From Scyliorhinus canicula (taxonomy: Eukaryota), in the NCBI RefSeq assembly GCF_902713615.1, contig NC_052161.1, positions 69,027,424-69,091,423 on the forward strand: a DNA stretch of 64,000 bases, read 5' to 3'. The position numbers and the translations under genes were made by a program. Positions 1 through 64,000 of this stretch are shown here, piece by piece. Numbering within the stretch: position 1 is the first letter of the stretch; every line of letters starts with the position of its first letter. The notes below the pieces were generated by a model. The model was given only the letters and a program-made list of their open reading frames with translations. It made no database searches and had not been told where the DNA came from.

Positions 1-1150
1 TTCAAACTTTTGTCTCTGGACTCACTTTTGCCAACCGCCAGTCAGACGTTGGCTGATCGTCGCGTCCCACACCAGCCGGCCTTCATGGCACACACCACGT
101 TCGCTTACCTTTAATGGAAAAGGGGAGCCTGCTTGGTCCTCATGATCTCACTCCAATCAGGTTCACAAGAGGAAAGGGAAATGTGCATACCAGGTACAGA
201 GTTAGGCCAGTGCCTTTGTGTCATCTTCATCATTGTGAGAATGGAAAATCCAACCTCACACATGTAGGTCACTGTGAAGGGCAATAGTAACAAAATGTTT
301 AATTAACTCAGTACTGGATTATTCTAGGAGATGCTACTCCAGAATGCTAATAGTCTCATGGGCTTTTGGTGTGTTTTTAATTTGGTAACACAGGTCAGGT
401 ATAGCAGCAGTCTTTTAATTTGAGGTCAGCTGTAATTTAATAACTGACTCTGGTAACAAGCTCACAAGGAATTCTTCACCCACTCCTTCTCTTTCAAAAT
501 CTGAAACTTCTCTCATTCACCAGTCCTTCACTGCAGAGAACACATATCGGCTTCACATTCTTATTTGCATTGGCACAATTGATGAAACTATACCTCAAAA
601 AATCAGCTTAATATGCCCTGTTCCTGAGTTACGGTTCTTCTTTGTCGGCAGTTCACCAGAGGCCCTAGAACTCTGTACAGAGCTAACACTAACACTGCTC
701 TTTCTTGCTGTGGACTTTCCTATGCAGCTCTCTACAATAGATTCAGATGTGACGTACTGCCCATTTGTGCCTCTGGCCATGTCTTCCTTGGAAGAGAACC
801 ATCCATCTTTACAGTCCTCTTGTCTTGCTTGCCATCAGCTTGAAAATGGAAGAAGCTCTCCTCTGTGATTTTTGGCGACAAGCATGTACATACAGCGCAC
901 CTGACATCGTGTGTACGTGCAGGGTACACTGATCTGCTCACTGCTGTCGCTTATCGCTGGAAGACTACACACAGCTTTGTTTTGTTGTAGTTTTGAAACC
1001 AGGAGCAGCCACAATTCTCAATTTAAATGCCGGTCGTAGCCGTTAGGCCACCAGGACCACCACAGAAATGCCACAACCGATCGTTCCTCAACCCTCCCGA
1101 CACATGTCCGCGATCCATCCACCGGTGGTGTCCCACACTTTGACCCCTGG
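1..1150 (-). mobile_element. Degraded hAT (Charlie/Buster-like) DNA transposon, other end outside the window
   Basis: ORF 111-293(-) LLPFTVTYMCEVGFS...SLSSCEP...KQAPLFH resembles the hAT C-terminal dimerisation domain. The minus-strand terminus CAGGGGTCAAAGTGTGG near 1149 is flanked by GTCTAAAA. The terminal region resembles 11249-11400. Confidence 0.7.
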
Positions 1151-4100
1151 TCTAAAACAAAGGAAGGGCATCAATACATTCTTACGATCATGGATATGAC
1201 CACCTGTTTTCTGGAAGCTATACATTTCAAAACAATTACAACTAAGGTAGTAGTGAAAAAGTTGATGCAGTTCTTCACACGCTATGGTCTACCCTTAGAA
1301 GTACAATCTAACCAGGGTTCTAACATGAGTCTAAAGTTTTCCAGGACATCATTTATAGTTTAGGTATCAAGCAACTAAAGTTGACCGCCTATCATCCACA
1401 AACTCAGGGAGCTTTGGAAAGATATCATCAGACTCCCAAGACCATGATTAGGGCCTATCGTCGTGAATATCCAAGAGATTGGGACAAGGGTTTGTATCTA
1501 TTTTTACTATTTCCACCAGGGATTCTCTGACTGAATGTACTGGATTTAGCCTATTTGAATTGGCTTATGGCCATGAAGACCGGGTCCATTAAAATTAATG
1601 AAAGAGACGTTTCGAAAACAAAAAGACAAATCCTCAATGTTGGATTATGTGTCCATGTTTCTGGAAAGACTCACAAGAGGTTGTCAGGTAGCCCAGGAGC
1701 ATCTGAAGGTTTTGGGAGAAAGAATGAAAATTTCTTTGAAAGACAAACATGCCCGGTCCAGAATATTCCAAGTTGGGGATGAGGTGCTTGTTGCCTTTGC
1801 AGGGCGAACCTCTAAGTGAAACTCAGCCACTCCTTCAAGGTAGTTAGGAGGGTGAGTAAGGTGACTTACCTAATAGATACTCCAGACTGTAGGAAAAAGG
1901 ATCGATTGTACCACATAAATATGTTGAAGAAATATCATCGTAGGGAAGAACATAGAATGGAACCAGTGTGTCAGGTGGCAGAAGTAGTGGAAGAGGACAG
2001 AAATAGTAAGAGCGAGGTTGGCGAAGAGGTCAGCAGTTCACAGACTGACTTTCCTGTGTTATGACTAGCAAATACAGTAATACGAGAACAGTTAGATATT
2101 AAGTTTGCATACTTGGAAGAAGAGCAATGAAAATATGTCCCTTCAATAAAGATAAAGGCAAGATGTGCCGGAGGGCCGGCTAACCATGTACACATGTTCT
2201 GGTCGTGCCCTAAACTCAGGGGGTATTGGCAGGGATTCGCAGATGTCATGTCCCGGGTATTGAAAACTGGGATGGTAATGAGCCCTGAGGTGGCAATCTT
2301 TGGGGTTTCGGAGGATCCGGGAGTCCAGGAAGAGAGAGAGGCCGACGTTCTGGCCTTTGCTTCCCTGGTAGCCCGGCGACGAATACTGTTAGCATGGAGG
2401 AACTCAAAGCCCCCAAGGGCTGAGGTATGGCTATCGGACATGGCGACCTTTCTTGGCCGAGAGAAAGTCAAGTTCGCCTCGAGAGGTTCGCTACTCGGGT
2501 TCGCCCGAAGGTGGCAGCCATTTATTGACTTCTTTGCAGAGGAGTAAGCAGGGAGGAGGGGGGGGGGCGGGGGGAGGGGGGCTAGGGTAGAGTAGAGTAG
2601 AGTAGGGGGATATTGAGGCAGGCCCGTGCATGAATAGAGCTGTGGTTTACACTATGTTTAATTTGTGTCTTGACTTTTTTTTTGTACTGTACAATGTCAC
2701 TTTTTCGATATGCATAAAATACCTCAATAAAATTGTTTGTTTAAAAAAAAAATGAAGATAAAGGCAATAAAGATATTGCCAAAGCAGAAGAAAATTTGTA
2801 GGGACACACTGGGGCACACTACATTAACTGAACATAATGTAGACAGAGGTGACCCAAACCCAATAAAACAGCATCCATATTGACTGAACCTGCAGAAACT
2901 AGCTCAGAAGCAGAAATCCAGTATATGTTGGAGAATCATTTAATTGAGCTGAGTAAAAGTAGCTGGAGTATACCAGTTGTGTAAGTACCTAAGCCAGATG
3001 AGACAACTCGGTGTGCTGGAAGGTCTGTGCCATCACCAAAACGGATTCATATCCGATTCCCAGGTTGGAGGACTGTATCAATATGATGGGCAGTGTCTCA
3101 TGCCGTTCAAAAATCATTTTGTGAAAGAATATTGGTTCCTTTAATGCCCAGGGGTAAAGAAATATCTGTCTTTACGACTCCAACGGGATTGTATCAGTGT
3201 GAAGTGATGCTATTTGGATTTAAGATTGTACCAGCTACGTTTCAATGACTCGCATATCAAGTAATGGCTAGGGTGCTTAACTGTGTGGGCTATTTGGACG
3301 ATGTGGTAGTTTACAGTGACACAAAAGGGGTATATTGGACAATTGGAGTAGTTATTTAAACAAATGTAGTTGGTCGATATAGTCATCAATTCGGCCAAAA
3401 GATAGTTTGCCAAAGCAAAGGTCACCTACCTAGTGCATGTTGTGGGTCAGGGACGAGTGGTCCCCAGAACAGCCAACATAAGGGCATTACTAGATGTCCC
3501 CATTCTCAAAATAAAATGGGAGATTGAGTTTCCGAGCCATGTGCAGGCTCTCCACGCAATGTGTACGTAACGTCAGTATCATAGTGTTATGTTTGACTAT
3601 TGTATTGAAGAAACAAACAAAAATGGTGTGGTCCACAGAATGCCAAAAGGCTTCTGAGAAATTGAGGGCCTTTTTGGTTCATGAACCAATGTTGGCCGCC
3701 TCTGATTTTCCTAAACCCTTTAAAATGGCCGTGGATGCCAGTGACCTTGGGGTGGAGACAATGCTACGACAGGATGACAAGTCAGGAATAGAGAAGCCGG
3801 TGGGATACTTTTCAAAGAAAGTCTATGCCAAAGAAAGTTTTCCAGCGTTGAGAAGGAAGCCTTAAAATTGCTACTAGCCATTCAGCATTTTGAAGTTTAC
3901 ATGCGGCATGATAACAAGCAAAGACTGGCCGATACTGACCATAATCTGCTTGCATCTGTGGAAAGATTTACAACTCTAAATGCAAGATTGTTCTGTTAGA
4001 GGTTATTGTTGCAACCTTTCAACTTAAAATTGTGACTGTTCTTGGAAAGGACAATATTTTTGCGGACGCTTTGTCTTGAGTTTAAGTGCTGATAAGTGGC

Positions 4101-4223
4101 CAAAATAAAAATTGGGGGAACTTGTGTAGTGGGAAAGGAAGAATGAATGGATTTGTTTTGTGTCACATATCGTGTGATGAAATGTTTCATCCCTCTAAGT
4201 GCTTTAAAGCCAATTAAATAAAC
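1151..4223 (+). mobile_element. Degraded Gypsy LTR retrotransposon internal region, Gmr1-type order (integrase - RT - RNase H)
   Basis: Integrase remnants at ~1153-1800 (KTKEGHQYILTIMD, YGLPLEVQSNQGSN, TAYHPQTQGALERYHQT). C-terminal YLIDTPD..LYHINMLKKY at 1816-1950. RT remnants at ~2860-3520 (QHPY, DSYPIPRLEDCI, FTTPTGLYQ, YLDD at 3291-3302). RNase H at 3524-4085 (FKMAVDASDLGV, PVGYFSKK, TDHNLL). Many stops and frameshifts. Confidence 0.85.
2162..2752 (+). mobile_element. 5'-truncated L1-clade LINE inserted in the Gypsy element
   Basis: ORF 2194-2547 is the L1 ORF2 C-terminus (HMFWSCP...), homologous to 42700-43070. It has a poly-G 3'UTR, AATAAA and an A-tail. TSD AAGATAAAGGCAA at 2149-2161 and 2755-2767. 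Confidence 0.9.
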
Positions 4224-4545
4224 TGGGGCAGCATGGTAGCACAGTTGCTTCACAGCTCCAGGGTCCCAGGTTCAATTCCCGCTTGGGTCACTGTCTGTGC
4301 GGAGTCTGCACGTTCTCCCCGTGTCTGAATGGGTTTCCTCCGGGTGTTCCGGTTTCCTCCCACAGTCCAAAGATGTGCAGTTTAGGTGGATTGGCCATGG
4401 TGAATTGCCCTTAGTGACCAAAAGGTTTAGGTGGAATTGCTGGGTTACGGGGATCGGGATGCGTGAACTTAAGTGGGGTGATCTTTCCAAGGGCCGGTGC
4501 AGACTTGATGGGCCAGATGGCCTCCTTCTGCACTGTAAATCATAT
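4224..4545 (+). mobile_element. HE1-like V-SINE (tRNA-derived, CR1-type tail)
   Basis: tRNA-like head with B box GGTTCAATTCC, V-domain core (GGGTTTCCTCCGGGTG...CCCACAGTCCAAAGA) and tail GGCCTCCTTCTGCACTGTA. Confidence 0.85.
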
Positions 4546-5178
4546 ATATATATGGGGGGTATTTAGAGCTCTTCCTGTTTATTTGCTTTGTTCCCATTTC
4601 TTTTATGTTATTTTGTTATTTTAGTCTGTGGATCCATAATCAAAATGTGCCTGTAAGCAGAAGGCTCAAAATTTCAGCAGCCTGCTTGTCAGGACACTGT
4701 GTTCCCAGGTTTTGTTGTTAGCCAGACTCCTCGGCACTGAGTGGATCTTAGGAACCAGGTTCGGAGAGAGTCGGATTGATGGGTTGGCCAGGGACAGTCT
4801 TCTGCCTCACAATGATCAGTGAATAGTTTCTGCGTGATGCTCTCTCTCTCTCTCGCTCTTTCTGTCTTTTTTCGCTTTTTCCTCTTTCTCTCTCTCTCTC
4901 TCTCTTCCCCTTTCTCTCTCTTTCTCTTTTATTTTATTTCTGTCTCTCTTTCTCTATTTCTCTCTCTCCCTTTTTCTCTCTCTCTCCTTGTTGAAGTGAA
5001 AGAACTGCTCTAGTTCTGAAAGCAGATGAGTGCCTGGCACATCCTTTGCCGTGAACCTGGCATGATTTTGAGTCTGCAGAGAAGAGACAACATAGAACAT
5101 AGAACGATACAGCGCAGTACAGGCCCTTCGGCCCTCAATGTTGCACCGACATGGAAAAAAAACTAAAGGCCATCTAAC

Positions 5179-8082
5179 CTACACTATGCCCTTATCATCC
5201 ATATGCTTATCCAATAAACTTTTAAATGCCCTCAATGTTGGCGAGTTCACTACTGTTGCAGGTAGGGCATTCCACGGCCTCACCACTCTTTGCGTAAAAA
5301 ACCCACCTCTGACCTCTGTCCTATATCTATTACCCTTCAATTTAAGGCTATGTCCCCTCGTGATAGCCACCTCCATCCGCGGGAGAAGGCTCTCGCTGTC
5401 CACCCTATCTAACCCTCTGATCATTTTGTATGCCTCTATTAGGTCACCTCTTAACCTTCTTCTCTCTAACGAAAACAACCTCAAGTCCATCAGCCTTTCC
5501 TCATAAGATTTTCCCTCCATACCAGGCAACATCCTGGTAAATCTCCTCTGCACCCGTTCCAAAGCTTCTACGTCCTTCCTATAATGGGGCGACCAGAACT
5601 GTACGCAATACTCCAAATGCGGCCGTACTAGAGTTTTGTACAACTGCAACATGACCTCATGGCTCCGGAACTCAATCCCTCTACCAATAAAGGCCATCAC
5701 ACCATAGGCCTTCTTCACAACCCTATCAACCTGGGTGGCAACTTTCAGGGATCTATGTACATGGACTCCGAGATCCCTCTGCTCATCCACACTACCAAGA
5801 ATTTTACCATTAGCCAAATATTCCGCATTCCTGTTATTCTTTCCAAAGTGAATCACCTCACACTTCTCCACATTAAACTCCATTTGCCACCTCTCAGCCC
5901 AGCTCTGCAGCTTATCTATGTCCCTCTGTAACCTGCAACATCCTTCCGCACTGTCTACAACTCCACCGACTTTAGTGTCGTCTGCAAATTTACTTACCCA
6001 TCCTTCTGCTCCCTCCTCTAGGTCATTTATAAAAATGACAAACAGCAACGGCCCCAGAACAGATCCTTGTGGTACGCCACTCGTAACTGAACTCCATTCT
6101 GAACATTTCCCATCAACCACCACTCTCTGTCTTCTTTCAACTAGCCAATTTCTGATCCACATCTCTAAATCACCCTCAATCCCCAGCCTCCGTATTTTCT
6201 GCAATAGCCGACCGTGAGGAACCTTATCAAACGCTTTACTGAAATCCATATACACCACATCAACTGCTTTACCCTCGTCCACCTGTTCAGTCACCTTCTC
6301 AAAGAACTCGATAAGGTTTGTGAGGCATGACCTACCCTTCACAAAACCATGCTGACTATCCCTAATCATATTATTCCTATCTAGATGATTATAAATCGTA
6401 TCTTTTATAATCCTCTCCAAGACTTTACCCACCACAGATGTTAGGCTCACCGGCCTATAGTTACCGGGGTTATCTCTACTCCCCTTCTTGAACAAAGGGA
6501 CCACATTTGCTATCCTCCAGTCCTCTGGCACTATTCCTGTAGCCAATGATGACCTAAAAATCAAAGCCAAAGGCTCAGCAATCTCTTCCCTGGCTTCCCA
6601 GAGAATCCTAGGATAAATCCCATCAGGCCCCGGGGACTTATCTATTTTCACCTTGTCCAGAATTGCCAACACTTCCTCCCTACTCACCTCAATGCCATCT
6701 ATTCTAATAGCCTGGGTCTCAGCATTCTCCTCCACAATATTATCTTTTTCCTGAGTGAATACTGACAAAAAGTATTCATTTAGTATCTCGCTTATCTCCT
6801 CAGCCTCCACACACAACTTCCCAAAACTGTCCTTGACTGGCCCTACTCTTACCCTAGTCATTCTTTTATTCCTGACATACCTATAGAAAGCTTTTGGGTT
6901 TTCCTTGATCCTACCTGCCAAAGACTTCTCATGTCCCTTCCTTGCTCGTCTTAGCTCTCTCTTTAGATCCTTCCTCGCTTCCCTGTAACTATCAAGCGCC
7001 CCAACTGAAACTTCACGCCTCATCTTCACATAGGCCTCCTTTTTCCTCTTAACAAGAGATTCCACTTCTTTGGTAAACCACGGTTCCCTCGCTCTACCCT
7101 TTCCTCCCTGTCTGACTGGTACGTACTGATCAAGAACACGCAATAGCTGTCCCTTGAACAAGCTCCACATATCCAGTGTGCCCAACCCTTGCAGCCTACT
7201 TCTCCAACCTACACATCCTAAGTCATGTCTAATGGCATCATAATTGCCCTTCCCCCAGCTATAACTCTTGCCCTGCGGGGTATACTTATCCCTTTCCATC
7301 ACTAATGTAAAGGTCACCGAATTGTGGTCACTGTCTCCAAAGTGTTCACTTACCTCCAGATCTAACACCTGGCCTGGTTCATTACCCAAAACCAAATCCA
7401 AAGTGGCCTCACCTCTTGTTGGCCTGTCAACATATTGTGTCAGAAAACCCTCCTGCACACATTGTACAAAGAACGACCCATCCAATGTACTCGAACTATA
7501 TCTTTTCCAGTCAATATTAGGAAAGTTAAAGTCTCCCATAACAACTACCCTGTTACTTTCGCTCTTTTCCAGAATCATCTTCGCCATCCTTTCCTCTACA
7601 TCTCTAGAACTATTAGGTGGCCTATAGAAAACTCCCAGCAGGGTGACCTCTCCTTTCCTGTTTCTAACCTCAGCCCATACTACCTCGGAAGAAGAGTCCC
7701 CATCTTGCACCCTTTCTGCCACCGTAATACTGTCCTTGACTAGCAGCGCCACACCTCCCCCTCTTTTGCCCCCTTCTCTGACTTTACTAAAGCACCTAAA
7801 CCCCGGAACCTGCAACAACCATTCCTGTCCCTGCTCTATCCATGTCTCTGAAATGGCCACAACATCGAAGTCCCAGGTACCAACCCATGCTGCCAGTTCC
7901 CCTACCTTATTTCGTATACTCCTGGCATTGAAATAGACACACTTCAAACCACCTACCTGAACACTGCCGCTTTCCTGCGAAGTCAAATCTGTGCTCCTGA
8001 CCTCTCTACTCTCAATCTCTCGCACCCCAAAACTACAATCCAGGTTCCCATGCCCCTGCTGAATTAGTTTAAACCCCCCCAA
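5179..8082 (-). CDS. CR1 ORF2: APE endonuclease plus reverse transcriptase
   Basis: 967 open codons. EN motifs YFNARS, ISETW, FYRPP, MGDFN and SDHN. RT motifs NYRPVSLTS, DFSKAFD, GVPQGSVLGP and FADD. The frame has no AUG until codon 166. Confidence 0.95.
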   Translation of the reverse strand: MGGFKLIQQGHGNLDCSFGVREIESREVRSTDLTSQESGSVQVGGLKCVYFNARSIRNKVGELAAWVGTWDFDVVAISETWIEQGQEWLLQVPGFRCFSKVREGGKRGGGVALLVKDSITVAERVQDGDSSSEVVWAEVRNRKGEVTLLGVFYRPPNSSRDVEERMAKMILEKSESNRVVVMGDFNFPNIDWKRYSSSTLDGSFFVQCVQEGFLTQYVDRPTRGEATLDLVLGNEPGQVLDLEVSEHFGDSDHNSVTFTLVMERDKYTPQGKSYSWGKGNYDAIRHDLGCVGWRSRLQGLGTLDMWSLFKGQLLRVLDQYVPVRQGGKGRAREPWFTKEVESLVKRKKEAYVKMRREVSVGALDSYREARKDLKRELRRARKGHEKSLAGRIKENPKAFYRYVRNKRMTRVRVGPVKDSFGKLCVEAEEISEILNEYFLSVFTQEKDNIVEENAETQAIRIDGIEVSREEVLAILDKVKIDKSPGPDGIYPRILWEAREEIAEPLALIFRSSLATGIVPEDWRIANVVPLFKKGSRDNPGNYRPVSLTSVVGKVLERIIKDTIYNHLDRNNMIRDSQHGFVKGRSCLTNLIEFFEKVTEQVDEGKAVDVVYMDFSKAFDKVPHGRLLQKIRRLGIEGDLEMWIRNWLVERRQRVVVDGKCSEWSSVTSGVPQGSVLGPLLFVIFINDLEEGAEGWVSKFADDTKVGGVVDSAEGCCRLQRDIDKLQSWAERWQMEFNVEKCEVIHFGKNNRNAEYLANGKILGSVDEQRDLGVHVHRSLKVATQVDRVVKKAYGVMAFIGRGIEFRSHEVMLQLYKTLVRPHLEYCVQFWSPHYRKDVEALERVQRRFTRMLPGMEGKSYEERLMDLRLFSLERRRLRGDLIEAYKMIRGLDRVDSESLLPRMEVAITRGHSLKLKGNRYRTEVRGGFFTQRVVRPWNALPATVVNSPTLRAFKSLLDKHMDDKGIV

Positions 8083-8990
8083 AGAGTACTAACAAATCTC
8101 CCCCCCAGGATATTGGTGCCCCTTAGGTTCAGATGTAGACCATCCTGTCTATAGAGGTCCCACCTTCCCCAGAAAGAGCCCCAGTTATCCAGAAATCTGA
8201 ATCCCTCCCGCCTGCACCATCCCTGTAGCCACGTGTTTAATTGCTCTCTCTCCCTATTCCTCGTCTCACTATCACGTGGCACGGGCAACAACCCAGAGAT
8301 AACAACTCTGTTTGTTCTCGCTCTGAGCTTCCATCCTAGCTCCCTAAAGGCCTGCCTGACATCCTTGTCCCCTTTCCTACCTATGTCGTTAGTGCCAATG
8401 TGGACTACGACTTGGGGCTGCTCCCCCTCCCCCTTAAGGACCCGAAAAACACGATCCGAGACATCACTTACCCTTGCACCTGGGAGGCAACATACCAAAC
8501 GTGAGTCTCTCTCGCTCCCACAAAATCTCCTATCTGTGCCCCTGACTATTGAGTCCCCAATTACTAATGCTCTGCTCCTCTCCCCCCTTCCCTTCTGAGC
8601 AACAGGGACAGACTCCGTGCTAGAGTTCCGCACCCCATGGCTTACCCCTGGTAAGTCGTCCCCCCCACAAGTATCCAAAACGGTATACTTGTTACTCAGG
8701 GGAACGACCGCAGGGGGTCCCTGCACTGTCTGCTTCTTCCCAGTCCCTCTTACAGTTACCCATCTATCTCCAGTCTTTGGTGTAACTACTTCCCTGAAGC
8801 TCCTATCTATGACCACCTCTGCCTCCCGAATGATCCGAAGTTCATCCAACTCCAGCTCCAGTACCATAACTCGGTCTTGTAGGAGCTGGAGCTGGCTGCA
8901 CTTCCTGCAGGTAAAATCAGCAGGGACACTAACAGCATCCCTCACCTCAAACATCCTGCAGGAGGAACATTGCACTACCTTCCCTGCCAT
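8064..8990 (-). CDS. CR1 ORF1: zinc-finger/leucine-zipper plus SGNH (GDSL) esterase domain
   Basis: First AUG at 8990 (MAGKVVQC). CxxC...CxxC followed by a heptad-Leu coiled coil. Esterase blocks VIGDSIVRG, CLPGA, HIGTND and DGLHLN. Confidence 0.9.
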   Translation of the reverse strand: MAGKVVQCSSCRMFEVRDAVSVPADFTCRKCSQLQLLQDRVMVLELELDELRIIREAEVVIDRSFREVVTPKTGDRWVTVRGTGKKQTVQGPPAVVPLSNKYTVLDTCGGDDLPGVSHGVRNSSTESVPVAQKGRGERSRALVIGDSIVRGTDRRFCGSERDSRLVCCLPGARVSDVSDRVFRVLKGEGEQPQVVVHIGTNDIGRKGDKDVRQAFRELGWKLRARTNRVVISGLLPVPRDSETRNREREQLNTWLQGWCRREGFRFLDNWGSFWGRWDLYRQDGLHLNLRGTNILGGRFVSTLWGGLN

Positions 8991-9804
8991 CCCACTTAAT
9001 TTCAACCAAGTTCTGGTAAACAAATATAAAACAAATAAAAAAATAATAATATAATATAGCACTTACCTGCTCACCCCAATGGGTCTTATTATTAGGTTAG
9101 AGGAGGAGGGCGGGTGGGAGACACTACACGTGTAGTGTCTCGGGTATCCTCTCCACCACAATTTATTGGCTAGGAGAAAATCCTTCCCAGAAGTCCGCGG
9201 GTCGTACTTCCGGTTCCCGCCTTATATTATCTTTGCTCCCACTGGCACCCCGCCGCTCTCAATGTGTCCCCTCCCGCTCTTTTCAATGTCCCGGCTGTCT
9301 TACCTCTCGCGCTCTTTTCAATGTCCTGGCTGTCTCTCCTCCCGCGCTGTTTTCAATGTGAAATGCCTTGCCAGAGAGAACCATCTCAAGCCTAGAAGGA
9401 AGAAGTATCAAAATGAAAGCTGAACTTCAGAAAGATACTAACTAGACGTTATCCCAGTGCATCAAAGTTCCTTATCCTTATATTTTTTTGATAAATATTT
9501 TACTTCTCTTTCCACCACACTTTCCCCTCTGTGAGGTTTGTGCGTTTTTAGAGAGAGCAAGGGTTGTTAAGAAACGGGGAGTCTGGAATGGTTACATTTT
9601 CTGTCCATTTAATTATAATACTGTAGATAATAAAAGGTTGCCTGTGTTAAAGTTACAAACTTGGCAACTGCAGTTTATTGGTGGGCTCAGGTGGCCAAGG
9701 ACCTTGAGTATTTTAAATAAAATCTTATTTCACCTGTGTTGTGACTCTGGGTCAAGTGGGGCTGGAATTGACCGCGCACTAACCCAGGGGATTGTGACAA
9801 CATT

Positions 9805-9935
9805 ATTATGTGCAAATTAACTGCTGCGTTCCCTTCATGACAACAGTGACTGTATTTCAAAAGTATTTAATTGGCTTTAAAGAACTTTGCAATGTTCTAT
9901 GGTCTCAAAGCACCATAAACTCAAAACATGTCTTT
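9805..9935 (+). mobile_element. DeuSINE (SacSINE1/AmnSINE1-like) 3' fragment
   Basis: TGTGCAAATTAACTGCTGCGTTCCC...ACAACAGTGACT...CAAAAGTA...ATTGGCT resembles the 3' part of the copies at 46450 and 60450-60670. Confidence 0.55.
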
Positions 9936-11248
9936 ATTTTTCCTTTTATTTTGTTGCCAAACTCTTGTAATGTGATGATGCGGGTCACAGTTCATGGAAA
10001 GATTATACAGTTAACTGTTACCTGTAAAGGGGTAAAGGCACGAGGAACTCAATAGACATTTCAGTTTAATAAGCTTCCGAAAAGCCAAAGTTATTGAAAT
10101 GGATTCCACAGTTGTGCCATGTCGCACTAAACCAATATTGCAACAAGCAATCTCATATTCCCAACTTTAAACACAACAGCACCAGTGGCTCAGTGAGCGA
10201 ATGAGCTCAATTGACTTGGACGGGTCCATGCTGGGTGGCAGTAAGTGGCATTGTAACTGACCAGGGCTTCACTGCTCATGGCTGTTGATCATTTTGTGCT
10301 GAGAGGTCGTGTTTACAGGTGTATGGTCGGCACAGGATTTGGTTAATTTCCTATGCCCCTCATGACCGAATGGACTGCCAGGAGTCATGTGTTAGTCAGA
10401 CGTCTGAGGTATTGACATAGAATATTGCAGAGAACATAACAGTCAATGGAACTGAGGTGCAGCAAACATCAGTGCCAAGGGGAAGAGGGAAAATTGTCTC
10501 AAAATGCTCCATTTGTTCTGACCAACACAAAAGAATTGAGCAGTTGACGTACTATGCAAATATGCTGAACCACACAAATAGCAAATACTTAAGTTTAATC
10601 ATCTAATGCATGACAGGTTAGAACTAATTAGATTGCTTAGTGTTATCTTCGACACCTGAGCCAAATACATATATTGTATTGTTGGTGTATTTTCTGTGAC
10701 ACCCAGATGCTCCTTTTCCCATAGTGCTGCCACTCAAATTGAGCCATGTGGCATTGATGGAATCAATTGGATTCACCAAGGGAATCGAGGGTTATGGGGA
10801 TGAGGCAGGAAAGTGGAGTTGAGGATTATCATGTCAGATCAGTCTTTGGATGGCGAAGCAGACTCGATGGGCTGAAAGGCCTACTTCTCCTCCTACACCT
10901 TTTCTGTGACACCCAATCTGACCAAGTGACCAAGTTTCTTCCCTCTCAGCTCAAACTCAATCACTTGGATCAACGACTTGCATTCTGTAGCATTACACAC
11001 TGATGGTTTGAGATGACGGTAGGTTTATGCTGAGGTGGTATTCACCCCAATAAGGCAGACCTAATGCATGTTATTGGGATAAGTGGATGATCTCTCTGAC
11101 GATGCAACAGGAACTGTTTTTGGGAGCACAAGCACTATTAAATGGTGTCTCATGCATAGAACTTAATTATTTTTATTAATTATTACCAACGAATCCCCGG
11201 TAGCCTCCTACCTTCACCTGTATCTCCCCCATCACCCAGTTCTCTAAC

Positions 11249-11600
11249 CTAGGCATTTTCAAAGTCGGGTGGGTCGCGGGCAGGTGTTGGGAGGGTCGCG
11301 GAGCCGTCCATCGTGATACTCCCGATTGCACAAATTCGCGTGTAACAGCCACTGCAGCCGGCTTTTAACAATGCCGGCTGCGAGCGGCCTTCAAAATGAC
11401 GGCCATAACCATATTTTAAAAATGCGGACCCCAGCGCATGCGTGCCTGCTCATAGGTGCGCACATGTAGAACCACCGTGTTTCTGCGCATGAGCACCAAT
11501 GAGTGGGCACGCATGTGCCGTGCAGACGCATTTTTTTAATACAGTCACGGCTGTCATTTGGAATTTTTAGGCGCAATCTTTTTGTGTCATTATTTTTCTG
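11249..11600 (+). mobile_element. Non-autonomous hAT-like terminal fragment
   Basis: GGGTCGCGGGCAGGTGTTGGGAGGGT is similar to the minus strand of ~1085-1125 (GGATCGCGGACATGTGTCGGGAGGGT). Confidence 0.5.
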
Positions 11601-11940
11601 GCTAAGCTTATTTTGAATCCTTATGTATGTATGCATCTATGTACCGATTCCCTTGATTCCTCACTTAGATTTAAAAATAAACTTACCCTGTTCAAGGGAT
11701 TTGTTGCCTTGTGTTTTTTGTAGTGAGATTGTGTCAGTTTGTAATGCCACAGTTTTAATACTCTGAGCTCTGTATTGGACTCGAGAATCGAAGATGAGGG
11801 ACCGTAATCTTAAAGTTAGAGCCAGGCCAAGTAGGAGCAATTTTTCACCCAAAGGGCAGTTAAAATCTGGAATCTCTCCCCCAAAAGGCTATGAATGTTC
11901 GCGGGCAATTGGAGCTTTAAAGATAAGCATAGTTTTTTTG

Positions 11941-12770
11941 GGTAAGGACATTGAGGGATGTGGAACAACGGCAGTTAAGGATAATGAGGGATGTAGAACA
12001 AAGGCAGGTAAGGGTATTGAGGGATATGGAATAATGCCAAGGGCGATTCTCCGATATGGCGGCCAAGTGTTCGCGCCGTCGTGAACACCATCACGTTTCA
12101 CGACGGCGCAAACGGGGCCCGGGCATGACCTAGTCTGGTCCCCACAGGGGGCCAGCATGGCGCTGGAGCAGTTCACGCCGCTCAAGCCTCCGTACGCAGC
12201 GCCAAATGCAGCGCAGTTGGGCCAGCTCAATCCTGCGCATGCACAGTTAGGACACGCCATCCTGCGCATGCACGGGGAACTTCTTACACGCGCCGGCCCC
12301 GACCCAACATGGGGCCTGTGTTATGGGGTCGGCCGCGCCGGAAAGTGGGCTGGGGGGGAAGAGGCCAGCCCACCGATTGGTGGGCCCCAATCGCGGGCCA
12401 GACACCATCGGAGGCCCCATCCCGCCCCCCCCCCCACCCCCGACAGGCTGCCCCCCGAGCGTTCCCGCAGAGTTCCCGCTGGCAGCGACCAGGGGTGAAC
12501 GGCACCGGTGGGACTCTGTTGTGTCGGAGCGGCCGCTCGGCCCATTCGGGCCGGAGACATGGCAGCCCCGCTGATTCCAACGGCCTGTGGCCGGCACCGT
12601 GCCAAACACGCTGGCGCAAATGGCGCCGCTGCTCCGCACCTCGGTGAATCGTGCACCGGCGTCGTGGTGTCGTGGTGCGGTTGCTCTGATTCTCCGGCGT
12701 GAGGCTCTGAGAATCGCTCCCGGCAGGTAAGGATATTGAGGGATGTAGAACAATGGCAGGTAAGGATATT
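11941..12770 (+). repeat. 33-bp tandem repeat derived from a CR1 3' end, interrupted by a MITE
   Basis: Unit GGTAAGGATATTGAGGGATGTAGAACAATGGCA. About 3 copies at 11941-12035 and ~1.5 copies at 12722-12770, following a CR1 3' fragment at ~11780-11940. Confidence 0.8.
12041..12721. mobile_element. GC-rich MITE (PIF/Harbinger-like non-autonomous element)
   Basis: Terminal inverted repeats GGGCGATTCTC ... GAGAATCGCTCC, internal palindromes (CGCCGTCGTGAAC...TTTCACGACGGCG) and no coding capacity. The superfamily is an inference. Confidence 0.7.
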
Positions 12771-13048
12771 CCACTCACTCTTGAAGTTTTTGCAAACAGC
12801 ATTGTTTGTGAATAAAAAAAAAATTCAGCTGGATGTGTTTATTGATTTTTGCATAAATCTGTAGTGAAATGATAGGGATTGACTTTTCTAACCAACACAG
12901 CTCAATTTAATTTCATTGAAATTGAATCATTAGTGGTTGAAGGAAAATGGAATAAAGGTGATACGAGAGCAATGTGGGCACACAGGATTAGGGCTATTGC
13001 TTATGTGGAAGATAAATGCCTTTTGTGACTGTAGCTGTTAAAATTAAT

Positions 13049-13180
13049 TAATCATTCACCTGAGGAAGGAGCAGCGCTCCGAAAGCTCGTGTTTGAAACA
13101 AACATGTTGGACTTTAACCTGGTGTTGTAAGACTTCTTACTGTGCTCACCCCAGTCCAACGCCGGCATCTCCACATCATG
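13049..13180 (+). mobile_element. 132-bp Penelope-like (pLTR-derived) element carrying a minimal hammerhead motif
   Basis: Flanked by the 9-bp direct repeat AAAATTAAT (13040-13048, 13181-13189). A second copy lies at 56325-56733. Confidence 0.75.
13057..13091 (+). ncRNA. Minimal type I hammerhead ribozyme motif
   Basis: CAC-CTGAGGA-A-GGAGC(AGC)GCTCC-GAAA-GC-TC-GTG. Both core boxes, a perfect 5-bp stem II, palindromic AGCT in place of stem III, a UC cleavage site and stem I CAC/GTG. Confidence 0.7.
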
Positions 13181-13731
13181 AAAATTAATGGTTTGGAAAT
13201 CATTGTATGCGTGTAATAAATCACACACAGGTAGCCAGTAAGGTCCCCTAGCAGACGTGGAGTTTATAAAAGTTCTGCCAAGGTGATGGCATTGCAGGTC
13301 CAGCTGAAATCCTACACAAGGCAGCACAGGCTGTGCAAGAGACTGCTGGCTTTCAGGTTGTCCAGGCCAACTTTTCAAAGCGGATTTCCTTTGGCTCGGC
13401 CTGTTTCGTCTCCAGTTCTTGTCATCCTTTTGGCGTGTGTTGCATTAGAGCAGCAGTTAAGTAAGAGAATATTGCAGAAGCCCAATCTGTCCATCAAATC
13501 CGTTGTAACTCCTTGCATGGCACAAGTCTCATTCTTTGGACAAATGTTTGTGGGTTGCTGGAATGTTGAAAAGTAAAGCAGTTGGAGACCGAGAAAGCAG
13601 CCACTTAAATAGCAAGAGTTACAACAGCGCTGAGGAATTATTACTCATTGCCACATCACAAAAGACATTTGGCTGTTAACCAGCATTTTTGTTTGTTTTT
13701 AAGAAAAATATATTTTCAAAGTGCCTTACGA

Positions 13732-13907
13732 AAATGAAAATCGCTTATTGTCACGAGTAGGCTTCAATGAAGTTACTGTGAAAAGCCCCTAGTCGCCACA
13801 TTCCGGCGCCTGTCCGGGGAGGCTGGTACGGGAATCGAACCGTGCTGCTGGCCTGCTTGGTCTGCTTTAAAAGCCAGCGATTAGCCCTGTGAGTTAAACC
13901 AGCCCCT
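13732..13907 (-). mobile_element. tRNA-derived SINE with (TTTCA)n tail (family B)
   Basis: Closely similar copies at 49682-49864(+), 54630-54813(-) and 63021-63125(-). A box GGCTGGTTTAGC and B box GGTTCGATTCC. Confidence 0.85.
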
Positions 13908-14694
13908 ACTTTGTACATTAGGCAGCTTGGCAATTATAGGGTTGTTGTGAGATCCCCTCGAAGAATGAGGGGACAATAACACCAGTAAAAAAAGCTGCTG
14001 CTCTTGTTCAAAGCGCAGCTTGTGTTAAATGGTAGGGTATTCCAAATCTCAGAAGGGAAACTTGAAACATCTGCTCTGAACTGTCATTTTGCAATTTGGT
14101 ACAATGTAAGCAAAGATGCGAAAACCTAAGAAGGTTGTCCCATACATCTTTGTGATGGCTTATTAAGCAATAAAATACACAAGAAAGTCAACTAGAAATC
14201 CACTTAATGAACTCAATGACTATGCACAGTATCCCTGTTCAACTAATCTTCTCCTGACAACATACCATAGGTTTTTAAAACCATAGGTAAAATCCAGCAA
14301 TAGTTACCACACCAAACACTTACATTTTTTAGGATTGCTACTGACGTAGGGTAGAACTTCTGGTTGTTCAAACAGGCTTTTCTACAGACAAAGCCCCACA
14401 GAAGGAAAATGCTATGTGAACTCCCAGCAAGCTGAGTTCTCAAAACAGCTGACTTGCATGGGTTGGAAACTGCTCTTATTTTTCCGAACTAACCTCCTCA
14501 GCTGTCACTCTTAAGTACCTTCATTTTGTAAGTCACGTTTTAGAATGTAATTATAAAATTCACATCTCATCTCCTTCTTTGAACTTCTAACATCTACTCA
14601 AACCTGACATTCTTGACATTCTATTCTTGACTGTTACCAACTTGCCTCAGTTAAACATCTGTTTACAGGGTTGCTAGGCTTATCAACATAGTGC

Positions 14695-15250
14695 AATACA
14701 GTAGCACAAGTGGCTAGCACTGTGGCTTCACAGCGCCAGGGTCCCAGGTTCGATTTCCCACTGGGTCACTGTCTGTGTGGAGTCTGCACGTTCTCCCTGT
14801 GTCTGGGTGGTTTCCTCTGGGTGCTCCGGTTTCCTCCCACAGTCCAAAGACATGCAGGTTAGGTGGATTGGCCATGATAAATTGCCCTTGATGACCAAAA
14901 AGGTTAAGAGGGGTTATTGGGTTACAGGGATAGGGTGGAGGTGAGGGCTTAAGTGGGTCGCTGCAGACTCGATGGGCTGAATGGCCTCCTTCTGCACTCT
15001 TATGTTCTGTGTCAACATATCAAAAGCACTAGTTCCAGCATGGTGGCACAGCGGTTAGCACTTCTGCCTCACAGCGCCAGGCACCCGGGTTAAATACCGA
15101 CCGTGGGTGACTGTCTGTGAGGAGTTTGTACTTTCTTCCCATGTCTGCGTGAGTTTCCTCCGGGTGCTCCGGTTTCCTTGCACAGTTTAAAGATGTGCAA
15201 GTTAGTGGATTGGCCATGATAAATTGCCCCTTTAGCAAAGGTGTGTAGGT
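14695..15250 (+). mobile_element. Two adjacent V-SINE copies (14695-15010 full, 15037-15250 partial)
   Basis: Same head and V-core as the other copies. Confidence 0.8.
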
Positions 15251-15429
15251 TATGTGGATTGGCCATTCCAAGAACAAAAATGCACTAGTTCCATCAGCTA
15301 GCCAAACTGTCTCTACCACTACATAGCTTCCATTTTAAAACAGTTTTTAAAAACATATACCCAGAAGAACACATTCCCAATTCCTTGTTTTTTAGTATTG
15401 CAATTTCCAATTTCCTGACACCATCAACT

Positions 15430-16603
15430 AAAAGTTAGGGATGTTGAAAGAATCAGCTATGGAGTGAGCCTTTGAACAAATATAGGTTGATAACAGGGAT
15501 TTAAAGCCACACCTAACAAAGCTAGTGGAATTTTTTTTAAACTTAGCTAACATGTTAGGTATGGGAATATCTATGAATGTCATTTATTTGCAATTTCAAA
15601 AAGCACACGAGTTTCACACACAGGAAAAAGTGAACAAAAGTAAGTGTGCAAGGATTGAGTGTAACCTGTTGGTTTGGAGAGTGATGTGTTGGAAGGTAGA
15701 ACACAGAGTAGTGGTACTGGGAGTGTGATTAAATTATCTGGATATGACCAGTGATGTTGTCTAGTGACCTGTACTGGGATCTCAGCTTTGTTTCACATTT
15801 GTATTGGATTTGGGCGAAGTACGAAAATTTCATACGTCAAGGTTTGCTGCTGACCCCAAAGTTAGATGGCTCAGTAGCTGAAAGTTGTGCAAAGATATTG
15901 GTAGATGGGTAAAACTGTACCATTGAGGGGTTCGGTGTGGGACAGCTTGGGGCCACCCCTTTTTGATCCAGGAATGATAGTTAAGAATACTTTCCAAATA
16001 ACAAGAAACTGGAAATGGCAGAGAGGGATTTACAGGTTTGAGAAGGGAAATGCTAAAAGCTGATGGTCAGGAACAAAAGTAATTTAAAAGGCGAATGGGA
16101 TCTTATCTCGCAGGGACAGGAAAAAGGGTTGATTGTGTTACAATCACTGTTTATAAAGCTTTGTCTCGATTCCATTCAGAATATTGTGTTCAATTTTGGG
16201 ATGACACCTCAAAAAGAACATAATTTTTAGATTGAGTGTAGTATAGAATGTCACCTATGCTATAGGTGTTAAATTATGATTACATGCTTCTTAGATGAGG
16301 CTTCCTTGATTAAGGGGTGATCTGTTTGAGGTATTTGAGATGATTCAAGGAATTGATAATGTAGACGGAGAGAAACTCTTTCCTTGGTGACAGAGTTGCA
16401 AGGAGGTAAATTTGGAGCTGGGGGCAGTCCAAGATGAAATGAGAAAACACTCCTTCATACAAAAAATTCAGGAGTTATGTCCCCCCCCCAAAAAAACTCT
16501 TGTGGCTGAGGTTCAATTTTAAAAAGTCAAAATTGGGATTAATAGATTTATGTTAGACAAGGATATTAATGGATAGGAAAGCAAGATAGTTGAGATACGG
16601 ATC
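15430..16603 (+). mobile_element. Heavily decayed CR1 RT/3' fragment
   Basis: Remnants of VIYLQFQKA, KFAAD and EYCVQFW, plus TTAAGGGGTGATCTG, homologous to the intact CR1 ORF2. Confidence 0.7.
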
Positions 16604-16895
16604 AGCAAGGTAGCACGGTGGTTAGCACAGTTGCTTCACAGCCCCAGAGTCCCAGGTTCGATTCCCGCTTGGGTCACTGTCTGTGCGGAGTCTACATGTC
16701 CTCCCCGTGTCTGCGTGGTTTCCTCCGGGTGCTCCGGTTTCCTCGCACAGTCCAAAGAAGTGTGGGTTAGGTGGATCAGCCATGGTAAATTGCCCTAAGT
16801 GTCCAAAAAATTTAAGTGGGGTTACTGGGTTACGGGGATAGGGTGGAGGCATGGGCTTAAGTGCGGTCTCGATGGGCCGAATGGCCTCCTTCTGC
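16604..16895 (+). mobile_element. V-SINE
   Basis: Head, V-core and CR1-type tail GATGGGCCGAATGGCCTCCTTCTG. Confidence 0.85.
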
Positions 16896-18659
16896 AAGTA
16901 AAACTTCTGTGAAAAGTTTGTGATCTAGCTGAATGGTGAAACACACTCAAGAGGCTGTGTGGCCTCCTGTTCTGATGTTCCTTCCCATGTTCCTCACTCA
17001 TTCTGGTGAAAGTAAGTGGGTTGGTGCCTTTTGGCTGCCTAAGGAACTTCTCACAAGTAAGTTTATTACTGAGATCAAACAGTGCACTTTTACCCAACCC
17101 CCTCCCCAGATAATTAAACCTGCGTTTTGCTGAAATATAAAATGAATGAGCAAAGTATTTGATGTGAACAGGATGTTCTCTTCAGATGACTTGTTCAGTC
17201 AGGTTTAGAGCACATATTGGGAGAAAGTGGTATTAAATGAATCTGAACCAAAAGGAAATGGCCCCAATTGGAATATTGATACAAGGTACTCAACTGGCAG
17301 TTATGTTTTTGCACAGTTCATTTACACAAACTGATTTATTTGGCCAAAATAAGAACATGTTCTTTGTTTATTTTTGGTGAGCCAGTTGTTTGACCTGCAT
17401 TGTTCTGAAAGAGTGGAGCTCTTAGCAGTCCAATCAAGGTGGACATCTATTGTAATCACGAGGAGTCCCGAAAAGGTTCGAAAGAGATTACTTTATTCCC
17501 AAGGAACGCTGCAAAGGGGCAAAGCCGGGATCATCCAAAGGTGCTGGTTCCCTTCCAGGCTGGCTGTGGATATTAACAAGCCCCGCTCTTGGGCTTCCAC
17601 CCCCTCAGTGGGGGAGCTTGTATTCCATGAGCCCCATGGGCAGATCAATCGAGTCGCCCCTGTGGGTCCCTTGAGGTTTATAACAACATCAAAACCCAAG
17701 GAGATGAGCTGGACTCTGACTTCTGGTATCGACAACCACCCCAAGCTTGAGTTTCCTCTTTGGCTGCACTGACACAAGGCTGTGGGGCAATTTGAGGTCT
17801 CTCACAACATGGACGTTGCTGTACAAATGTCAGTTCCTCAACACTTTGCTTTGGTGTGGTGGAATGATCAATGCAAGACAATTAGATTTCATTTCACCCC
17901 CACGGTCAGGTTCAACCCCAGCCAGAGACTCCCCATTCAATGATTTTACAAGGGAATTGGATCCCAGTCTGAAAGGGAAACATTTGCAGATCTGCGGGGG
18001 AATGGCAGAGTGGCAGCATGTTAATTGCTCCTTCAAGAGGGGCCATCACAGACATGATGGGCCAAATAGCCTCTTGTGCTGTAAACATTGTATGATTCGA
18101 TGAAATACAGTGCTGCATACAAAATCGACTTTTTTGCCAACTGTTTCGTCCTGGTCCTTCTAAGGGGCTTTGGCCAAATGTGCTTTTCATGGGGCTGAAT
18201 TTCTTGTCCCGGGTGCTAAGCCCAGAGTTTTCCCTTCCTTCTTCCCCAACATTCTTTCCTTTTGTTATCATTAACTCTCTTCATGGGATAGTGCACAGAC
18301 TCTCACAAGGACGAGCTGCAGGGTAAGGAACTCCAAATGTTTAAATAAACCAGTTTGTAAAGTTGCACAAATCCAGGAGAAACTGGTTTTGCTTTCTCAA
18401 CTGTCTCGTGTGACTCAGATTCATCAATGGAATAAAGTCACCCATTGTCCTGCGAATCTTCATTGACCAGAAATTATTAGGACATTGAAAGTCTGCAGCA
18501 TGGTATGAGGCCATTCAGTCCATTCTATCTGTGCCAGTCTAAAAGTTCTCCAACCTAATCTTACTTTCCAACTCTGCAGCCCAGGCACTACAAATACATG
18601 TCCAAGTAATTTTTAAAAATGCAACAAGGTTTCCACCCCTACCACCCTTTGTCTTAAAA

Positions 18660-18930
18660 CAAAAGCACTTTACATCTCATGAATCACTGTTGAAGTGTTT
18701 GGCTTTAGGCGCATGGAGCAGCAAATGGCACCCAGAAAGATTCCACATATATAGCAAATGATCAGCCAACCAATTTAGTTGCTGCTCAGTGACAGGGGGA
18801 ATGTTTGGCCAGGGCAACGGAATGATCCCTGTGCCCCGTTGTATCATAACATGGCATTATTAATGCCCACCTGTACTGGCAGACAGGTTTCTGATTGAAC
18901 ATTCCCTCAGTATTGCCAGTTAATGATGCC
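18660..18930 (-). mobile_element. Decayed DeuSINE-like element
   Basis: Reverse complement resembles the Deu-domain copy at 60220-60670. Confidence 0.45.
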
Positions 18931-19769
18931 TGACAATGCAGTCTTCCACACGCTAATTGGAAACACAAGTTGAGTGTACGTATATTCTGAAACCTTGCTT
19001 CGTTTTAGTGACGGGAAGTTTTTGCTAACCCTTGATTGCTTTAATTAATGATGGATTGTCATAAGCTTGAATTAGTTCCTTCCCCTGTTGGAGGGCCTGA
19101 AGGGACCTGTAAAGAAATTCTTGCAAAGTTGTATTGGACTGGAATAGCTTTGTCCAGGCATATATCACCATGGCGATGGCTAGTTTTCTTTCTTTTAAAA
19201 GTGGAAATGTCAAGTTTTAAAGGGTTCCTTGCACTGTACTGAAGCCAGTCCACATTGCATTATCCTTGAGAACCAAATTCTGACACTCGCCCTGAAAGGA
19301 GGGGGGGGGGGAGGGGGGGGGGCAATAACAAGACCTCAGTCCCCATAAACCAGAGGTTTTGAATTCCACCCTCTTATGCATTCTGACACAAGGGACATAC
19401 CAGGCCTTGTGCAACAACTTCCTAGCAGGTTGTCATGGGAACTAGAGCATGCTTATTAAACATGCAGTAAATAAAACAAGATAAGGCAATGCTGCAAGAG
19501 ACCTCACTCTGTTTTCACAGCTGTTGCCCCTATGTTTGCCTTTATATGTGGTATTTTCAAATAGCAGTTTTACACCCAAGCAGCCTGTAAATCTAAAGCT
19601 TACGATCCTCTGATACAGCATTCACCAACAGACATTTTTCTTTATGCAAATTGTGATGCTCTGGCATAAATTGTTCCTATCGAAGCATTGTACCAAGAGT
19701 TAGTTAATCTAAATTTATGAAATCACCAAAAGATGCACAATTTATAAGTATGCCACTTGCTTATTGAAT

Positions 19770-20575
19770 ATTGCTGAAAAGAGAGATGTTTGCTGAAGCT
19801 TTTTGCCTAGCACTCCTCAGGACAAATGGAAGAATACCAAATTTCAAACAAATCTCAATTTATACTACAGGAGAAAAGGAGTGCTGATTGGTTGGCATGT
19901 CGATTCGGATTGGTTGAGGCATTGCCATTGAGAAGGCAAAAGGAAACTCTAGGCTCCCCAAGTTCCTGGATAATTTTTTAAAAAAGTGCAAGCCTTGAAT
20001 GTACAAATAGTGTTTGTAGAGAAAGGATCCCTGTGTATGAATGTATGTCATTTCTAGTTGGCGTAAATGAGCCATGTTATGAACTTGGCTTATTACCGTA
20101 AATTATTCTTATTAATTATGCATTTTCTTTTTATTTTATTTTATTTTCATGGACTGAATGATCTGTTTGAGCTGCTGCAGAAAAATTCCTTTCACTACAC
20201 CTCGGTACACGTGACAATAAACAAATCCAATCCAATCTAAGGTGACCGTTTGTCAAAGCTAAAAGGCATAGAAAGTGAGAAATATTTCGACTATAGGGTG
20301 AGGGAATGTAAGATGAGTCATAGCCACAGAAACAAAGGGAAAAGAGTGCTAATGGTAGTCCTCAGAGAGAATAAAAGGTGTGAAAGGCCAGAGAAACTAA
20401 AATCAGAGAGTAAACCGTGACAGATGTAGATTTGGGGGTGGGGGAACTGGATGGGGGAAGAGGTAAAATGAGAAAAAGGGAGGATCTGATAGGGGAAAAG
20501 AGTGTGGGGAAATATATTATAAAGAAAGACAAGAAAGGAATAAAAGGTAAAAGACCATTAAAATGAAATGAAATG
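19770..20575 (-). mobile_element. Penelope-like fragments with a decayed hammerhead, plus an inserted LINE 3' end ((AATCC)n tail, ~20145-20240, +)
   Basis: Minus-strand TTGTC-CTGAGGA...AAAA-AGCT-TC at 19790-19825, a purine-rich pLTR-like tract at 20260-20575 and GTGACAATAAACAAATCCAATCCAATC. Confidence 0.45.
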
Positions 20576-20793
20576 TTCAGACAGCTGCATAAGGGAGTGC
20601 AAGCTTTGTTTGATTGGCGTCTCTGTTACCTTGCAGTGAAGTTATTATTTCTTTGAGTGGTTTTTCAATGCCTGCTTGCTCATCATGACCTCCACCTGAG
20701 CAACGGGAGACAGTGAAGAAATGCTGGCTGAGCCAGCAATGTTCACACTCTACAAATAAATTAAAAAGGATGCCCACAATGACGAGGACTTTA

Positions 20794-21637
20794 TTTAAAA
20801 AAAAATCTTTTTACTCTTCTCATTTTGAACATTTTCATCAATTAACGACCAAAGAAAAAAACAAATACAATAACAATCCCCCACACACAAACCGCCCCCC
20901 GCTCGATATACAGACCAAAACATCCACCCGTGCAGTCCAGGTAAAAAAATTAACAATCAATACGTAAATAGTGTAACCAAAGACAACAATACCAGCAACA
21001 CCCCCCCCCCCCCCTTCCCCCCGACCCCTATTGTTCAATGGTAACCAATTCTCGGAAGTGCACAATGAACAGCCCCATGAATTGTGAAGCCCTTCCTTCA
21101 TCCTCTTCAGCTGAGACTTCACCTTCCCGAGAGTCAAAGAACTACAAGCAGCACCCCCCCCACCCCTCGCCAAGTCGTGTCACAGGATGGAGAAGCTTAA
21201 CCTCCCCACCCCCCAAACAGGACCCGCCTCTGGGTATGCAGCGAGGCAAAGGCTAACATCTGCCCCTGCACCCGCCTGCCGCCCGAGCCGGTCCGCCCCC
21301 CGAAAAAAGCTTCTAGGGGCCCTGGTTCCAAGTTCACGAGCATTACCCCCGAGATGACCCTGAAAAACCACCCTCCATAAACCCTTTACATTCCACATAA
21401 CTATCCTAACTGGGGTCTCTCTCCTCCCCCCCCCCCCCCCCCCCCCCCACTCCTTCATTCACCCCCTTTTTCACGGCCGTTTTCCGTTGAGTTTTGGACA
21501 TCTTTCTTCCTTATGTCTTGCTGCAATTATTTAACCAAAGGTTGTCCCTGGGGCATTAGATTCTAAAAAAAATCAAGCCTCGAGCAGGAGCCACCCAACT
21601 TGCAACCTCCTCCTCCACGCCGCCACCGGAAGTCCCC
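20794..21637 (-). mobile_element. Internally deleted L1 derivative retaining both ends
   Basis: Minus strand reads 5' GGGACTTCCGGTGGCGG, an ORF1-like start MSKTQRKTAVKKG (ATG 21501), the ORF2 EN start PVRIVMWNVKGL, ORF2 C-terminal sequence, a poly-G 3'UTR and an A-tail. Confidence 0.7.
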
Positions 21638-22354
21638 TCTCGATGCAGTATTGATGGAATGTTTTTGAAAGGCAGTGTGGTGAGGACTTTCTAAACGCAA
21701 TTCCTTTGCCACCTTCTGCTTCCCAGCTTATGTTGGCTTTTCATTCTTACTCTTTTGCCCTCTCACTCATTTCATGCTTGCTTCTCCTTCTCGCCCCCTT
21801 AATAAGGACATGGGGAGTCCACACCGAGTAAAATAAGAAACAAAATTTTATTTACATAAACGATATGTTCACTATACCGGATTCCTCACTGGTCGGAACC
21901 TTACTGGGTTCATTCAGCTCATTCTCCGCTAGGGGCACGTGAAAGACGAGCATTCGCATCCCATAGGTTCCATGGGGGATATTACAACCGCACTACGAGT
22001 TTGCACTCTACAATATCCTTTTGTTCTTCCCCTTCCACCGCCACTCGCAACTCCCACCTCCTCCTGCTCCAAAGACCGGAATCTCTGCCTGCAGTGACCA
22101 GGAATTCCTGGTCACTGTAGAAATCCCATCCGCAGTGGAACAACATTCTGCCCCTTTCAGTCAGAGAACAGCAGCAGGTAGGCTTGGGGTGGGGTGCTGA
22201 GTGGTAGTGTGTGATATAACAGGAAGCAAAGGGAATGGATGTGGCATTGACGTTTAATATGTGGTTAGGTGCTGAGGCATGAGAGAGCAGAGTGGGCTGA
22301 AGGACTGAGGAGGGGACTGGGTTTGAGGAATGGGGACTGAGGGACAGATTGGGC

Positions 22355-22975
22355 TGAGGCACGGAGGAGGGGAGTGGGGCGGAGGAGGGGAGTGGGGCTG
22401 AGGGGCGGAGGAGGGGAGTGGGGCTGAGGGGCGGAGGAGGGGAGTGGGGCTGAGGGGCGGAGGAGGGGAGTGGGGCTGAGGGGCGGAGGAGGGGAGGGGG
22501 GCTGAGGGGCGGAGGAGGGGAGTGGGGCTGAGGGGCGGAGGAGGGGAGTGGGGCTGAGGGGCGGAGGAGGGGAGTGGGGCTGAGGGGCGGAGGAGGGGAG
22601 TGGGGCTGAGGGCCGGGGAGGGGAGTGGGGCTGAGGGGCGGAGGAGGGAGTGGGGCTGAGGGGCGGAGGAGAGGAGTGGGGCTGAGGGGCGGAGGAGGGG
22701 TGGGGCGGAGGAGGGGAGTGGGGCTGAGGGCCGGGGAGGGGAGTGGGGCTGAGGGGCGGAGGAGGGAGTGGGGCTGAGGGGCGGAGGAGAGGAGTGGGGC
22801 TGAGGGGCGGAGGAGGGGTGGGGCGGAGGAGGGGAGTGGGGCTGAGGGCCAGGGAGGGGAGTGGGGCTGAGGGGCGGAGGAGGGAGTGGGGCTGAGGGGC
22901 GGAGGAGGGAGCGGGGCTGAGGGCCGGGAAGGGGAGTGGGGCTGAGGGGCGGAGGAAGGGAGTGGGGCTGAGGGA
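22355..22975 (+). repeat. 26-bp G-rich minisatellite (~24 units)
   Basis: Unit GGGGAGTGGGGCTGAGGGGCGGAGGA with 25-bp and shorter variants. Degenerate units at 22265-22355. Confidence 0.95.
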
Positions 22976-24368
22976 TTTAGGGGGACATTTTGGCTGAGGG
23001 TCCTGTATATGCTGAGGATCCTGCATATTCTGAGGAATGGTTTCAGGCTGAGGAATAAGCACAGTGGCAGCATTAAATTTGCTGCATCAATGTGGATAAA
23101 CAGAAACTGCATTACAAATGCTGTTATCTCCATGTAGCATGGACTGGTGTGATATATATAGTTGGAGCAGACAGCGCTAATAAGTGAGATGTCTGTCTGT
23201 GTGGCACAACCTCGCCTTCCACTTTCCTGTTTATGTTTTCCACACTTTGCCCGTTGCCACATATTTGACAAACATCTTGCGGCTCTATCGCCTCACCAAC
23301 TGGAACTGTTTCCAGCCACAGGAATGCCGTGGGCACGTTTACAGCATTAATGAATTCAGCAAAGAATCCTGCAAATCTGAAATCCTCTTCGAAAACCCCA
23401 AGTCTTTATTTTCTCCAGATCAGTCAACAACAGAAAATATATTTTGACCATTTCTTTACGAGTGCAATACTTGGGTAGTGAGAAATTAATTGCTTGAATC
23501 TATGAAACGATATGCTGCTTCGCTAATGCAGTGACCCTGCACCATGCAGAGTGTGAGAAACACTGAGACCGTGTTCCCGCTAATGGGTGCAGTTGTCAAT
23601 TTGGTTCCAATCTGCACCCATTGTGAGTTTCCTTTCCCTCCATGTTTCTGCCCCGTCTGTGGGGAATGCAAAAGCTGCCATGAAGCAGTGCAATCAAATC
23701 TTTCAGAATGTATTTGTTTTCAAATTGCTTTCAAATGGTCTCTTTCATAGATTTAAAATGGAAACTTGAAGTGTGATTGAAGCAGCTGAAGATCCAAAAA
23801 TAACCCTTGAGTAATCACCATGTCAATTCACCTGAGCAACCTGAATTTAAACGACTGAAATCCGCCTTCATTATTATTTGAAGTGCACTCGTCTGTTTGT
23901 TTGTAAATTAAAACAAACATCACATTTAAAAGTTTTAAAAATGGGCCTTTTAGAGTCACTGCGCAAAATAAAATCCAGTTAAATTTTTAAACCCTCCAAG
24001 AGAGCAATTACAGGAAATGTAATTCGCCCTGTGGATGTGGTCGGCTGACAAGCACAGTGCTTGTAAAATCAGCGCAAAAGATTGAAGAAACCTATATTGC
24101 ACCGAATGAAAATCATACCTGAAAGTTTAGCAGGTACTTGTGTGGTTTGTGCTGCTGGCAGCTGCATTGCACCAATACAACACTGCAATTTAGAGGACAT
24201 TCCAGGCCATGTCCTGTGCAGGTCCATCGCTACCTCGGGTCTCGTACCTGTGCTTCAGATTTTTAACGTCCTAGGGTCAGGCTTTTATCCCTCATGTGGT
24301 CATCCACAAGTCCACCCTGCCCTGTGTACACTGCCACACTGCATTGTATTGGGATCTGATGTCCCTTG

Positions 24369-24770
24369 TGTCGTGTTCTGCACACTTGAGATAACACGGC
24401 CTGCAACTGGATGCAGCTTTAACTGAAAGATACTCCAGACGTTGAAGTTAGTTCAATCTGATTTATTGAACATGTCACACAGTTAGCACAGTTTTCTGTG
24501 AGTTCGACTCTCTGCTAACCTAAGTGCGATTACTCTGACTGACTGAATCAGACTAGCTCTTAGCCACGTGCTGGAGGTGTTATTTGATTTATACACCTGA
24601 CTCACTCTGTCGATGTTCCCAGTGGAAAGAGGTGGAGTGTGAGTGCCTCGTGCCTTTAGAGTGGGAAACCACCCCCAAGTGTTCTGCCTGCTGATTGGTT
24701 ATGTCCTGTTCTCTGTGTTCATTAGCTGCCTGTCTGTATCTCATTATGTGCATGTCTGCATATCATGACA
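24369..24770 (-). mobile_element. Solo LTR (402 bp)
   Basis: TGTCGTG...CATGACA termini and a perfect 5-bp TSD CCTTG (24364-24368, 24771-24775). Minus-strand AATAAA near 24463. Confidence 0.88.
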
Positions 24771-25104
24771 CCTTGTTAACTTTAAAGAGCATTGTTTGAA
24801 CAAAGAATACAGAATTCAGCTGAACCGTGCAGGGGCCAAGCCACATGTGCCTTGGAAGCCAACACGGTGGAATGCAGTATCCAGAATAGATGCTGTAAAG
24901 CCCTGATGCTTCTATGCATAATAATCAGCTTGACTTCAATTTTGATATCCACTATTTTATTTAAGCTATATATGATGTGACAAAACATATTTTACATGAT
25001 ATATTAACTGGTCAATAGACTGGATTGTGCATATTGAAATCCAACAGCTTTCTAAACGTTACCACTGTACTCAGACCTGAATGATGGTGATGTGGTTCCA
25101 TTTT

Positions 25105-25331
25105 TTATTTTTTTTATTTAGAGTACCCAATTCATTTTTTCCAAGTAAGGGGCAATTTAGCGTGGCCAATCCACCTACCCTGCACATCTTTGGGTTGTGG
25201 GGGCGAAACCCACGCAGACACGGGGAGAATGTACAAACTCCACATGGACAGTGACCCAGAGCCGGGATCGAACCTGGGACCTCAGCGCCGTGAGGCTGCA
25301 GGGCTAACCCACTGTGCCACCGTGCTGCCCC
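25105..25331 (-). mobile_element. Short V-SINE with A-rich tail and 15-bp TSD
   Basis: TSD ATGTGGTTCCATTTT (25090-25104, 25332-25346). The minus-strand target reads TT|AAAA. Confidence 0.9.
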
Positions 25332-25489
25332 ATGTGGTTCCATTTTAATGGCTACCAGATGTCTTCAACATATTGTGCACTGTGTCACAAAGGGACTGGG
25401 AATGTGCACTGGTTGGTGGTGAATGAGGTCTAGTTCAGCATTTCGCCAATTTCATTTTATCAGGGATTAATCTCGCCTGAAATGCAGTT

Positions 25490-26340
25490 GAACATAGGAA
25501 CAGGAGTAGGCCATCTAGTCCATCCAGCCTGCTTTGCCCAATAAGATCATGGGTGATCGGATACTTTACGCACACTAACCCCATGACCCTTTACATTATT
25601 GTTAACCAGGAATTTATCAATCTCTGCTTTAAGCATACTCAACGGCTGAGCTTCCACAACCCTCTGGGGTAGAGAATTCCAAAGATTCACAATCCTCTAT
25701 GTAAAGAAATTTCTCCTCATCTCAGTCCTAAGTGGCTCCCCTCTTATTTTGAAATTGTGCCCCTGGTTCTGTACTCTTCAACCAAAGGAAGCACCTTGCC
25801 TGCATTTACCTGTCTGTTTGTTTAAAAATTTTGTAGATTTCAATGAGATCGCTTCTCATTTTTTGAAATTCTAGAAAATACAGGCCCAGTTTGCACAATC
25901 TCTCTTCACAAGACAGTCCCACAGTTTACAAGTCTGGTAAACCTTTGTTGCATTCCCTCTATGGCAGTAATATCCTTTCTGAGTTAAGGGGACCAAAACT
26001 GTACACAGTACTCCAGGTACAGTCAAATGAAATTCCTATACAATTGAAGCGAGACCTCGCTACTCCTGTACTCAATTCCTCTTATGAATAGCTTACTGCA
26101 CCTGCATACTAGCCTTCAGTGACTTGTGGACAAGGGCACCCAGGTCCCTTTGTACAGCTATACTTCTTAATTTCTTACCATTTAGGCAATACTCTCCACA
26201 TCTGTTCCTTCTACCAAAACGGATTACCTCACGTTTTTCCACATTATGTTCCATCTGCCATGTTCTTGCCCACGAACTAGAAGTACCTGTGAATTTGGAA
26301 ATGTTACATTTGGTCTCCACGTCAAAATCATTGATATACT
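25490..26340 (-). mobile_element. Decayed CR1 3' fragment
   Basis: Tail GAACATAGGAACAGGAGTAGGCCAT. ORF 26093-26320 WARTWQMEHNVEK...QRDLG is homologous to CR1 ORF2. Confidence 0.8.
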
Positions 26341-27341
26341 GGTGATAATGCTACTGTCTCTCAGTAGCAGTAGTGGTGTGTCAGCCGGGTTAGGTGCTCC
26401 AGTCTTGGAGCCCAGGAATTTAAGATTCGTGGACGGGAAGTCTCTGAGTGAGATGGGTTGCCACATGCACACAAAAGTCTTGCAAGGTCAGCCAAAGGTC
26501 CTTCTTAGAATTGTCGCAGCACCAGAAATTCCTGACATGAGTTAACAGCAACAGTCCTGACTTCCCCATCACAGCAAAGGATGAGAGAAACTAGGCTGAA
26601 GTTGATGAAGCTGTAACTGCACAGGGTATTCTTCCAACACATGCACCGTTATAACACCCACATTTATGATATGGCGCTTAAGAAACCACATACGATGCTT
26701 AATCCCTAATTATTTACTATATTCCTCATTAAACATACTATGCTTAATACTCATTAATCTACTTTCCACATAACATTACATTCTATTCCTAATCCACACA
26801 AACCTATATTTAATAATATCTATTTCATGTTATTTGTCCTCCTCGATTTCCAGTCATAAAAATTACTAATGCAAGGTGGCAAAAAATCCACGCCCCACTA
26901 TTTCATGTGATACTTGAATTGATTAATCCTTAATACTTGATCATCTGCAAACATTTTAAATGATCGTTTTTTGTACCTGTTCATTGGGATGTGGGTGGTG
27001 TTGTGTTGGTTGCCATGTATAGCACATTCTACAGCTGACTGTCTGCTGTCCTCTCTGATTCTGTCTGGGAAGTTTAAACAAAGTTGGTTCAACAATGGTT
27101 GCTTGCGGTGAGTCTACATAGTGAATCTCTTTCTCAGCGTGGTACACAACAGGATGGCGATGAGGATGGGATGGAATTTTTAACATTTCATTTGCAGAAT
27201 TATGGACTAACGAACATTGTGACCCACTTTTTGGAACTCCCATTGTTGATTTTTGAGGGTGTATGAGCAGTTTGGAAGATTGCTCTGTGTGTTCACGTCC
27301 AGCTCAGCAAGTTCTCACAGTCTGCAATTGAAAGAAACGTC

Positions 27342-27955
27342 CATGGCCAGAATTTTGTGTTCCTCAAGCGGGGGGGGGGGGGGGGGGGGGGGGGGTGCCA
27401 ACCTGGAAGCATGTGAAATTGAGGGGAAAAATGTCAGCCATTTTCTCAAACGTTATCACACGCTCGAGCAATATTTCGGTCGGCGAGCACACTCACGATA
27501 AGCAGATGATTTTGCTCATTTAAGGGCAACTGAACCCAATTTTATGCAGCACGCCTGCTTTTGTGTTTGGCAGGCTGGCCGATTGACCAGGCGAGCTTTA
27601 TGTTTTTGCTTCAACTTCAATCCAGGGTGGGATGAACTGTCGGGACTGAAATAAAATTTTTAAATGTTACCTAGGGATTGAGGTTTGTGTGCTGCCTAGA
27701 CACTTTTGTAATAGTTTTTCTGTCGCTATTTATTCTTCACGGGTCAGCAGCTCCCCGGGACATCTCGGCAGCAGCTGTCCCGCTGAGGGATCACAATGGA
27801 AGAGTGATCCTTCACACTCCCTTTTCTGTGTAACCACCATCTTCCTGCAATCCCCAACTGCGCTCAACCTTTCACAGAGCGCATTTCACACAAGATGGCC
27901 GTTACCTGGCCAGCCAGCGTGAAATTGGGCTCCTGCGCCAGAGTTCTTGCGCCTG
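27342..27955. mobile_element. MITE-like insertion in the Gypsy gag region
   Basis: Begins GGCCAGAATTTT and ends AGAGTTCTTGCGCC, similar in style to the MITE ends at 12041, 32970, 59328 and 60507. Confidence 0.4.
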
Positions 27956-28102
27956 ATGGGAAGAACATTCAGGCATATATCTGGAGACAATGGGGGAATT
28001 CAACTCTAACTGGTATAATTACAAACAGAGATTTCACATTTGGCTGAAAGTGACTAAAATAGATGAGGATAAAGTAAAGGGCAAACTGAATTTGGTCTTG
28101 TG

Positions 28103-28400
28103 GGCAACACGGTAGCACAGTTGCTTCACAGCTCTAGGGTCCCAGGATCGATTCCTGGCTTGGGTCACTGAGCAGAGTCTGCACGTTCTCCCCGTGTCTA
28201 CGTGGGTTTTCTCCGGGTGCTCCGGTTTTCTCCAACAGTCCAAAGATGTGCAGGTTAGGTGGATTGCTCAGGGTTAGCTGGGGTTACTGGGTTACAGGGA
28301 TAGGTTAGAAGTGTAGGCTTAAATGGGGTGCTCTTTCCAAGAGCCGGAGCAGACTTGATGAGCTGATTGGCCTCCTTCTGCACTGTAAATTCTATGATTT
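28103..28400 (+). mobile_element. V-SINE
   Basis: Head, V-core and CR1-type tail ending TTCTATG. Confidence 0.85.
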
Positions 28401-29616
28401 TCACCAATGTTGTCCCTAAGACCCCAGTATTATAGAATATGATGAAACTAATCAGATTCTGAACTCCTATTATGGTAGAACTAAGAAAGAAATTGCACTA
28501 AGTTACATTTTAACAGAAGAAGCGGTTGTCAAGTGAGGCAACTGCAGATTATGTTCTCAAGTTAAAGAAACTTTCTCATCACTGGTATAGTGCAAACTTA
28601 GAAATCAGCCTTGGATACATTTTCATAGGAGGCTTAAAAAACAATAAAATCCAAGCCAGGCTTTGGGTAAAGACAATAGGGTTATTTATGAAGGAGGCCT
28701 GCAATGAAGCTATGACCATGAAAATTGGTCAGTGTTGCAAATTGCAAGGGAGTTCTTTCCCTGAGTTAACAGGGGAGGTGCACCCGATTTCAGCCAGATT
28801 CAGGTCACAGCAACTAAGTTCACAGACTCAGAAACCGAAATTCAGATGTTAATTTTGCTTTGGTAGCCACCTACCATTAAATGCCCCCATTTCCAGTCAA
28901 AATGCCAACCATGCCTTTGGGAAAGTCAGTCATATCCCAGTGGCTCAATGAGTAGAGGAAACGGTAATGCTCTAGGTCGAGGTGGTGTATCAAGCTGAAG
29001 GTAGATCAAAGCTAGTTCAGGGCCTAGGAATGTCCTCAAAAAACTTTGGACAGATATGAAAATAGAGATTGATTTTGCTGAGAGGAAATTCCAGAGTTGT
29101 ACCCAATCATAGAGTAAGGACACGTGCAAGATGGCAGCACAAGGGCGAAACATATAACTCCAACACTCACAGTAGGATCGAACGTCAGAGATCAGCAGCT
29201 TAGTTTCATCGTTGATACAGTTGCAGAAGTATGTGTTATCTTGAAAGGAGTAGGGTATAAGCGACCCCTAAGTCACATGCTCTTGTGCAAAACCGTTGTG
29301 AAACTGTCTAGGTATTCCAATAACAGTATTCCAGTGTTAAGTAAAGTTATTGTTAGCATGGAATTTTATGATGCTTCATAATACTCTCAATTGGTGGTAA
29401 TGGGAAGGAACAGTGTGTCCCTGGTGGGAAGAAACTGGCTTAAAAGCTATGGTTAAACTGGACTAAGCTATTTACAATAGGGTGACATTGAGAAACTGCT
29501 GAGATAAATCAGTGTATGAGCAAGAAGAACCAAATAATAAAACCTGTTATCCCAAGGCTGAAGCCAAGAAATGTGCAGCTAGCATCTTGCAAGACTTAGT
29601 CTAGTGCCTTATGTAC

Positions 29617-30800
29617 AATGGGAAGAAGTCAGGGACACTGGCAGCAATTTTCAAATCCTCACTGGCCACAGGTGAGGTGCCAGAGGATTGGAGGACTGCA
29701 AATAGAACATAGAACAGTACAGCACAGAACAGGCCCTTCGGCCCTCGATGTTGTGCCGAGCAATACCCTACTCAAACCCACGTATCCACCCTATACCCGT
29801 AACCCAACAACCCCCCCCCCCTTAACCTTACTTTTTTAGGACACTACGGGCAATGTATCATGGCCAATCCACCTAACCCGCACATCTTTGGACTGTGGGA
29901 GGAAACCGGAGCACCCGGAGGAAACCCACGCATACACGGGGAGGACGTGCAGACTCCGCACAGACAGTGACCCAGCCGGGAATTGAACCTGGGACCCTGG
30001 AGCTGTGAAGCATTTATGCTAACCACCATGCTACCGTGCTGCCCCATTGTCCCATTATTAAAAAAGGGAGGTAGGGATAGTCCAGGGAATTATAGGCCAG
30101 TCAGTCTAACCTCGGTGGTAGAGAGGTTACTCAAAAGAATTTTAAGGGACAGAATATATCTACACTTGGATAGACACTGATTAATAAGGGATAGTCAGCA
30201 TGGATTTGTTAAGGGAAGGCCGGTTTGAGAAACAGTTTTTTGAGGAGGTAACCAGAAGTGTTGATGAGAGTAATGCATTTGATGTGTTCTATATGAACCT
30301 TAAGGCTTTTGGTAATGGTAGACTGGTCAAAAAAGGAAGATCCCATGTGGTCCAAAGTAAAATGGCACATTGGATCCAGAATTGGCCGAGAGGCAGGAAG
30401 CAGAGGGTGATGGTAGAGGGATACACCTGTGATGAGAAGTATGTTTCCAGTGGGGTGCTCGGTGCTGGAGCCCTTTCTATTTGTGATGTACATTAATGAT
30501 TTGGATTTTGGGGGTATGACCAAGAGGTTTGTGGATGACAAAGAAAATTGGTTGGGCGGTAAATAGTGAGGTGGATAGCCGTAGACTGCAGGAGGGTATC
30601 AGTGTACTGGTCAATTGGGCAGAGCAGTGACCAATGGAATTTAACCAGAAAAGTGTGAGGTAATGAACTTGGGGAGGACTAACAAGGCGAAGGATTACCC
30701 TATGAATGGTAGGACCCTGGATAGTAATGAAGATCAGAGGGACTTTGGGAGTGCATATCCATAGATCCCTGAAGGTGGCAGGAAATGTAAAGAAATAGGA
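29617..30800 (+). mobile_element. Decayed CR1 RT fragment
   Basis: PGNYRPVSLTSVV, SQHGFVKG, WIQNW...RKQRVMV and FVDD remnants. Confidence 0.85.
29702..30045 (-). mobile_element. Full-length young V-SINE with CR1-shared tail
   Basis: Nearly identical to 40532-40876. The tail matches the CR1 3' end at 5091-5150. Confidence 0.92.
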
Positions 30801-31499
30801 AAATTATAAAGCAGAGGGGCAATTAAGAAGATGAAAAGTTGTGGCGTGTCTCAGGATGGTCAAACATGAGAGAACTGTGGGCTGGTGGGCACACTCATCA
30901 GCCAGTGGGTAAATGTTGAGTCCATGCCCATCCCACAAGTGCCAAAGCTAATGACGTTTTGAGAAGTTGATTTGTAGTTTATGGGTTTCCAGAGCTGTTG
31001 ATGCCAGATAATTGTCTTCCATTTACATCAGAATAGTTTGAAATATTTGAGTTAGAATGGAGTCAAACACACTCGAATCCCACCCTATGACCCAGAACCA
31101 AATGGTGCTGCAGAAAGAAGTCTACAGATTGCGAAGTGGTCTTCACAGAAATATTTGCTCAGTGATCAGCTGTGCTGCAGTTTCCAGTCAACACAGACTC
31201 AACAATTCTCTGTTCTCTCACGGAATAACGCTGCAGTCTACTCCACGTTGCTGACCTCACAAGTTTGTATTTAAACATGTTCCTAGGACAAGGTTCAGTT
31301 TGCCTCCGCCTGATGTCAGTCACAAACTAAAAGAAAAATTGAAGATAAGACTTAGTTCAATGCCGGCTGACGGTTGTGGTGAAAAACCAGCGAGATGAGA
31401 AGAAGCATGTGATTGGAGGTGTTGTAAACAGATGCACATCTCGTGAAGATTGGACAGAAGCTTGATCATTGTAATGAAGGCTACTGGCTTGAAAGGAGA

Positions 31500-32310
31500 G
31501 TTCTGATGTTTTGTTTTAATTCGTTAATGGAATGTGAGTGCCACTCACCTGGCCAGCATGTTGCCCATCTCTTGAGAACCCATATTGCTGTGGGTTTGAT
31601 GTCACATGCAGGTCAGATAAGGTAAGGGAGCATATTTCCTTTCCTGAAAGGCACGAGATGGGTTTTTATGACAAATGTTGTTTCATGATCCCATGGAAAT
31701 TAATTTAATAATTTAATTTAAATTCCACCAGCTGTTGTAGAAGGATTTGAACCTGTGTCTGCAGAGGATTAGCCTGGGCCACTTGACTGCTAATCCAGAG
31801 CCTGGGGCTGGTTTAGCGCAGTTGGCTGGGCAGCTGGTTTGTGATGCGGAGTGAGGCCAACAGGTTATTCATGAAGGTCCCACCTTCTCAACCTTAACCA
31901 CGCCTGAGGTGTGGTGATCCTCAGGTTAAATCATCACCAGTCAACTCTCCACCTCGAAGGAGAAATCAGCCGATGTTTTTTAATTCATTCATGGGACGTG
32001 GGCGTTGCAGGCTGGGCCAGCATTTATTGTCCATCCTGAATTGCCCTTGAGGGGACAGTTGAGAGTCAACCATGCTGCTGTGGACCTGGAGTCACATGTG
32101 GGCCAGACCAGGTAAGGATGGCAGATTTCCTTCCCTAAAGGACATCAGTAAACCAGATGGGTTTTACGATAATCGACAATGGTTTCATGGTCATCATTAG
32201 ACTTTTACTTGCATATTTTTTATTGTATTCAAATTTCACCATCTGTTGTGGCGGGATTTGAACTTGGGTCCCCAGAGCATTATTCTGGGTCTCTGGTTTA
32301 CTGGTCCAAA
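31500..32310 (-). mobile_element. Two copies of a SINE-like repeat (31500-31800, 31976-32310) flanking a + strand tRNA-SINE (31804-31975)
   Basis: Shared TTTAATTC..ATGG..GTG..GGCCAGCAT..GCCCATC and GGATTTGAAC (B-box complement). 31804-31975 matches the reverse complement of 62535-62742. Confidence 0.6.
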
Positions 32311-33339
32311 CACAATACCTCGGTGGTGCAGTGGTTAGCACTGCTGCCTCACGGCACCGAGGTCCCAGGTTTGATCCCGCCTCTGGGTTACTGACCGTGT
32401 AGAGTTTGCATATTTTCCCTGTGTCTGCGTGGGTTTCGCCCCCACACCCAAAGATGTGCTCACTCTTTTCGGGGTGTTAGACCCCTTTACCTGAACCAGG
32501 TGAAAATGAATAAAACAAACTTGTGTAGAAAAAGGCAAAAAAGAAAACCCAACTCAAAATGTATGCTGGCAAAATGGAGGGTGCAGACTTTGCATAATTT
32601 TAAGTCGAATGTGTTCACTTCTGAAAGTAGACCCTTAGAGATTTGCCTTCTCACAAATTTCTTCGGTAATGGAATGTTGTTTCAGTGCTTGGCTTAAATC
32701 GACACTTAAGCAGAAAACCATTCCCCCAGCTGCGGCAAATGGGAGTCTCAGTCAGTGTATTGGGGTTAATTGAAGGTGAGATGCAGTTTGGATCATATGA
32801 GAGTCTATAATTCTGGATGGAAAGTGTATACTTTGGCAAATTTAGAGTTTGACCCCCCCCCAGCCCGTGTGAAGTACCAGCTCACACAGGGTTCCGTGTC
32901 TGTGCAGTGATGCACGTCAATAAGTGTAGGAATTTTCTGTAAATATCTGGGTAAAAGTTCAAGCCCACCTGGGCCAGAATTATTCCGTTCCCCTCCACGT
33001 CTTTCCGCTGTGGGGAGAATTCCATGGATTCTTTAAACTTACTGAACTATAAAGAGCAAGATTTTATGTTGGTATTTTGTTTAACTCTGTCCTTATTCTG
33101 TGTGGTGATTTTAGTGCAAACATTGACATACTTCTGGGTGCCTTTGCCAAGCTCTGATATACTCCCAGGACTCCGCACAAGATTATACATTCAAGAATGT
33201 CTTTCATACACTTTCATGCTGTGGGGGTCCATTTGCATGGATTTATTTCAAACAATACCGCATGTCTGATATTCCATGGAATCCATAAATGTGCTTAAGG
33301 GACCACCCCTCCCAATATTTGCATTGTAACTCGACCTCT

Positions 33340-34925
33340 AAATAATGATGCCAGTTTCGGTATGGTAGAGTTGGATGAGACCAAGGAGAGATTCTGCACT
33401 CGCCTTGAGCAATCCCAAGTTTGGGGCCCAACTGGGGACAAGCTGACCCTCCTCGGGGGTTTCAACTCCAGATTCGGGAAGGATGCCAATCTCAGGAAGG
33501 GTGTGATAGACAAGGAAGGAGTAGGGAAAGCAATGTTCAATCGATTCCCTCGCCTGATAAAATGTCGGGAATACAACGGTGGCATAACCAATACCCTGTT
33601 CCACTAGGCCTCATGGCAGCATCCACGGTCAAGTGTTGACAATTGCCCGCTACATCATCGTTCACAGAAGGGACTGTAGGTATGTACATAATCACCCAAT
33701 GCATCACAGCTAATGACAACTGCTGGACCGATCACTGCCGTACCCTCTCTACCATCCTCAAACCATTAATGCAACAGAAGCAATGCCGCAAGAAAATTAA
33801 CATTGAATGTCTCAAAGATCCTACCAGGCTGGTCCTTCTGTTATGGGAGAGGTGTTTTCAGAACCCCAAAATGTATCATGGAGTTCAACCAACCTTTTAA
33901 TGGATTGTTGCTTTTGAAGCACACGGCTTGTTCCCCAGGTGTGGTATTACAATTATGGACACGTGGTTTTTAAAACAAAACAATGTTTATTCCATGGACT
34001 CAACTTAACCTTTTAAATAAACATTGGATCTCTTAACACCCTTTTACTTCAAAGTTAACCCCAAAAATAATACAACACTACCCAATCCTGCTAACTGTTC
34101 CTATACACATCCAAAAGACTTCACCTGTAACAACAGACATGAGGTTACATTCAATATATTTATAGTCTTTGGATTTGCAGACATCCACAGACACGCTCTG
34201 TGTTTTCTTCCTGCAGTTCCTTGCAAAACACAGACACTTCCAGCTTTCTCCTCAAACTGAAACTAAAAACTTCAAAATGGCTGAGCTAAAGCCCAGCTCC
34301 ACCCACACTCTGACATCCCTGCATTTCTTAAAGGTACATTGCTCAAACATCCAATTCTTAAAGGCACTCTCACATGACACTCCTTGATCAGTGCCTCACT
34401 GCCAACCTCTCAAGCTCTAGCCACCAGGAATTGCAGTGTGCCCACAGTGCCGCCGGACCCAAAAGTCTGACATAATCACCTGTTGAAGATGTCCTTGGCT
34501 CCAACAGGAAACATCCCGACTGCTTTGATAATCTAGAGATAGAGGATCTAATTGAATACGAGCACAAAGCATGAGTTGACTGGAAACTTGACCATGGCTT
34601 GAGAGTAAAGTAGCATTCATGTAGGTGGCTAAAGGCAGCAGTACAGTGTCAAACCTGTGGCACAAAAGAACAAATGATGGGCAAAAAGAGTGTGAGAGAT
34701 CCAACAACACAGGCATGCAGGGTTTTTTCAGGGCCGGCGAGACGTTCTATAACCTAAGCACTCAAGGGCCCACCAGCTGAGAGACAAGCATAGAGGTCAG
34801 CTCATCAAAGACACGTAGGCAGCTGGGGTTCATTGGAGAAAACATTGAAACTCAGTGTTTGACATGAATTTACTCAAAACCATTCCACAAAATCCCTCAG
34901 GTGACTTAATCTCAGCACTACCCAA
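33340..34925 (+). mobile_element. Decayed RTE-clade LINE endonuclease region, interrupted by a solo LTR
   Basis: DETKERF...DKLTLLGGFNSRFG...GVIDKEGVGK, ITNTLF and CWTDH are RTE-type APE motifs. Confidence 0.7.
33839..34379 (-). mobile_element. Solo LTR (541 bp)
   Basis: TGTTATG...CATGACA termini with flanks CTTC/CTCC (4-bp TSD, one mismatch). Minus-strand AATAAA near 33990. Confidence 0.8.
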
Positions 34926-34976
34926 GTCTCGGCGATAAACCTGTCGTGGCGACGCTCTGGATGATTCAATCATGGC

Positions 34977-37500
34977 ACCCCGGCCTGCTCGGTCCCTGCG
35001 CCGCCCCGGCCTGCTCGGTCCCTGCGCCGCCCCGGCCTGCTCGGTCCCTGCGCCGCCCCGGCCTGCTCGGTCCCTGCGCCGCCCCGGCCTGCTCGGTCCC
35101 TGCGCCGCCCCGGCCTGCTCGGTCCCTGCGCCGCCCCGGCCTGCTCGGTCCCTGCGCCGCCCCGGCCTGCTCGGTCCCTGCGCCGCCCCGGCCTGCTCGG
35201 TCCCTGCGCCGCCCCGGCCTGCTCGGTCCCTGCGCCGCCCCGGCCTGCTCGGTCCCTGCGCCGCCCCGGCCTGCTCGGTCCCTGCGCCGCCCCGGCCTGC
35301 TCGGTCTCAGTGCCGCCCCGGCCTGCTCGGTCCCTGCGCCGCCCCGGCCTGCTCGGTCCCTGCGCCGCCCCGGCCTGCTCGGTCCCTGCGCCGCCCCGGC
35401 CTGCTCGGTCTCAGTGCTGCCCCGGCCTGCTCGGTCCCTGCGCCGCCCCGGCCTGCTCGGTCCCTGCGCCGCCCCGGCCTGCTCGATCCCTGTGCCGCCC
35501 CGGCCTGCTCGGTCTCTGTGCCGCCCCGGCCTGCTCGGTCCCTGCGCCGCCCCGGCCTGCTCGGTCCCTGCGCCGCCCCGGCCTGCTCGATCCCTGTGCC
35601 GCCCCGGCCTGCTCGGTCTCTGTGCCGCCCCGGCCTGCTCGGTCTGCTCGGTCCCTGCGCCGCCCCGGCCTGCTCGGTCCCTGCGCCGCCCCAGCCTGCT
35701 CGGTCCCTGCGCCGCCCCGGCCTGCTCGGCCTGCTCGGTCCCTGCGCCGCCCCGGCCTGCTCGGTCCCTGCGCCGCCCCGGCCTGCTCGGTCCCTGCGCC
35801 GCCCCGGCCTGCTCGGTCCCTGCGCCGCCCCAGCCAGCTCGGTCCCTGCGCCGCCCCGGCCTGCTCGGTCTCTGTGCCGCCCCAGCCAGCTCGATCCCTG
35901 TGCCGCCCCGGCCTGCTCGGTCTCTGTGCCGCCCCGGCCTGCTCGGTCCCTGCGCCGCCCCGGCCTGCTCGGTCCCTGCGCCGCCCCAGCCTGCTCGGTC
36001 TGCTCGGTCCCTGCGCCGCCCCGGCCTGCTCGGTCCCTGCGCCGCCCCGGCCTGCTCGGTCCCTGCGCCGCCCCGGCCTGCTCGGTCCCTGCGCCGCCCC
36101 GGCCTGCTCGGTCCCTGCGCCGCCCCGGCCTGCTCGGTCTCTGAGCCGCCCCGGCCTGCTCGGTCCCTGCGCCGCCCCGGCCTGCTCGGTCCCTGCGCCG
36201 CCCCGGCCTGCTCGGTCCCTGCGCCGCCCCGGCCTGCTCGGTCCCTGCGCCGCCCCAGCCAGCTCGGTCCCTGCGCCGCCCCGGCCTGCTCGGTCCCTGC
36301 GCCGCCCCGGCCTGCTCGGTCCCTGCGCCGCCCCGGCCTGCTCGGTCTCTGAGCCGCCCCGGCCTGCTCGGTCCCTGCGCCGCCCCGGCCTGCTCGGTCC
36401 CTGCGCCGCCCCGGCCTGCTCGGTCCCTGCGCCGCCCCGGCCTGCTCGGTCCCTGCGCCGCCCCAGCCAGCTCGGTCCCTGCGCCGCCCCGGCCTGCTCG
36501 GTCCCTGCGCCGCCCCGGCCTGCTCGGTCCCTGCGCCGCCCCAGCCTGCTCGGTCCCTGCGCCTCCCCGGCCTGCTCGGTCCCTGCGCCGCCCCGGCCTG
36601 CTCGGTCCCTGTGCTGCCCCAGCCAGCTCGATCTCTCTGCCGCCCCAGCCAGCTCGGTCCCTGCGCCGCCCCGGCCTGCTCGGTCTCTGAGCCGCCCCGG
36701 CCTGCTCGGTCTCTGAGCCGCCCCGGCCTGCTCGGTCCCTGCGCCGCCCCGGCCTGCTCGGTCCCTGCGCCGCCCCGGCCTGCTCGGTCCCTGCGCCGCC
36801 CCGGCCTGCTCGGTCTCTGAGCCGCCCCGGCCTGCTCGGTCCCTGTGCTGCCCCAGCCAGCTCGGTCTGCTCGGTCTCTGTGCTGCCCCAGCCAGCTCGG
36901 TCTGCTCGGTCTCTGTGCTGCCCCAGCCAGCTCGATCTCTCTGCCGCCCCAGCCAGCTCGGTCTGCTCGGTCTCTCTGCCGCCCCAGCCTGCTCGGTCCC
37001 TGCGCCTCCCCAGCCAGCTCGGTCCCTGCGCCGCCCCGGCCTGCTCGGTCCCTGCGCCGCCCCGGCCTGCTCGGTCCCTGCGCCGCCCCAGCCAGCTCGG
37101 TCTCTGCGCTGCCCCAGCCAGCTCGGTCTCTGCGCTGCCCCAGCCAGCTCGGTCTGCTCGGTCTCTGTGCTGCCCCAGCCAGCTCGATCCCTGTGCCGCC
37201 CCAGCCAGCTCGGTCTCTCTGCCGCCCCAGCCAGCTCGGTCTGCTCGGTCTCTCTGCCGCCCCAGCCAGCTCGGTCTGCTCGGTCTCTCTGCCGCCCCAG
37301 CCAGCTCGGTCTGCTCGGTCTCTCTGCCGCCCCAGCCAGCTCGGTCTGCTCTGTCTCTGTGCCGCCCCGACCTCCTCGGTCTCTGCGCCACCCTGGCCGG
37401 CTTGGTCTGCTCTGTCACTGCACCACCCCAGCCAGTCCGCTCCCTGCGCCGCCCCAGCCAGCTCGGTCTCGGTCTCTGCACCGCCCTGGCCTACTCGCTG
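34977..37500. repeat. 26-bp CpG-rich minisatellite, ~2.5 kb
   Basis: Unit CGGCCTGCTCGGTCCCTGCGCCGCCC, homogeneous at the left and increasingly variant to the right. Confidence 0.97.
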
Positions 37501-38492
37501 CCTGCTCCGTCCCGACCTACCGCATGCGGGGCATGCGGTGCTTTAAGGTTGGGCGCAGATTTACTGATTAGAGGGTTCAATGGGGGGGAGGGCTCACCAG
37601 CAGATGAGCTGAGGCGGGGTGAAGTCGGGCGATATTAAGTTCGGAACTAAGGAACAAATATAGAATATAAAACTCTTGATTGTGGACTGTGTGTGCTGGT
37701 CCCAGATGGACAGAAGTCTGGCAGATCCCATGGAATTTCCTGGCCGACATCCATTTGCAAGCTTTTTGTTTTACAATCCGCCATGTGTCAAGTAAGATGA
37801 TCCCACGTTAGAATAATGGCTGCAGAGTACCTGGTCGGAGGCTTGGGATTCCCCATGTATTTTCAGTGTTGTAATCGGTCTGTCTTATTTTTATATTTCA
37901 GCAGAAACATTTCTACACATGGTACAGTGGCCAAATAATGGCAGCTTTGCTGACGGTGAAACCCAGTGTACAGTGAGAATTATGTTGCCATTGAATGCTC
38001 TTTGTATTTCAGTTAGACTTAAGTCACATTAATTCATGGCTTATTTCTTTCCAGTCTAGTGTTACGTGCAACAACATTGCAAATAATGTGGAGAATGTGT
38101 TTTGTTCAAATCTCTGGCCTGATTTTTTTGTAATAGACACAAGCCGATTACCCCTGACAATGCACAGACTGAGACAGAGGCAATAATATTGCTAATGGGG
38201 TCAAAGTTACTCTGTGCAGAACAGAATGAAGTTCTAAAGCAGCAACAATGATTTATAGAGTACCTTTCACGTCATGAAACATCCCAAGGCACTTCCTTAT
38301 GAAATAAATTCCCATAAGGAGATGTAAGGTCAGACTAGATTGGAAGCGGTCAGTTTTAAGAGGAAATTGAGCCAGAGGCGGAGAGGTTTAGGGAGGGAAT
38401 TCCAGAGGTTACGATCCAGGCAACTGAAGCATGGCAACCAATGGTGGAGCAGTTAAAATGCTGCCTTTTCAGCTGCTGCATAGGAACAGTCC

Positions 38493-39650
38493 TCATGTCT
38501 ATTAGATACCTGCATCTTCCACCAGCGCATGTCTATTAGATACCTGCATCTTACACCAGCGCATGTCTATTAGATACCTGCATCTCCCACCAACGCATGT
38601 CTATTAGATACCTGCATCCCTCACCAGCGCATGTCCATTAGATACTCACACCTTTGAGGGCAGCATGATGGCGCAGTGGTTAGCATTGCTGCCTCACAGT
38701 TCCGAGGTCTCGGGTTCGATCCCGGCCACAGGTCACTGTCCGTGTGGAGTTTGCACATTCTCATCGTGTCTGCGTGGGTCTCACCCCCACAACTCAAATA
38801 TGTGTAGGCTAGGTGGATTGGCCACACTAAATTGCCCCTTAATTGGAAAAAATGAATTTGATACCCTCAATTTATTTTTTAAAAAGATACACCTTCTACC
38901 AGCGAAAGTCACCTAGATACCCGCTCCTTCCGACAGTGCATGTCCCCTAGATACCCGCTCCTTCAACCAGCGCATGTCCTCTAGATGCCCACTCCTTCCG
39001 ACAGTGCATGTCCCATAGATACCCACTCCTTCCACCAGCGCATGTCCCATAGATACCCGCTCCTTCCACCAGCGCATGTCCCATAGATACCCGCTCCTTC
39101 CGACAGTGCATGTCCCATAGATACCGGCACCTTCAACCAGCGCCTGTCCCCTAGATACCCGCTCCTTCCGACAGTGCATGTCCCATAGATACCCGCTCCT
39201 TCCGACAGTGCATGTCCCATAGATACCCACTCCTTCCACCAGCGCATGTCCCCTAGATACCCGTTCCTTCCGACAGTGCATGTCCCATAGATACCCGTTC
39301 CTTCCGACAGTGCATGTCCCATAGATACCGGCACCTTCAACCAGCGCATGTCCCCTAGATACCCGCTCCTTCAACTAACGCATGTCCTCTAGATACCCGC
39401 TCCTTCCGACAGTTCATGTCCCATAGATACCCACTCCTTCCACCAGCGCATGTGCCCTAGATACCCGCTCCTTTTGCCAGTTCATGTCCCCTAGATACCT
39501 GCTCCTTTCCACAGCGCATGTCCCCTAGATACCCACTGCTTCGCCAGCGCATGTCCCCGGGATACCTGCTCCTTTCTCCAGCGCATGTCCCCTAGATACC
39601 CACTGCTTCGCCAGCGCATGTCCCCTAGATTCCCGCTCCTTCCACTAACA
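38493..39650. repeat. 34-bp minisatellite interrupted by a V-SINE
   Basis: Unit TAGATACCCGCTCCTTCC(GACAGT/ACCAGC)GCATGTCCC(A/C). About 5 units precede and ~22 follow the SINE at 38658-38885. Confidence 0.93.
38658..38885 (+). mobile_element. Short V-SINE (A/T-rich tail subtype)
   Basis: Head, V-core and tail AATTGCCCCTTAATTGGAAAAAATGAATT. Confidence 0.85.
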
Positions 39651-40021
39651 TAGATGCGGTGTCACCACTGACATCATTGTTGTACTTTCTTTGATCACCG
39701 CTCTCTCTGTATCTCCCCTCCACTTGGCCGCTCCCTATTGACACCTCACCACCTCACTCGCTGCCTCACTCCTCAGCTTTCGCTACCCAACTCATTACCC
39801 CTCGTCCCCTGAGCTCCCCTCAGGAAAGAGATAGTATGGGGTTAGAACTACAGTGGTGAGCAGGATGGCATGGGGCCAGGTGACTGGTGATGAATGCTGC
39901 GGAGAAGGCAGGCGAAGGCTGGAGAGTGGGGTGGAGAGGGATCAGGATAGGGTGGCGAGGAGTCATGTGACCGGGAGGTGCTGAGTGGTGCAGCAAGGAG
40001 GAGGCTCAAGAGGCCTTGATT

Positions 40022-40505
40022 TTATTTTTAAAATATTTTTTTATTCTCCTTTTTCACATTTTCTCCCAAATTTACACCCAACAATAATCAGTAATGAATG
40101 TAATGTCGATCCCCATATCAATAACAACAATCCCATCCTCCCACCAAACCCCCAAACATTAGCCCGCATGTTAACATAAACAAATGATAGAAAGGAATCA
40201 GGAATCACCCATAGTCACCATTAACACAAACAGTCCCCCTCCCCCCAACCCTCCCAGCCCCCAACCCCCCTAATGTTCAATGTGATCCAATTCTCGATAG
40301 TGTATAATGAATAACGCCCATGAATTGTGGAACCCCATCCTTCCCTTCAGTTCAAATTGGACCTTTTCAAGCGTTAAGAATTCCAGCAGGTTCCCCCCGC
40401 CACGCCAGGGCACAGGGTGGAGAGGTTGATCTCTATCCTAACAGGATCCGCCTTCGGGCGATTAACGAGGTGAAGTCTACAACATCTGCCTCCTCGCCCG
40501 TTTAG
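40022..40505 (-). mobile_element. 5'-truncated L1 3' fragment
   Basis: T-rich tail at 40022, poly-C tracts and ORF2 C-terminal homology. TSD GAGGCCTTGATT at 40010-40021 and 40506-40517. Confidence 0.82.
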
Positions 40506-40531
40506 GAGGCCTTGATTAAAGGAGCGCAGTT

Positions 40532-40876
40532 ATAGAACATAGAACAGTACAGCACAGAACAGGCCCTTCGGCCCTCGATGTTGTGCCGAGCAATGATCAC
40601 CCTACTCAAACCCACATATCCACCCTATACCCGTAACCCAAGAACCCCCCCTTAACCTTACTTTTTTTAGGACACTACGGGCAATTTAGCATGGCCAATC
40701 CACCTAACCCGCACATCTTTAGACTGTGGGAGGAAACCGGAGCACTCGGAGGAAACCCACGCACACACGGGGAGGACGTGCAGACTCCGCACAGACAGTG
40801 ACCCAGCCGGGAATCGAACCTGGGACCCTGGAGCTGTGAAGCATTTATGCTAACCACCATGCTACCGTGCTGCCCC
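40532..40876 (-). mobile_element. Full-length young V-SINE with CR1-shared tail
   Basis: Near-identical to 29702-30045. Confidence 0.92.
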
Positions 40877-40955
40877 GGAGGATTGTGGGGAAGGTAGAGA
40901 TTCCAGCGATAAGGAGGGACAAGGCTGTGGGGAGACTTAGAAATAAGATCGAGAA

Positions 40956-43310
40956 GGATAGAGGACTGTGTGCCAGGGGTTGTGCATGAGGACCAGACAG
41001 GTTTTGTGAAGGGAAGGCAGCTGAACAAGAATGTGCGGAGATTGCTGAATGTCATTATGATGCCGCCGATTGAGGGGGAGGCAGAGATAGTGGTAGCGCT
41101 GGATGCGGAGAAGGCCTTCGATAGAGTGGAGTGGGGGTACCTATGGGAGGTGTTGGGGAGGTTTGGATTTGGTGAAGGGTTCATTAGATGGGTAAGGCTG
41201 CTATACGAGGCCCCGATGGCGTGCGTGGCCACGAATAGGAGGAGGTCGGAGTACTTCCGGCTTTACCGAGGGACCAGGCAGGCTTGCCCCTTGTCCCCCT
41301 TGTTGTTTGCACTGGCAATCGAGCCGCTGGCGACGGCATTGAGAGATTCAGAGAGGTGGAGAGGCTTGGTGCGAGGTGGAGAGGAACATAGGGTGTCGTT
41401 GTATGCCGATGACCTGTTACTGTATGTGGCAGACCCGGTGGGAGGGATGCCGAGAGTGATGGAGTTACTAGCCGAGTTTGGGACCTTCTCAGGTTATAAA
41501 TTAAACTTAGGCAAGAGCGAGGTGTTTGTGGTGCACCCTGGAGACCAGGAGGAAGGAATTGGTAGGCTCCCGCTTAGGCGGGCAGGGGAGAGCTTTAGGT
41601 ACCTGGGGGCGCAAGTGGCCAGGGACTGGGGGACTCTCCACAAGCATAACTTTACCAGACTGGTAGATCAGATGGAGGAGGAGTTCAGGAGGTGGGACAT
41701 GCTGCCATTGTCGTTGGCGGGGAGAGTGCAGTCCGTCAAAAGTGCTTCCGAGGTTCTTGTTCCTTTTTCAGTGCCTGCCCATATTTATCCCCAGGGCCTT
41801 CTTTAGGAGAGTGACCGGCAGTATTCTGAGCTTTGTGTGGGCACATGGGACTCCGAGAGTGAGGAGGGTATTCCTGGAGCGAGGAAGGGATAGAGGCGGG
41901 CTGGCGCTGCCCAACCTTCTGGGGTACTATTGGGCAGCCAATGTGTCAATGGTGCGTAAATGGGTGATGGAGGGGGGAGGGGCGGCGTGGAAAAGAATGG
42001 AGATGGCGTCATGTAGAGGTACAAGCCTGGGTGCCATGGTAACGGCACCGTTGCCGCTCTCCCCCAAGAGGGTTACCACGAGCCCGGTGGTGGCGGCGAC
42101 CCTAAGAATCTGGGGACAGTGGAGACGGCATCGGGGGGAAACAGGGGGCTCGATGGAGGCTCCACTGGGTGGCAACCATCGGTTCATCCCGAGGAACACG
42201 GATGGGGGATTCAGGGGATGGCAAAGGGCGGGCATCAGCAAATTGAGGGACCTGTTTATTGGCGGGAGGTTTGCGGGCCTGGGGGAACTGGAAGATAAAT
42301 TTGGCCTTCCCCAGGGGAACATGTTCAGATACCTGCAGGTAAAGGCGTTTGCTAGGCGACAGGTAGAGGGATTCCCTTTGCTGCCCTCGCAGGGGACGAT
42401 GGACAGAGTGCTTTCGGGGGTGTGGGTAGGAGAGGGGAAGGTGTCTGACATCTATAAGGTAATGCAGGAGGTGGAGGAGTCGTCAGTGGAGGAGCTGAAG
42501 GCTAAATGGGAGGAGGAACTCGGGGAGCAGATAGAGGACGGGACTTGGGCGGAGGCCTTGGAGAGAGTCAACTCCTCCTCCTCATGTGCAAGGCTTAGTC
42601 TCATCCAATTTAAGGTGCTGCACCGGGCCCATATGTCCGGGACTAGGATGAGTAGGTTCTTCGGGGGTGAGGACAGGTGCACCAGATGTTCGGGGAGTCC
42701 TGCGAACCACGCCCATATGTTCTGGGCATGCCCAGCACTGGAAGAATTCTGGAAGGGGGTGGCGGGGACGGTGTCGAGGGTGGTTGGATCCAGGGTCAAA
42801 CCAGGGTGGGGACTCGCGATTTTTGGGGTTGGGGTGGAGCCGGGAGTGCAGGAGGCGAAAGAGGCCGGTGTCCTGGCCTTTGCGTCCCTAGTAGCCCGTC
42901 GAAGGATTCTGTTACAATGGAAGGATGCAAGGCCCCCAAGCGTGGAGACCTGGATCAGTGACATGGCGGGATTTATAAAATTGGAAAAGGTCAAATTTGC
43001 CCTGAGAGGATCAATACAAGGGTTCTATAAACGATGGCAGCCTTTTCTGGACTTCCTGGCTCAGAGATAGGTAACTGGGTCAATAGCAGCAGCAACCCGG
43101 GGGGGGGGGGGGGGGGGGGGGGTGCATTATTGTAGTGTTTATTCTGTAACTTTATAGTGTGTTAATTTGCGTTGTTAAAATGCTGGGTTGTTCATGGGGA
43201 TGGGGCGAATGTATATGATTGTTAGTATTATTGTTATTTTCGGTATTTTACTAAGGTGCGTTATTGTTGTATAAAATCAAAATTTCTCAATAAAAATTAT
43301 TTAAAAAAAA
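40956..43310 (+). mobile_element. Young 5'-truncated L1-clade LINE (RT plus C-terminal CCHC region)
   Basis: ORFs 40970-41806 and 41742-43070 (DQTGF, LDAEKAFD, GTRQACPLSP, YADD, CxxC...H.FW.C) are joined by one frameshift near 41740. Poly-G 3'UTR, AATAAA and A-tail. Perfect 17-bp TSD AGAAATAAGATCGAGAA (40939-40955, 43311-43327) at a TT|AGAA site. Confidence 0.95.
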
Positions 43311-44280
43311 AGAAATAAGATCGAGAATTTTAAAACCAAGATATTGCTTAACTGGGAGCCAATGAAATTGAGTGAGAGGAGTGGGATTAGTAGATAGGGA
43401 ATGGACTTGTAGTGTGGACCGAAGGGTCTGGTTTCAGTTTTCCAAAATTTAATCGGAGAAAATTTCTGCTCTGCGAGTTCAGGTTCGCAGATAAGGAGGG
43501 TGATAACCCAGCAACTTAGTGGAATGTTAGGAGAGGTAATGGTGAGATCGAGCTGGGTGGAGACAGCACACATGCAAAAATAATGCTGTATACCTGTCCA
43601 GTGTCAGCATGTAGATGAAGGGGTGGGGGGCAAAGATAGAACCTGGAGAGGACACCAGAGGTGACGGAGTAGGAAGAGAAGCTAATAAACAGAACATATT
43701 GACCTCCAGTAGCCTAGCTTGCAGGCAAATTATGCCCATGGTTCATTTTCATTAACATTCTCTTTAGGTAAATCACTCTTTGTTGTTGTGTAGCTGTTGC
43801 ATATTTTTCTTATTTTGGTGTGTTTATGAAGTCATGGGGCGGACAGTGAGAAAAGAGGCTATGTTTTAGGATGGAGGAATGATTCTTGTCAAAGCAGATT
43901 GCCTGACTTGGAGAACTTTCACTCAAGAATATTCTGGAACCAGTGGCCCTACCTGGACCCTGAACTATCTGTGTATTTTTCTGAATTGTTAATCTGTTTA
44001 TTATTTTATGGACTATATTTTCAGCTTAGTCAATGTGATCGAAAGAGTTTTTTAAAAATGGAATAAAGTCATTGGTATATTGCCATCCAGGATGTTAAAG
44101 ACTTGGAACCATCATATGGTCATCTTTCTAACACACATGCACAGAAATGTGTTTCTGTCACCCAGAAATGCACCTGCATCTGAATCTGCTACTATGGACA
44201 ACCCTTGACTTTGAAGTTGAACCTGTTTGCAAAACGAAAGATGGAGATTAACGGCCACACTTGCCTTTGACATTGAGAAA

Positions 44281-45149
44281 TGTTACTTGTTTTGCTAAAT
44301 GTGCTTTACACTTAATTGCTCTGTTTTATAACCTTGCTCTAGAGTCGCCAGGTATCTTTATGATACCACCTCGAGGTTCAAGATCAAGTGCTGATCAATA
44401 ACTCAATACACCAGTTAGTAAGGTTCAAATCAAAACACATTTATTATATACACAGTCAATCGCTACTCATGCATAAAATACTACAGAACTAGACTATTTC
44501 TACCACTGAAGGCCAATACTTAGCTTTGGAAAAGGAACCCACTGGGTAAGGGAACAATGGCCTCTCGTTCGATCCTGAGTCTGCAGGCTTCCAGCTGGTA
44601 TGGACTAATGGTTAGGAGTGCCTATCTCATAGCGTGTGTTGACTGGACACTCACTTGTTGGTGCAGATACTAGGCAGGTCTCTGTCAAGGGTTGTTTCGA
44701 GCTGCTGGGAGACCCTGCCAAGAAGGACGAACTGAACTTGGGGACTCTATTTTATAGTCCCCAGGGGTTTTGTGCCCTTATGGGCGGACCCCGTACCTGG
44801 TTCCAATTGATTGGACTAAGTTCTGATCATTTGAATTGATTTCTCCAATACTGGAGCTGTTCCCTGATCGCTGGGCGGTTCCTAAGTGTCCGTTGGCTTC
44901 TTTTGTTTTGGCTCCTGCTGGCGCCGAGGAGTCTGGCTTTACCTCGATTATCTTAACTGTTGCTATTGTTCCCGGGGATCGGTCATCAATATGCAAATGG
45001 TCGTCAGTTTCAGTGCTGTCTGCTTTTCTGCGAGTCTAATATACAGGAAGCTTGGCATTCTGCTTGCTTCCCTGCACCTGCCCATTTTTCCCTGCATTCT
45101 CAGCGAATCTCCATTTTAAGTCGGGAAGTGGCCAACCCAGATGGCTACA
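44281..45149 (-). mobile_element. Solo LTR (869 bp), ERV- or Gypsy-type
   Basis: TGTTAC...GCTACA termini with a perfect 4-bp TSD GAAA (44277-44280, 45150-45153). Minus-strand TATAAAA near 44750 and AATAAA near 44440. Confidence 0.85.
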
Positions 45150-46449
45150 GAAACATCCCGAGTGTTTCATCGGTGTGGAAAGAAAAATGAACAGAAAACC
45201 AAGGAAGGGTGACCAATGGCTCAGCTGAAAAGGTCGATTTGAAGGATGGTCATAACGAATAGGGAAACTAGAGGGGTTTAAATAGGGACTTACAGAACGC
45301 AGGGGCCTAGATGACGGAAGGAACAGCTTCCAATGCAGGGGAATCGATGTGAGGCCAGAGTCTGAAAAAGAGAGTTCAGAGGCAGGGAGGGGGTGGAGGG
45401 GTTTAGAGAGAGGGAGGGAGTAATGCCACAAAATGTTTAATTTGGGGACCAAGGTGACATCTCTGTGAAGTGCCTTGGGATTTTTTTGCCTTGACAAATC
45501 TAGGACCTTATTCTTTGGGAGCTCCTTTTGAAAGCCTTCAGCTGACCTTCACCCTCACTGTTTGACATTTCAGCTTTTCTGTTTTCTATAGCTTCATTTG
45601 GCATTTGGGTTTCGGGAGCCAGGTAAATCCTTAAGAGTTCACAAAACCCCAGAACGGGGGTGGGGGGAGGGCGAGTAATGATGAGGTCTTACATATGTTT
45701 GCTATCATCTGAGGTGTTTTTTCATTCTAAATATTTTTTTCATGGATTTAGCTTTTACTCTATCTCTTGTATTATAAAAGTATTTGCATTTAAATAGGGG
45801 CAGCTTACTCTTCAGTGATGAATAGCTTTTCCTTGCGGAATTACTCGCTGTTTGTTAAATGCTGTGATGATTTTAGTTTAAATATTTGGCACCTTGAATT
45901 GAAAATAATCGACCGCTTTCGACGCTTGGGCCAGCAGAGTGAGTTAAAGATCACTTTGCAGTCTCTCTCTTTTTTCTTCTTTCTCTCAAACGTTACATTT
46001 GGAGGCTTTGGAACGTGGCTCCAGTGACTTGGCGCAATGACTGAACTTTGTGTGGCAGCTCTTTGAAGGATCAGCTGCAGAGACTGGTAATTGGTACGAA
46101 CCTGCACTGTAGATACCTTGCAAGCAAGGGAGATACAGCTTGTTCATCCAGGACACTGTGTGCGATGATCACTTGTGGTTGCACAGTAACCAGTGCTCTC
46201 TTTATCAAACTGCCTTTATCTTGTTTACAGTTAAGCAGACCCCCGCAATTAATTGGTGAGCAGGACTGCATAGTTTGTGCTGATTATTACTTTATCTCCC
46301 TTGTACTTCTAAATTAAAGTTATGAGTTTTGATGGACTTGGATGTAGGGGGAGGGAAGGTAATATGTCATTACCTGATTTCAGTCAGAGCTGTTGGACCT
46401 TCAGTTGCCATGGTTTCTCAGGACAAGATGAGGCAAAACATTCCTGAAA

Positions 46450-46605
46450 AACAGATTACCTCATCATTATCAAATGGTTGTTTGTCAGAGCTTGCTGTGC
46501 CCATGTTGGCTGCTGCATTTCCTACATTTCATTGGGAACGGCCCTTCAAAAAGGCCTCCTCAGATTAAAGCGCTTTGAGAAAGGTACTACACAAATGCAA
46601 GTCTG
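46450..46605 (+). mobile_element. DeuSINE 3' fragment
   Basis: AAACAGATT...TGTTTGT...GCTTGCTGTGC...TTGGCTGCTGCATTTCCTACAT...AAAGCGCTTTG...AAATGCAAGTC. Confidence 0.65.
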
Positions 46606-47259
46606 ATGGCTGTACCAAAGCTCCAAGCATCAAAAGGAAGCCGGTCACTTCCTGTCGGTTTGACCTGATCTCGATAACCTGACCCCTCTCTGAGGTCAGC
46701 AGCCTGCAATCTTAGGTGGGCAGCTTCAACTCACAAAAACAAAACTGCCTCTTAACAATGAGCTCCCAAACAAACTCTGATCGGTGAGATCACTTTCCCA
46801 CGTGGAGACCCAAAGCAGTAAACATAAAGGGATAGACCAGGCTAAACATCACGTCATCAACTAAGCTCCTTATTAGCAGACCCAGCCTACCCATGAGCGT
46901 GAAATCAGCTGGTAGTTTATATTTGGTTGTCATAGCAACATGTGCACAAAAGCACAAACAAATCTGTTTTCAAACACTCTGCCTGCCATTAATAATAACC
47001 ATATGAGGATAGTTTAAGCTTCAGCCTGGTCAATGTAATTCCAAGTAGTTTACAGCGCATTTGTAAAACTGGATTCCCCATCATTTAAATAGAATGTCAC
47101 CCAGAATTGGGCCTTGCACAAGCCGCTTGAGAAAGTTTTTCCATTAGTACTGCAGCTGGCCTACTCGTCATAGTTTAAGGCTGTTTCTTGCGCCAAGAAA
47201 TTGAATTATCCAATAGTTTTAATGAAACAAGGTAAATAACGTAGCAGTGTAGGAATTAT

Positions 47260-47590
47260 GGGTGGCACGGTGGCATAGTGGTTAGCACTGCTGCCTCACA
47301 GCTCCACGCCAGGGGCCAGGGACCCGGGTTCGCTTCTGACCACAACTGACTGTGTGCAGTGTGCTCATTCTCCTCGTGTGTGTGTGTGTGTGGGTTTCCT
47401 CCGGGTGCTCCTGTTTCCTCCCACAGACAAAGATGTGCAGGTTAGATTAATTGGCCATGCTAAATTGCCCCTTAGGGGTGGAGTTGCAGGAATAGGGCAG
47501 GGGATTGGGCCTGGGTAGGGTGCTCTTTCGAAGAGTCAGTGCAGACTCGATGGGCCGAATGGCCTCCTTCTGCACGGTAGGAATTCTATG
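47260..47590 (+). mobile_element. V-SINE
   Basis: Head, V-core, internal (GT)n and CR1-type tail. Confidence 0.85.
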
Positions 47591-47761
47591 AATATTTCAG
47601 TTATCAGCTAATTTGAATTAAGAGACTTTCAAAGGGAAGGGGTAGACTTCCTAAGTAAACACAAAGCCCTTAGATCTCATTGGTTAAAATAATTTCCCCC
47701 TCAATCGATCGGGTCTAAGACTTATTGGAGCTATCGGGCTCCTCGAACTGACTTTGTCATT

Positions 47762-48410
47762 CCAAAATGAGGAGAAATTACTTCACTCAAAAGCCTCTGA
47801 ATCTGTGGAATTCTGTACCCCCAGAGGGTTGTGAATGCTTCCTCGTTGAAGATATTTAAGGCTTGGACAGAGATTTTTGGTTTCTCAGGAAATCGAGGGA
47901 TATGGGGAGCAGGCAGGGAATTGGAGTTGAAGCCAAAGATCAGCCATGATCGTATGGAATGATGGAGCAGGCTCAATGGGCTGAATGGTCTCCTCCTCCT
48001 ATCTGTTATGTTCTTAAGATGGTCAGACTGATTTTCCATCTCCACTGCACCTTCCTGCTCTATCCCCTTATCCCATGATTCCCTTAGTATCCAAAAATCT
48101 ATCAATCTTTATCTGGAATACATTCAACGAGGATGCATCCACAGCTCTGAGATAGAACATTCCAAAGATTCACATATTTGTGAAGAAATTGCACAATTTG
48201 GTCCTAAATGGTTCCTATACTGAGACTTAATGACCCCTAGCTCTAGATTCCCCAGTTAGGGGGGAATGTTTCACCCAGCATCTGACCTGCCCCGAAGAAT
48301 TTTCTACTTTATAACGGGATCACCTATTGTTCTAAATTCCATGGAATATAGACACCATCTGCATAAAATCCACTCATAGGACAATGGCTTTGACCCAGGA
48401 ATCAGTGGAG
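47762..48410. mobile_element. Two CR1 3' fragments in tail-to-tail inverted orientation
   Basis: + strand copy at 47762-48015 (AATGAGGAGAAATTACTTCACTCA...TATGTTCTTA) and - strand copy at 48020-48410. Confidence 0.7.
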
Positions 48411-49681
48411 TGCAGTTTTATCGACATCACTATCGGAGCCCCAGGGTGGGGCGCCTAGTTTCTCTGAGATCGCATTCCAGGAGCGTAACATGATAGTGTC
48501 GTGGAAAGGACAGCAGCAGGTCTACCAAATCCAGAATGTTCTCCTAGATCAGCCACATCTACCTGTGGTTTCCTCAGATCCTAAATCTAATTGTTTTCCA
48601 CAACAGCATCTAATTACCTCTTGAGCATTCTCTGCCGAAGCCCTTACTGTGCGCAGACCAGCTTTCAAACTTGGGGCCTTTGAGGTCTCTGTTGCTAAGC
48701 GACACACAGCTAAATTTGTGGAGCTGTTGAAAAATAGGAAACCAATCATTCTGAAATTTATTGAAAAACGTTGTTGCTGTAACGATTCCAACAGACTTCA
48801 AGCTTTTCATGTTGTCTTAGATTAAAAAGGTCAGTAGCTTGAGGTTTTCCCCAACTCCTGCAATAGGTCTGATTCAGCCTTTAATATTCCAGCACAGCCA
48901 AGCTACCAAGGAAGGTCAGAGAAGGTAGTTCAAGAGTATAAGGCAGAAGCTCAGGTCAACTATCTCGATGCAATCAAAGATTATGCAACTTGTTCGCGGC
49001 AGTGCTCTGAGTTCCTTTTGATAGCAGACTGGGATCAAAGTAGGGAAATTATAGTGATTAACCCAGTCCTTCTATCTATCAGCGCAAAAGCACATGCAGT
49101 TATCTACTGCATTGTCGTCATAACTAAAGTGTAGGCCAAAAGAAAAACCATTTAATTGCCCAATAATCCTGCCAAAACATGAAGGTAGTAGCAAAGAATT
49201 AACCTTCCACTTTACTGTTTTTTTCATTATTTTTAATCGCTTTGCATTAAAACCTAATCACCATGTATTTATTTTTAGTTCAGCAGTTAAATGCTGATGT
49301 AAATACCTGCCGCCCCCAGTACGCCCACGGAACGGTTCAAATCCACAGATTCAAAATCATTTTTGCTAACAAAATGTCAGGCTTGTAAAGCTTGTCTTTG
49401 GGTCTAATCTGTGCTTCAACGCTCACTTTGTCATTATTAGAGAAGTTGAAATGACCTCCAATATAAGGAGGCCCCTTGATAATGAAGATGTCGACGAGGA
49501 TTTGAGAATTTGAGGAAAGGATGAGCCATTCTAATCAGGTCAAATACTGACCTATAAACCTTGCCTTGGTAGCAGGTAATACAATAGGAAATGACCTCTG
49601 GGGCAAACTTATAAGCCACCCGTACAGCAACAATATATGAGTAGGTTTATAATGATAGGACTGGGACACAGGGCTAGACAC

Positions 49682-49864
49682 GGGGCTGTTTAGCACACTG
49701 GGCTAACTCGCAGGCTTTGAAAGCAGACCAAGCAGGCCAGCAGCACGGTTCGATTCCCGTAACAGCCTCCCTAAACAGGCGCCGGAATGTGGCGACTAGG
49801 GGCTTTTCACAGTAACTTCATTGAAGTCTACTCGTGACAATAGCAATTTTCATTTTTCATTTCA
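49682..49864 (+). mobile_element. tRNA-derived SINE family B
   Basis: Reverse-complement match to 13732-13907, with a (TTTCA)n tail. Confidence 0.85.
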
Positions 49865-50339
49865 CTTGTCTCCCTCATCTAAACCCGAGTGAATGTGTTT
49901 GTCTTTATTTACAGTAAGGCCTCACTTAAAGTTGTTGTGTTCCTGAAATTGTGACTTTTAAGTGAAGTGATTTTTAAGTGAGTCACAGGTTCCTGTAGGA
50001 AGCAATGCTAAAGCCATGGGTTCCTTTGTTTTTTCTGGGCGGAAAATATCCAATGCGCAAATTGAAATACTGTACCTCACATGCGCAGCACTGTGCATTC
50101 CCAACTGAAATAACTTGCAATGTAAAATGCATCACTAAATTTGGAAGAAATCCTGTATAAATTGAAGGGAACATGTTTGCAGGACAATGCAGAAAGAGAG
50201 ACAATGAGCTTCTTTCTATGCTGTATAATTTGATGATTCTGTGATTAGAAGCTGAGGCGAGGTCCTAAGTCTGGTCCTCTGACTCTTTCCCTAAACACTA
50301 CAGAAAATGTCTGCCATATTTTTCTCATATTTGTCCCCC

Positions 50340-50630
50340 TCAGTTCACACTGTTGCCTCACAGTGCAAGGGATCCGGTTTAATTCCGATCTTGGGTGACT
50401 GTGTTGAGTTTTCAAGTTCTCCCCATGTCTGCATGGGTTTCTTCCGGGTGCTCCGGTTTCCTCCACAGTCCAAAGATGTGCAGGTTAGATGTATTAGCCA
50501 TGATCAATGCGCAGGGTTGCGTGGGGGGATGTAGGGCAGGGAGAGTGTGCCTGGTAGGGTGCTCTATCGGAGGGTCTGAGCAGACCCAATGGGTGAATGG
50601 CCTCCTTCATGCACTGTAGGGATTCTATGG
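50340..50630 (+). mobile_element. V-SINE (5'-eroded)
   Basis: V-core and CR1-type tail. Confidence 0.8.
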
Positions 50631-53489
50631 ATTCTCCTGCAATTCTGAGAACTAAATGCATTTTTAAAAACTTCATTTGGCATCCTTTCAGTCATGAAAT
50701 GCTGCTGTCACATCTTTTATCTCTGTTTAGTTGCCTCAATGATTTTCCTCCAAGGATTCTTCACCCTCTGGAGAAAATACACTTAATCCTGTGGCACAAT
50801 TGCCGACCAGGTCTGGCCTACATGAGACTCCAGATCCACAGCAATGTGCTTGATTCTTAAAAGTCCCCCTCCCCCAACCAGGGCAATTAGGTATGGACAA
50901 TAAATGCTAGCCCAGCCAGTGATGCCTGCTTCCCAGGAAGGAATAAAAACGTCACCTTCTGGTGGGTTACCAGTATTCTTTGTCCAAATACCACCGATTC
51001 ATGTCAGTAGGACTTCTATTCATGATTCGTATGCTGAACTGAGAGTCTCCCAAGCCAGTTCCTGAGGTTACAGACAAACCTCCCTACAGCAGTGTTCCAT
51101 CGCTCTGCCGATGGCCATGACGCCACACTACTCTGCGCCTACAGCATAAAAATGGAACTGGTGACCCAAATCAGAAAACCAGACTGTACAAAAAAAACAA
51201 CTTTAAATTAAAACCACGGTAAGCGGGGATTTAATGTATGGAAATGCTCATGTGTGTTTAACTGCACGCACACACATACACACATACACATCATTACTGG
51301 ATGTGTCAGCATATTAAGGGGCCCCTGCGTGTCTGGGTTCATGTGGAGTGATTTGTTTTCTGTAACTCTTCTCCAGAATGTGGCGTGTATGGACGTGGAG
51401 GCCTATGATTTATGGCAATTTCCTGACTAAAGATTGTTTGAGGAATATTTCATTAACTGCAACCTTTACCACAGGAAGCGCTCGCAGCAGAGAACATTGC
51501 CCCAACCCAGAGAGATTGACGAGGCATTTTCACTGTTAAAATGCCTTGTGCAGATGAGCAATAGTTTCATTAAATCAGCCCATTCTCCAGCAACAGAAGC
51601 ATCTGTGCAAGATGTTACTATGGTGATGTGCTGATCTCCTGGGAAGTGCCTGGGAAAATTCCTAGCTACCACCTCCAGAACATTCTGCTTGAAATGACAG
51701 CAGATATTGAATATAGGCAGCAGAGTTTAAATAAGGCATGGATGGTGGATACATGGTCCCTGTCATAAATGCTATAGCCACAGTAGACCAGTGTTTTCCA
51801 GTGCATTGGCATCAGGTCACCTGTGGGCAATTGGGAATCCAGATGTGGCGATTTACGTTACGGATTGGTAAATAAAAACCAAGAAACCAAATGAGCCTGT
51901 AATCACAATCCTCATTCGTGCAGCTTATGTAATTGTAGTGTTTGTGATTGTTGCAAATGTAGTCCGATAACAATTTTTTTTTTGTTGCTAGTACTTTACC
52001 AGATGCCTGTTCAGTGACAGTGACTATATACATGACACATATTTAACTCCATTGAGTGCAAGGTATTTTCTATTAAAATTACTGCATGTGGACAAAACAG
52101 TGTTGCCGTAGCAGCAAGATGTTACCTTGGCGATATGCCGGTCTCCTGGGGTCCATGGAAAAATTGGATTTGCAGTTCCTATTCAGCGATTTGTAATGGA
52201 CGAGGATGCACAAGATGCTCGGAACATCTGTGTCTTCCCCGTGCGCACCATTGCTATGTGGATAAGAGAGCGCTTCAATGCAACGTGGCTTGGCGAGCTT
52301 TATTCAATTGAATTGGTTTGACCTCGGCACCAAGATGGCCCCAAAACAGGGACGGGTTGGAAATTGGCAGTTGGAAGGTTTATCTGCCAAAGACATTTAG
52401 ATTTGATGAGCTATTCTTTTCCCGCATTTGTAAAATAAATTTGAAAATTGCTTTGGTATATTTTGACTGCAGTCTTTCATTTATACTTCCTATTGTCTGA
52501 AACTTATTGTCATCCCACTTTCAAATAATGAGCAGGCAATAGGGCCATAAACCATGTGATTTAACTGTGTACATTTGAGAACACTCTTGGTATTATATAA
52601 CATAAGACCTGATTTTCTGGCTCAAAGATGCTCATCTGTGCAGTTTGTCAAGGTCTGTTGTTGGGAAGTCTTTTGGGAATTATGGCACACTTCTGTGTCT
52701 TGGAGTTTGGAACTTTGACAAGTATTTTCCTAGCTTGAGTGTCAATATTGCCAGCGAAAATTTACACTATTCCGTGACTCTTCCCCAGCACCAAACTATA
52801 TTACCGCTTGCTTCTCATGAGCACTGTGATTTTCTGGTGTGGATCTTGGCACTATTCACAGAATCCCTTCCTCCCCTTACTCCCCTCAACCCAAAGATGT
52901 GCAGGGTAGGCGAATTGGCCATGCTGAATTGCCCCTTAAATGGAAAAAAATAATTCGGTACTCAAAATCTATTTTTTAAAACTCTGTTCAGTTAGGCTGT
53001 ACCTCATCGATAAGACAAAACTTGCTCCAGCTGAAGATTGGAGAGGCTGAAACCGTTGTTTCTAGCCTCCGCACGGTTGACTGTAATTTCCAGGTTTTCC
53101 CTCAGTCTGTGCCAGATGATCCATAAACCCAGGTAAGCCCCTAAATTCACATCATATCCCACCCATCACCAAGACCATCTCGACAGCAGCACCTGCCTCT
53201 GATCCTCCCATACTTTTATTGCGACTCCCTTAGCCGCACAGCCCAAGACTTTAATTTCAACAGCATCTTGCAGCATCATCTCCCTTCCCCATCCAACCAC
53301 AGAACTTCAACCCTGCTCGGCCATTTGACAAGTTTATATGGGCTGATCTGATTGTGGCCTCAACTCCGCTTTCCTGCCTGCCCTCCACCATTCCATAACC
53401 CTTGGAAAGGGAGGTGGGTGGCAAGGGAGGTTGTAAGCTCTTGGCACTAACTCCAGCCAGTTCACAACTCCCAACACCAAGGTACAAAA

Positions 53490-54062
53490 TCAAAATCCTC
53501 TGGAAGCTGTAAAAGTGACAGGAAAGCAGAACGCGCTCAAAATACTCAACAGGCCAGGCAGCATTTGCTGAGAGAGGACCAAAGTTAACATCCCAGGTCG
53601 TTGACCTGATGGAAAGTCACAAACCCAAGATGATAGTTCTGTTTATTTGACGCCCAAGATCCTGCACCAAATCCCATTCATCTGTTACCTGTCTGCACAG
53701 AACTTACCCTCAAACTGAATTTGGCCTCTTCAGTTTTGATTTCCAAATTGCTCCAAAGATGTGCGCACTGCTTTCCCTCCTCTCCACAAGATTTCTGGCT
53801 GAAATCCCAGCCACCTGGGATACAGCCACTGGTGTATTCTACCCTTTTCCACCGTTACTACCAGGCTTTCAGGCATATGATTTGTGTCTCGGAGGTTCAA
53901 TCCCCAAACACTTGCTGCCTTCAATTGCCTTATCTATGAACCTCCTCAAAAACTGGCACCTCTCTAACCTTAATTTTGTCAGCAGGTTTTCGACCTGAAA
54001 CCTGTTCCTCACTTCACTGATGCTGCCCAAACCACTGAGTTTTTCAGCAGTTTTTCTTTTTT
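53490..54062. mobile_element. Decayed Penelope-like pLTR fragments in inverted orientation
   Basis: AATACTCAACAGGCCAGGCAGCAT...GTTAACATCCCAGGTC at 53540-53600 and a complementary remnant GACCTGAAAC...GATGCTGCCC...CTGAGT at 53990-54050. Confidence 0.45.
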
Positions 54063-54629
54063 ACTTACCATAAGAACTAGGAGCAGGAGTCGGCAATCTG
54101 GCCCCACAAGCCTGTCCCACCATTCAATAAGATCATGGCTGATTGTTTTGTGGACTCAGCTCCACTTACCCACTAACTCGCCATAACCCTTAATTCCTTT
54201 ACTGTTCAAAAATCTATCTATCTTTGCCTTAAAAACATTTAACAAGGTAGCCTCAACTGCTTCACTGGGCAGGGAATTGCACAGATTTACAACCCTTTGG
54301 GTGAAGAAATTCCTCATCAACTCAGTCCTAAATCCACCCCACCCCCTCCCCCTTACAGCTTCAAAATAACCTCCCTGTTTTTAAACTCCATCCCTCTCGT
54401 AATGAAGGACAAAATTCCATTTGCCGCCTTAATTACCCGCTGCACCCGCAAACCAACTTTTTGCGATTCATGCACAAGGACACCCAGGTCCCTCTGCACA
54501 GCGGCATGCTGCAAATCTTTACCATTTAAATAATAATCCATTTATTTTTTATTCCAACCAAAATGGATGACCTCACATTTACCAACATTGTACTCCATCT
54601 GCCAGGCCCACTCACTTAAACTATCTATA

Positions 54630-54813
54630 TGAAATGAAATGAAAATCGCTTATTGTCACGAGTAGGCTTCAATGAAGTTACTGTGAAAAGCCCCTAGTCG
54701 CCACATTCCGGCGCCTGTCCGGGGAGGCTGGTACGGGAATTGAACCGTGCTGCTGGCCTGCCTTGGTCTGCTTTAAAAGCCAGCGATTTAGCCTTGTGAG
54801 CTAAACCAGCCCC
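54630..54813 (-). mobile_element. tRNA-derived SINE family B
   Basis: Near-identical to 13732-13907. Confidence 0.88.
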
Positions 54814-56324
54814 TGTGCAGGCTATCCCTCGGCAGGCTTTCAGTGTCCTCTTCACACTTTACCACTTATTTTAGTGTCATCCGCGAACTTTGACATATTA
54901 CACCTAGTCCTCAACTCCAAATCGTCTATGTAAATTGTAAATAATTGTGGTCCTAAAATTGATCCCTCAGGCACACCACCAGCCACTGATCGCCAACCAG
55001 CAAAACACTCATTTATCCCCACTCTTTGCTTTCTGTTAGTTAACCAATCCTTCATCCATGCTAATACATTACCGTAACACCGTGAACCCTTATCTTATGC
55101 AACAGCCTTTTATGCGGCACCTTGTCAAATGCCTTCTGGAAATCCAGATACACCACATCCACCAGTTCCGCATTGTTGACCTCGCTCATAATGTTCTCAA
55201 AGATATCCAATAAATTACTTAAACATGACCTGCCTTTCATGAACCCATGCTGCGTCTGCCCAATGGAACAATATCTATCCAGATGTCTCGCTATTTCTTT
55301 CTTAACAATAGATTCAAGCATTTTCTAACCAGCCTATAGTTACCTGCATTTTGTCTAGCTCCTTTATTGAATAGTGGTGTCACATTTGCTGATTTCCAAT
55401 CTGCCGGAACCACCCCGGAGTCCAGCGAATTTTGTTAAATTACCCCGAGCGCATTTGCTATTTCCCCCACAACCTCTTTTAGTACCCTGGGATGCATTCC
55501 ATCAGGGCCAGGAGACTTGTCTACCTTTAGCCACATTAGCTTGCCCAACACTGCCTCCTTTGCGATAATGATCGTTTCTAGGCCCTCACCTGCCATAGCC
55601 TCCTTGCCTTCAATTATTGGCATGTTATTTGTGTCTTCCACCACGAAGACCGACACAAAAGACCTGTTCAATGCCTCGGCCATTTCCTCATTTCCCATTA
55701 TTAAATCCCCCTTCTCATCCTCTAAAGGACCAATGTTTACCTTAGCTACTCTTTTTCGCTCTATATATTTGTAGAAGATTTTGCGATCTGTTTATTTCTG
55801 AGCTAGTTTACTCTCATAATTTGCTTTGCTTTTTATAGCTTTTATCGTGACTTTCGGTTGACCTTTAACGATTTCCCAATCCTCTAGTTTCCCACTAATC
55901 TTTGCCACTTTGTATGCATTTTCTTTCAATTTGATACCCTCTATTTCCTTGGATATCCATGGCTGATCATCACTTTTCCTACAGTCCTTCCTCCCAGTAC
56001 ATATTTTTGTTGAGCACTGAAAAATCACTTTAAAAGTTCTCCAGTGTTCCTCAATTGCCCCACCATAAAGTCTTTGCTCCCAGTCTACCTTAGCCAACTT
56101 CTCCCTCATTCCATTGTCGTCTCCTTTGTTTAAGCACAAGGCATTGGTGCTGGATTTTACCTTCTCACCCTCCATCTGTATTTTAAATTCAACAATACTG
56201 TGATCAACAATACTGTGATCAACAATACTGAGAGAATCCCTAACTATGAGATCATTAATTATTCCTATCTCATTACACAGGACCAGACCTAGGATAGCTT
56301 GCTTCCTCGTAGGTTCTATTACAT

Positions 56325-56733
56325 GCACTCACCTGATGAAGAAACTATGCTCTGAAAACTAGTGATTCCAAATCATTGAATTTACAGTGCAGAAGGAGGC
56401 CATTAGGCCCATCGAGTCTGCACCAGCCCTTACAAAGAGCACCCTAATGAAGCCCACTGAACATTTTTTTGGACACTAAGGGCAATTTAGCATGGCCAAC
56501 CCACCTAACCCGCACATCTTTGGACTGTGGGAGGAAACCGGAGCACCCGGAGGAAACCCACGCAGACACAGGGAGAACATGCAGACTCCGCACAGACTGA
56601 CCCAGCTGGGAAAGACCGTGACCCAGCCAGGAAGGACAGTGACCCAGCCAGGAATCCTGTAGGACGTTAACCTGGTGTTGTAAGACTTCTTACTGTGCCC
56701 ACCCCAGTCCAACGCCAGCATCTCCACATCACC
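56325..56733 (+). mobile_element. Second Penelope-like hammerhead-bearing element, split by a minus-strand V-SINE (~56375-56656)
   Basis: Both halves match 13049-13180. Flanking direct repeat ATTACAT at 56318-56324 and 56734-56740. Confidence 0.75.
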
Positions 56734-56914
56734 ATTACATACTATTCGAGGAAACTATTGCGGATGCATTCTATGAACTCCTCCTCAAGGCTGCCTTGAC
56801 CGACCTGGTTTGACCAATCGACCAATCAAGATTGCCGTACCATTTTGTGCAAGAGTTATTTCTTTGCTTATTGCCCGCCCGTCTGGGTTGTTATTCTTTG
56901 GTGGCCTATAGACT

Positions 56915-57130
56915 ACAGTAGCACAGTGGGGGCAGCACAGTAATTAGCACAGTTGCTTCACAGCTCCAGCGTCCAAGGTTCTAAATTGCCCATAGTGTTC
57001 AAAAAGGGTAAATGGGGCTACTGGTTTATGGTGAGAAAGGGTATAGGGTGTAGGTGTGGGGCTTAAGTGGGGTGCTCTTTCCACACTCGATGGGCCGAAT
57101 GGCATCCTTCTACATTGTAAATTCAATGAT
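56915..57130 (+). mobile_element. Internally deleted V-SINE
   Basis: The head is joined directly to TAAATTGCCC and the CR1-type tail. Confidence 0.7.
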
Positions 57131-58158
57131 ACTATGATACTCTATGATCAGTGACCTTTTCTCCTTACTATTTGTAAATGGAGTCAACCTTTTTCTCCAT
57201 TAAACCTATATCCTTTCTCACTATTGCCCTGACGTCATCCTTAAATATCAGAGCTACACCACCTCCCTTACCTTCCTGCCTGTCCTTCGAATAGTCTGAT
57301 ACCAGTGGATATTTAACTCCCAGTCGTGACCATCCTGCAACCATGTCTCTGTAATGACCTCTAAATCATACTCCTTCACAATGATTTGTGCCGTCAACTC
57401 ATTTTCCTTGTTTTGAATGCCACAGGTATTCAAGTAAAGTGCCCTTATGCTAGTTTTTTTTACCATTCTAAATCCTAAACCCCTCCATTAAATCATCTCC
57501 TAAATTCTACTTCACTTTAAATTTTTTCATAATTTTCCCTGTAGTTGAACCCCACATGCTAACCTGCTGATTGGCTTCTCTTTTACCATTAATCTTCCCG
57601 TAGTTTTACCCATCCCTTCCCCCCACTTGTTAGTTTAAAGTCCTTTTGACCACCCTACTTATCCTTTCAGCTAGACCCAGATCCGCTCCGGTGAAGACCG
57701 TTCAAACGGTGCAGATTCTTCCTGTTCCAATATTGAAAGCATGCCCCGCGAAAAGGAACCCCTCTTTCCCGAACCACTCCTTTAGCCATGTGTTTACTTC
57801 CCTAATTTTCTCATCCTAATTTGTATGTGGCTTTGTAGTAATCCAGAAATTATAACCCTTGAGGACCTGTTTTTTAATTTAGTTCCTAGTGCCTGATAAT
57901 CCCCCAACAGGTCCTCTTTCCTCGCCTTGCCTATGTTACCAAATCTACGTTGCGTACCCAACTACTCTAAACGCAACCAAAGCAGCATCCCCACACCCAC
58001 TGTTGTACTTGTGGCTATTGGCTACTCCACTCCCAGTCTCGCTTCCCTCATGGGCCCTAGGTTAGAGGCTTTCTTGGTTTTGTTGGCTTCCAACACTTCA
58101 GTTAAGACATTGGTGGTATGTTTCTCATGTTTGTTTTTTCCCTTTGTGGTTTGTACAG

Positions 58159-58238
58159 ATCCCCACATTAAAGTTGGCGGAAAAAAAGAAAACGTGAAGG
58201 AAGCGAAAGAAAAGATCATGGCTGTTCTCGACACGAAA
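58159..58238 (+). CDS. BICC1: BICC1 coding exon (probably equivalent to human exon 4), end of first KH(-like) region
   Basis: 80-bp exon, ttgtacAG|AT...GAAA|GTaagc. It encodes (D)PHIKVGGKKENVKEAKEKIMAVLDTK, matching recalled vertebrate BICC1 DPHIKVSGKKEDVKEAKEMIMSVLDTK. A polypyrimidine tract lies upstream. Confidence 0.93.
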
Positions 58239-58813
58239 GTAAGCACGCAATGCCACAATTCATGTGTGTCACCCACTAGTGATCTTTTCGTCTGCATAAT
58301 CATTCGATAGATCAGTGTAGTGAGATCAATAAGATACACTTCATAAATACATTGTCATGCAATTGCTGCCATTAGGGCGTCAATTATAAACCTTGCCCCA
58401 TGCTGTCTCTCATTTTATCTCTCTCTCTCTCTCTCCCCCATCAGCTTTTCTGATTGCTGCACATGATTCTCTGCCTATGTCCATCCCTGGTTATGCCTGT
58501 TTGTCCAGCACCTCTCTGAGGGCACTCAGTCCCCATGGACCTTAATCCAGCCTGGGAGCATATCATGGGGTCAGTGTCCTGTCAAACTAATTCTAGAAAG
58601 CACTGCCTTAATAGCCAGTAATTCCATTCCAGGGCTGTGCAATCCGATACCCCATTTTCCCTTTTGAACAATAAAGCACTGTTGAATCAAAAAGATTCTC
58701 ACAATTCTACTGCATTCTTTAATGAAAGGAATAAAGAAATTTGGTGACGTGACCAGGGTAGATGGAAAGGATCAACTTATGACAGTAGTGTTTCCTCTTG
58801 CACTTTGAATTAG

Positions 58814-58972
58814 AGTAACCGGGTGACGCTGAAGATGGACGTGTCACACACTGAACACTCCCACGTCATTGGCAAAGGAGGAAACAACATCAAAAAAGTA
58901 ATGGAGGAGACGGGCTGTCATATTCACTTCCCCGACTCCAACAGGAACAACCAGACAGAGAAGAGCAATCAG
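58814..58972 (+). CDS. BICC1: BICC1 coding exon (probably exon 5), KH domain with GxxG loop
   Basis: 159-bp exon, ttAG|AGT...CAG|GTaatc. It encodes SNRVTLKMDVSHTEHSHVIGKGGNNIKKVMEETGCHIHFPDSNRNNQTEKSNQ (KH signature VIGKGG) and is in frame with the preceding exon. Confidence 0.95.
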
Positions 58973-59327
58973 GTAATCTCCAAACTTCACACCTCATGGC
59001 TGTTGACACTATGTTGGGTCAGTTGTCCATTTGTTGACCTCTCCTGCATTCACCGCAATGCCAGGTTTCTCCCACAGCTCAGCCATCATCAGTTCGCCTA
59101 GCTTCCATTGAAGCCAATAAATAAAACCACAGTTGCTGTCTTCACCTTCTCTGGATCATTTGCACAGCCCAAATTGGTTTGTTGATGTTGGTTTTTCGCT
59201 TTCTGTTTTTAACTTCTTAAAAAATAAAGCACAGTGTTTTAGCAATGTGTTTGTCATAAGTAACTTGTGTTAGGAACCAAAGATAGTTTTAAGAGATTTA
59301 CATTAGTGTTGGTAAACATTAGAAAAA

Positions 59328-59640
59328 CAGGCTGGATTCTCCATTATTGGGACTATGTCCCCACGCCAGCATCAAAATGGTATAATTTTACTCCTGAAAA
59401 TCCTGGATTAAAAGGACACGAATTCCCAGCCCTGCAGGGGGCCAGCAGGGACGCGGAGTAAATCTCGCAGCTTTTGCTGCCGATACGGGCCCCCGCACTT
59501 CGGGTCAGAGACCGCGCATGGCGACGGCCTCCAGTGCCCGTGCCATGCTTCATGGTGGACTCGGACCGCGGATCCAGACCCAAGAAAGAGACCCCCGATC
59601 GTCCGCGCACCCGACCCTCAACCCCTGCACGAATATTCCC
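59328..59640. mobile_element. Truncated GC-rich MITE
   Basis: Starts GGCTGGATTCTCC, like the 12041 element, and has a CpG-rich body. Confidence 0.55.
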
Positions 59641-60219
59641 TGGCTGCCTATAATCAAGACAAAGAAATCCTAAAAGGGTTTTGTGTAAAACCTGCAGTAG
59701 ATTCGCTGATAAAAGTGGAGTAGAAGCTCTGTTCAAAAGAGCTCTTCGGAAAACGTGAAGTGGATTTCGGAATGCAACGTGCTAATGGAAAACTATTATG
59801 AGAAATGGTTTCAAAACATGTTTTTGGGAGTGGAATTTGGAAACTCTCATATGGCAATCTGGGGGGATTCTGAGGAAGAAATGCACAGACACTAACTTGG
59901 GGTGTGTGTTTGACTACAGCCAATTGGTGCACTTTAAAAAATACACTTTGCCTGTCAATTAGACCATTGTAGCTTCAAATGTGCTGTGTCATCCGTGTTA
60001 ACCTTAATTTGTGTAATTGTTAAGCTAAAGAGGGAGTAAAGGAGTACGCTATTATAATCTATTTTTTCATATTTAATAGTTTTTTTTCTTGTTGTTGAAA
60101 CTAATACATGGTCCTGTAAAAGTTACAATCTTTTGAGCCACGGTTCCATATCATCAACTGGGATTGTATATTCTTTACAATTATTGTAGGAAGTGGGAGA
60201 ATGTGCACTATTCTGCAGC

Positions 60220-60670
60220 CAAGGGTCATGGGTTCAAGTCCCACTCCGGAGACTTGAGCATTAAAATCTCAACTTGCCACAAATTCCCACCCTGAAGGAG
60301 AGCTCCAGTGTTGGAGGTGCCATCTTTCAGATGGACTGATGAGCCAAGATCTCATTGTCCAGCTCAAGCGAACATTAAAGATCGTATAGCACATGGGTGC
60401 TCTCCCAGAGTATTGTTTGCCCTCGCACACAAGATAAACAGATTACACTGAATAGCATTTATTTTTATGTTTGTGGGATCTTGCTATGCACACACTGACT
60501 GTGGCATTGGGCTGGATTATTTTGCCCTGCCCGCCTCAAGACTGCCACGGGCAAGAGGCAGACAATGGAGAAATCCATTGATCTCGGGCGGGATTCTCTG
60601 GTCGCCGGGTGGACGTGGCCAGAGTCCCGCCCATTGTGTCACCCTAAGCACAGTAACTACTGTTGAAAAG
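60220..60670 (+). mobile_element. DeuSINE (SacSINE1-like), interrupted by a short MITE (~60508-60632)
   Basis: GGGTTCAAGTCCCACTCCGGAGACTTGAGCA, GGAGGTGCCATCTTTCAGATG, AAACAGATT and TGTTTGTGGGATCTTGCT. MITE ends GGGCTGGATT...AGTCCCGCCC. Confidence 0.7.
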
Positions 60671-61577
60671 CCTGATTAAATAATGGCATTTGGCAGAGTT
60701 TATTAAACGGGTTTAGAAAAACCTTTATTGACACTGTAACTAAACACTGACTTGATATTTGGAGATTACATTGATAAAGATTGGGCTTGGTACGGGCAAC
60801 TCATCTGGAGTTATGGGTGACTGGTCAATCCCTTGAGCCAATAATTTGATGACCTAATCTTTTGAAACAAGAGGGAGGATTACAAGCTCAGGTCAACCTT
60901 CAAAACCTAACTCCAACATGCTGCCTAGGCTGGAAGTCTTTTTTAAAAATGCTGGAAGCACTCAGGAATTCAGAGAATATCTGTGAAAGCAGAATGGTAG
61001 GGTTAATGTTACAGGTCCATGTTCCTTCCTCAGACCCTTTGTATATTCAGATCCATAACTCTTCATCAGAACTTCTTCATAGGTCTGTAAAAAAAAAAAA
61101 CCAATGATTTGTCCACAGATGGATGGAATTGGCGTGAGGTGGACAGGTGTACTTTATGGGTGGCATAGAGATGGAGCCTCTAATATGTTGTCAAACAAGG
61201 TCCCCTCTATTCTTGGGGTCTTTGAGGGAGTCCCACAGGTTCTGTGTGTTCATCAGATTTTTCGTATTTTTTTTTGTATCAGTGCACTTTTGAGCATATT
61301 CCTCCTTTGGCTTCAGTCATTTATTGAAAAGAAAAATGGTTTCACAATGTTATCATTGATTTACGGTGGTAGCTTTGGAAATGTTGAGAAAGCATCTCCC
61401 TCGGAGATGGGACCAAATGAGGGTGGGGAGGATCCACAGCAAGTCTCAATATTTGTCAGACGTTCACAAGGATATGTCATTAATGGAGTCCCCAGGCATA
61501 TACCATTGCTTGAAGGGAGCCCCCATGACAGACATGTTTGAAAATCACACTTCTAATTGATCTGCTTTGATTAATAG

Positions 61578-61631
61578 GTCTCCATAGCAGGACAGCCATA
61601 TGGTGTAGAAGCAGCTCGAGGCCGTATTAGG
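61578..61631 (+). CDS. BICC1: BICC1 coding exon (probably exon 6), not in the supplied ORF track
   Basis: 54-bp exon, taatAG|GTC...AGG|GTaagt. It encodes VSIAGQPYGVEAARGRIR, matching recalled BICC1 VSIAGQPAGVESARVRIR, with phase 0 on both sides. Confidence 0.92.
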
Positions 61632-62003
61632 GTAAGTTTGATTTGACAGTTGGTGCCATTGACAGGATCCTCAACAGTTACGGAGAGAAGATCACTTGGA
61701 CTCTCATAGAGCCAGATTCTGTGATTTTGTTGCTTATAGACTCTCCGATCTTTCAAGCAACAGGAGGGTTTGATGGTTGCACTTGGAACAGAAGTGCTTC
61801 ATAAGTCGAGTTTAACAGATGAATTTTAAACAAACTGCATGTTTTTTCTTGTTAAATTTGAATGGAGTGCAGAGAACATAAAACGCACATTCATGCTTCA
61901 GTTTGCAGAGAAGGTCAATCTGTTGTATACTAACATGTCAACAGTTTTGTTCATGGGGGTGTCTTAGAGCTATCTTCAACATAACTTAAAAAAAGATACT
62001 TCT

Positions 62004-62228
62004 GGCAGCACGGTTGCGGTAGTGCGTAGCACTGCTGTCTCACGGCGCCGAGGTCCCAGGTTCGATCCCGTCCCTGGGTCACTGTTCGTGTGGAGTTTGC
62101 ACATTCTCCCCGTGTTTGCGTGGGTTTTGCCCCCATAACCCAAAGATGTGCAGGCTAGGTGGATTGGCCATGCTAAATTGCCACTTAATTGTAAAAAATG
62201 AATTGGGTACTCTAAATTTATAAAAAAA
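62004..62228 (+). mobile_element. Short V-SINE with A-tail and imperfect ~16-bp TSD
   Basis: Flanks AAAAAAAGATACTTCT and AAAAAATGATATTTCT at a TT|AAAA target. Confidence 0.85.
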
Positions 62229-62534
62229 TGATATTTCTAAACGGGGATAGCTCCACAGTATTTGGGACCAGAGTTAACTGTTATGTGAAAACCATTGCGA
62301 AAGAAGCTTGAACAGTTTTCAGTGATGAACTAGCCATTTGCACAAGGTGTAGGCATCCCGTACACTGGTGTGTGTGGAAATGGAGAACTGGCAGCTGGAT
62401 TTGCTGACAGGGACACTCCACCTACCCAATATTCGGGAAGTTTACAATGCAAGCCAGGGTTTCAAATTAGGTTTAAAAAGAAAAATAAGCTGCTTGCCAT
62501 CTTTTAGATGCTTGGGAACACATGATTGGTAAAA

Positions 62535-62742
62535 TAACGTCGCCATAGTCCCAGATGACCATTGGCTGCTTTCCCCTTTTGCGGAGGAAAGCTGACCGGT
62601 GGTGATTTAACCTCAGGCGATGGCCAAGGTTGACAAGGCAAGGCCTTCATGAATAAACTCAGCCGGTTTGAGAATTGAATCCATGCTGCTGGCCTTGCTC
62701 TGCTTCACAAATCAGCTGTCTAGCCAACTGAGCTAAACCGGC
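62535..62742 (-). mobile_element. tRNA-derived SINE (family C, same as 31804-31975)
   Basis: Minus-strand head GGTTTAGCTCAGTTGGCT and body TTATTCATGAAGG...CCTGAGGTTAAATCACCACC. Confidence 0.7.
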
Positions 62743-62924
62743 GCATGAGTATTGTCACATCAGTAACATACACAGTACTCGCACCACTTTTGGCATTCAA
62801 CAATACAGAAGAGATGGGCACTGTGCCCTAGACACTGGATGGAATTAAAGTTCCTTGAAAAGGAAACATTTATTGGACTATGGGGAAAGAGCAACGTTAA
62901 TGGGAATAATTGGATTACACTCTC

Positions 62925-64000
62925 ATAGAAACATGCATAGAAAATAGAAGCAGGAGTAGGCCATTCGGCTCTTCGAGCTTGCTCTGCCATTCATTATGAT
63001 CATGAATAATCAGCAAATTGAAAATGAAAATCGCTTATTGTCACAAGTAGGCTTCAAATGAAGTTACTGTGAAAAGCCCTAGTCGCAACATTCCGGCGCC
63101 TGTTCGGGGAGGTTGGTACGGAAATTCAGTTCCCTGATCCCGCCTTCCCCACACATCGCTTGATCCCTTTAACCCCAAGAGCTATATCTCAATCCTTCTT
63201 GAAATCGTACAATATTTTGGCCTCGACTACCTTCCAGAAATTCACCACTCTCTGGGTGAAGAAATTTCTCCTCGCCTCAGTCCTGAAAGGTTTATCCCTT
63301 ATCCTCAAACTATGACCCCTAATTCTGCACTCCCCCACCATCGGGAACATTATTTTGGAATCTACCCTGCTGGAATTTTGTAAGTTTCTATGAGATCCCT
63401 CTCACTCTACTAAACTGCAATGATATAATCCTAATCTTTCCTTATATGACAGTCCCACCATCCCAGGAATCAGCCTGGTGAACCTTTGCTGCACTCCCTC
63501 CATCGCAACAACATCCTTCCTCAGATAAAGACAACTAAACTGCACGCAATATTCCAGGTGTGGCCTCACCAATACCTATACAATTGCGGTAAAGCATCCC
63601 TATTCCTATGCTCAAATAATGTCGCTATGAAGGCCAACATACCATTTGCCTTCTTTACTGCCTGCTCTACCTGCACGCTTACTTTCAGTGACTGATGCAT
63701 GAGGACACCCAAGGTCTCGCTGAGTATCCACCTCTCTCAATTTACACCCATTCACATAATTATCTGTCTTCCTATCTTTGCCACCAAAGTGGATAAACTC
63801 ACATTGATCCACATTATATTGCATCTGCTATGCATATGCTCACTCACTCAGTCTGTCCAAATCCCGCTGAAGCATCTCTGCATCCTCCTCACCTCTCACC
63901 CTTCCACATAACTTTATACCACCTGCAAATTTGGAGATAATACATTTAGTTCCCTTTCCAAATCATTAATTTATAATGTGAACAGTTGTGGTCCTAGCAC
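62925..64000 (-). mobile_element. CR1 3' fragment running off the window, with a nested family-B SINE fragment (63021-63125)
   Basis: Tail CATAGAAAATAGAAGCAGGAGTAGGCCATTCGG. ORF 63612-63824 MQYNVDQCEFIHFG...QRDLG. Confidence 0.85.

What the first reader, a model, noticed from the sequence alone, without database searches (positions are those of the whole stretch)
8040..8085. In-phase U-UUA-AAC slippery site at the CR1 ORF1/ORF2 junction: candidate -1 programmed frameshift giving an esterase-EN-RT fusion protein
Seen: on the minus strand ORF1 ends ...TGG GGG GGT TTA AAC TAA, and ORF2 overlaps it in the -1 frame (TTG GGG GGG TTT AAA CTA ATT...). Two X-XXY-YYZ heptamers overlap in the correct phase just before the ORF1 stop: G-GGT-TTA and T-TTA-AAC (8073-8067). 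The first AUG in the ORF2 frame is codon 166, downstream of the endonuclease motifs NARS, SETW and YRPP, so ordinary AUG initiation cannot give a complete endonuclease. Known: UUUAAAC is the coronavirus 1a/1b slippery heptamer, and LINE ORF2 translation is mostly explained by termination-reinitiation. Inference: this CR1 may use a retrovirus-like -1 frameshift. I see only a weak downstream hairpin (CAGG-N10-CCTG), so no stimulator is established. I cannot say whether this has been reported for CR1.
Basis: partly seen in the sequence, partly recalled or inferred. Interest (0 to 1): 0.8.

Follow-up and report, generated by a model that had tools for sequence, protein, structure and literature searches.

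The report
Ribosomal slip site in CR1 retrotransposons
In a very young, intact jumping gene (a CR1 LINE), the first gene ends in a seven-letter slippery sequence that distant relatives keep letter for letter or swap for another slippery sequence, and the second gene has no start codon before its enzyme domain, so ribosomes likely slip back one base to make a fused protein, which would explain how this major vertebrate transposon family makes its copying enzyme.

Summary
Observation confirmed. ORF1 (esterase) ends T-TTA-AAC-TAA (8073-8064, minus strand); ORF2 (endonuclease+RT) is open in the -1 frame, its first Met lying after three endonuclease motifs. Eighteen other genomic copies are identical over 451 nt, so no AUG was lost. 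In 18 lineage representatives (shark families with ORF2s down to ~50% identity, bird-like and more distant elements) the site is T-TTA-AAC in 15, G-GGA-AAC in 2, G-TTA-AAC in 1. Leu is always TTA and Asn always AAC while other conserved ORF1 codons vary; in 7 of 18 the -1 frame closes 1-2 codons upstream. No downstream RNA structure is conserved; instead a G-rich box sits 11-20 nt 3' of the heptamer and keeps that register when the stop moves. The codon over the stop varies, arguing against UAAUG coupling. Fish ZfL2-1-like relatives lack the heptamer and have in-frame TGA-C junctions. Best reading: -1 programmed frameshift giving an ORF1-ORF2 fusion (0.82); untested at the bench. Ten literature searches found no report for CR1, but the 1997 CR1 papers were unreadable. 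This scan noted the same idea twice before on other genomes.

The parts
8067..8073 (-). Slippery heptamer T-TTA-AAC (U_UUA_AAC) in ORF1 phase; last two ORF1 codons Leu-Asn, read Phe-Lys in the -1 frame
   Evidence: conservation
8064..8066 (-). ORF1 stop TAA directly 3' of the heptamer (TAG or TGA in relatives; one codon later in family L170-L184)
8047..8056 (-). G-rich box (GGGG-N3-GGG) at +11 to +20 from the heptamer; candidate 3' stimulator, function inferred
   Evidence: 12 of 13 rows in exact register, 2 of 11219 positions in ORF2 sense as control; no consensus fold
8089..8091 (-). TAG that closes the -1 frame 5 codons upstream of the heptamer, limiting the ORF1/ORF2 overlap
8070..8076 (-). 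Second in-phase heptamer G-GGT-TTA; family-specific, not conserved
8064..8990 (-). ORF1, 308 aa: Cys-rich N-terminus, predicted long helix, disordered linker, SGNH esterase
   Evidence: PF13472 E 7e-15; model helix 29-65, esterase 141-304, residues 306-308 pLDDT<50; PDB 4C1B E 3e-39 with profile A1
5179..8088 (-). ORF2, 969 codons stop-to-stop: about 42-codon linker, APE endonuclease, reverse transcriptase
   Evidence: PF03372 E 8e-21, PF00078 E 1e-36
7585..7587 (-). First ATG in the ORF2 frame (codon 168), downstream of NARS, SETW and YRPP
5089..5178 (-). 3' UTR ending in short TTCTATG repeats; element 3' end near 5089
   Evidence: loose read ends pile up at 5089-5093
8991..9359 (-). 5' UTR with tandem repeats; the 5' boundary is approximate
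   Evidence: read joints and loose ends at 9271-9359

Best explanation
This intact young CR1 LINE likely makes its endonuclease/reverse transcriptase by -1 programmed ribosomal frameshifting: most ribosomes end ORF1 at the stop, and a minority would slip back one base on U_UUA_AAC and run on into ORF2, giving an esterase-endonuclease-RT fusion at low ratio, as in retroviral Gag-Pol. Shown: the heptamer, its phase, the -1 register of ORF2, the lack of an AUG before the endonuclease, and deep conservation at synonymous positions. Inferred: the slip itself, the fusion protein (junction ...GGLN/LIQQ... for tandem slippage), and that the G-rich box 11-20 nt downstream, not a hairpin or pseudoknot, is the stimulator.
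For: (1) Synonymous invariance: among 16 gap-free representatives (median 51% nucleotide identity over the 69 nt upstream) Leu is TTA in 15 of 15, Asn AAC in 16 of 16, the wobble base before them T in 15 of 16, while the invariant Leu five codons into DGLHL uses 4 codons and two near-invariant Gly use 3 and 4; background chance per family about 0.02. [quoted passage not shown] (3) Protein-only test: of 186 ORF1 homologs with an intact end, 113 end LN, 9 end GN (all QGN), 5 end KN (all SKN); the residue before LN is one whose codon cannot end in T in 1 of 113, against 52 of 113 one position earlier; 0 of 47 after thinning to <70% identity, P about 5e-5. (4) The -1 frame is closed 1-2 codons before the heptamer in 7 of 18, so entry from upstream is confined to it. 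(5) No Met before the first endonuclease motif in 4 of 12 representatives where it could be located, including young multi-copy families. (6) The linker from heptamer to endonuclease is 89-230 nt long, yet open in the -1 frame in those 12, with stops in the +1 frame in 12 and in the 0 frame in 11. (7) In family L170-L184 (15 of 15 loci) the stop is one codon later while heptamer and G box keep their spacing. (8) Leu-Asn lies beyond the last helix of the predicted esterase. (9) Range: LN ends in snake, turtle, swallow, Komodo dragon proteins; TTTAAAC+stop at the ORF1 end in 17 CR1-labelled consensus rows from alligator, crocodile, bowfin, bullfrog, chimaera, rays, coelacanth, dragon lizard and sharks (found by searching the motif, so no denominator).
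Against: No experiment shows a -1 product. No conserved stimulatory structure: z-scores of 38 folds lie between -2.1 and +2.2, the consensus fold of 13 rows has no pairs, and no long-range partner for the G box beats shuffles clearly. 8 of 12 representatives do have a Met in the linker, and two (L157, L160) have the SART1-type TAATG overlap, so AUG reinitiation is possible there. The 12 linkers were chosen for having an endonuclease motif in the -1 frame; L160, L164 and L143 have a stop in that frame (taken as decayed copies) and L112, L130, L133 are cut short. Linker pN/pS is only about 0.5-0.7 and in two of four pairs no better in the -1 than in the 0 frame. Lineages are related, so the probabilities are not independent. 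53 of the 186 proteins do not end in Asn (many are L2-type or damaged, not sorted one by one). DNA was seen for only 2 GN-type loci and no KN-type locus.
Confidence: 0.82

Rival explanations
1. Termination-reinitiation: ribosomes stop at the ORF1 stop and restart in the -1 frame on the overlapping codon (AUG in some families, near-cognate AUU here), as for SART1, L1 or calicivirus TURBS; the G box would help hold the ribosome.
For: The stop overlaps an ORF2-frame codon by one base exactly as in UAAUG; it is ATG in L157 and L160 and ATT in the window's family. Reinitiation tolerates non-AUG codons, and the SART1 helper element lies downstream of the stop (PMC5972666 passages). A UGGGA lies 96 nt upstream in the window.
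Against: The codon over the stop takes 11 different forms in 18 representatives, most not near-cognate (GAG, GGT, GGA, GAC, GAT, GCT); upstream UGGGA is missing in 6 of 7 bird-like loci and coincides with Trp-Asp codons here. It does not explain TTA/AAC invariance, the swap to G-GGA-AAC, or a G box that follows the heptamer and not the stop.
Confidence: 0.11
2. The heptamer is kept for another reason (a C-terminal Leu-Asn needed by ORF1p, or an RNA/DNA cis-element for packaging or transcription), and ORF2 starts by leaky scanning or an IRES.
For: LN is nearly invariant at the protein level. An IRES between the ORFs has been proposed for non-LTR elements in general (PMC3894237).
Against: Protein need does not fix synonymous codons; the tail is outside the predicted fold and becomes LNF, QGN or SKN elsewhere. 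There is no intergenic region here, and the linker is open in one frame only.
Confidence: 0.05
3. The ORFs are joined at the RNA level, by splicing or by polymerase slippage in the G7 run just upstream, so no ribosomal shift is needed.
For: A run of 7 G precedes the site; single genomic copies with extra G there have ORF1 and ORF2 fused in frame (L166, L168).
Against: The G run is absent in L159, L171 and bird-like loci. In two raw RNA runs (depth about 15 and 95 over 8020-8170) no joint spans the junction and no indel is listed in 8040-8090 at 3% or more of reads; these reads pool many copies and host transcripts, and events under 3% would be missed. The AG that a splice acceptor needs is absent where the stop is TAA or TGA.
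Confidence: 0.02

Closest known systems
-1 programmed ribosomal frameshifting at U_UUA_AAC / G_GGA_AAC / A_AAA_AAC (coronavirus 1a/1b, retroviral gag-pol, LTR retrotransposons, PEG10)
   Same: Same X_XXY_YYZ heptamers in correct phase (PMC5009743 passages); structural or RNA-binding ORF upstream, polymerase in the -1 frame, no AUG needed.
   Different: Host is a non-LTR (LINE) element; stop lies directly after the heptamer; no pseudoknot or stem-loop found 3'.
PRRSV nsp2 frameshift, trans-activated by nsp1beta plus poly(C)-binding protein on CCCANCUCC
   Same: A short unstructured motif 11 nt 3' of the shift site (PMC5009743 passage); the CR1 G box starts at +11.
   Different: Motif is G-rich, not C-rich; no binding protein is identified here; likeness of geometry only.
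SART1 UAAUG translational coupling and L1 termination-reinitiation
   Same: Bicistronic LINE RNA with ORF2 in the -1 frame next to the ORF1 stop; two shark families have TAATG.
   Different: AUG overlap is not conserved and is absent in the window's family; a slippery heptamer is conserved instead.
ZfL2-1 (zebrafish L2 clade A, esterase ORF1; PDB 4C1B)
   Same: Homologous SGNH esterase ORF1. I recall, unverified here, that Kajikawa et al. 2012 (Gene) proposed ORF2 translation by suppression of the ORF1 stop; ZfL2-1-like loci found here have in-frame TGA-C junctions, which would also give an ORF1-ORF2 fusion.
   Different: Same frame and no heptamer, so readthrough and not frameshift.
Canonical vertebrate CR1 with esterase ORF1 (PMC13343379)
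   Same: Esterase ORF1, APE + RT ORF2, microsatellite 3' end; a sister family in this genome matches the junction of a consensus labelled LINE/CR1.
   Different: That paper's main text has no occurrence of frameshift, slippery, overlap, translation or start codon.
Drosophila HeT-A gag frameshift; Dictyostelium TRE5-A/TRE3-A
   Same: HeT-A is the one non-LTR frameshift case in the held part of PMC5009743. TRE elements were named as closest known in an earlier scan note.
   Different: HeT-A has no RT. I could not verify the TRE claim: two TRE papers gave no supporting passage and two older ones are not held.

Membership tests
CR1-group LINE, esterase type | ORF2 with APE endonuclease and RT | tested here: met
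   PF03372 and PF00078
CR1-group LINE, esterase type | SGNH esterase ORF1 | tested here: met
   PF13472; 4C1B
CR1-group LINE, esterase type | 3' end of short microsatellite repeats, no poly(A), no LTR | tested here: met
   TTCTATG repeats ending near 5089
CR1 superfamily (as against L2) | RT phylogeny places it in the CR1 clade | not tested
   No tree built; indirect support only from the labelled consensus rows with the same junction
Canonical -1 PRF signal | X_XXY_YYZ heptamer in 0-frame phase within the overlap | tested here: met
Canonical -1 PRF signal | Downstream ORF open in the -1 frame from the heptamer on | tested here: met
Canonical -1 PRF signal | Heptamer conserved at synonymous positions or replaced by another shifty heptamer | tested here: met
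Canonical -1 PRF signal | 3' pseudoknot or stem-loop 5-9 nt downstream | tested here: not met
   No stable or conserved nested structure. No pseudoknot program was run, but the G box has no conserved C-rich partner within 100 nt. So not filed as the canonical structured type.
Canonical -1 PRF signal | Measured heptamer-dependent -1 product | not testable with these tools
   needs reporter, ribosome profiling or mass spectrometry
Protein-stimulated PRF (PRRSV, cardiovirus type) | Conserved sequence motif at a fixed distance of about 10-13 nt 3' of the shift site | tested here: met
   12 of 13 rows in register; of the 5 other representatives one is degenerate (L165), three are shifted by 1-3 nt (L111, L112, L117), one is cut short (L130)
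Protein-stimulated PRF (PRRSV, cardiovirus type) | A protein binds the motif and raises frameshifting | not testable with these tools
   no binding data
UAAUG / TURBS termination-reinitiation | Conserved AUG overlapping or near the stop | tested here: not met
   ATG over the stop in 2 of 18; absent in the window's family
UAAUG / TURBS termination-reinitiation | Conserved UGGGA at a fixed distance upstream of the stop | tested here: not met
   absent within 130 nt in 6 of 7 bird-like loci; variable elsewhere

The most novel reading that the evidence does not exclude
Esterase-type LINEs have kept a Gag-Pol-like fusion strategy across vertebrates and beyond, in two forms that mirror retroviruses: -1 frameshift in CR1 and UGA-C readthrough in L2. 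The CR1 signal needs no RNA structure: a G-rich box 11 nt downstream is bound by a protein (a host G-tract binder or ORF1p itself) that stalls the ribosome and sets the ORF1:fusion ratio, the first cellular-genome counterpart of the PRRSV protein-stimulated frameshift and a handle by which the host or the element tunes transposition.
Probability: 0.3. Interest if true: 0.92.

Novelty: new variant of a known kind. Interest (0 to 1): 0.8.

Why it matters
How LINEs translate ORF2 is described as an open question (PMC3894237), and the explanations in the reviews I read are UAAUG coupling, reinitiation, IRES and 2A peptides, not -1 frameshifting. CR1-group elements are the dominant retrotransposons of most vertebrates and 22-34% of shark and ray genomes (PMC13343379). 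If right, the working RT of CR1 is a ~1270-residue ORF1-ORF2 fusion and not the annotated ORF2; this gives a simple route to cis-preference, changes how intact CR1 copies should be called (AUG-less ORF2s are not broken), and supplies a compact, structure-free frameshift signal that one reporter assay can test.

Tried and rejected
Downstream hairpin or pseudoknot: folds of 45/70/100 nt in 13 loci no better than dinucleotide shuffles, consensus fold empty, G-quadruplex predicted only in L091, L133 and once in L031. Long-range partner of the G box in ORF2/3' UTR: best duplex within about 2.5 kcal of shuffled means in 3 families. G-GGT-TTA as the site: not conserved. Linker pN/pS as proof of coding: inconclusive. 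An amplified fused subfamily: the heptamer-less fused junction of L167 occurs once in the genome, and a search for longer fused proteins scored none among 8000 candidates, weak evidence. Scans of viral contigs and genome contigs found no relatives. No indexed RNA holder was on record; two raw RNA runs of the same species label were laid instead. Of 46 metagenome loci 19 gave no ORF1-end anchor; of 27 with one, 10 were used as representatives, 10 were the in-frame fish class, 4 ended before the stop, 3 were frame-broken bird-like copies that still show TTTAAAC at the junction. Literature: 10 searches listed no paper on a CR1 frameshift; the one paper holding CR1 and ribosomal frameshift uses the latter for avian retroviruses. 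Not held: Kojima 2005, Alisch 2006, Kajikawa 1997, Kapitonov and Jurka 2003 and three others; Haas 1997 and Kajikawa 2012 were not looked up.
Full report
The element. The finding lies in a full-length LINE on the minus strand, about 9359 to 5089. ORF1 (8990-8064, 308 aa) carries an SGNH esterase; ORF2 (open from 8088 to 5179) carries an APE endonuclease and a reverse transcriptase. The 3' end is a short TTCTATG repeat. The best named ORF1 relatives are from sharks and rays, so the 4.2 Gb host is likely a shark. The family is very young: of 30 loci fetched, 19 (the window's own included) are identical over the 451 nt around the junction and 11 differ by one base, none in the site.

The observation. 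The strand reads TGG GGG GGT TTA AAC TAA; T-TTA-AAC is at 8073-8067 in ORF1 phase and ORF2 runs in the -1 frame. The first Met in that frame is codon 168, behind NARS, SETW and YRPP. Since identical copies share this, the element transposed recently without an AUG ahead of the endonuclease. In-phase slippery heptamers occur at 8 of 3500 codon positions inside four ORF2s, so one at the last two codons of ORF1 is unusual even before comparison.

Conservation in the own genome. Searches with ORF1 proteins, not with the motif, brought in further families whose ORF2s are 48-82% identical. Of 138 loci (5 repeats of one place), 132 have T-TTA-AAC exactly 26 codons after DGLH; 4 keep it displaced by an indel, 1 has a substitution, 1 a deletion. 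In family L170-L184 the stop comes one codon later (LNF*), yet the heptamer stays and so does its distance to the downstream box.

Conservation beyond. A metagenome scan with upstream peptide patterns gave 46 loci; 27 had an ORF1-end anchor. Seven bird-like loci have T-TTA-AAC-TAG, L111 and L112 have G-GGA-AAC-TAG, L117 has G-TTA-AAC-TAG, and the endonuclease is in the -1 frame in the 7 of these 10 that reach it. Taking one natural copy per lineage (18 in all, my choice), the 16 gap-free ones share a median 51% identity upstream, yet Leu is TTA in 15 of 15, Asn AAC in 16 of 16 and the preceding wobble T in 15 of 16, while conserved Leu and Gly codons of the DGLHL...G stretch vary freely; codon usage gives about 0.02 per family. 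These lineages are related, so I do not multiply the figure. A protein-only test on 267 homologs (186 with an intact end) agrees: 113 end LN, 9 QGN, 5 SKN, and the residue before LN avoids E/Q/K/W/M, whose codons cannot end in T (1 of 113 against 52 of 113 one place earlier; 0 of 47 after thinning). LN ends occur in snake, turtle, swallow and Komodo dragon proteins, and a sea cucumber protein belongs to the group that L117 matches best. In the supplement of PMC13343379, where only the first 400 nt of each consensus are visible, a motif search showed 22 rows; 17 CR1-labelled rows and one Crack-labelled row have the motif at the ORF1 end, 4 are unrelated places (no denominator). The three heptamer types implied are among those that PMC5009743 calls most shifty.

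Where ORF2 can be entered. The -1 frame is closed 1-2 codons before the heptamer in 7 of 18 representatives and 5 codons before it in the window. Downstream, the linker to the endonuclease varies from 89 to 230 nt but is open in the -1 frame in the 12 representatives with a locatable endonuclease motif, with stops in the other frames in all but one case; these 12 were selected for that motif, three others have a stop (taken as decayed) and three are cut short. Four of the 12 have no Met in the linker; eight have one, at scattered positions. The codon overlapping the stop takes 11 forms; it is ATG in two. Linker pN/pS is weak and does not single out the -1 frame in two of four pairs.

The stimulator. 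No stable fold lies 3' of the site in the window's family (z about 0 to +0.9) or in 12 other loci, and the consensus fold is empty. What is conserved is a G-rich box, GGGG-N3-GGG, at +11 to +20 (8056-8047): 12 of 13 rows in register, against 2 of 11219 positions elsewhere in ORF2; five representatives were left out of those rows (one degenerate, three shifted by 1-3 nt, one cut short). Its Gly codons are GGG almost throughout (background 0.31) and in L117 the G runs persist without the Gly-x-Gly peptide, so the constraint looks nucleotide-level. The distance equals that of the PRRSV motif bound by nsp1beta and PCBP, 11 nt. That a protein binds it is inference; a weak G-quadruplex or a pause at the adjacent stop are alternatives.

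Other routes. Two raw RNA runs cover the junction (depth about 15 and 95) with no joint across it and no indel in 8040-8090 at 3% or more; they pool many copies and host transcripts. TURBS-like UGGGA upstream is not conserved. In the AlphaFold model the esterase's last helix ends at 304 and 306-308 are low-confidence, so Leu-Asn is outside the fold and a C-terminal extension would not disturb it. Single copies L166-L168 are fused in frame by local indels; the L167 junction occurs once, so no fused family is shown.

A natural control. Ten metagenome loci with esterase ORF1 of the ZfL2-1 type (for a representative protein) have no conserved heptamer; all end ORF1 with TGA, 9 of 10 followed by C, the -1 frame closes within 1-26 codons, and the endonuclease motif follows in the same frame in 8, with no Met before it in 5 of those 8. 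This fits stop readthrough, which I recall was proposed for ZfL2-1 (Kajikawa 2012; not read here). So the heptamer tracks the -1 arrangement, and both branches seem built to fuse ORF1 to ORF2.

What is in print. Ten searches (listings) showed no report of a CR1 frameshift. Seen: PMC5009743 passages from its first 300,000 characters; PMC2881922 passages; PMC3894237 parts 1-2 of 3; PMC5972666 passages; PMC13343379 part 1 of 8, term searches and truncated supplement rows; term searches in PMC2612034, PMC11303007, PMC1925062, PMC3905857, PMC11835228, PMC3159450, PMC5006619. The 1997 descriptions of full-length turtle and chicken CR1 and Repbase notes could not be read and may mention the overlap or the motif; early papers on other LINEs suggested frameshifting in general terms (recalled). 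Two earlier notes of this scan reached the same idea on other genomes; they are not independent evidence, and the TRE5-A lead from one was not confirmed.

Verdict. The feature is real and conserved at the nucleotide level across CR1 lineages. A -1 programmed frameshift is the most likely mechanism (0.82), termination-reinitiation the main rival (0.11). It is a known kind of recoding in a setting where I found no report of it, with a non-canonical, structure-free 3' element. Interest 0.8.

Noticed in passing
L114, L115, L116, L120, L122, L136, L146, L152 (ORF1 stop; also L124, L132): Fish ZfL2-1-like elements: ORF1 ends TGA, followed by C in 9 of 10 (TGA-CTAG in L115, L116); ORF2 continues in the same frame, 5 of 8 without a Met before the endonuclease motif. 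Candidate UGA readthrough.
   Followed up: partly
L170-L184 (G000): Multi-copy family in which the ORF1 stop lies one codon after the heptamer (LNF*) while the G box keeps its distance to the heptamer; no Met before the endonuclease motif in most copies.
   Followed up: yes
L166, L167, L168 (G000): Single copies with small indels at the junction that fuse ORF1 and ORF2 in one frame (open about 1320 codons in L166 and L167). The L167 junction is unique in the genome.
   Followed up: partly
L031-L060, L157, L160 (G000): Families with both the heptamer and a TAATG stop/start overlap: frameshift and SART1-type coupling could coexist.
   Followed up: partly
window 8052-8050 region (ATG at 8051-8049, minus): An ATG inside the G box lies in the ORF1 frame and opens only a short ORF; it is absent in bird-like loci, so probably a by-product of the box.
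   Followed up: no
P0008: An ORF1 76% identical to the window's is filed at NCBI as a Pseudomonas aeruginosa SGNH hydrolase on a 4 kb contig; likely shark DNA contamination.
   Followed up: no
P0035, P0065, P0066, P0102, P0114, P0122: CR1 ORF1 sequence appears inside predicted isoforms of host genes (RPS24, TMEM204, HAO2, NCOA5 and a nuclear receptor); gene-model artefacts or exonisation.
   Followed up: no
window 25592-26308, 30040-30795, 54192-57463, 63162-63956: Older, fragmented LINE ORF2 remnants related to this element (35-70% aa identity in pieces).
   Followed up: no
window 21500-23000 and 35000-38000: Very GC-rich, strongly skewed blocks (GC up to 0.82, AT skew -0.88), probably simple or tandem repeats.
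   Followed up: no
window 9271-9359: Tandem repeats at the 5' end of the element with variable copy number among reads.
   Followed up: no
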